This document shows positions 1 to 64,000 of a DNA stretch of 64,000 nt, piece after piece. The notes below the pieces were generated by a model. That model was not told where the DNA came from. It saw only the letters and a list, made by a program, of their open reading frames with translations, and did no database searches. The stretch comes from Macrostomum lignano (taxonomy: Eukaryota). The position numbers and the translations under genes were made by a program. The first letter of the stretch is position 1. The number at the start of each line of letters is the position of its first letter. The DNA is taken from positions 414,575 through 478,574 of the forward strand of contig NIVC01000481.1 of assembly GCA_002269645.1 (NCBI GenBank), in the 5' to 3' direction.

Positions 1-829
1 TTATAGCACTACTACAGCATTATAGCGATTCCCTGCAAGCCTCGACATCGTAGGGATTCCCAAATGAATCTCTTAAATTCGACATGAAGCTTCTTTTATT
101 TTTTACATTACGCTTTTTTTTTCAGCGATCCCTCCCCTGAGGAGGCATCAAATAATGTAATAAAAAGTTTTCAATAAACTACATGTAGCTTCTGACTTTA
201 GCCTTGAAATCTTATTTATACCCCCGTGAGCCTTGACATGTCAGCTATTCCCCCCGTAAGCCTTGACATGTCAGCAATGGCCCCCATAAACATTGAAATC
301 TAAAAAATCCCCTGTTAACCTTGAAACCCGATAAAATATAACCCTCAACCCACACCTGACCTAAACCTAACTTTAACCCAACATAAAGCCTTGAAATCTC
401 AGCAATTCTTCTCCCCTAAGCCTTGACATTTTAGTGATTCCTTCTTTAAGAATCACAGCACTATAACGATTTCCACCAAGCTTTGACATCGTAGCAATTC
501 CCAAATGAATCTTTTAACTTCGACATGACTTTTCTTTTATGTATACATAGTGCTACTTTTATTTTTTACATGACTTTTCTTCTATCAGCGCCCCCCCCCC
601 GTGACATGAACTTTGAAGTAGCTTCTGACTTTTGCTTTGACATCTCAGAAACCCCCCCCCCGTAATCTCAGTTATTCTCTGAGAGCCTTTACGTCTCAGT
701 TTTTCTCCCCAGCACAGCACTATAGTTGCATTTAATTTTTACATGAACCCTTCATGTCTGACATGACGTTTCTTTTATTCTACCGTGACGCTTCTTAATT
801 TTTTAAATGACACTTTCATTAGTTTTTAA

Positions 830-1610
830 ATGAGGCTTCTATGATTTTTTCTTGACGCTTCTATGATTTTTACATGACGCTTCTATGATTATTTACATGA
901 CGCTTCTATGATTGTTTACATGATGCTTCTATGATTTTTTACATGACGCTTCTATGATTTTTACACGACGCTTCTATGATTGTTTACATGTCGCTTCTAT
1001 GATTGTTTACATGACGCTTCTATGATTTTTTACATGACGCTTCTATGATTCAATACATGACGCTTCTATGATTGTTTACATGACGCTTCTATGATTTTTT
1101 ACATGACGCTTCTATGATTGTTTACATGACGCTTCTATGATTGTTTACATGACGCTTCTATGATTGTTTACATGACGCTTCTATGATTGTTTACATGACG
1201 CTTCTATGATTGTTTACATGACGCTTCTATGATTGTTTACATGACGCTTCTAAGATTTTTTACATGACGCTTCTACGATTTTTTACATGACGCTTCTATG
1301 ATTTTTTAATGACGCTTCTATGATTTTTTAAATGACGCTTCTATGATTGTTTACATGACGCTTCTACGATTTTTATATGACGCTTCTATGATTTTTTAAA
1401 TGACGCTTCTATGATTGTTTACATGACGCTTCTACGATTTTTATATGACGCTTCTATGATTTTTTAAATGACGCTTCTATGATTGTTTACATGACGCTTC
1501 TATGATTGTTTACATGACGCTTCTAAGATTTTTTACATGACGCTTCTACGATTTTTTACATGACGCTTCTATGATTTTTTAATGACGCTTCTATGATTTT
1601 ACATGACGCA
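830..1610. repeat. 23-bp minisatellite (ATGACGCTTCTATGATTGTTTAC)n, about 34 copies
   Basis: The unit recurs every 23 nt (e.g. TGACGC at 1081 and 1104), with poly-T length variants and degenerate edges. Confidence 0.95.
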
Positions 1611-3227
1611 ATTCTTTTTAAAAAGTCTTTTAGTTTTCCTGACGTTGAAAAGCTTTAATTAAAAAAATTATACTCTATGAAAATTCGAACCATCGTCGCT
1701 GCATTTGGCAGTTCAGTTTGTTCACCTCTAGGCTAGCTCTCATCGTTTTGATAACATGAAATTTTGCACTTAAATAATTCAACACTTTAAAATCCAAGCA
1801 TAGAGTAAATCACACGAAGCAGTTATGACATAATCAGTTTCTCAGTCAGTCAGTATCAGTTAACAATTATGGTTACGCAATTTAAATCAAGTCTGGTGCT
1901 ACGCTTCCACACTGCATTTTCAATTCAAGTCAGAGTTACAATTCAGTTATGATGCAATCTATTTCAGAGTCAGAATTCAACCAGTCAGTTTTTTCTCTAG
2001 CATTCTTACAATGCATTTCAAGTCAAAAAGTTTGCTTGACCTTTGCAAAAAAGCATGTTTTTCGAATATTTAATGCCTTTAGCATCAAGCAATTTCTTAG
2101 CCACGATGCATGTACCGTCACGGGAAAATTTCTGATCGAACAGTGCTAGTTCGAACAAAATCGGTCCAGCCATTTTTTCTCTAATCTATCACATATATAT
2201 ATATATATAGACATCACATTTTTAGTATATAGGATATATAATACTTTCTTGTTCAAACTTATTATTGCTTGTAATAAAGTACAATAACATTCTGGATCCA
2301 TTTGAGGTATAGAGCTCAGCATGACACAAAATTTGAAAATTGGGAAAGTATATTTAAGAGCAAATGTATTATGCTAGGTTGGAAATTGACCAATACTATT
2401 TCAAATTTTTATGTTTTAGCCATTGTTTGACAATTGCATTGGTTAACAAAATGGGATGTCAAAGCTAGTTTTAATACTATATTTTATAAACTTAATTTTT
2501 ATATCTTTACCATTAAAATAAGCTTTAATTATGATATAATGACATTAATAAGCTTTGCAATCCCATTGGGAAATAATTGTCCTTCAACTGTGTCAAATGG
2601 CACATTAAAACAAAAAATGTAAAATAGGCCTCAATTTTACTTTGAAGTTTCTTAGAAAGTTGCATTTCAAAATACTACAATGTTGTTATATTATGTGAAT
2701 ATTATGAATATTTCCTACATTTGATATATTTTGTATATTAGGTATATTGCCATTTGTTTAAAAAAAAGCAGGAAAATTTTCACTATAAAAGGAATCTAGT
2801 TGAAGGCCAAGAAAAATAAACCCTCTTTCTTTTGTTCCACTCATTTGTTTGCTTAGCATTGTATCATTTGCTCCAGTTATTTTATTTGGAGACTAAATCA
2901 TTCAGGCTCAGAATTTGTTCTTATATATTATCTATTTTTGAGATAGCAACTTAAAAACCATCCCAGAATTGGGAGAATTGACTTTGTTCTTAGAGAACAA
3001 GATTTCTAGACTTTAAGTCTGAGAAACCACCTTAGAAGGCAAAATACCTACCAAAGTGTAAGAATATCTAGACCAGGATCTGAGAATCTGCCCCAGGGCA
3101 ATAAACCTACTAGAGTGTAAGCTATGACCTTCTGATCCCAGGAGTGCCTAGGACTCAGAGAATAAAACCATTTAGAGGAGCAAAATAGGAGTATAAAATA
3201 GGGTAGACTGAGCCATAGGACTGCATA

Positions 3228-3335
3228 GACCAGTAGATAAGTACATATGCTACCAGTAGATAAATACATATGTTACTAGTAGACTAATACATATGCTACC
3301 ACTAGATAACTACTTATGCTACCAGAAGTACATTT
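3228..3335. repeat. Short degenerate 23-bp tandem repeat (ACCAGTAGATAAGTACATATGCT), about 4-5 copies
   Basis: Read directly from the sequence; the copies are diverged. Confidence 0.7.
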
Positions 3336-4126
3336 ATAAAAGTACAGGCATTATAGGAATTATTATACCAGCTTAGTGACAGTTGTGGAATGGTTCTAAA
3401 AGGCAAAAATAAGCTCTAGCATAACTTGATAGCAGCTTTTAGGATATTTATAGAGTAAGAAGAAGCAAATATACCACAAAAGTTATTAGTTTTTGCTTAG
3501 GCTTTTTCATAGGTAAGTTGCACTTTTGGTCAAAATATAGGTCAAAAAATGTTAAATTAGAGAGATTGTATATGTATGGTTATGGTTGTAGCCAAATTGT
3601 ATCATTTGTTATATTTAGTATAGAAATATGCTTATTAGCATAATTGTTTCATAACTATGCCAGCTATACTAAAAAGACATTTGAAGATATTCATAAATAT
3701 ACCAACTGACATAGATTGGCATAGTTGGTACAATCTCAGATTTTGCTTTTGCTAAGAATTATTTCCTACCCAGATAGATTGTATGCACTAAATTATTGAT
3801 TAACTAATCAGAAACAACTATTATTTACCAGCATAGGCCCCAATGACTTTAATGAAATTATATTCAACCTTACCCAAAGTGCATTTGTATTTTTCTATAT
3901 TGATCACCTTATTGCTAATTGATAAATAGAGTTAATCAAACTCTAAAGTGAGCACTTTTCTCATTCTTATAATTCAATTTTATTGCCTTAGTTAATAAAC
4001 CTAATCTAGGTATTTTACCTATAATTCTTATAGGAAACAAACTTTAATATGCTAAATTATGTTTACTACAAAAGATAAAAGGAATTAAATATATTGGTTG
4101 TAGGCCTAACAAAAAAGGCAAAAAAT

Positions 4127-5267
4127 TAGTGTTCCGCCGTAATTATGGCTACAGCTATGGCAAATTACGGCTACGACACTTTTGAAGCCGTATTTTCATT
4201 ACGGATTACGGTTACGGACATATTTTGAGCTTACGGTTACGGTTACGAATTACAGAGATTTTTCTAGACTTGCCATAATAGGTAGCCGTAATAAAAATTA
4301 TTTATTTTTAACTGTTTAGTGTTATAAAAGAAAATTTTTTTATATCAACTTCAACCAGTTTTCATTTTGTTTTACTAGTTATTATTATTTTTTACATTTG
4401 TTAAGTTTCTAAATATCTACGAAACTTTTTGAAAATGAAAAATGAATTTTTTCACGAATTTTCTCATTAGGCATACAGCATAGCATAGCATAGCGATAGC
4501 ATGATAGCAGCGAGACAGAGAGAGCCAGTCAAAGCCTACAAGAGACTAAGAATCTGGCATTCTTATTTCTTAGCCATATGTAGCATTTAGCTCCTTAGCA
4601 TAAAAATAGGATATTAGATTTAGATTATGAGGATAAGGATGAAAGAATATTAATAAGGAAATACTAAATAAATACTAATAGGATATGAATATGAATTATG
4701 ATTGAAAATTGATTGAAACCAAAGAAGACAATACAATAGACAATGCAATAAAATGAAAAAGAAAAATGTAACATGCAATTTCTTAGTCATCGGAAATTTT
4801 GAAGCAGTTTTATTTTAACAAATTCATATATTTATTTAATGATATTAAACATACACATTGACCTTGGCACGTCAGTCATAGATTCATATTGTAGCGAAAC
4901 AAACAGAATCACGACACAGAAAACTGAAAAAAGGCACCAAGCACACAATTGCATACAACAATGCTAAAGAATACTTAGATAAAGATATTATATTTACAAA
5001 AAAATAAATGAATATTAATGCATGAACGAACAACAAGTAGGTTTTATTGCTATCCTTTTATCCTTTTTATCTGTCCTTTTCTGTCTGCCCCACTTTACAT
5101 GCAAAAATATCAATTTTTGTTATACATTACGGCTACGGTTACCGCAAATTACAGTTACGGACTTTTTATAGCCTGTAATGATGGAAAAATTCGGCTACGG
5201 AAGTTGCTTCTTTCTTATGGCTACGGTTACAGTTACGGAGGTCAAAACTCGCGGCGGCGGAACACTA
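4127..5267. mobile_element. Non-autonomous hAT-type DNA transposon (1141 bp)
   Basis: Perfect 13-bp TIRs TAGTGTTCCGCCG (4127-4139) and CGGCGGAACACTA (5255-5267). Perfect 8-bp TSD CAAAAAAT (4119-4126 and 5268-5275). Clustered TTACGG/TACGG motifs lie in both subterminal regions. No transposase ORF. Confidence 0.9.
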
Positions 5268-6380
5268 CAAAAAATGTTTTTCTATGGTTTCCCAATGCAT
5301 TTTGTATCTTAGATTGACTTTTTAGGCATTGCTACAAAGGTTTTGACCATGTTGGCTATAATAGATTTATTTTTATTAAAAGATAAAGAATTGAAACAGC
5401 TAAAAAAATATTGCGCCTAGTGGGCATAAAAATTAATTGATAAAAAAAATATTGTCAAAAATATAAAATGGTCATTACAGTGCCTAATAAGCCCTGAGAA
5501 AAATGTATTACAATAATAAAATAAAATTATAGACAAAAGGTTTCTTTCTACTTAAAGTTAGACAAAAATAGGATTTAGCAAATAAAATAAATAGAAAAAT
5601 TTTGTTTTTTGATCTTGAAACATAAAATATTTCATTTTTTCAGTTTTAAAAAATTCCTAGCACTTTGTCTTAGATGTCCTGTTAGACTTTCTAACATATA
5701 TGATACATAAGCTTGAATTTAAAACAAAATTTTAATCGATTTTTAATTTATTTATTATATAACTTATAAGCATTGCCCCAACTTACGAGAAGCAGCATCA
5801 AAATTGTAGCCATAAATGGCAATGTAGTCCACAAGTCTGGACATGAGATTAACTTTATTCTGAATTACAGAATGTGTAGCCAGTGTAAGGGCTTATTTTC
5901 ATTTTTTGGAGAATTGTTGACAATTTAGAATTAAAGTCCTTTTTTAGTAAGTGTAATTATTTTGTCAGGATAAAAATCGAATCTAAAAACTTAAACTAGT
6001 AAAGTACAACCACTTATCAATAATAAGCCTACTAGGCCTATTGGGCTATTACTAATGGTGTAGACTGTAGAGTAGACCTAGGTCTAAGAATTTTATCACA
6101 CAATACGTCTCAAGTAATGACCATTATTATCGCTGTATCTTTAATTAAAATCAATAGTACATCTTAACCCCGAGTATTTAGCAAACAAGAAATGTAGCGC
6201 TAAGTTACCAATACTAGTTGATTACGATAACGTACCTAGTTAAAAAATCACGAAACTAAGTTGCAAAATTTAAATTAGTGCGATTATGGAGTTCGCAGAA
6301 AGCTAAACGCTAACACGAGAAATCCGCAAATATACCATTTAGGACGTGGTTTGATTCTAGCAAATGCATGCCGTCCATAA

Positions 6381-6749
6381 CGAGGGGGCCGTGGCCCAGC
6401 GGTCTAGCGCAGGCTCTGGTGTTCCAGCGACCCAGGCTCGATTCCAAGTGCAGTCACATTAATTTGGGGCTAAATTGGAATCTCGGCTTGGCTCTGCTCA
6501 TGCAATTAACGGCCTTGAGAGCCAACCCCCCAAGGCGCAGTGAAGTGTACATGCCTAACGATAATATAAAGTTAGGGCCGCTGCACACTCCTGTGTGAGT
6601 GTGTGCCTGCGTACGTATCCGCGCGCTTGTATGCCTGCTCAGGGCAGTCGGCGGAATGGGCAGTATAATGCCTCTCGCCGGTTGTGTGCCTATGTCGCTT
6701 AAAGTGCGCCAGGGTGCACACAACCCCCCTGCCTCTAATAAAATAAAAA
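6381..6749 (+). mobile_element. tRNA-derived SINE, family A copy 1
   Basis: A-box TGGCCCAGCGG (6392-6402), B-box-like GGCTCGATTCC (6435-6445), A-rich tail AATAAAATAAAAA, and a 13-bp TSD with one mismatch (ATGCCGTCCATAA 6368-6380, ATGCCGTCTATAA 6750-6762). The body resembles the element at 39578-39928. Confidence 0.8.
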
Positions 6750-7606
6750 ATGCCGTCTATAATAAACCATACTTCAGTCATAGCTGGATATTTTAATGGG
6801 TTATTGTCATTGACACTTGCTTTTGCGTCAGCTTTTGCCTTTAGGGTTTGTTCACCCTGGCCAGCATTAAATAAATGACCTCGGAATCATTGATATTCAA
6901 GTAAAACTGCATGTGTGATCACAGACAATCTGGTCTCGATTGATAGCCGTGTGGACAACCCTTTATCATGTTGAAGAAGCTACTAACGAGACTTCTTATC
7001 TATTATTAATTAAAGAACTCATTGCATCCGATGAACTGTTTAGATGATTCAGAAGAGTTTATTGCAGGAGCAATAGCTAATTTTTGCAAAATTTGTGGCT
7101 TGTTTTATTAGTTAAATGAACATTAATTATCTCGTGCTAATCGGGAGAATCGGAGTTTAGAAAACGTATGAAAGCAGTCCTGCAGCCTAGATGTATGAAT
7201 TTTTTTGATTTGTTGATGATTTGGACATGCATTGGCGTATCCTAGCTATATAGTATAGTGATCGATTTATTTCTTCATGAGGGTGTACAAAGTACACGTA
7301 CATATAAGCTTGCTTAAATAGCAAAGTGTATGTACACATGTTGCAATCGTAACTATAAGCTAGGAACAGCCGGCTCAAGTGAGTGTGCAGTGTACATGTA
7401 AAATTCATGAATATGAAAAATGATTCTATAGTGATGAGAAACAAAAGCTCATACATGTACATGAGAAACAATTACACATACAGTCTTACATACATTTAAT
7501 GTACATCGAACATGTAACATCAGCAGCAGCGTGCGGTTCTTGCCAAAACTGAAACAACATCGATCTGCGATGATCTTTGCTCCCGCGATGCAAGATACTC
7601 GCGTAT

Positions 7607-8302
7607 TTATGGATTATCGTCGTCGGCACTCGGACCGCTAACGACATCGCCAATGAAAATGTCGGCCCTAAAGGCTCCAGTGTCTGGCGATATCATGGAC
7701 GGTCGCTCCTCATCGACAGCTCTTTCAGATTTGATATCCAAGCTGCTCATTGTGGATCGACTTGATATTGAGCCGACGTCTGACTGCTCATATTCAGTGT
7801 TTTCATCGGCGGTTGCAACGTCGCATTCTATTACCAATGATTTCTTGAATTCTTGCTGTTTTGTCGGTTTCAAAATCGTTTCGAGCTGTTGAGCAGCTTG
7901 CTCTCCTTGCTGAGCTGGCAATTGCTGCTTCTGCTGAGTCTTGAGTACCTTGATCTCTTCCACGGCTAACTTGATTTTATTGACAACGAATGCTATGTCA
8001 GGATAGACATGGTCCTTGCTAGTTTGACAGACCGGACTATTTGACGTGCTGATGTACACGTCGAACGAACCGTAAGATCCCATCTCGACTAGCAGATTCT
8101 CAAACGGAAACGATTCAATTTGAAATCGGAGCCGACGATGCAACTCGCGCAGAGCCACCTGGCTCAGGTGATATGTTGAAGTGATGACCCGAACTTCCGG
8201 ATAAAGTGCTTTAGAATCGTCCTGCTGCGGTAGGATTGTAGTCACGGTTGACGGCTTGAACGACTGGCCTCCCGACTTTGATCTCTGATGCTTTGCTGAC
8301 AT
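7607..8302 (-). CDS. Hypothetical 231-aa protein; N-terminal half weakly resembles an Rdx (SelW/SelT/SelH/MIEN1) thioredoxin-like fold lacking CxxC/U
   Basis: Non-repetitive 696-bp ORF with higher GC than its flanks and protein-like composition. The motifs L..L...L....FP, GSFDVYI and SK...YP....VV.KI match Rdx spacing by eye only. Confidence 0.6.
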   Translation of the reverse strand: MSAKHQRSKSGGQSFKPSTVTTILPQQDDSKALYPEVRVITSTYHLSQVALRELHRRLRFQIESFPFENLLVEMGSYGSFDVYISTSNSPVCQTSKDHVYPDIAFVVNKIKLAVEEIKVLKTQQKQQLPAQQGEQAAQQLETILKPTKQQEFKKSLVIECDVATADENTEYEQSDVGSISSRSTMSSLDIKSERAVDEERPSMISPDTGAFRADIFIGDVVSGPSADDDNP

Positions 8303-8596
8303 TTGAGTTGGATGTAAAAGTACACAAATTTTGTGCTTTAATTACAAATTGTTTTCAGAATTGAGATGTTAATTGATTTTATTATACAGCTGAGGCTCAA
8401 CTGAAACTGCAAGTTGAAGCCATAGACAAGAAGCTTTGAAAACTTGACCAATGAAATTCAGAGTTAAAACTCTAATTGGGTGTCAAGGGTCTCCTTATTT
8501 TAATGTATGAGGCTTCGAACTAAGCCTAAGGTTCCGTGTCTGGACTCGACTCTACGCTGCATGGATGGTCAATGGAACCTTTCATTTGCTCTCGCT

Positions 8597-9391
8597 TGAG
8601 CTCACTCATGAACTCACTCATGAACTCACTCATGAACTCACTCATGAACTCACTCTTGAACTCACTCATGAACTCACTCATGAACTCACTCATGAACTCA
8701 CTCATGAACTCACTCATGAACTCACTCATGAACTCACTCATGAACTCACTCATGAACTCATTCATGAACTCACTCATGAACTCACTCATGAACTCACTCA
8801 TGAACTCACTCATGAACTCACTCATGAACTCACTCATGAACTCACTCATGAACTCACTCATGAACTCACTCACGAACTCACTCACGAACTCACTCACGAA
8901 CTCACTCACGAACTCACTCATGAACTCACTCATGAACTCACTCATGAACTCATTCATTATTTCACACATGAACTCACTCATTATTTCACACATGAACTCA
9001 CTCATGAACTCACTCATGAACTCACTCATGAACTCACTCATGAACTCACTCATGAACTCACTCATAAACTCACTCATGAACTCACTCATGAACTCACTCA
9101 TGAACTCACTCATGAACTCACTCATGAACTCACTCATGAACTCACTCACGAACTCACTCATGAACTCACTCATGAACTTACTCACGAACTCACTCATGAA
9201 CTCACTCATGAACTCACTCATGAACTCACTCATGAACTCACTCACGAACTCACTCATGAACTCACTCATGAACTCACTCATGAACTCACTCACGAACTCA
9301 CTCACGAACTCACTCATGAACTCACTCATGAACTCACTCATGAACTTACTCATGAACTCACTCATGAACTCACTCATGAACTCACTCATGA
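8597..9391. repeat. 12-bp minisatellite (GAACTCACTCAT)n, about 66 copies
   Basis: Highly homogeneous array; it produces the spurious (MSEF)n, (LMNS)n and (ELTH)n ORFs. Confidence 0.97.
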
Positions 9392-9989
9392 AATAAAGCC
9401 TTCAGATATTTTTCCATTTATATATTTGTACCGTACTTAGTAAACATAAGTTCTATCGATAGTGAGCTTAACTGACTACTGTTTCAAACTCAGTGGGATA
9501 ACATGAGTTTTTTTACACAACATACATATTCGCCCGATAATGTCATTATTTCGACAAGTCAAGCTGACAGAAACACAAAACTTAATGAAATAAAGTTGGT
9601 TGTCTTTGATACCCAAAACAAGTGAGTGACAGGCTTGTAGTGATTCCAACAGTTCCTGGTAGTTAGTTAGTTAGTCCCTAGGATTGACGTTAGTTAAAAC
9701 AGAACTAACTCCAAATGACACACGTGAAATTGCATGCGCTTATCGGGGTATCAAATGCGGTATTAAAAATTGTGTGCTGAAACCAGCCACAAAATTTTGA
9801 ATGTATCGATCGCGCTGAAATTCCGCAACAGGTCTTTTTGGAATATAAAAATAAAATGCGGATATTCAATACCATTGTTGAGCGGCTATTTTGCTCAATT
9901 TGCCTGAAAGGTGAGGAACAATGTTATTTTAAAAGGTGGTCTGATTTTATTGACGTCAATTTTTGTCATTCCTTGTTCCCGCACCTGCC

Positions 9990-10476
9990 TGTTTGTCTCT
10001 AGACCTGTCTGTTTATCCCTAGACCTGTTGTCTGTTTATCCATAGACCTGTCTGTTTATCTCTAGACCAGTCTGTTTATCCCTAGACCTGTCTGTTTATC
10101 CCTAGACCTGTTGTCTGTTTATCCCTAGGCCTGTCTGTTTATCCCTAGGCTGTCTGTTTATCCCTAGGCCTGTCTGTTTATCCCTAGACCTGTCTGTTTA
10201 TCCCTAGACCTGTCTGTTTATCCCTAGACCTGTCTGTTTGTCCCTATACCTGTCTGTTTATCCCTAGACCTGTTGTCTGTTTATCCCTAGACCAGTCTGT
10301 TTATCCCTAGACCTGTCTGTTTATCCCTAGACCTGTCTGTTTGTCCCTAGACCTGTCTGTTTATCCCTAGACCTGTTGTCTGTTTATCCCTAGACCTGTC
10401 TGTTTATCCCTAGACCTGTCTGTTTATCCCTAGACCTGTTGTCTGTTTATCCCTAGACCTGTCTGTTTATCCCTAC
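9990..10476. repeat. 20/23-bp minisatellite (CCTAGACCTGTCTGTTTATC)n
   Basis: 20-bp unit with a 23-bp variant carrying an extra GTT. Confidence 0.92.
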
Positions 10477-10818
10477 ACAATTCTATCACACGGGTTATCC
10501 AAATCAAGAATTTATTGATCAAAATTTCACACGTCAACGTCATATGCTTTCCATCATATCGATTTTTCTCGGTTCATATCACCATACATCTGAGCATCGC
10601 TTGGGGCATACAGGAATTTTTATTTTGCCTTTTCTGCCACTTTATTGCCCTTCTCTTTTGCCAGCCAATCAAGCGACAGGTAACTCACTGAATCCGGAGA
10701 CTCTACTAAACCAACCCGATGCTTAGATATAAACTTGAGCGACCATTCAAACTTGGCATTGTAGAAAGCTTGCTCAGCCACCTAGCAGACTCAAAGTTTT
10801 CTCAACTCATAGCTCGAC

Positions 10819-13743
<2,925 letters not shown>

Positions 13744-13762
<19 letters not shown>

Positions 13763-14095
13763 GCCAGCCTCCCAGATCCTCAGTTGCTGGGCCAGCCTCC
13801 CAGATCCTCAGTTGCTGAGCCAGCCTCCCAGATCCTCAGTTGCTGGGCCAGCCTCCCAGATCCTCAGTTGCTGAGCCAGCCTCCCAGATCCTCAGTTGCT
13901 GGGCCAGCCTCCCAGATCCTCAGTTGCTGGGCCAGCCTCCCAGATCGTCAGTTGCTGGGCCAGCCTCCCAGATCCTCAGTTGCTGGGCCAGCCTCCCAGA
14001 TCGTCAGTTGCTGGGCCAGCCTCCCAGATCCACAGTTACCGGGCCAGCCTTCCAGTTCTTCAGTTGCTTGGCACCAGCCTCCAAGATCCTCAGCT
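13744..14095. repeat. 28-bp minisatellite (CAGATCCTCAGTTGCTGGGCCAGCCTCC)n
   Basis: About 12 copies. The first unit overlaps the GPCR read-through stop codon. The same unit recurs at 14897-15100 and 62680-63280. Confidence 0.92.
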
Positions 14096-14331
14096 GACTG
14101 ATGCCGGAGAGCGCCTCAGTCATGGCAGACTCCCGCATTTCCATTTTAGGCAACGGAAAGTTTCGACAGCAGACGGAGCAAGAGATGTCCTTGCAACATT
14201 CAGCCCTTCAGGGGAATTAAGTTCACCATTTTCTGCTTGGCTGGAGGAACTGAGCTAAAAGAACGGATTTTACACTCGGAATTCAACACTTTGAGTTCTA
14301 AATGGCCATTTCATATTTAGCGACGCCCCAT

Positions 14332-14825
14332 CGATATTGTGTCTGTGCCCCAGCAGTATAAACACATTGATATGTCTGTGCCCCAGCAGTATAAACACAT
14401 TGATATCCTTGATATTGTGTCTGTGCCCCAGCAGTATAAACACATTGATATCCTTGATATTGTGTCTGTGCCTCAGCAGTATAAACAAATTGATATCCTT
14501 GATATTGTGTCTGTGCCCCAGCAGTATAAACACATTGATATCCTTGATATTGTGTCTGTGCCCCAGCAGTATAAATACATTGACATCCTTGATATTGTGT
14601 CTGTGCCCCAGCAGTATAAATACATTGACATCCTTGATATTGTGTCTGTGCCCCAGCAGTATAAATACATTGACATCCTTGATACTGTGTCTGTGCCCCA
14701 GCAGTACAAACACATTGATATCCTTGATATGTGTTTGTGCCCCAGCAGTATAAACACATTGATATCCTTGATATTGTGTCTGTGCCCCAGCAGTATAAAC
14801 ACATTGATATCCTGGATATTGTGCA
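14332..14825. repeat. 45-bp minisatellite (TGTGTCTGTGCCCCAGCAGTATAAACACATTGATATCCTTGATAT)n
   Basis: 15-codon periodicity (DIVSVPQQYKHIDIL) in the ORF track; about 11 copies. Confidence 0.92.
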
Positions 14826-14896
14826 TTAACTTAGCAATTAATGATGTCTAAACAAATAAACTGAAGATTTAATTCTTCTCAGATTTTCTATTGATG

Positions 14897-15100
14897 AGCC
14901 AGCCTCCCAGACCATCTTCAGTTGCTGGACCAGTCTCCCAGATCCCCAGTTGCTGGGCCAGCCTCCCAGATCCTTAGTTGCTGGGCCAGTCCCCCCAGAT
15001 CCTTAGTTGCTGGGCCAGCCTCCCAGATCCTTAGTTGCTGGGCCAGTCCCCCCAGATCCTTAGTTGCTGGGCCAGTCCCCCCAGATCCTTAGTTGCTCGG
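14897..15100. repeat. Second block of the 28-bp CAGATCCTYAGTTGCTGGGCCAG minisatellite
   Basis: Same unit as 13744-14095. Confidence 0.88.
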
Positions 15101-15407
15101 CCAGTTTTGCCAGGCAAAGACAGGCCTGCAAGTTCATAGGTACAGCCGAGGGAAGATGCAGGCAAGCCAGACAAAGGCGAAGCAACCCATGGGCTTTTTC
15201 TTGTTGAGTAGCTGTTTAGTTAGAAGACTTCTGCTGCGTGTTTTTCTGCGTGGCCTGAAGAAAATGTTTTCACATAAGGATCGGACTCAAATGCCGTCAA
15301 TCTTAAAACAGGGAGAGAAAGTGAGTTCCAAACTGAGAAAATGAGTTCCATCTGATACAAGAATGTAAACAAAACCAAGGTGTCAGTCGGCTCATGAACG
15401 GCCTAAA

Positions 15408-16330
15408 TGACTGAGTGAGCGGAGAGGCAGATTCTGACTGACTGAGTGGGCGGAGAGGCAGATTCTGACTGACTGAGTGAGTGGAGAGCCAGATTCTGAC
15501 TGACTGAGTGAGCGGAGAGGCAGATTCTGACTGACTGAGTGAGCGGAGAGGCAGATTCTCAATGACTGAGTGAGCGGAGAGGCAGATTCTCAATGACTGA
15601 GTGAGCAGAGAGGCAGATTCTCAGTGACTGAGTGAGCGGAGAGGCAGATTCTCAATGACTGAGTGAGCGGAGAGGCAGATTCTCAATGACTGAGTGAGCG
15701 GAGAGGCAGATTCTCAATGACTGAGTGAGCGGAGAGGCAGATTCTCAATGACTGAGTGAGCGGAGAGGCAGATTCTCAATGACTGAGTGAGCGGAGAGGC
15801 AGATTCTCAATGACTGAGTGAGCGGAGAGGCAGATTCTCAATAACTGAGTGAGCGGAGAGGCAGATTCTCAATGACTGAGTGAGCGGAGAGGCAGATTCT
15901 CAATGACTGAGTGAGCAGAGAGGCAGATTCTCAATGACTGAGTGAGCAGAGAGGCAGATTCTCAATGACTGAGTGAGCGGAGAGGCAGATACTCAATGAC
16001 TGAGTGAGCAGAGAGGCAGATTCTCAATGACTGAGTGAGCGGAGAGGCAGATTCTCAATGACTGAGTGAGCGGAGAGGCAGATTCTCAATGGCTGAGTGA
16101 GCGGAGAGGCAGATTCTCAATGACTGAGTGAGTGGAGAGGCAGATTCTCAATGACTGAGTGAGCGGAGAGGCAGATTCTCAGTGACTGAGTTAGCGAAGA
16201 GGCAGATTCTCAATGACTGAGTGAGCGGAGGGGCAGATTCTCAATGACTGAGTGAGCGGAGAGGCAGATTCTCAGTGACTGAGTGAGCGGAGAGGCAGAT
16301 TCTCAGTGACTGAGTAAGCGGGGGAGAGGC
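15408..16330. repeat. 31-bp minisatellite (TGACTGAGTGAGCGGAGAGGCAGATTCTCAA)n, about 29 copies
   Basis: GAGCGG recurs at 15541 and 15572. Confidence 0.95.
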
Positions 16331-16920
16331 AGATTCCCAGAGGCGGCTTCAAAACGGTAAAATTCTTAAACAAAAGTAAAAACTCTGCCCTTCTGTTATT
16401 TCCCGTCGGGTTTCCTGCTAGCAACGCTAATTAGCCCAATAACGTGCAAAGGAATAATTAAAAACTGCAATCAGATCTAAGTAGGAAAGTAGGAAAAGTT
16501 TGAAAAGATAACCTTGTCTTCTGAGGTATTTTTACGAGTTGTCGAAATTCATTTCAACGAGACTAAGGATGAGCTTTAATGAGCAGGTATGAAGGTATGT
16601 AGAAGTATATATTACTAAGTAGGCATTATAGCGAGCCTAATGTCGGGACACGGACACACAGAAGATCATTTGATGACAGCAAGACTTTATATCCCAGAAA
16701 ATGAGCGGTTATTAGAGAACGCTATTTGACAGGAAGGAGCGACAATATTTCGAGCAGGTTAATAATATATTCATTAAATTCATAATTTGTGTGGCAGTTT
16801 TGTTCGCTAGAGAAAGTAATTAATTGATGTCATAAAAAATTTGACCGCAACAGGTAAAGGCGCGTACTTCAATAGATTTACTATGATAGTTTCTTTAATC
16901 TGCAACTTTTGTAGCTTGCA

Positions 16921-18080
16921 CGCGATTCTCATGATGGTTTGCAGGCGATTCTCATGACGGTTTACAGGCGATTCTCATGACGGTTTACAGGCGATTCTCA
17001 TGACGGTTTACAGGCGATTCTCATGACGGTTTACAGGCGATTCTCATGATGGTTTACAGGCGATTCTCATGACGGTTTACAGGCGATTCTCATGGTTTAC
17101 AGGCGATTCTCATGATGGTTTGCAGGCGATTCTCATGACGGTTTACAGGCTATTCTCATGGCGGTTTACAGGCGATTCTCATGATGGTTTACAGGCGATT
17201 CTCATGATGGTTTACAGGCTATTCTCATGACGGTTTACAGGCGATTCTCATGATGGTTTACAGGCGATTCTCATGACGGTTTACAGGCTATTCTCATGGC
17301 GGTTTACAGGCGATTCTCATGATGGTTTACAGGCTATTCTCATGACGGTTTACAGGCGATTCTCATGACGGTTTACAGGCGATTCTCATGACGGTTTACA
17401 GGCTATTCTCATGATGGTTTACAGGCTATTCTCATGATGGTTTACAGGCGATTCTCATGACGGTTTACAGGCTATTCTCATGATGGTTTACAGGCGATTC
17501 TCATGACGGTTTACAGGCTATTCTCATGACGGTTTACAGACGATTCTCATGGCGGTTTACAGGCTATTCTCATGATGGTTTACAGGCTATTCTCATGATG
17601 GTTTACAGGCGATTCTCATGATGGTTTACAGGCTATTCTCATGACGGTTTACAGGCTATTCTCATGACGGTTTACAGACGATTCTCATGATGGTTTACAG
17701 GCTATTCTCATGAAGGTTTACAGGCGATTCTCATGACGGTTTACAGGCTATTCTCATGACGGTTTACAGACGATTCTCATGGCGGTTTACAGGCTATTCT
17801 CATGATGGTTTACAGGCTATTCTCATGATGGTTTACAGGCGATTCTCATGATGGTTTACAGGCTATTCTCATGACGGTTTACAGGCTATTCTCATGACGG
17901 TTTACAGACGATTCTCATGATGGTTTACAGGCTATTCTCATGAAGGTTTACAGGCGATTCTCATGACGGTTTACAGGCTATTCTCATGACGGTTTACAGG
18001 CGATTCTCATGGCGGTTTACAGGCTATTCTCATGATGGTTTACAGGCTATTCTCATGGCGGTTTACAGGCGATTCTCATG
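16921..18080. repeat. 23-bp minisatellite (CGATTCTCATGACGGTTTACAGG)n, about 50 copies
   Basis: CGGTTT recurs at 16981 and 17004. Confidence 0.95.
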
Positions 18081-18084
18081 ATGG

Positions 18085-19500
18085 ACAGATTTAATCCACG
18101 CCTCTTGGCGTACGTCCTGCATGTTCTTGCCCTCTTTCAAGTTGTTTCAGAGGAGGTTCGTGTTTGTTGCTCCAAAAGTATCGGTAACAATTGTCGATCA
18201 AGCTTTGTAGCTCGCGTGTTTCCTTTACAGAACATGGTCTTGTGCTGCTGTTTTTTGCTTGTTTTCTTACCTATGCGGCTTTTCGTGTAGCTGAGACCCC
18301 TAACTCGTCCTCAAATGCCACTTGCGCGGCGTTTGCGGTTTTTCAAATCCGCTTGTTTTGTTCCGATCCAGCAGCCGTGGAAGTGGGTCGCCTTGTTGAT
18401 CTGTCCTTCCAAAGACTGTGTACTTTTCTATTTGTCGTCGTTGGTGTGTTCTTCGAAGGTGTTCATTTTGGAGTTCACAGTTAAAACGTTCTGGGTACTG
18501 CAGCTCTCTGCATAATCACCCTCCTTTCCGCGTATGCGATAGCTCGTTGTCACATGCAGGTGGATGTTGGTTTGTAAGAAGCTTCTCTTGAGTCCTAGGC
18601 GGTTAAGCATCCTCCATAGCTCAAGTTTATTCACGCCTTCTTTAGATCAAGTAGATCTGCTATTTCGGAAGCCGCTTTGGTTTTCACTGAGTATGCTCTC
18701 TCTCTCCGCCAATGTTTTTTGGAAATGTTATGCAATACAGACTATTTCTTTCTGGGTTTTTTAATCTGCTTCGTTGATCAGGGGCGTCGCCATGGATTTT
18801 ATGGTGCTGGGGGACAAAGCCAAGAGTTCAACATGTACATGACTAAATTGCTAAATGGCACTCATTTTAGCGTCGAAGGCGCTATATTTTGGCGCCCTGT
18901 TATTGATTTCCACAAGGGGCACACGGGGGGGACAAAGCATTGACACGTCCCCCCATTAGCTTTTACTGGGGGGGGGACATGTCTCCCCTGTCGTTGATGT
19001 TCGTAGCACATCCTTGACTCAATCCTTCTTTGTTGCTGATTCTTTCATCGCTTGCCGAATTTCCTACTCGGTTGGTCTTGTGTTGATGTTTTGGTTTGCC
19101 TCTATTGCTTCCTTGTTTTGTATTATAGGTCATGCATTCTGCCCACTTCGCTGAAGATTTTCTCTCGTTGTATTTGGAATCGGACTTTCGAAGTGTTCAA
19201 TGAAGTGCTCTGATCTTTGTGTCCCTGCGTGTGGTTTTCTCGTTCTTTGTGAGTCTCTTTTTGTATGCTTTGTAAATTCTGCGGATCGCCCTCGGGCTGC
19301 TCGCTTCGACGCTCTCCTATCATTTCTTCCCTTCCCTTTTGTCATCATTAGATTTATGCTTCATTCGTTTACTTGCGTCCGCCTTTTGCAAAAATCTCTA
19401 CTCTTAATTGGTGATCACGTTTGCTCATTTTCGGCGGCCACTAATTTTGAATTTTTGGAACAGCCATGGACCTTAATTTACTGAGGTGCATTCTGTTGCG
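18085..19500 (-). mobile_element. Decayed non-LTR retrotransposon (LINE) remnant
   Basis: Minus-strand translation of about 18500-18694 gives ILSENQSGFRNSRST, then DLKKA and VNKLELWRMLNRLG. These match non-LTR RT motifs (EQxGFRxxRST, DxxKAFDxV) with internal deletions and stops. A basic ORF1-like start (MTKGKGRNDRRASKR) lies at 19348. Boundaries are approximate. Confidence 0.7.
18779..18990. mobile_element. 212-bp hAT-type MITE nested in the LINE remnant
   Basis: Termini CAGGGGCGTC and GTCTCCCCTG (8/10 inverted match); perfect 8-bp TSD TCGTTGAT (18771-18778 and 18991-18998). Confidence 0.85.
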
Positions 19501-19744
19501 CATAGATTCGAATGATGGTTTCTTGGCGATTTTTTATGAAAATTGTTTAAAGATCAAGAAGAGCTTTGTAATTAGCAAACAAGACTATCAAAGAGATAAA
19601 AAAGTAAAATAATTTGTGCTTGAGCGTGCGTGCTGCCTCAGTCGCATTAAAAGTCAAAGCAAACGCATGCCCTGTGCACGCCACAGAACAAGGCAGAGAA
19701 GGTCGCTGAGGGTAACAGACTGACAGCTTTACTTGTGAAACATA

Positions 19745-19891
19745 CCGACAGACAGGCAGACAGACAGACAGGCAGACAGATAGACAGAGACAGACAGACA
19801 GACAGGCAGGCAGGCAGACAGACAGACAGAAAGACAGACAAACAGACAGACAGACAGACAGGCAGGCAGGCAGACAGACAGACAGGAAGGC

Positions 19892-19926
<35 letters not shown>

Positions 19927-20172
19927 GACAGGCAGGCAGGCAGGCAGGCAGGCAGACAGACAGACAGACAGACAGGCAGGCAGACATACAGACAGACAGA
20001 CAGTCAGGCAGACAGACAGACAGACAGACAGGCAGACATACAGACAGACAGGCAGACAGACAGGCAGGCAGACAGACAGGCAGACAGACAGGCAGACAGA
20101 CAGGCAGGCAGGCAGACAGGCAGACAGACAGACAGACAGACAGACAGGCAGACAGACACAGACAAGCAGATA
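19745..20172. repeat. (GACA/GGCA)n compound microsatellite
   Basis: Read directly from the sequence. Confidence 0.93.
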
Positions 20173-20749
20173 GACTTGTTTTCAACAGCAATAAGACTAC
20201 AGTTGAGAAAGCAGTGTTTAAAAATTCATCACAGAAGAGCAATCAATCACAGTTTCAATACTGGGTGGAAATGTAGGAATATTTTATTTTCTTAATAACC
20301 TCACACAATATTGGTAGCAGGTTACCATCGCATGATTTAGAGCAACTAAAATGACGAAGAATACCATTACAATTTAATCATTATAAGAATCAACATAAGA
20401 ATACAATAGAATAGAAATATAATTGATAATTTTAGAAAAAAAATCATTTGTCTTTCAAGTGACCTTTGATTGTGGAATTGAGCAACAGAGGAAATGTAAA
20501 GTTGATATGAACTTATAAATCCCAAAAATAGTAATCATAATCAAATATTCAGCAAAGATGTTACGAATGAAGAATGAAAAAAAAACTGTAAACAAGTTCG
20601 ATGCTCGATCAAATTTCTCTGCAAATTGAATTAAACTAGGAATTTTCACAAAAATTCTGCTCCGCACAAGAAGGCAAAACGTGTGACAAATATTTCTGTA
20701 CAGGGGTTATTTGTCACTGACTCTCAGAGGTACTTCTACTGGTTTTAGG

Positions 20750-21245
20750 GGGGGGGGGGAATTTCTCACTAGCTGTAAAAGGGATTTCTCACTGGCTGTA
20801 GAGGGAATTCCTCAGTGGCTGTAGGGGGGATTTCTTACTAAATGCAGGGGAATTCTTCAAGAAATGTAGGGGGAATTCCCCACTGGCTATAAGTGGAATT
20901 ATTCACGAAATGTAGGAGGAATTCCCCACTGGCTATAAGGGGAATTCTCCATTTAATTTAGAAGGTATTCCTTACTTGATGTATGGGGAATTCTTCACTA
21001 AATGCAGGAGGAATTCCTCGCTGGCTGCAAGGGGAATTCTTCACTTAACTTAGAGGGTATTCCTCACTAAATGTAGGGGGAATTCTTCACTTAACTTAGA
21101 GGGTATTCCTCACTAAATTTAGGGGGAATTCTTCACTTAACTTAGAGGGTATTCCTCACTGGCTGTAGGGGGAACCATTCACTGGCTTTAGGAGTACTTC
21201 TAACTAGCGGTAGGGGGAATTTCTCAGGGCTGAGGAGGGAATTGT
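20750..21245. repeat. Degenerate minisatellite of about 22 bp (GGGGAATTCYTCACT core) downstream of the HPS5-like stop
   Basis: The GGGAATT..CACT core recurs about every 22 nt. Confidence 0.75.
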
Positions 21246-21308
21246 TGCTAATGAATCTAAGCAAATGACTCAACTAAGAATTTAAAGCATCTGGAGCTGT
21301 GAAAAATC

Positions 21309-24300
21309 TCACGAGCAGCACACAGAACACGAACTGGTCCGCCGTGAGCCGACAAGGCAGCCGCCGTGAAACACGTGACCGCAACGAAAAGCTACAAAGT
21401 AACGTTCCGACTCGGCTTCAATTGACTCCGATTGAGTTGCCTCGTTAAACAGACAGCCAACGGTTAATGGTAAGCGACACCAGGCGCAATTAGTCTCGTC
21501 TGAGTCCATAGCAACGCCCCAGCAACGATTAGCTGAAGCAATAGCTCGCGATTCAGCAGGCGTCACAGATTCGTGTTGCCTGGCGGTGGAATTTTCAGCT
21601 GCAACTCGAATGCAATCGGCTACAAAGCCAGGGATCCGGTGCTCGTTAGCGTCACCAAGCAGACTGAGCACATGGGCTGGTGACAGGCCAATTTTAATTA
21701 GGGCCTGAGCGAGTCTATCCACAGTGACAGTGGGGCATGAGCGGCTGTCAGGCAGGACTGGATATTCAGTACCGCATTTGCCGCACCGCCGATGCTGCTG
21801 GTGATGCGGCTGAGCAAGCCTGGAGGCCAGCATGGTGCGCAGGGCCGCCTCAGGGTTGGAGCCGCTGTCTGCAAACGGAGAGAACAGCGAGAAGGGATGG
21901 AGCTTTTTGAGGAGTTTGCATGCTTAGTTGCTAGGCAGTGCAATCACTGAGGTGAAATAGCAGTGACATTATTTTGAAATCCATTTTGCAGTGACATCTC
22001 AGTCAGTGACATCTCAGTCAGTGACATTTCAATCAGTGACATCTCATTCAGTGACATCTCATTCAGTGACATTTCAATCAGTGACATCTCATTCAGTGAC
22101 ATTTCAATCAGTGACATCTCATTCAGTGACATTTCAATCAGTGACCTCTCATTCAGTGACATTTCAATCAGTGACATCTCATTCAGTGACATCTCATTCA
22201 GTGACATCTCATTCAGTGACATCTCATTCAGTGACATTTCAATCAGTGACATCTCATTCAGTGACATCTCATTCAGTGACATTTCAATCAGTGACATCTC
22301 ATTCAGTGACATCTCATTCAGTGACATTTCAATCAGTGACATCTCATTCAGTGACATTTCAATCAGTGACATCTCATTCAGTGACATTTCAATCAGTGAC
22401 ATCTCATTCAGTGACATTTCAATCAGTGACATCTCATTCAGTGACATCTCATTCAGTGACATTTCAATCAGTGACATCTCATTCAGTGACATCTCATTCA
22501 GTGACATTTCAATCAGTGACATCTCATTCAGTGACATCTCATTCAGTGACATTTCAATCAGTGACATCTCATTCAGTGACATTTCAATCAGTGACATCTC
22601 ATTCAGTGACATTTCAATCAGTGACAACTCAGTCAGTGACATTTCATTCAGTGACATTTCAATCAGTGACATCTCATTCAGTGACATTTCAATCAGTGAC
22701 ATCTCATTCAGTGACATCTCATTCAGTGACATTTCAATCAGTGACATCTCATTCAGTGACATTTCAATCAGTGACATCTCATTCAGTGACATTTCAATCA
22801 GTGACATCTCATTCAGTGACATCTCATTCAGTGACATTTCAATCAGTGACATCTCATTCAGTGACATTTCAATCAGTGACATCTCATTCAGTGACATTTC
22901 AATCAGTGACAACTCAGTCAGTGACATTTCATTCAGTGACATCTCATTCAGTGACATTTCATTCAGTGACATCTCATTCAGTGACATTTCAATCTGTGAC
23001 CTCTCATTCAGTGACATTTCAATCAGTGACCTCTCATTCAGTGACATTTCAATCAGTGACATCTCAGTCAGTGACATCTCATTTTTGCAGTAAAATTGTA
23101 GTCTAATTCTTAGACTTCTAAAATGATGTTATAATAAAGATATCTATAAGTGCCCAGTCACAGGCGGTTTCACGTAGCCTCAAAACTAATTGAAGTCAAA
23201 CGCACATGCTTTCGAATTCTAACATCACAGAGAAATGTTAATACACAGTTGGTTGAGCATCATCAAAACTTGTTGAAATACTGAAGTCATATATAGGCAA
23301 AAATATTTCCATCTAATTAAGGCAGAAGTTTTTTGACCAAGAAAAAGTCACGTTTGACTGCTAAGAAAAAATTACATAATTAGGAGCAGCAAAAGTGAAG
23401 AAAAAATCACGTGCATATTATAATAACGCAGAAAGCAACGCAGCTCACCAACAATGTAATCCAATAGCTGGCCATTGTCCAACTGCAGGCACCAGAATGC
23501 CAAATGAGAGGTCCAACACAGCCGCTTCAATAGATGAATGGCTGGGGATAGCTGACTGGAGAGAGTATGGGATAGGCAAGAGAAACACGCATTATTTATT
23601 TTAAGTCTGGGCTCAGCAAACTTTTTTATCTCAAGGGCCAGGTAGAAAACCTAGCGCATGACTGCGGGCCAAATGGGGGAGAGGAGAGGGAATAGAGATG
23701 AGAGAAGAGAGGAGAGGAGAGGAGAGGAGAGGGGAGGGGAGGGGAGGAGAGAAGAGAGGAGAGGAGAGAAGAGGAGAGGAGAGAAGAGGAGAGAAGAGGA
23801 GAGGAGAGAAGAGAAAAGGAGAGGAGAGAAGAGGAGAGAAGAGGAGAGAAGAGGAGAGAAGAGGAGAGGAGAGAAGAGGAGAGGAGAGGAGAGGAGAGAA
23901 GAGGAGAGAAGAGGAGGGGAGAGAAGTGGAGAGGAGAGAAGTGGAGAGGAGAGAAGAGGAGGGGAGAGAAGTGGAGAGGAGAGAAGAGGAGAGGAGAGAA
24001 GAGAGTAGAGGAGAGAAGAGACTAGAGAGAAGAGAGATGAGAAGAGACACAAGCCTTGAGCGGGCCAGATTGCTATTGTGAAGTTTCAAAGGACCCGAGG
24101 GCCGGAGGCTTCGCTAACCGGAGTTTGCCGACCCCTGCTCTAAGTAGAGTAAACTAACTAATATTAGGCGCGTAATAAATTACTAATAAAAACTTACTGC
24201 CGTTTAACAAGGTAGCTATAGAGCTGCTGCATATCAATTTTAGGATTAGGACCCTCGCTTCGAGAACAGATTTCGTCCAGAGTGACTTGCTGGCTAACAT

Positions 24301-27300
24301 CCGTTAGATCGATACTGAAAGAATACCGAAAAACGCTAATTTTACTACTGGCTCAAGTTAGTAGTAAGAAACGGCGAGAATAAAATAAAGTACCGAAAAA
24401 CGCTAATTCTATTACATGTAACAACTATACATAAGTAGTGTAATCAGAACAATACCTTGTTGTTAAAGGAAATCGGCAGTAGTCGCAGCCTTTTTCATCC
24501 TTCATCATCGGAAAGGATTCTGAGTTGCCGTTGCACCAGCCAAAACGCTGCCCGCCCAATGCCAGAAGGCCGCGAGCGCCAAGCTGGCGCAGAGTGGCGC
24601 TCAGATCGGCGCTTGATGGCGCCGAACTGAAAAATGTACAGTAATTATTCTATATGGTTACACACTGTGACACTGGGTGTGACATTTGGTGTGACACTGG
24701 GTGTGACATTTGGTGTGACACTGGGTGTGACATTGGATGTGACACTTTATGTGACACTGGGTGTGACACTTTAGGTGACACTGGGTGTGACACTTTATGT
24801 GACACTGGGTGTGACACTTTATGTGACACTGGGTGTGCCACTTTATGTGACACTGGGTGTGACATTGGATGTGGCACTGAGTGTGACAATTTATGCGACA
24901 CTATGTGACAATGGGTGTGACACTTTATGTGACAGTGGGTGTGACACTTTATGTGACAGTGGGTGTGACACTTTATGTGACACTGGGTGTGATACTTTAT
25001 GTGACACTGGGTGTGACACTTTATGTGACACTGGGTGTGACACTTTATGTGACACTGGGTGTGACACTTTATGTGACACTTTATGTGACACTGGGTGTGA
25101 CACTTTATGTGACACTTTATGTGACAGTGGGTGTGACACTTTATGCGACACTGGGTGTGACACTTTATGTGACACTGGGTGTGACACTTTATGTGACACT
25201 GGGTGTGACACTTTAGGTGACACTGGGTGTGACACTTTATGTGACACTGGGTGTGACACTTTATGTGACACTGGGTGTGACACTTTATGTGACAGTGGGT
25301 GTGACACTTTATGTGACACTGGGTGTGACACTTTATGTGATACTGGGTGTGACACATTATGTGACACTGGGTGTGACACTTTATGTGACACTGGGTGTGA
25401 CACATTATGTGACACTGGGTGTAACACTTTATGTGACACTGGGTGTGACACTTTATGTGACACTGGGTGTGACACTTTTTGTGACACTGGGTGTGACACT
25501 TTATGTGACACTGGGTGTGACACTTTATGTGACACTGGGTGTGACACTTTATGTGACACTAGGTTTGACACTTTGTGACAGTGGGTGTGACACTTTATGC
25601 GACACTAGGTTTGACACTTTGTGACAGTGGGTGTGACACTTTGTGACACTGGGTGTGACACTTTATGTGACACTGGGTGTGGCACTACAAGGTTAACAGT
25701 TGATGTTAAGGGCTACGAAAAAGCAGACAACATCCCTAATATCTTACTTGTCAGTAGGCAGTAGAGCATTTGCCTTCTCATTAATCATGCTATCCACAAA
25801 GGAGGCAAACTCCGCTGCATTGCCGGTCAACCGGTACAACAGGAACAGTTCATCGCGTTGAAAAAAATACAAATGATTTAGCAGAAAATTCCTTATGTCC
25901 GACTTGTGACTATTAAAATTTCTGAAAATAAATATAGGTCGTATGTATATATTTAGCACAAAAACTATAGTCAAAGGACTCGTTAAGTCTTACTTAATCA
26001 GTAGTAGCATAGTCTCCATAGAGGCCAAGGCGGATGGCGACCTGCCCAGACTTGACAGCAATGATTTACAGCTGGCGTCCACCAGTTTCGGCAGTTCAGA
26101 GCTCTCGCATTGCCACAGTTTGTCTGCGGTTTAACAGCGAAATAAGCTACGTTACACACTACTTTTAGTAAACAAAAAATTTAGTTCAAGATTACTATAA
26201 AACGCTATTTAGACTACTTCTAACGAATTCGAGCATATTTCTAGCGGGATTATAGCCTAGTGGTTAGAGCGTCGGTCTCACGACGGAAAGGTCGGGGGTT
26301 CGATTCTTGATTCACTCGGAACAATTGTTTGTCCTTGAGCACTTAACTCAGCATTGCTTCAGTTCATCCAGTTGTAAAATGGGTACCAGCATTGGCTGGG
26401 GGAATTGAGGTTGCAATTGTTTAAAGAATAAAAAATGCTTTTAACACTACTTCAAGTAGCAAATATTCTACTTAAAATTTTCGGGAAAAATCCTTTTTAC
26501 ACTACTTGCAAGTAGACAGTCAAGGATAATAGCAGTTTAATCGGTAGGAAAAATCAGATTTACTCACTCCAACAGAAACTGAGCACTTGAACAGTGTCAG
26601 AAGCTTCCAGACTCAATGCTTCATCTGCTCCGCAAGCCAACCGACGAACTGTAGCCCAATCAACTTGTTGAACAAATCCGTCAGCTTCCAGATCCAGATT
26701 AGACATCAGTTCAGACTGAGGCTTGGCCGTTATAATGACAACTTTCAGCAGTTCATCAATCGGTGAAGATGCTGCATTGCTGTCAATCTGACAGGCTCTG
26801 ACAGGTCTGACTGTCAACCAATCAGCGTCAGTCTGCACTGATTTATCCCTAGCCGAGCCAACAGCATCGGCAACAGAAGAACCCGACAATATCGAGGCCG
26901 ATGACTTATCGACAGTCAGTCTCAGAGCGACAATCCAGCCTAACAGGCAGCTTAATTCCGATTTCAATTTTTCCGCTATTGGAAACGATCTTGTTGACAT
27001 TGGCAACCAGGCTGTTTGAGTCTGGGCAGTGCTAACAGGTGCACTACTACTACTAGCAGTAGTTTGACAGAATGCGCCGTTAGTAGCCAGATAACTCAGA
27101 CGCTTTCTAGATAACTCAGCCAACAGATTAGCTAAATCCAACAAGCGATTAACGCAGTCCACGGGTGCCGCCTCGGCGCTTACAAGTCTCTGATGAAGCG
27201 TCAGGGATTCTGCTTCCAGCTTAACCAGGTCGGCCGGCTCCAGGCCGGCAAACTGGTCAGCGGCGGTCAGTTCCGACGGCGAGCCGGGCCTGGCAGCCAG

Positions 27301-30300
27301 AGCCCGCTTCTTCAATGACTGCGCCTTGCCGCGGAAGCCGCCGAAATTGATCGGCACCCGGAAGTCGGTCATGATCATGCCGGCCGAGACGGCGGTGACG
27401 TCGGTGCCAACGAGCTCGTCGCTAGGCGGTATGCCCGCAGCTGTAGCGGAGTCGTCAGGCTTTGGCCAGTTGATGTACTGGATTAGGCGGCCAACCCCGG
27501 CTGATGCGGCAGTCAGCTTCTCAGAGACAGCAACCGCGGCGGCGGCGTGGGCGGGCGCAGCGGCAGCGGGCAGCGCACTGGCGAGAGAGAGAAGGCACAG
27601 ATATGTAACTGCAGCATATATATAGAACATCTAAATAGAAATTAAGGCATATTATTTATAGTTGCCTATGTTTCTACTGCAAGTAGGCCAATGAGAGAAC
27701 GCATTGGATGAACAACTTCGCAAAATTGGTAGCATCCTAAAAGTGGAAATATCTCGAAACTGGAAATATCAATCCCCACAACTGGAAAATCCCAAAACTG
27801 GAAATATCTCCACAACTGGAAAATCCCACAACTGGAAAATCCCACAACTGGAAAATCCCACAACTGGAAAATCCCACAACTGGAAAATCCCAAAACTGGA
27901 AATACCCCTAAACTGGAAATATCCAAAAAAACTGGAAATATCCCAAAACTAAAAATATCCCCAAACTGGAAATATCCCTAATCTAGAAATATCCCTACAA
28001 CTGGAAGTATCCCTACAACTGGAAATATCCCACAACTGGAAATATCCCACAACTAGAAATATCCCCAAAACTGGAAAAATCCCACAACTGGAAATATCCC
28101 ACAACTGGAAATATCCTAGAAACTGAAAATATCCCCAAAACTGAAAATATCTCTAAAACTGGAAATATCCCGAAAGCTGAAATATCCAAAACTGGAAACA
28201 TCCCCAAAACTGGAAATATCCCCAAAACTGAAAATATCCCCAAAACTGAAAATATCCCCAAAACTGGAAATATCTCCAAAACTGGAAATATACCTAAAAC
28301 TGGAAACATCCCCAAAACTGGAAATATCCCAAAACTGAAAATATCTCCAAAACTGAAAATATCTCCAAAACTGGAAATATCTCCAAAACTGGAAATATCC
28401 CCAAACTGGAAATATCCTTAGTAGGATAAAATATCCATACAAAAAGCCTAAGCGAAGAATTTCCCTCCCTCGCCGGTCACTACCTATCGCTAGCCGACGC
28501 GTGCAGGCTGTTGGACGCGGCGGCACCAACAGCATAGATACCAGAGTCCGTACGTCTGATTCTACACGATTCATCAGCCGCAACGGAAGTTGCCCTGCGA
28601 TACTCTTCACTTTCCAGCAACCAGCCGAATCCCGAATCCACATCAATGCCCGCAGCTGAGCAGCATCGACTCAGACAGTCGGTTGTCAACGTCAACAATA
28701 GCTTTTGATCGCCTAGCAACCGATCTCTGGGCTGATCAAGCAGCCACTTGGTCAGGCCTTCGGGATACGCGCCGCTGAGTGTTGATACAACACTGGCTGG
28801 ATTAGGGCAGACTCGGATTAGCACCAGGTGGCGATCGTTTATTAATAGGGCCAGGTGCGCTGCAGCTGCTGAGCTTGATGTAGCGGCTTGGCAACTGCTT
28901 CTGGTGACCGCGATGCTGCTGATGCCTGAGGGAGGCAATTATACAATATTAATGATAGTCTTTTTTATAGTTTTAAAAGAGGTTATTACACGTGGAGTAG
29001 AGTCTCTCAGTGGACAGCGATACAACATGGAACCCCTGAGTTCTTTGAGCACCCTTCAACCCCAGATCCCTTCAAACCTTTAACTCCAGATCCATTCAAC
29101 CCTTCAATCTTAGAACCCTTCAAACCAGATCTTTTTGACCCAGATTCACCCAGATTTGATCCGTTCACCCCGTGAACCCTTCACCCCTTCAAACCTTCAC
29201 CCCTTCAAGCCTTCACCCCTTCAAACCTTCACCCCTTCAAGCCTTCACCCCTTCAAACCTTCACCCCTTCAAGCCTTCACCCCTTCAAACCTTCACCTCT
29301 TCAAACCTTCACCCCTTCAAACCTTCACCTCTTTAAACCTTTACCCCTTCAAACCTTCACCTCTTCAAACCTTCACCCCTTCAAGCCTTCACCCCTTCAA
29401 ACCTTCACCTCTTCAAACCTTCACCCCTTCAAACCTTCACCTCTTTAAACCTTTACCCCTTCAAACCTTCACCTCTTCAAACCTTCACCTCTTCAAAACT
29501 TCACCTCTTCAAACCTTCAACCCTTCACCCCTTCAACCCTTCATCCCTTCAACCCTTCATCCCTTCACCCCTTCAACCCTTCACCCCTTCAACCCTTCAA
29601 CCCTTCACTCCTTCAACCCTTCACCCCTTCAACCCTTCACCCTTTCACCCCCGCAACTCACAGGAACAGCCGGCCAGCCAGCAGACCACCCGAGGTCCGG
29701 CTGCCGTGTCAAAGAAAAGTACATCGTGCAACTCGGTGACCACAATCAGCAGGTTGGGCCCGGCTTGAACCAGCTGACGATAGGTGCCGTTGCACTGAGC
29801 GTTGGCTACGCAAGATGACGAATGGAGGCTGTGAGAGCCGGGGTTTATTCTGTGGGCAGCGGGTATGAGTGTGGCATTTCAAGTGACCAGTATGCTTCAA
29901 AGAGATAATGATCTAAGGCTACTAGTCAATATCAACTGATCGGGGTCAAACTCGCGATTTCGTTATTTTTCCATCGCCCGACAAAGAGTCTTAAAGACTT
30001 TATTTGAGGGTCATAGCTAATTTACTTAGGTGTCATAGAAGTCATACTCGAGGGTTATAGCAACTCTTAGGGGTCATAGGAGTCATATTTGAGGGTCATG
30101 CGTTATACTAAAGTGTCATAACTACGAGCTAATTTACTTAGGAGTCATACTCGATGGTCATATTAACTTAGGGGTTATAGGAGTCATACTTAAGGTTGAT
30201 AGAAACTTACGGTCATAGGAGTCATATCTGGGGGTCATGAGTCATAGTTAAGTGTCACAATTACGAGTAATTTACTTAGGAATCAAAGGAGTCATACTCG

Positions 30301-33300
30301 AGGGTCATAGCAACTTAGGGGTCATATGAGTCATATTTGAGGGTCATGAGGCATAGGAGTCATGCTCGAGGTTCATTAAAACTTAGGGGTCATGTGAGTC
30401 ATACCTGAAGGTCATAGCAAATAAGGAGTCATAGGAGTCATATTTGAGGGTCATGAGTCATACTTAAGTGTCACAACTAATTTACTTAGGAATCATAGGA
30501 GTCAATCTCGAGAGTCATAGCAACTTAGGAGTCATAGGAGTCATATTTTAGGGTCATGGGTCGTACTTAGGGTCATAGCTAATTTACTTATGGGTTTTGA
30601 GTCATAGGAGTCATGCTCGGAGGTCATGGCAACTTAGGGGTCATAGGAGTCATACCTGAAGGTTATAGCAAATAGGATTCATATTCGAGGCCCATTGCAA
30701 TGCTACTTAAAAGTCAGGGTTTTTACTTTATTAGGGTCATAGCCAATAAGAGGTCGTACTCAATGGTCATAGCTACCTAACTATACTCATAGGTACTTAA
30801 GAGAACTTATACAAGCAAGTCTTACAAAATGTCACTCAAGGCCAGCCTCTCAGCTGCATCGGCCAGCCTGCTGCTAAACACAAACGTGTTAAGAACTCGT
30901 TTTGAATCAGTGCGCAGCAGCCACATCCGGTGCTTGGGTCGGGCGGCGTAGACTTTAGCCGCCACCGCCGCCGCCGCCGGAGCCGGGCTGGTCTCGGCGA
31001 ACAGGCAGGCCCCAAACGGGCCGTTTCTTGGTTTGTCCGAGCCGAGTTGAAAAAATGTCCGACTGTCTGCGTTGCACAGCACCGCCCGGCACCTGGTGGA
31101 GACCAACAGCAGGTGCTGCTGACTGCCCCAGTCTGAGTCCAGCTGCACTATGGGACCTTCCTGCGGCAGCGTCAGCACCTGCTCGCATGTGGCGTCCAGC
31201 GCGAACAGCTCCCGGGGCTGGGCGCGGGCGGGTGTTGCAACTTTTTTTTAATACTTCATTCTCGATTTAGTCTCACAGCAACTCAACACTCAGATGGGCA
31301 TGGCTGCCAACCTCCCCATCTCCCCCTCAGGACCCCTCCTCTCACTCTCCTCATTCTCATTTTCCTTCTCAACCCCGCTCTCAATCTCCCTCAATCTCTC
31401 TCAATCTCCCTCAATCTCCCTCAATCTCCCTCAATCTCCCTCAATCTCCCTCAATCTCCCTCAATCTCTCTCAATCTCCCTCAATCTCTCTCAATCTCCC
31501 TCAATCTCTCTCAATCTCCCTCAATCTCTCTCAATTTTCCTCAATCTCCCTCAATCTCCCTCAATCTCTCTCAATCTCCCTCAATCTCCCTCAATCTCCC
31601 TCAATCTCCCTCAATCTCTCTCAATCTCTCTCAATCTCCCTCAATCTCTCTCAATCTCCCTCAATCTCCCTCAATCTCCCTCAATCTCTCTCAATTTTCC
31701 TCAATCTCCCTCAATCTCTCTCAATCTCCCTCAATCTCCCTCAATCTCCCTCAATCTCCGTCAATCTCCCTCAATTTCTCTCAATCTCCCTCAGTCTCTC
31801 TCTATCTCCCTTATCTCTCTCAATCTCCCTCAATCTCTCTCAATCTCTCTCAATCTCCCCTCAATCTCTCTCAATCTCTCTCAATCTCCCCTCAATCTCT
31901 CTCAATCTCTCTCAATCTCTCTCAATCTCCCTCAATCTCCCTCAATCTCCCTCAATTTTCCTCAATCTCCCTCAATCTCTCTCAATCTCCCTCAATCTCC
32001 CTCAATCTCCCTCAATCTCCGTCAATCTCCCTCAATTTCTCTCAATCTCCCTCAGTCTCTCTCTATCTCCCTTATCTCTCTCAATCTCCCTCAATCTCTC
32101 TCAATCTCTCTCAATCTCCCCTCAATCTCTCTCAATCTCTCTCAATCTCCCTCAATCTCTCTCAATCTCTCTCAATCTCCCCTCAATCTCTCTCAATCTC
32201 CCCTCAATCTCTCTCAATCTCCCCTCAATCTCTCTCAATCTCTCTCAATCTCTCTCAATCTCTCTCAATCTCTCTCAATCTCCCCTCAATCTCTCTCAAT
32301 CTCTCTCAATCTCTCTCAATCTCCCTCAATCTCTCTCAATCTCCCCTCAATCTCTCTCAATCTCTCTCAATCTCTCTCAATCTCCCTCAATCTCTCTCAA
32401 TCTCCCTCAGTCTCTCTCAATCTCCCCTCAATTTCTCTCAATCTCTCTCAATCTCTCTCAATCTCCCCTCAATCTCCCTCAATCTCTCTCAAACTCCCCT
32501 CAATCTCCCTCAATCTCCCCTCAATCTCCCTCAATCTCCCCTCAATCTCCCCTCAACCTTTTTCAATCTCTATCAATCTCACCCTCAATCCCCCCTAATT
32601 TCTTTAAATCTCTCTAAATCTTCCCAAATCTCTCTTTAATCTCCCATTGAATCCCCGCAACCCCAGCAGCACCCCCTACCGAGTCGGCCATAGAAGTAGA
32701 CGACACCATTCCATCGGAGTCGCCAGAGAACAGACAGCCGGCAGTCCAGGCCACACAGGTGATTACTCTACCGGCGTGCATCCGATTAATCCTGACCCGA
32801 TCTGCCCAGCACCTGCGCTGGGTGCTGTGCAATTCGTACACCTCAACGTGGCCGTTGCTAAGGGCGCAGGCTAGATAGCGATCGTTAGGAGACAGAGCCA
32901 ACAGGCGGGCCACGCCGTTATTATTGAGACTGAAGTGCAGGCGCAGCTGCAGACTGGCGGAACCAAACGGGGCGGTGAGAATTCGAACTACTCCGGAATT
33001 TGAGCACAGGGCCAGCGAGCCGCCGCTGGTCAGAGATATCGCTGTGGTCTGCGGAGGGTGGAGTGCCGCTTTCTGTCAGACACATCGCTGTTGCGAGGTC
33101 AGTGAAGCGAGAAAAAGAAAGGAAGAAGCAAGAAAAATTGAGACAAGGGAGAGGAAGACAGTCGTGGGGGAGACAAAGGTGAGGGAGACGGAGGAGAGGG
33201 AGACAGGGGAGAGGGAGACAGGGGAGAGGGAGACAGGGGAGAGGGAGACAGGGGAGAGGAAGACAGGGGAGAGGGTGACAGGGGAGAGGGAGACAGGGGA

Positions 33301-33765
33301 GAGGGAGACAGGGGAGGGGAGACAGGGGAGAGGAAGACAGGGGAGAGGGTGACAGGGAGAGGGAGACAGGGGAGAGGGAGACAGGGGAGAGGGTGACAGG
33401 GGAGGGGAGACAGGGGAGAGGGAGACAGGGGAGAGGGAGACAGGGGAGAGGGAGACAGGGGAGGGGGAGACAGGGGAGGGGGAGACGGGGGAGAGGGAGA
33501 TCAATTCAGATTATACACCTAGGAAGAAGCAGCCTAATCATGTACAAGTATACCGAAAAGAGCAATAATTCTCAAATAAAAAGCAAACTAATTTGGCTCA
33601 ACTCACCGTATTCCGCTGCGACAGCTTGGCAACGCTTTGAATTTTCTCATCGATTTGTTCGGCAAAGACCTGGCAGACGGCGGATGAGGTGGCCGCTTCT
33701 GGTGGAGCAGAGGCGGTGCCATCAGCCGCAGACAGCTGCCCTGATGCAGAGGCCTCCGAGGCCAT
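21309..33765 (-). CDS. HPS5: HPS5-like (BLOC-2 subunit) protein with N-terminal beta-propeller and C-terminal RING-H2, about 1226 aa
   Basis: Eleven exons in order: 33765-33607, 33048-32680, 31217-30826, 29828-29662, 28925-28484, 27577-26568, 26123-25994, 25921-25748, 24626-24456, 23555-23449, 21868-21309. All GT-AG with consistent phases; 3681 nt. HPS5/TECPR2-type motifs PIVQLD, LLVST, G.K.RNGPFGAC and YAARPKHRMW. No TECPR repeats seen. C-terminus CAWC...CGHVFHGGC...CSVC. Confidence 0.8.
21990..23080. repeat. 15-bp minisatellite with two variants (CAGTGACATCTCATT / CAGTGACATTTCAAT) in HPS5 intron 10
   Basis: About 72 units. Confidence 0.96.
23607..24137. mobile_element. hAT/Charlie-like MITE in HPS5 intron 9, containing a (GAGGA/GAGAA)n expansion at 23680-24045
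   Basis: Left end CTGGGCTCAGCAAAC versus right end GTTTGCCGACCCCTG (12/15 inverted match). Degenerate 8-bp TSD TTTTAAGT / CTCTAAGT. Internal GGGCC motifs typical of Charlie-type MITEs. Confidence 0.7.
24655..25685. repeat. 12/24-bp minisatellite (GTGACACTGGGT GTGACACTTTAT)n in HPS5 intron 8
   Basis: Two 12-mers alternate to give a 24-bp period. Confidence 0.95.
26245..26400 (+). mobile_element. tRNA-derived SINE with a CORE-like domain, antisense in HPS5 intron 6
   Basis: A-box TAGCCTAGTGG (26253-26263) and B-box GGTTCGATTCT (26297-26307), followed by TGTCCTTGAGC..ACTTAACT..CAGTT..TGTAAAATGGG, which resembles the CORE-SINE domain. No TSD found; ends approximate. Confidence 0.7.
27740..28420. 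repeat. Minisatellite of about 18-19 bp (AACTGGAAATATCCCCAA)n in HPS5 intron 5
   Basis: Read directly; variable unit length. Confidence 0.9.
29030..29650. repeat. 16-bp minisatellite (CCCCTTCAAACCTTCA)n in HPS5 intron 4
   Basis: Read directly from the sequence. Confidence 0.9.
30005..30770. repeat. Old degenerate tandem repeat (GTCATAGGAGTCATA core) in HPS5 intron 3
   Basis: Recurrent GGTCAT/GAGTCAT motifs with ACTTAGG linkers. Confidence 0.75.
31380..32600. repeat. 10-bp minisatellite (TCAATCTCCC/TCAATCTCTC)n in HPS5 intron 2
   Basis: Read directly; contains an internal 261-bp duplication. Confidence 0.95.
33185..33500. repeat. 15-bp minisatellite (GGGGAGAGGGAGACA)n in HPS5 intron 1
   Basis: Read directly from the sequence. 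Confidence 0.93.
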
Positions 33766-33989
33766 TCGCAGTAATCTTATTTAAACTGACTAGCTGGACT
33801 CAGTGCCAGTGAGTTGGACTCTGCAAATCGCGATTTCAAAGAGCAGTAAACAGAGAAATCACACTCCCCTCACTCTAGTAAGGGAGTCATGCATCAAGTT
33901 TTTTTCCACAGGGTTTGTCAATGTGTAGTGAGTCAGTAGGTCAGCAGCAGTTGTCAGTCAGTTCGTCAGTAGTTCAGTGGTTCGGTAGG

Positions 33990-34670
33990 TCAGTGGGTCA
34001 CTATAGATCAGTGGGTCAGTATAGGTCAGTGGGTCAGCATAGGTCAGTGGGTGAATATAGGTCTGTGGGTCAGTATAGGTCAGTGGGTCAGTATAGGTCA
34101 GTGGGTCAGTATAGGTCAGTGGGTCAATATAGGTCTGTGGGTCAGTATAGGTCAGTGGGTCAGTATAGGTCAGTGGGTCAGTATAGGTCTGTGGGTCAGT
34201 ATAGGTCAGTGGGTCAGTATAGGTCAGTGGGTCAGTATAGGTCTGTGGGTCAGTATAGGTCTGTGGGTCAGTATAGGTCTGTGGGTCAGTATAGGTCTGT
34301 GGGTCAGTATAGGTCTGTGGGTCAGTATAGGTCTGTGGGTCAGTATAGGTCTGTGGGTCAGTATAGGTCTGTGGGTCAGTATAGGTCTGTGGGTCAGTAT
34401 AGGTCTGTGGGTCAGTATAGGTCTGTGGGTCAGTATAGGTCTGTGGGTCAGTATAGGTCTGTGGGTCAGTATAGGTCTGTGGGTCAGTATAGGTCAGTAG
34501 TTCAATGGGTCAGTATAGGTGAGTGGGTCAGTATAGGTGAGTGGGTCAGTATAGGTGAGTGGGTCAGTATAGGCGAGTGGGTCAGTATAGGTGAGTGGGT
34601 CAGTATAGGTGAGTGGGTCAGTAGTTCAGTGAGTCAGTATAGGTCAGTGGGTCAGTAGTTCAGTGAGTCA
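33990..34670. repeat. 18-bp minisatellite (GTCAGTATAGGTCTGTGG)n between UBA3 and HPS5
   Basis: Read directly from the sequence. Confidence 0.95.
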
Positions 34671-35064
34671 GTCAGTAGGTTACAGAGTAATGAATCAACA
34701 GGTCAGTCAGTGAGTTTATCAATCAGTTAGTAAACTTATAATACATTTTTAAAAACGTTCTCAATAAAATTGATTCAAGTAAACCAAAGCCAATTATGCC
34801 ATTATTGAAGAAGCAACAGGTTGATTGATGCGGTAAACCCTCTGGTTTACTTTTCTATATCGAAATTTTGTACTTTGCACTTTATTAATTATTTTCAGTT
34901 GACAATAAAAACACACGATTACACAGCAGACCCTGACAAACGAACGATGGGAAGATTTATTAAATGAATATTTAATAACACAAACTGCTCAAAGTCGTAA
35001 GCTCATATAGTTCCGTTCAAAGTTTCCTCCAAAAATTTTCGGCTCTTTATATTTGCCTCTTGTC

Positions 35065-35850
35065 TCTCTCACTCTACCGTCACTTATCTTTCACTCTACC
35101 CTCACTTATCTCTCACTCTACCCTCACTTATCTCTCACTCTACCCTCACTTATCTCTCACTCTACCGTCACTCATCTCTCACTCTACCCTCACTTATCGC
35201 TCACTCTATCCCTCTCATCTCTCACTCTACCCCTCTCATCTCTCACTCTACCCCTCTCATCTCTCACTCTACCCCTCTCATCTCTCACTCTACCCCTCTC
35301 ATCTCTCACTCTATCCCTCTCATCTCTCACTCTACCCTCACTTATCTCTCACTCTACCCCTCTCATCTCTCACTCTACCCCTCTCATCTCTCACTCTACC
35401 CCTCTCATCTCTCACTCTACCCTCACTTATCTCTCACTCTACCCCTCTCATCTCTCACTCTACTCTCACTTATCTCTAACTCTACCCCTCTCATCTCTCA
35501 CTCTACCCCTCTCATCTCTCACTCTACCCTCACTATCTCTCATTCTACCCCTCTCATCTCTCACTCTACCCTCACTATCTCTCATTCTACCCCTCTCATC
35601 TCTCACTCTACCCCTCTCATCTCTCACTCTACCCTCACTATCTCTCATTCTACCCCTCTCATCTCTCACTCTACCCCTCTCATCTCTCACTCTACCCTCA
35701 CTATCTCTCATTCTACCCCTCTCATCTCTCACTCTACCCTCACTATCTCTCATTCTACCCCTCTCATCTCTCACTCTACCCCTCTCATCTCTCACTCTAC
35801 CCTCACTATCTCTCATTCTACCCCTCTCATCTCTCACTCCACCCTCACTT
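35065..35850. repeat. Pyrimidine-rich minisatellite of about 21 bp (CTCTCACTCTACCCCTCTCAT)n between UBA3 and HPS5
   Basis: Read directly from the sequence. Confidence 0.92.
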
Positions 35851-36022
35851 ATCAAATTTCTGAATTAACCAAACTACAAAACTGAATAGCGATGGAATTG
35901 GAATCAGACGGGATAATATATATATGATGCTGTGTTATATAGGGAAAAGTACAAAAAGTACTTCTAGAACTTTAATAGAAATTAAAAATAGAAGACCACC
36001 AATGCTTACACGGCGACATAAA

Positions 36023-38111
36023 TTAAGTCTCCATACCGTCTTCAAGATTGAGCACAAAAGTGACGGGTTTCATGCCACTCTGAGCACTGTCAGTAACATT
36101 TAGCACTGTATTAGAAAGCAGGCCTAATTCTGCCAGAGATTTGTCTAAATTGTCAGCTAATTGATCGCGCAGAAATGACAAGTCCATGTATAGGGTGACA
36201 TCGCGACCTTCAACGCAAGCGGTGAGGCTCGGCCGTGTCATACCGTGCTCCGACTTCAACTGGTTGATGACGGTCTGCAGCGAGTCCCGACTATTGAACG
36301 TCAGAGGCTTGGGCGGAGGCTGGCCGCACACGTCGCACTGGGGATTCCGCTCCAACGGCACAACATTCACGGCTACGCCTTCGATGTCGCTGAAGTTAGC
36401 GAAGTTGTTCAACAGCGGGTAGCAGCCGGTGATGGCTTTGAATACTTCGGTGACGCACTGGGCGCTGATGACAGCGTTGGTGGATGCCACGGCTGGAATG
36501 ATGTGCTTCACTACGCCCTGAGTCAGCCGGAAATCCGGTTCCCGGATGCCGAATTGTCTGGCACGTTTGCAGGCCTCCGTGCGAATCCAGTCCACGTGGT
36601 GTGGGTCGTCTCCGTCTACGGGCACCTGGGAATGGGCAATTTAGTGATCAGTGGGGTCGGGAATTTAGTGATCAGTGGTGTGGGGAATTTAGTGATCAGT
36701 GGGGTGGGCAATTTAGTGATCAGTGGGGTGGGCAATTTAGTGATCAGTGGGGTGGACAATTTAGTGATCAGTGGGGTGGGGAATTTAGTGATCAGGTAGA
36801 GTGGGGGAATTTAGTGATCGATGGGGTGGGGAATTTAGTGATCAGGTAGAGTGGGGGAATTTAGTGATCAATGGGGTGGGGAATTTAGTGATCAGGTAGA
36901 GTGGGGGAATTTAGTGATCAGGTAGAGTGGGGGAATTTAGTGATCAATGGGGTGGGGAATTTGGAATTTAATGATCAGGTAGAGTGGAGAATTTTTAGTG
37001 ATCAGGTTGAGTGGGGAATTTAGAGTGATCAGGTTAAGTGGGGAATTTAGAGTGCTCAGGTTAAGTGGGGAATTTAGAGTGATCAGGTTAAGTGGGGAAT
37101 TTAGAGTGCTCAGGTTAAGTGGGGAATTTAGAGTGATCAGGTTAAGTGGGGAATTTATAGTGATCAGGTTGAGTGGAAAATTTAGTTATCAGGTTGAGTG
37201 GGGAATTTAGTTATCAGGTTGAGTGGGGAATTTAGTGATCAGATAGAGTGGGGAATTTAGTGATCAGATAGAGTGGGGAATTTAGAGTGATTGGTGAAGT
37301 GGGGAATTTAGAGTGATCGGTGAAGTGGGGAATTTAGAGTGATCGGTGAAGTGGGGAATTTAGTGATCAGGTTGAGTGGGGAATTTAGTGATCAGATAGA
37401 GTGGGGAATTTAGAGTGATCGGTGAAGGGGGAATTTAGAGCGATCGGTGAAGTGGGGAATTTAGAGTGATCGGTGAAGTGGGGAATTTAGTGATCACATA
37501 GATTGAGGAGTTTATTGAAAAAGAGTCGGGAATCTAGAGAACCATAGTGGGGAAATTTAATGAGTTGATGAAGGGGGAATTTAGAGAGGTAAAGTGTGGG
37601 AATTTGGTGGAGTAGAGTAGGAAATGTAGTAAGTAAGCTACAGAGAAATTGAAGAGTTGAATAGCTTAGTAACTTCATAATTGGAACGGGGTATTTAGAG
37701 AGCTGCAAATGCAGAGCAATTGTATTTAATATACTTTTCATTCCGTTTTCATTACCTCTTCGCCGAACGGCCACTCCTGGGGCCACTGCATAATCCTGGC
37801 GAACTCGATGCAGTGCTCTGGCAGCCGGGGAGTGTGGGCCAGAGTGCACAGAGGGAACCCCTGCTGGGTGCTGCTATAGAGGTCGGCTGTGCACTCCAGA
37901 CACGGGGTGGCGTGGGCTCGAACCACCCGGCAGTGGCCCTGAAATCCTTGGGTGCCGCCGTCGATCAGGGGGATGACGCTGGTCGGAATGGGCTGATCAG
38001 ACTCGTCAAATTGAACCAGGGAGCAGACTATCTGGTTGAGGCGGCGCCTGCGGGGATTGAGATTCGGCTACTCTTGTACCTGGATACAGACAGACGGACA
38101 GACAGACACAG

Positions 38112-38155
<44 letters not shown>

Positions 38156-38275
38156 GCAGACAGACAGGCAGACAGACAAACACAGACAGACAGACAGACG
38201 GACAGACAGACAAACAGACAGACAGGCAGACAGATAGACAGACAGGCAGACAGACAGACAAACACAGACAGACAG

Positions 38276-38319
<44 letters not shown>

Positions 38320-38881
38320 GCAGACAGACAGACGGACAGACACAGACAGACAGACAGGCAGACAGACAGGCAGACAGACAGACAGACAGGCAGACAGACA
38401 GACACACAGACAGACAGACAGACAGACAGACACAGTCCCGCTCGCACCTGGCCTGCACGCTGTCCAGGCCGCACACGATGCACATGAACTGCTTGTAGAA
38501 CTCCAACGGTTTGTCCTCCAGTTTGCCAAAGTGCGGCGTCACCCGGCAGCCGGAGACGCGGCGTTCAACAAATTCGGCAGCAACGACGGCCTTCGGCCTG
38601 CCGATGTCTTTGGGGCGGAACAGAAACTGGCGATTCAGATTGGACAGATCGATGGTGTCCATGTCAATCAGGTGCAGATTGACAAAGCCGCTCAGGGCGA
38701 GGTCTTTCAGCATCTCGCAGCCGAGACCGCCAGCCCCGACTACCAATATCTGGACAAGATCCGAGCGAATCGCTGAGAATAGCTCAGGATCGGGTTCGAA
38801 CTCAGGACCGCCCAAGGGCCCGGCCCGCTCTAATAGCCGACGCACGTGGCGCCAACGATTGTCTGTGCCCGGCGAGCTCTG
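36023..38881 (-). CDS. UBA3: NEDD8-activating enzyme E1 catalytic subunit; start codon not found
   Basis: Exons 38881 (or 38878)-38448, 38047-37756 and 36625-36023, with consistent phases. Motifs [45 protein letters not shown], catalytic [33 protein letters not shown] and a C-terminal E2-binding region. 442 codons encoded; there is an in-frame TAA just upstream of the acceptor. Confidence 0.93.
36632..37500. repeat. G-rich minisatellite of 24-25 bp (GGGGAATTTAGTGATCA core) in UBA3 intron 2
   Basis: Read directly; subunit variants drift along the array. Confidence 0.9.
38087..38432. repeat. (ACAG)n microsatellite in UBA3 intron 1
   Basis: Read directly from the sequence. Confidence 0.95.
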
Positions 38882-39248
38882 CTGTTGGAATAAATTCGTT
38901 TAGCGATTTTCAAAACTACTGCTACTAAAGATACTACTACCTTAATAATTGGGTAAAACTATTGGAAAACTACACGAGAAAACCACCGCATTGATTAAAA
39001 ATCCAGGGCCTAAGCAAACTAGCACTAGAGTATGTAGTATATGCTGCACAAGTATCGCACAATTCATCGATAAGAGCCAAGAATATAAGATAAGAATAAG
39101 TTTGCTGTCATGCCGTTGCAGCATTTGACCGATTTATATCCAAGCACCTGCGAAGTACTGCACTTGCTTTGCGTTTAACCAACTCTTCCAGAAACCCTAA
39201 GCAAGAAATAAATTCTTTTTTTTTCTGAAGAAAAAGCAATCCGAAACA

Positions 39249-40754
39249 ATGCGAGGCCTAATATTTCTAACCGCTGACAATTCTTTGAAGTTGAAGAACG
39301 ATCTGCAAGATCCAAAGCCGAACAGCGAAGAGGTCGTAGTACGGGTTAGCCATTGCGGAGTATGCGGTACAGACCTGCACATCATGCAAGGTCACTTTCC
39401 CGTGGCTGTGGAGACTCAACTAGTCCTGGGCCACGAGTTCACCGGCTGGCTGCAGGAAGCGAATGCCGATAGCAAGAAAAATCAAGACGGAAACTTCGGC
39501 ACTCCCGTGTTTGTCAATCCGAATGGTCGGTGCGGCTACTGCATCGGTTGCCAAGAGGTTTGTTTCACTTAGCAACACAGTAAAATAATAAATATTCGGA
39601 CAAAAGCTGCGGGCACCCTGACGCAAGGTCTTCGGAGACATCGTCTCACAACCAGAGTTGACGGCAATTTTGTCCATTTCGCTGACTCCTAAGCACAAAC
39701 AAGCGCACCAATACTGTACGCAAGCACGCACTCACACACGCTCACAGGGGTGGACAGCGGCCCTCTGACTTTCGAATCGTCAGGCACGACACCCACGGTG
39801 CGTTTAAAGTTGGCCCTCACTGGTGTCAATCGCACGACAACCACTCAACCAACTTGGTTGCACACGGAATCAAACCAGGGGTCGTTTTGCTAGAGTCAGA
39901 CGGGTTTACCGCTGAGCTGCTCTGCCCCTAGCAACAGGCATTGCATAAACCAGCCTTAATGAATTTTCCCGTGAAAAAAACACTCGATCAAAACACCCTA
40001 TTAGGGCCGAGTGCACTTCTGCGGCTACCGAGCTATGGGTGCCGCTTCAGTGGGCGTCGGTCGAGACGGCGGATGGGCGGAGTTCGTGGCGGTGCCAGCC
40101 AATCAGGTTCACCGAATGCCTAAAGATCTGCCGATGTCAACTGGAATTCTGGTTGAGCCAATCAGCTGCGTACTACACGGCTACGATCGGCTGTTCACCG
40201 CTGGAGCAGCCAAGCAGCTGGACCCAACTGACTCTGTGCTCATTCTGGGTGCTGGCATCATCGGCCTGCTCTGGGCCTGTCTGCTGCACCAGCGGGGCTA
40301 CCGGACCATCCAAATCAGCGACATCTCTCCGGAGCGACGCCAGGTCGTTACTAACATGAAATTGGACGGCATGTCGCCTAAACAACCAACCGAGCTGCTT
40401 AGCAACACCTACCAGCTGATTGTGGACTGCACCGGAGTGCCAAAGGCGCTCGAGTCGGCCTATAAAAGCCTGTCTAGCGGTGGCATCCTGTGTGTGTTCG
40501 GATGCGCCCCGGAGGGAGTCAAGCTGAACCTGCCGTATTATGACCTGGTCAACCGAGAGATCACCGTTGTGTTTTGTCGCGTTAATCCGTTCACAAGCGA
40601 CCGAGCTATCGACCTGACGCGTCGTTTACATCTGGACGGCTACCTGGACTTGGACCGGCTGGGCATTAAGGTATTTGGACTCGACCAGCATCAGCAAGCC
40701 TTTGAAATGTTGAACAATCGTCAGGCACCTAAGGTTGCTTTCCGGCTAAACTGA
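39249..40754 (+). CDS. Zinc-dependent medium-chain dehydrogenase (sorbitol/threonine/arabinitol-DH-like), copy 1, 352 aa
   Basis: Exons 39249-39557 and 40005-40754 (phase 0). Motifs: CGVCGTD, GHE, structural-Zn C-x2-C-x2-C-x7-C (CGYCIGCQEGRVHFC), VEPISC, Rossmann ILGAGIIG, and DISPERR with an acidic residue suggesting NAD preference. Confidence 0.92.
39578..39928 (-). mobile_element. tRNA-derived SINE, family A copy 2, inserted in the intron of MDR copy 1
   Basis: Minus-strand tRNA-like head (AGCTCAGCGGT ... GGTTTGATTCC ... ACCA); perfect 8-bp TSD TAGCAACA (39570-39577 and 39929-39936); body shares ordered motifs with 6381-6749. Confidence 0.8.
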
Positions 40755-41419
40755 GCGAGGGCAAAACAGAAGTGACTGTGTTATTAGTTTATTCTTTTAA
40801 AACGGTTGCATGCTAACTATTGATGACAATATTCAGACTAAAGCCGATTAAGAATACAAAGTTCGAATTGGAGAAGGAAACTGTCTTTTATTTTTGATTG
40901 TAGGGATGTACGGATAATTAGGTTCGTTTTTATCGTTCTGTAGCTTTTTCATTGTCAAAGAGCAAGCACAATTGTGATCTATTAGGAACAATATAGCACC
41001 TACGTACACCATCGAAACAGGCAATGCTAAAAGTGGCCTTAAAAGCTCGCGTAACGTGAAAATTTAAGGCTAGCATCAAAGCGGCAAGATTCTACTATGA
41101 GGCAAAAGTAAAACATGTTGACGGAATTTCAGCTGACCCAAGCACAGTACATGAAAGGTAGATAGCATTACCTGCAAGCATTGCCTAACGAATTTGATAC
41201 AACTCTAGACTAGCCATGAAGCGTTTAAAAAAGAGCGCAGCGTAACCTTGTTACCAAATCAAACCACTGATAAGAGACGCAAACAGATAAGAAGGTAACC
41301 ATTTCTTGTTTCGTAGGCCGTATTTAATCGTACAGAAGACACGCATCTCTAAGCAGAATTTACTTTGCTAGTTTCAATGCTAAGACAATAAGAATCAAGT
41401 TTAGCAACTATTTGCAGCT

Positions 41420-42560
41420 ATGCGCGGCCTAGTGTTTGTAACTAGCGACAGCTCACTACAGCTGCAGGATGATATTCAAGTGCCTAAGCCGACTTCTGAA
41501 GAGCTACTAGTACGGGTTAGCCACTGCGGTGTATGCGGAACAGACCTGCACATCATGCAGGGCCATTTCCCCGTGGCTGCTCGATCTACTCTCGTACTCG
41601 GACACGAGTTCACTGGCTGGCTAATTGATGGCGATGGAAGCCAGCCAAGTAAAGGCAAATCCAACACGCCTGTTTTTGTCAATCCGAACGGACAATGCGG
41701 CTACTGCAACGATTGCCAACGGGTAAAACTTTCATGGAAGCATTTAATTGACATTTGAAATGCACTATTGGATAGAAAGACAAGTTTTTGCATATCATTG
41801 CAGGGTCTGGTGCACTTCTGCCCCCAGCGTACCTTAGGCGCTGGAGCTGTAGGTCTGGCAAGAGACGGCGGCTGGGCGGAGTTCGTAGCGGTGCCAGCCA
41901 ATCAGGTTCACCGAATGCCTAAAGATCTGCCGGTGTCAACTGGAATTCTGGTTGAGCCAATCAGCTGTGTACTACACGGCTACGATCGGCTGTTCACCGC
42001 TGGAGCAGCCAAGCAGCTGGACCCAACTGACTCGGTGCTCATTCTGGGTGCTGGCATCATCGGCTTGCTTTGGGCCTGCCTGCTGCACCAGCGGGGCTAC
42101 CGGACCATCCACATCAGCGACATCTCTCCGGAGCGACGCCAGGCTGTTGAAAACTTGAAACTTGAAACTTGACGGCGTGTTGCCTAGGCAACCAACCGAG
42201 CTGCTTAGCAACACCTACCAGCTGATTGTGGATTGCACCGGAGTGCCAAAGGCGCTCGAGTCGGCCTATAAAAGCCTGTCTAGCGGTGGCATCCTGTGCG
42301 TGTTCGGATGCGCCCCGGAGGGAGTCAAACTGAACCTGCCGTATTATGACCTGGTCAACCGAGAGATCACCGTTGTGTTTTGTCGCGTTAATCAGTTTGC
42401 TAGCGATCGAGCCATCGACCTGACGTACCAGCTGCACCGACAGGGTTACCTGGACTTCAACCGGTTGGGCATTCAAGTCTACCCACTCGATCAGCACCAA
42501 AAAGCATTCGAAACGTTAGGCAAGCGTCAGGCACCGAAGGTGGCCTTCCAACTGGGCTGA
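41420..42560 (+). pseudogene. MDR dehydrogenase copy 2, frameshifted by a 7-bp tandem duplication
   Basis: Exons 41420-41722 and 41804-42560, with the intron at the same position as in copy 1. AAACTTG is present three times at 42151-42171 where two copies keep the frame, giving TGA at 42170-42172. The downstream frame stays paralogous to the stop at 42558-42560. Confidence 0.82.
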
Positions 42561-43256
42561 ACGGACATTTTCATGACAAATTTGACGTTTTGAAAACTTG
42601 GTTTCTAACCGTGAACTGATAAATTGTTAATGGCCAAAAGAAAGTGGGAAATTTTTTTTCGACCTAGCTCGTATATGTAACGAGATCTATGCCTAGAAAC
42701 GTCTTCTAGAATTCTAGAAACGCTATGTTTTCTCTCGGTGAGTAGTATGTTTAATATAGCAATCCTAAAACAACCATTAAATATAAAAAATAAAAAACAC
42801 AAATTCGACTTCACAGCATTACAACATCCCTTGTATTTTTATGCAACAGATAGACAGAAAACAACTGACAATTACTAACGTGCCAATTAGTTATTCAGCC
42901 AGAGTAGTCAAAAATGCATATCAACATATCAACAGAATAGAGGCGAGTTTCCGAACTTATGAGATGTTCTGCAGAATCGAACAGCTTTAAGTAGAAACCA
43001 TCGTACAGAAACGTGTCCAAAAATATTTCGCTTCATTAACTTTAAATGACGAGTTTTTTATCCAACTCTGAAGTAATCTTAAAGGTGGATTGTTAAGATA
43101 AATTGCCTGTTATCAGTGACTACAGTATTTTTCGCTTCCTACTCTTCAAGATCGCTAAAGTTTATAAGTAATGCGTGATCGACATCAAAAAGCGTAAAAG
43201 GCGTCACATCCTTGAGCTAAGACAATGCAAGACGAGATAGTCAACTCAAGTATTGC

Positions 43257-45092
43257 TCAATCGAAAGCGGCTCTTTTACGCTTAGCTCCAACAATTAATT
43301 TTTGCACTTCAACAGCTTTGCTCGCCTCCGAATGAGTTGGATCCACGTGATAATTTGGATCGGTGAACAGAGCGCCAAATCGTTCGTCGGCTGCCACATC
43401 GGCTGCTGTCACTGTCGAGTGAGCACCAGCGACCCGGTCGGCAACTAGCATTGCCAACTCCTGCTCACTAGCCGGCATTTCTCCTTCGCCTTCGCCACTG
43501 TCACCTTCGTCACTATCGCCGCTGCCGCCGGCACCGTCAGCCTTAGAAGGCAGCAGGCCAGCTTTAGCCAGTTTAGCCCGTTTCGCTTGCTCCTTTAATC
43601 GGCGACGCCTCGTGCGCTTGCGAGATTCTTTCGGCTCCGATTGCTCCTGCTGCTTCTGGCCCTTGGCACTTGACTTGGCCTTAGCATCGACGTCCTGCAT
43701 GGCTAAAGCGATATCGTCGGGCAGCTCGTCGTCTGAGAAGGTGGCCGGCAACTCGCTGCCATTGTCGGCGTTATCTTCGGCTTTGTCGGCTCCGACATCG
43801 TCTCCTAACAGCGCCCGACGAAGCTTCGCCGTTCTGGCTTTGATGGCGTCACTGTCCTCTTCATCATTGTCGGATTCATCGCTACTCAAATTGAGAAACT
43901 CCGACAGTCTATTAAGATCCGGATCGTCTTCGTTGAAATCGGTCTTGTTGAACAGGCCCTGCAGGTAGCGAGTTCGCTCAGTCGGTGTCTCGTCCCAGGT
44001 TAGGCCGACTTTTGTACGGTTTAATAGACCAGCGGTTAGTTTGCGCGGCTTATAAGCAGCCGGGTCCAGACCCGTGCACCGCGTTACAAGATGACGCCAC
44101 TCGTCTGGCACATCGTCCGGACCGCCGAACTCCATACCCGCCGGCACGTAGCTCAATCTAAGACACCCGCCGGTGCTTTCCACCTCTAGACCGGAGCACT
44201 GCTCATAGACACTGGTTGCGGCTGGAGTGCAATCAAACTCCGCTACAGCGTAATAGTACCACAATCGTTTTAGCTGGTAGCGTCGAAGACTTCGACGATA
44301 AGAGCCAGACGAAGTTGACGACTTCTTAGCCGGATCGGACAACGCTTTACGGCGCAACTCCAACGGTCCAACTTTGGCCTCTTCGGCCATTCGATGTTGA
44401 CCGAATTTCGAGGGATAAACTGTGACACTTAGCAAGCGACCAACAGACGATGGACAGTGACTGGAGAGCAGCATAAACAGATCGGTAGCTTTGATCTGCT
44501 CCCAGTCTTGCTGAGTAACAGCTAGTCGATTTGTTGGAACAACCGACTGGTCGTTTTCTTCATCAATCGCTGCGCTGGACGAGCGTTCGAGATTGCGAAA
44601 CTCCTCGTCGCTGCTGCTTCTCGCTTCGCTGTCGCTGCCTTCTTCATCATTGTCTGCCTCATTTTGCTCATCATCATCATCATCCTCTTCATCTGAGTCG
44701 GATTCTTCCTCAGCTACTTCTTCATCTTCTTCGTCTTCATCCTTATCCACAGCATCCTCACTCTCTTGATCTTCTTGGTTGTCAGAACTAGCTTCGACCT
44801 CATCATTATCATCCTCATCCTCACCGTGACGACCCTGTTTCAATCCGTAGAACCTGCTCAGATCCTGTCGCGAGCTCATGGCCACTGGCCTGCCCCTCTT
44901 ATCGCTGCGTACGCTGGTGGAGAACTCAGGATCTGTAAACATGGCGCCAAATCGATCGTCAATTTCAACGCGAGTTGCTTTGCGAGCCGAAGCCGATCAA
45001 TAGCGCGGATCGGTGGTCACGTGACCGAAGCGCGGATCCGAGCGCCATTCTTCGTCGCGGTTGCCTGCTGCGTTGCGACGCTTCTTAACCAT
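43257..45092 (-). CDS. ESF1: ESF1 (pre-rRNA processing, NUC153) homolog; intronless, with an in-frame TGA at codon 32
   Basis: ATG at 45092 gives MVKKRR...DPRFGHVTTDPRY*SASARKATRVEIDDRFGAMFTDPEF...DKRGR, followed by an acidic tract, NRLAVTQQDWEQIKATDLFMLLSS, YQLKRLWYYYAVAEFD, LTWDET and the NUC153-like DERFGALFTDPNYHVDPT. 611 codons if read through, or 561 aa from the ATG at 44942. Confidence 0.88.
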
Positions 45093-45329
45093 TGTGTAGG
45101 TCTAGGGCTGCTGTGGGTAGCTGAAACGATGATAATGATATATGGTCAAGGGAATCCATAGAATAATATACTGGCTAATTAAATGTAGCCTACATCTACC
45201 TGCCTGTCTGCGTGCACGATTGAGCCTGTCATTCTCTCTGCCTGTTCGTCTTAGTGTCCTAGTGTCTGTATGTTTTCGTCTGTATGTACGTCTTTCTTTC
45301 TTTCTATCGTAGTGTCTTAGTGCCCGTCT

Positions 45330-45330
45330 G

Positions 45331-45415
<85 letters not shown>

Positions 45416-45425
45416 TGTCTGTCTA

Positions 45426-45468
<43 letters not shown>

Positions 45469-45478
45469 TGTCTGTCTA

Positions 45479-45541
<63 letters not shown>

Positions 45542-45680
45542 GACTATCTGTCTATCTGTATATCTATCTGTCGATCTGTATATCTGTCTATCTGTCTGTT
45601 TGTCGGTCTGTCTGTCTGCCTGTCTGTCCGTCTGTCTGTCTGTCTTAGTGCCTTAGTGTCTGTCTGTCTGTCTACCTGCC
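45330..45680. repeat. (TCTG)n microsatellite between STK32 and ESF1
   Basis: Read directly from the sequence. Confidence 0.95.
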
Positions 45681-46841
45681 TCTCGCAAGCTAAGCAGACT
45701 TTCAAGTGTCCAGTACACCAAGCACAATTAACAACAGGCAGCAAAGCTACCAAGTGTGCTTTAAGAGAACCAATCAAATTAGAATATATTTCATTGCTTT
45801 CAGATTTAACACAATAAACAACAGTGTATAAAGTATTCAAAGCAAGCAATGAGATTATTGCAGTGCAATAAAAGCCGGACTAGATAACGCAGACACTGCT
45901 ACACAATCACGGTAATCTATAGGCCATGCATTAGCGACTACATAGTACATGCTGAAGCAGTCACAGCCGAAAAAAGCAAACCCACTCTTAACAACAAAAC
46001 AAACAGCAATAACGAATAAAACTGTCACAAGAATTGTGAAGAATTAAACCAAGAAAAAATCTCGACTGTGTAAAAAAATTTAAGCTGCGTAAGCGATATT
46101 ATAAAAACTGAGTATTACATGACGAGAAAAAAAACTTAATAAAAAGTTGTGCGCAAAAAACAGTGACAGTCTACAAGCAAGTAAACTATTATCAGGCAAT
46201 CTAAAATACTAATTAAAATATTTAGTATTTTAATAGCAAGAGATTGTGCTCAATAGTTGTAACCTAAAACGCTAAAAGATTATTTGATACGTTTAACTAT
46301 GAAAAATACAAAGAATAAAAAATAAACCAAAACGCGTATACGATTACTAAAAGTAGCGAAATCGAATTTAAAATTTTCCATCGGCACCGCCGATTAAAAA
46401 AAATAACTAGTTGACAGACGAATCCAACAGATCACATAAAAACACAATAAGAGACAATTATTAAAATATTCAATTTCTTAAAAACAAATACTGCACGATA
46501 TAGCAAACAAACAAACAAACAAACAAGAATACGAACGAAATTCTTTGTAAGCCATCGTAAATTTAAACTTTGTCAAAAAACTGAGTATAATATATGAATC
46601 ACTCTGTGAATCTCTTAATAAAATGAAAGAATACTGTTGTTGTGCAAAAACTCTTAGATTGTTTCACACGCTTATACTATACTATTAATCGGTATTGAAT
46701 AAAAATTATAAAATAACTTGATATATAGAATTTGAAAAAAAACGAAAAAGCGCAAATTTCTACTGCAATAAAAGTTGGCAGTAGTATAATTCCGACTTAA
46801 AACACAAAATTGTTTGAACTGACGCAGTCAAATCTGGCATC

Positions 46842-58086
<11,245 letters not shown>

Positions 58087-59129
58087 AAAGCACCCAATGG
58101 TGGCTGCCTGGTAGCTGGTTAATGCTTTAATAAAGACAGCGTCACCCTGCTTTGTAAATATGCTGTCATAAATAATAAAAATTAATGATCGATTTAAAGA
58201 GTCTTGCACTAAAATAGTTATCAATTTTTTATGTTTAAATAGTTACATTTGTGTATGACATAAATTACCATATAAGTTAATTTTTATCCTAAATTTACTC
58301 AAAAAAGGGAACTATATTCTGCTATAGACATTCAAGACTTAAAAAGATTTTAAAGGCTAATAAATATACAAAAAATCTGACATAGCAAGCTGGTTTATTA
58401 TAGATTTTTTCTTAATTGATTTCTAAGCTTATCATTTCAACTTACAGATGATGTAATAATTATGAGACAATATATAGATAATATAATAAAGATGCCTAAG
58501 TTTATCATACAAAGCATAAAATTTTTCTAGGAAGTACTGGCCTCTAGGTGATATAATCTATCTCAATATGATTTATATGGCCCAATTTTTCTATCTTAGT
58601 GGTCTAGTGTCTAATAGTTATAAGGATTTACAATATTGCTATAGACTTGTCTAGGCTGCCTTTTAATTTGTAAGGGCTGTCCTAGTCTAAGGCCTTGCTT
58701 GACTGCCAGTGGATGACACTATTCTAGTGATTAAGACTGTCCTATTATATAATGTCAAGACCTATATGCTAATATGAGGTGTGTCCCAAAAGTTCCTAAA
58801 ATTTCTATCATTACTCGACAATTATTGAGCATATCTTCACATCCTTGGTGTTAAATGAAAGATGAATTTCTCATTAAAATATAGCTATTTGAATCACGTC
58901 AATATGTCTAACCATCTCTTTGCTACACATAAAAATGTTTGCAAAGGTTGGTACTAGGGTCACACATCCTTAAGAGCCTTTTGAAAAAAAACAATGATAT
59001 TCATAAAACAGTGAAGAAAAGAAATATGGGATAATTTAAACAGCAACATTGATTAAATCTCAAGTTAGTCAGCAGTAGGAAAAGTTCAAATGTATATTTA
59101 CTCATCCAACTCAGCCTGTGGCTTTTCAA

Positions 59130-59410
59130 TTGTAGTTGCCATCCAAATGCATACATTTCTGCCACCTGGATCACATGGCATTGATGGCCTTGGCAAATGT
59201 AGAGCAAGGCATTTCATAGAGGATGACATGGCAAATGAGGCTTTCAAGTTCACTTCAGTTTTTAAAAACCCGGCCACAAAGAAGTCTTTTCATTTGGGGT
59301 AATATTGCAAAATTGGCAGGCACCATATCTGGCAAGTATGGCAGATGAGACAGCAACTCAAAGTTGAACTGCTCAATCTTCTCCATCGTCTTTCCTGCTA
59401 TATGGGGTCT
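59130..59410 (-). mobile_element. Mariner transposase fossil (C-terminal fragment)
   Basis: Minus-strand translation RPHIAGKTMEKIEQFNFELLSHLPYLPDMVPANF...CGRVF...*SRWQKCMHLDGNY matches the mariner pattern ARPH...HPPYSPDLAPSDF...RWxKC...GxY, with stops. A candidate mariner TIR, TA|TGAGGTGTGTCCCAAAAGT, lies at 58773-58793. Confidence 0.8.
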
Positions 59411-59773
59411 ATCAGTAAGGTAATACTTTTCTATGGTGCACTAAGGCTCTTAGTTTTAGTGTTTTAGTTTTAGTGTAGTTTTAGGATAAATAGCAAGAGT
59501 AACCATGAGTGTCTTATTAAGGCTAAATTCCTTGTTATCTAATTAGTACTATATCTATATTCAGTACAAAAGTTAACATGATCTGTTGCATCATACAGAG
59601 CTATAATTTTAGATCTCATGTTATATAGTCACAAATTTTCAATAGGGCACATCGTAAACCACAGTAATATTTTGTCTAGGCCCTACTGTCCTTATATTCT
59701 CTTATAACTAACTAGCTTAACTGATTAATATTATACATTTTATTGTATTTAGGGATAGAATGATATAAAAAAT

Positions 59774-60987
59774 GGGTCTATGAAATTTGCTAGCAAGAAA
59801 TTTGCTTGCCAAAATCTGCTAGCTGAAATCTGCTAGCCGAAATTTGCTAGCAGGAATTTTGCTGGCCAAAAGTTGCTAGCAGGAATTTTGCTAGCAAGGA
59901 TTTAGCTAGCCAAAATCTGCTAGCAGGAATTTGCTGACCAAACTTCTTGCAACCGGCGTCAAAAGATTGCTTGTTTTCTGGCAATGGCAATGTATTGTTT
60001 TACCTAAAAAAATCCACAGAAGTGGGTAAAAATCCCAAATATTTTATAACTAAAAGCATCAGCATCAGTTCAAGTGTTTGGAAAGTCAGTTTGTCATTGT
60101 GGGGGACAGAATACTCTCAAGTCGCAATCAGATAGCTTGTAGTTAGGACAGTAGTTGAATTCCTTATTGAACTGTCATGGCTAAATGTTAGTAGAGAAGG
60201 CTATAAAAAGTTTTTCCAGAACACTGTATATTTGCTATGTACATTGAGCCCTATCACCTGATCGTTGGTCTAGGGTAATGAGTGAGTGAGTAGCACAAAC
60301 AACAGAAAAAGCTGACAAACTTCACATGCCTACAGTTTATGTTCTAACTGGGGTACAAAGTTGAGACTTTATATTTAGACAGAGAATGAGTCAATGAAGA
60401 ATTTTATCAAGTTTAAAGTCAATCGCTGTACGTGGAGCAAACTTATGGCAGCTGAAAGTTAGTTAATTTAAAACCCCCTTCACACATCTCTCCAGTGGTC
60501 AAGAAGGAGAGAGGCGGAGGTTGGGGTGGCTGTCTTGCTGACGAAAAGCAGACAACTTAAAAAAAAAACTGTGTTGTTAGGAATTAACTTCGAGACTCAA
60601 AAATTTCTACACGATTGTCAAAATAGTTGAAATTGGATTGTGTCCAATTTGAAGAGGATTGGTAAAGCTGTAAAGGTAAAAGTGGAATGACGCTATAGAG
60701 GATTTATTGAAATTCTTGCAAAACTGGACAAGCAAATTGTCTCTAGCTAATTACAACTTCCTGAGTTTGGGCCAGCCAAATTGCTGCTTGCCGGTTTTGG
60801 TTGGATTCCTGCTAGCAGATTTTGGCTAGCAAAATCCTCGCTAGCAAAATTCCTGCTAGCAAGCTTCGGCTAGCAAATTTTGGCTAGCAGATTTTGCTAG
60901 CAAACTTTGGCTAGCAGATTTCGGCAAGCAAATTTCTTGCTAGCAAACTTTGGCTAGCAGATTTCCTGCTAGCAAATCTCGTACTCC
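59774..60987. mobile_element. Foldback-like non-autonomous element with about 200-bp inverted arms built from GCTAGC-cored subrepeats
   Basis: The left arm (59774 to about 59955) aligns with the reverse complement of about 60780-60987 (e.g. TTTGCTAGCAAGAAATTTGCTTGCC is in both). A-rich near-matching flanks TAAAAAAT / AAAAAAAT. Confidence 0.78.
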
Positions 60988-62679
60988 AAAAAAATCCTTT
61001 AAAGGAAGGCCAAGCTATATTAAGCATTATAACCCAATGGCCAATATTGAAAAATGGACCATGTATATCTATAAGTCAAAAACATATGGCCCAAATCTTT
61101 TTGGCCATGCCTAAGAAAAATGGCCATGGCTCCCTTGGCTACCCTTTAGATCTACTATTAGACATGGTTATAAAAGTTTATTCATTTTTAATTAAAAATG
61201 TTTTACACTACACTTAATAAAACTAAACATGCAATATTGTAGGCCTAATTAAAAAACATTAGGCTTATATAACATAAGGACATTTAGTTTTATTCAATAA
61301 ATATTATTTTGTAGTATATTGGATATTGATGATTTTTCATAAGACTGTATATAAAATAATAAATAAATTATAAAATTTTATTCTATAACAAAATGTATCA
61401 TAGCCATAGGCCCTATTTTAAACCTAAAAATAAAACTTCAAATAAATTATTAACATATCTTAGGCCTAGTTAGACTTAGGCCTAGGCCATACTTCAGAAG
61501 ATATACTGCAATAGTAATGTATATTACTATTAGAAATTCAAATGCTAGGTCTTATATTAGCTATTTTAGATGAGTAATTTATGACTACAAAAAGTTATAA
61601 ATGATACTGACATCAAGGTTTTTATACATAAAAATAGGGCCTAATATAGAGCCCTAGGGTCCTAAGCCTAAGGACCTAAGCACTTAGCACTATAGATAGA
61701 TAGGCCTATGGTGGTTATTTAAGAATAAGAGCACATGTTTGTTATATTTAATAGTATTGACAAATAAAATTATATTTTAGGAACTAGCAATAAATTATAT
61801 TATTGAACTACCTCTCTTGACTCTCGTCTCGACTTAACTGAAAGACCAAAAAGCTAAAAACCAAAGGCCAAAGCCGAAAGGGTTAGGCCTAAACATTTTT
61901 AAAATTGCAAAATCGCTACGAGTCTAGGAAAAATGGATGGATTTTGAATTGCAGCGCCTTTCTATGAAACAACTTTCTTGTCGTTATCGATATCCAACCT
62001 TTAAACAACGATAAAGCAGCTGTAAGCAGCTATAAGCTGCTATAAGCAGCTGTCAAAATCCTTCCAAATCAATGCTCAGCTCGGCCGGAAAAGCTAAAAA
62101 TCAGCGTGCAATAAAAGTAATTTTTAAACTGTCTAACAATGGGCGTCGACGGTTGGCACTTTGGCACAGTTAGACGCCTCAATGCTAAGACCTCAGCCAA
62201 GGGACACTTAGAACTTTGGTGTTGCACAGCCAATTTCTTTCAGCTGTGCATCCTAGAGTCTTGTTGTTATCTATTCAATGATCAAACTTTCTTTGTACAT
62301 GTACTATACTATTCTCATATTTTTTCTTTATTCTAGGTCTACTTAAGCTATAGCCTATACTAGGCTTTACTCATTTTGGTATTTTAATTGGGTTGATATA
62401 ATTGTACTATGCCTATTATTATCTATTTGTGTCTTGTTTTTCTAAGTGTCAATTAGGCCTAGGTCTATTAGCCTATAAGCTTATTTCCTATAATAATACC
62501 CATTTTCATCTTCACTTATAATATAGGCCTTAATTATAATAATGTAGAATTGTGTCTGCATTATTTATAGATCATACCAAGTATACCTAGGCCTAGTCCT
62601 ACCTGAGCCTAAGTAAGGAAATTAAAAAATAATAAAAATATAAAAAAAAATTTATCTAAAAGGAAAGTAATATATATTC

Positions 62680-63280
62680 TCAGATCCTTAGTTGCTAGGT
62701 TGCCTCACCTTCCTAGATGCTTAGTTGCTAAGCCACCTTCAGATCCTCAGTTGCTAAGCCATCTTAGTTGCTAGGCTGTCTACAACTCTAGATCCTGGGT
62801 TGCTAGGCCATCCCACTTTCCTAGATCCTAAATTGCTAGGCTAGGCCTCCCTACTTTCCTAGATCCTGAGTTGCTAGGCCATCCTAACCCACCTTCCTAG
62901 ATCCTGAGTTGCTAGGCCACCCTAACTGCATCTTCCTAGATCCTAAATTGCTAGGCCCCCCATCCTACTAGATCCTTGGTTGCTAGGCCACCCTCAGGAG
63001 GCACCCTCCCAGATCCTTAGTTGCTGGGCCACCCTCCCAGACCCAGATCCTCAGTTGCTAGGCCATCCTCCCATATTCCTCAGTTGCTAAGCCAGCCTCC
63101 TAGATCCTCAGTTGTTGGGCCAGCCTCCTAGATCTTCAGTTGCTAGGCTACCCTCCTAGATCCTTAATGCTGGCCAGTCTCCCAGATCCTCAGTTGCTAG
63201 CCAGCCTCTTAGATCCTCAGTTGCTGGCTACGCCCTAGATCCTCAGTTGCTAGCCACTCTTAGATCATTAGTTGCTAGGC
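62680..63280. repeat. Degenerate array of the 28-bp AGATCCTCAGTTGCT minisatellite family
   Basis: Same core as 13744-14095, more diverged. Confidence 0.85.
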
Positions 63281-63611
63281 CATAGAGGTTTAAGTGGGTT
63301 CATAAAAATTCCTTAAAAAATCATAAAAATTCTTATAGCAAACACTTAAACAGAAGTTACAATATATGTACCTGCGGCCATTTTATAAAGTGATGGCTTC
63401 CTCAGTGTCATGTAGGATTCTTCTATTCTAACTTAGTTGTCTACAAATCATTTGAATATAGACTACTAATATCAGTAGTAGATAAAGCGTCATTCCACTC
63501 TACTCTTAATTCGATTCATGAGTGTGTCTTTCTGTCTTAGTGTTTGTCTTTCCGTCTGTCTGTCTGCTGACTACTGTACAATAAAATCAAAAAAACTTTC
63601 CAGCGCACCAT

Positions 63612-63979
63612 ATGGCAGCCGCCAAGCCAAAAGTCTCCAACCCGCTGAGCCTGAGCCTGCCAGACCGGGCACTCAGCGGCATCCTGCGCTGCCTGGACCT
63701 GCGCAGCCTGGCCGCGCTGTCGTCTCGTCTGCCGCGCCTGGCTGTCTCGCATCGACGCTTTTTGCAGCGGCGGCGCCTGCGTTGGTGGTGGCTTGTTGAC
63801 CGCTGTCGCGCCGTCCGTCAGCTGTGCGGCGGCGGCAGCAGTGCAAAATCGCCGACCGCCTGGCAGGCGCTGCAGCTGTCTAGACGGTGCAGCTTGGTGT
63901 GCTCCACGCGAAAGAGACGGACGTGCAGTGCGAGGAGGAGCTGCTGCCGAGCCTGCCGGACCTGCAGCTGCTGCCCATG
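63612..63979 (+). CDS. First coding exon of a probable F-box-like protein (gene continues beyond the window)
   Basis: ATG 8 nt after a TTTCCAG acceptor. LSLPDRALSGILRCLDLRSLAALS resembles the F-box consensus. Strong GTGAGT donor at 63980. A frameshift is possible near 63880. Confidence 0.5.
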
Positions 63980-64000
63980 GTGAGTGCTCGGCGCTCGCTC

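What the first reader, a model, noticed from the sequence alone, without database searches (positions are those of the whole stretch)
38878..39248. UBA3 has no start codon but begins at an in-frame splice acceptor: candidate for a spliced-leader-supplied AUG
Seen: the conserved UBA3 N-terminus ([13 protein letters not shown]) runs back to TTATTCCAACAG|CAG|AGC, where both tandem acceptors (exon starts at 38881 or 38878) are phase 0. An in-frame TAA lies just upstream. The best nearby upstream donor (38940) has a TAG in the required frame and no ATG. The rest of this essential gene is intact and near full length (442 codons). Established: platyhelminth spliced leaders end in a conserved AUG that can serve as the initiator. 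Inference: SL trans-splicing provides Met1 here, making NEDD8 activation dependent on trans-splicing. The flatworm identity of the window is itself inferred.
Basis: partly seen in the sequence, partly recalled or inferred. Interest (0 to 1): 0.72.

Follow-up and report, generated by a model that had tools for sequence, protein, structure and literature searches.

The report
Flatworm UBA3 start codon from spliced leader
In the flatworm Macrostomum lignano the essential NEDD8-activating enzyme gene UBA3 has no start codon in the genome and most likely gets its AUG from the trans-spliced leader RNA, a mechanism already known in flatworms, so this is a clean new example and not a new phenomenon.

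Summary
The window is Macrostomum lignano (assembly GCA_002269645.1, contig NIVC01000481.1). UBA3 lies on the minus strand as three exons and 442 codons. Its frame runs back to a tandem CAG|CAG acceptor (exon start 38881 or 38878, both phase 0). An in-frame TAA lies seven codons upstream (38902-38900), with no ATG between it and the acceptor. The next in-frame ATG is codon 57, after the GAGGLG ATP loop.

The M. lignano spliced leader is 35 nt and ends in ATG. Joined to either acceptor it gives MQSSPG... or MSSPG..., with a normal UBA3 N-terminal length. Public models of this gene are 5'-partial and begin exactly at Q (NCBI) or S (UniProt). Three ~99% identical genomic copies share the architecture, keep intact ORFs and differ mostly by synonymous changes.

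Caveats: no SL-junction read could be inspected. One paralog is annotated with a cis-spliced start, MALHDVQ|SSPG. Its ATG exon lies antisense inside a neighbouring ADH-like gene 2.7 kb upstream, and the same sequence is in the window (41566-41546). Strict dependence on trans-splicing is therefore not shown.

Initiation from the SL AUG is established in Schistosoma (Cheng et al. 2006) and acknowledged for Macrostomum. Verdict: new member of a known kind, modest interest.

The parts
38879..38884 (-). Tandem (NAGNAG-type) 3' splice acceptors CAG|CAG. The exon starts at 38881 (Q) or 38878 (S), both phase 0. This is the proposed SL trans-splice site.
   Evidence: Sequence. NCBI PAA82304.1 starts QSSPG at 38881 and UniProt A0A1I8HX37 starts SSPG at 38878. 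Each acceptor matches 5 of 6 positions of the published trans-acceptor motif [T/C]TNCAG.
38448..38881 (-). UBA3 coding exon 1 (434 nt; [10 protein letters not shown]...DSVQA-R). Donor CAG|GTGCGA.
   Evidence: 100% identical to M. lignano UBA3 P0121.
37756..38047 (-). UBA3 coding exon 2 (292 nt), which contains the catalytic-Cys motif [11 protein letters not shown].
   Evidence: Alignment to human UBA3 structures 1YOV/1R4M.
36023..36625 (-). UBA3 coding exon 3 with stop TAA at 36025-36023. An ATTAAA lies at 35976.
38900..38902 (-). In-frame TAA seven codons upstream of the first acceptor. It closes the frame to any contiguous upstream ATG.
   Evidence: Identical in all three copies.
38897..38899 (-). 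ACG, the only near-cognate codon in frame between the TAA and the acceptor. Its context is poor (T at -3, A at +4).
   Evidence: Conserved as ACG in all three copies.
38711..38713 (-). First in-frame genomic ATG (codon 57, GCEM), located after the GAGGLG nucleotide-binding loop.
   Evidence: Alignment to human UBA3.
38882..39248 (.). 367-bp divergent intergenic region between UBA3 and the proximal ADH-like gene (ATG 39249, + strand). It is the presumed promoter and outron. The ADH 5'UTR reaches at least 39121 according to the copy-C annotation.
39050..39067 (-). Weak cis candidate MNCAIL|GTGCAG (phase 0). It is not used in any public model.
41546..41566 (-). ATGGCCCTGCATGATGTGCAG|gtctgt, a cryptic upstream exon (MALHDVQ) antisense within exon 1 of the distal ADH-like gene. 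It is annotated as the UBA3 start in paralog PAA61255.1 only.

Best explanation
The UBA3 pre-mRNA of Macrostomum lignano is SL trans-spliced at the tandem acceptor CAG|CAG (exon start 38881 or 38878). The pre-mRNA probably starts in the 367-bp divergent promoter region shared with the ADH-like neighbour. The 35-nt spliced leader ends in AUG, and because both acceptors are phase 0 that AUG becomes codon 1. The products are [11 protein letters not shown]... or [10 protein letters not shown].... Shown here: the gene structure, the absence of any usable genomic ATG, the phase of the acceptors, the organism, and the fact that all three genomic copies share this layout and are under purifying selection. 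Taken from the literature: the SL sequence and its terminal ATG, the frequency of trans-splicing in this species, and the experimental precedent in Schistosoma. Inferred: that SL is actually joined at this acceptor, and that ribosomes start on the SL AUG.
For: Organism: P0121 is 100% identical and named M. lignano UBA3, and L002 (NIVC01000481.1) is 100% identical to the window over 10 kb. There is no in-frame ATG between the TAA at 38902 and codon 57, and both acceptors are phase 0. SL = CGGTCTCTTACTGCGAAGACTCAATTTATTGCATG. About 30% of genes are trans-spliced, 70% of trans-spliced genes are conserved with human, and the acceptor motif is [T/C]TNCAG (PMC8629364). SL joined to the exon gives MQSSPG/MSSPG, with a single AUG in the chimeric leader. 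Public CDS models are 5'-partial and start exactly at Q (38881) or S (38878). TransDecoder calls a 5'-partial ORF only if it runs to the transcript's 5' end. Transcript ends in this annotation were set from SL-bearing reads or SL-trimmed transcripts (PMC5730564). The predicted N-terminus has 8-9 residues between the Met and the RW motif, against about 9-10 in other flatworm UBA3s. Three copies have intact 442-codon ORFs with synonymous:non-synonymous differences of 5:1, 5:2 and 8:3, while the neighbouring ESF1 copy shows that decay does occur in this polyploid. Precedent: over 40 S. mansoni cDNAs need the SL AUG (Cheng 2006, cited in PMC9851317). All flatworm SLs end in ATG (PMC12582326). The Macrostomum SL ATG is called a translation start codon in PMC10468722.
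Against: I could not examine any SL-junction read, 5' RACE product or N-terminal peptide. No transcript-derived M+QSSPG or M+SSPG protein is in the 15-billion-sequence collection, although none of the rival forms is either. Each acceptor matches the published trans-acceptor motif at 5 of 6 positions, and the polypyrimidine tract is weak. A cis-spliced model with an in-frame ATG is annotated in a 99%-identical paralog, and the same sequence exists in the window. The three copies are too similar (~99%) for conservation of the ATG-less layout to count as independent evidence.
Confidence: 0.75

Rival explanations
1. A cis-spliced upstream exon supplies the start. Transcription on the minus strand through the ADH-like genes (from an internal start, or as read-through from ESF1) uses the donor CAG|GTCTGT at 41545 and the second acceptor (38878), giving MALHDVQ|SSPG....
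For: This is exactly the deposited model for paralog PAA61255.1 (448 aa, not flagged partial). The 21-nt exon plus donor is identical in the window (41566-41546) and in copy C. Flatworm acceptors are often shared between cis- and trans-splicing (PMC12582326).
Against: The exon is the antisense of the conserved ADH motif GTDLHIMQGH, so its ATG and GT arise from the complement of His and Thr-Asp codons. The equivalent site in the proximal ADH copy reads GTG and not ATG. The intron would span 2.7 kb, including a whole opposite-strand gene. The donor GTCTGT does not fit the species consensus GT[G/A]AG. It was called in only 1 of 3 near-identical copies, and the others are 5'-partial at the acceptor. 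The ATG is the first AUG only if transcription starts within about 170 nt, inside ADH exon 1. Otherwise up to 26 upstream ATGs precede it.
Confidence: 0.12
2. Non-AUG initiation on an mRNA that is not trans-spliced. The in-frame ACG at 38899-38897, directly after the TAA, starts translation and gives (M)[10 protein letters not shown]....
For: ACG is a recognised near-cognate start codon (PMC9851317 discussion). It is the only such codon in the open stretch. The N-terminal length it gives (13 residues between the start codon and RW) would be acceptable.
Against: The context is poor (T at -3, A at +4). It needs an mRNA that keeps the outron, with four upstream AUGs at 39124, 39111, 39067 and 38991 if transcription starts that far upstream. 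No public model extends 5' of the acceptor in the two copies with partial CDS.
Confidence: 0.04
3. Another short cis exon inside the 367-bp intergenic region provides the ATG, for example MNCAIL|GTGCAG (39067-39050) or the ATG at 39124.
For: The phase is compatible, and the sequence is identical in all three copies.
Against: GTGCAG after CTT is a poor donor for this species. No public model uses it. The copy-C ADH model places the ADH 5'UTR out to 39121, so a UBA3 start upstream of 39067 would have to overlap the divergent transcript. The intron would be only about 168 nt. The exact look-up of MNCAIL+QSSPG was negative.
Confidence: 0.03
4. The window copy is a non-functional duplicate or an assembly or annotation artefact, with a functional ATG-bearing copy elsewhere in this polyploid genome.
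For: M. lignano is a hidden polyploid with 79% BUSCO duplication (PMC10468722). The adjacent ESF1 copy carries a copy-specific nonsense codon.
Against: All three retrievable copies have the same ATG-less 5' end, intact 442-codon ORFs, conserved splice sites and mostly synonymous differences. The homology search found no other M. lignano UBA3 cluster.
Confidence: 0.03

Closest known systems
[quoted passage not shown]
   Same: A flatworm SL ending in AUG. The acceptor is in frame with a conserved ORF that lacks its own start codon. The SL AUG is the only AUG in the leader.
   Different: A different flatworm lineage (free-living Macrostomorpha versus parasitic Trematoda) and a different gene. Here SL addition and initiation are inferred and not demonstrated by cDNA or translation assays. 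The trematode and cestode UBA3 orthologs retrieved here carry their own genomic Met.
slORFs: open reading frames created by SL addition (slORFfinder, PMC9851317)
   Same: The same concept: an ORF whose start codon comes from the SL.
   Different: slORFs in nematodes, ascidians and euglenozoa mostly use non-AUG NUG codons and are often novel or short ORFs. Here the ORF is the canonical, essential protein itself.
SL trans-spliced, human-conserved genes of M. lignano (Ustyantsev and Berezikov 2021, PMC8629364; Wudarski et al. 2017, PMC5730564)
   Same: The same organism, the same single 35-nt SL, and a conserved housekeeping gene of the class most often trans-spliced. The acceptor ends in CAG.
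   Different: Those papers do not analyse use of the SL AUG as a start codon, and I found no table naming UBA3. The gene is not in an operon by their criteria, because opposite-strand genes intervene.
NAGNAG tandem acceptors (alternative 3' splice sites three nucleotides apart)
   Same: CAGCAG, with both positions in phase, predicts proteoforms that differ by one residue (Q). The two public annotation sets start at Q and at S respectively.
   Different: Here the tandem site would be used in trans-splicing. Use of both sites rests only on the 5' ends of deposited models.

Membership tests
SL-AUG-initiated flatworm mRNA (Cheng et al. 2006 type) | The organism has an SL RNA whose leader ends in AUG. 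| tested here: met
   Organism identified as M. lignano. SL sequence ending in ATG taken from PMC8629364. The SL is conserved in two other Macrostomum species (PMC10468722).
SL-AUG-initiated flatworm mRNA (Cheng et al. 2006 type) | [quoted passage not shown] | tested here: met
   Exon starts 38881 and 38878 are both phase 0. SL+exon translates to MQSSPG... and MSSPG....
SL-AUG-initiated flatworm mRNA (Cheng et al. 2006 type) | No usable genomic in-frame AUG for the conserved protein. | tested here: met
   TAA at 38902, with no ATG before codon 57, which lies after the GAGGLG loop. The same holds in three copies. Caveat: a distal cis exon with an ATG is annotated in one paralog.
SL-AUG-initiated flatworm mRNA (Cheng et al. 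2006 type) | The mature mRNA carries the SL joined at this acceptor. | not testable with these tools
   Only indirect evidence: deposited 5'-partial CDSs begin exactly at the two acceptors, and the pipeline sets such ends from SL reads. No reads or SL track were accessible. Supplements did not list the gene.
SL-AUG-initiated flatworm mRNA (Cheng et al. 2006 type) | Translation starts at the SL AUG (protein N-terminus M-Q-S-S-P-G or M-S-S-P-G). | not testable with these tools
   No proteomic or ribosome-profiling data are available. The exact-sequence look-ups were negative for every candidate form.
UBA3 / NEDD8-activating enzyme E1 catalytic subunit | ThiF adenylation domain with a GxGxxG loop, the catalytic-Cys motif, and a C-terminal E2-binding domain, with full-length similarity to solved UBA3. 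| tested here: met
   P0121 carries PF00899 and PF08825. E = 1e-142 to human UBA3 chains 1YOV_B, 1R4M_B and 3GZN_B over residues 7-422. [10 protein letters not shown] and FPLCT align to [10 protein letters not shown] and FPMCT.
Downstream gene of an SL-resolved operon | An upstream same-strand gene at short distance, with no opposite-strand gene in between. | tested here: not met
   The nearest same-strand upstream gene (ESF1, stop near 43260) is about 4.4 kb away, and two opposite-strand ADH-like genes lie between. UBA3 is head-to-head with ADH. Operon criteria from PMC8629364.

The most novel reading that the evidence does not exclude
Every genomic copy of the sole NEDD8 E1 catalytic subunit in M. 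lignano depends obligately on SL trans-splicing for its initiator codon. A tandem CAG|CAG trans-acceptor yields two N-terminal proteoforms (MQSSPG and MSSPG). Neddylation, and hence cullin-RING ligase activity, would then be hard-wired to the trans-splicing machinery in an animal where 85% of stem-cell genes are trans-spliced. That would be a possible regulatory coupling and not just an annotation quirk.
Probability: 0.5. Interest if true: 0.35.

Novelty: new member of a known kind. Interest (0 to 1): 0.25.

Why it matters
The finding is a clean, checkable example of a universally essential enzyme gene with no start codon in the genome, in a transgenesis-capable flatworm model. It is useful in three ways. 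First, it explains why the public M. lignano UBA3 entries are flagged partial or lack Met, and it shows how they should be annotated (Met supplied by the SL). Second, it gives a natural reporter for testing SL-AUG initiation in vivo in a free-living flatworm, where so far only the schistosome work exists. Third, it warns that ATG-less conserved genes in flatworm assemblies are not pseudogenes. It does not reveal a new mechanism.

Tried and rejected
1. Rfam at gathering thresholds and ARAGORN found nothing on the window. The SL sequence, in full with up to 3 mismatches or as its last 11-35 nt exact, is absent from the window and from the three loci. No SL RNA gene is nearby.
2. The exon-1-only protein search gave at most 66% identity and no self hit, which briefly suggested an unsampled organism. 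The full-length query found the 100% M. lignano entry. The listed hits of the short query were all 256 aa or shorter, so that search seems to consider only targets of similar length.
3. I first guessed that the MALHDV start of paralog PAA61255.1 would be absent from the window. That was wrong: the identical ATG exon is at 41566-41546. Only the proximal ADH copy has GTG there.
4. Exact look-ups of ten candidate full-length proteins (SL-Met forms of copies A, B and C, MNCAIL, MNLFQQ, MALHDVQ) were all negative and therefore uninformative.
5. Supplementary tables of three M. lignano papers do not name the gene or UBA3. The PNAS 2015 genome paper is not held.
6. The pseudogene reading was rejected because all three copies are intact and differ mostly by synonymous changes.
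7. A 9-mer of the SL (TTACTGCGA) just before the HPS5-like ATG is a chance match, with 0.4 expected per window.
8. I considered variant genetic codes when I saw the in-frame TGA in ESF1. The paralog has CGA there, so it is an ordinary nonsense change.

Full report
**What is in the sequence.** The feature lies on the minus strand. Reading 5'->3' on that strand, the UBA3 frame is ...[44 protein letters not shown].... The context ttattccaaCAG|CAG|AGC offers two AG acceptors three nucleotides apart. The exon would start at 38881 (CAG = Q) or 38878 (AGC = S), and both are phase 0. An in-frame TAA sits at 38902-38900, seven codons upstream of 38881. The six codons between it and the first acceptor (ACG AAT TTA TTC CAA CAG) hold no ATG.

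The only ATGs on this strand in the 367-bp interval up to the neighbouring gene are at 39124, 39111, 39067 and 38991. MNCAIL|GTGCAG (39067-39050) is phase-compatible.

A three-exon model gives exactly 442 codons: 38881-38448, 38047-37756 and 36625-36023, with donors CAG|GTGCGA and GAG|GTAATG and stop TAA. The first in-frame genomic ATG is codon 57 (38713-38711), immediately after [10 protein letters not shown]. In the alignment to solved human UBA3 (1YOV_B, 1R4M_B, 3GZN_B; E about 1e-142, residues 7-422) that stretch is the glycine-rich nucleotide-binding loop. By established E1 enzymology, a protein starting there would lack the adenylation site.

**Which organism.** A search with exon 1 alone found nothing above 66% identity. 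The full-length model found P0121, which is 100% identical, 441 aa, and named NEDD8-activating enzyme E1 catalytic subunit of Macrostomum lignano. The next hits, at 53-54%, are led by trematodes. The locus of NCBI protein PAA82304.1 (L002, GCA_002269645.1, contig NIVC01000481.1) is 100% identical to the window over the 10 kb tested.

**The spliced leader.** M. lignano uses a single 35-nt SL, CGGTCTCTTACTGCGAAGACTCAATTTATTGCATG. About 30% of genes are trans-spliced (38.8% in the original annotation). The enriched trans-acceptor motif is [T/C]TNCAG, and 70% of trans-spliced genes are conserved with human (PMC8629364; PMC5730564). All reported flatworm SLs end in ATG (PMC12582326). In Schistosoma mansoni more than 40 cDNAs need that AUG to start translation in the correct frame (Cheng et al. 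2006, as summarised in PMC9851317). For Macrostomum, the legend to Fig. 2c of PMC10468722 calls the terminal ATG a translation start codon and notes the annotation problems it causes.

Joining the SL to either acceptor in silico gives [11 protein letters not shown]... or [10 protein letters not shown].... The SL AUG is the only AUG in the chimeric leader. The predicted N-terminus has 8-9 residues between the Met and the RW motif, against about 9-10 in other flatworm UBA3s.

**Indirect RNA evidence from public models.** The 90% cluster of P0121 has six M. lignano members:
- PAA82304.1, the window's own gene, flagged partial, starts QSSPG. That is exactly at 38881, with ttattccaacag immediately upstream.
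- UniProt A0A1I8HX37 and two splice variants start SSPG, exactly at 38878.
- PAA55670.1, flagged partial, starts GTDNRW.
- PAA61255.1 starts MALHDVQSSPG.

In the published pipeline, SL sequences were trimmed, and transcript 5' ends were set from SL-bearing reads (TBONE). ORFs were then called with TransDecoder (PMC5730564). A 5'-partial ORF is called only when it runs to the very 5' end of the transcript. If the transcript extended upstream, the TAA at 38902 would have closed the frame. Models that begin at Q and at S therefore imply mature 5' ends at the two acceptors. This is what SL trans-splicing at a NAGNAG site predicts. It is strong circumstantial evidence but not a junction read.

**Paralogs.** M. 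lignano is a hidden polyploid. I retrieved three copies: A (the window), B (L001) and C (L003). The 367-bp upstream region differs at only four or five positions between them, and the acceptor, TAA and ACG are identical. All three have intact 442-codon ORFs with the same splice sites. Pairwise synonymous:non-synonymous differences are 5:1, 5:2 and 8:3.

In the same window, the ESF1-like gene has a copy-specific CGA->TGA nonsense codon (44999-44997) that its paralog lacks. Decay of redundant copies therefore does occur here, but UBA3 shows none. The ATG-less 5' end is a shared property of functional copies. Because the copies are about 99% identical, this is not independent evolutionary evidence.

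**The cis-spliced alternative.** PAA61255.1 (copy B) begins at L001:6001 with ATGGCCCTGCATGATGTGCAG|gtctgt and splices to the second acceptor 2.67 kb downstream. That exon lies inside, and antisense to, exon 1 of the distal ADH-like gene. It is the reverse complement of the codons for the conserved ADH motif GTDLHIMQGH. Its ATG and GT are therefore by-products of His and Thr-Asp codons on the other strand.

The identical sequence is present in the window at 41566-41546 and in copy C. The equivalent site in the proximal ADH copy reads GTG. The donor GTCTGT does not fit the species consensus GT[G/A]AG. The intron would contain an entire opposite-strand gene. The ATG is the first AUG only if transcription begins within about 170 nt upstream. 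Otherwise up to 26 ATGs precede it back to the ESF1 stop.

I read it as a cryptic or minor cis-splice onto the trans-acceptor, possibly from read-through of ESF1. This is consistent with the reported sharing of acceptors between cis- and trans-splicing in flatworms. It keeps the claim of strict dependence on trans-splicing unproven.

**Other rivals.**
- ACG at 38899 is the only near-cognate codon in the open stretch. Its context is poor, and it needs an mRNA that keeps the outron.
- MNCAIL|GTGCAG has a poor donor and no model support. It would need a transcription start upstream of 39067, while the copy-C ADH model places the divergent ADH 5'UTR out to 39121.
- UBA3 is not an operon-downstream gene by the published criteria, because opposite-strand genes intervene.

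**What I could not do.** No tool gave access to M. lignano reads or to the SL track. Exact look-ups of ten candidate full-length proteins were all negative. Supplementary tables did not name the gene. No SL RNA gene lies in the window.

**Verdict.** The organism is a flatworm with an AUG-terminated SL. SL-supplied initiation is by far the most economical explanation, and I give it a confidence of about 0.75. The mechanism has been known since 2006 and is acknowledged for this genus. The finding is therefore a new, well-defined member of a known kind: useful for annotation and as an experimental handle, but of modest interest (0.25).

Noticed in passing
window 44997-44999 (minus strand; ESF1-like gene, ATG at 45092-45090): Codon 32 of the ESF1-like gene is TGA in the window copy (…DPRY*SASARK…) but CGA (Arg) in paralog L001, a copy-specific CpG nonsense change. 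The NCBI model for the window copy starts at a downstream Met (561 aa, against 611 and 610 aa in the paralogs). It could be a decaying duplicate in this polyploid, or a read-through or re-initiation case.
   Followed up: partly
window 45120-45092 (minus strand): ESF1 has a consensus TTTCAG| acceptor 28 nt before its ATG. If the SL is added there, the SL AUG is out of frame and opens a 12-codon uORF (MLPTAALDLHNG*) that overlaps the real start codon. This illustrates the opposite consequence of an AUG-terminated SL.
   Followed up: partly
window 39249-40754 and 41420-42560 (+ strand); L002 2322-5633: There are two tandem Zn-dependent ADH/sorbitol-dehydrogenase-like paralogs. The deposited NCBI model for this contig fuses them into one 352-aa CDS, while the copy-C contig has them as separate models, one of them 5'-partial and reaching window-equivalent 39121.
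   Followed up: partly
window 38048-38447 and 36626-37755 (UBA3 introns): Both introns are almost entirely satellite. Intron 1 is (CTGT)n and measures 400, 218 and 202 bp in copies A, B and C. Intron 2 is a roughly 30-nt minisatellite (…CACTAAATTCCCCAC…) and measures 1130, 1513 and 1301 bp. The exons are about 99% identical while intron lengths vary widely.
   Followed up: partly
window 39700-39945 (minus strand; intron 1 of the proximal ADH-like gene): A stretch of about 245 bp starts with a tRNA-like sequence (ggggcagagcagctcagcggt…ggtttgattcc…). It may be a SINE relic. It is single-copy in the window, with no ARAGORN or Rfam hit.
   Followed up: partly
window 33766-33774 (minus strand): The 9-mer TTACTGCGA, identical to an internal part of the SL, sits directly before the ATG of the HPS5-like gene. 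It is consistent with chance: 0.4 matches expected per window, and 32 of 100 shuffles have at least one.
   Followed up: yes
window 11793-13759 (+), 56867-57256 (-), 30825-33075 (-): Other genes in the window are a rhodopsin-type (melatonin-receptor-like) GPCR, an STK32/YANK-like kinase exon, and the HPS5-like WD40 gene (ATG 33765). I did not analyse them further.
   Followed up: no
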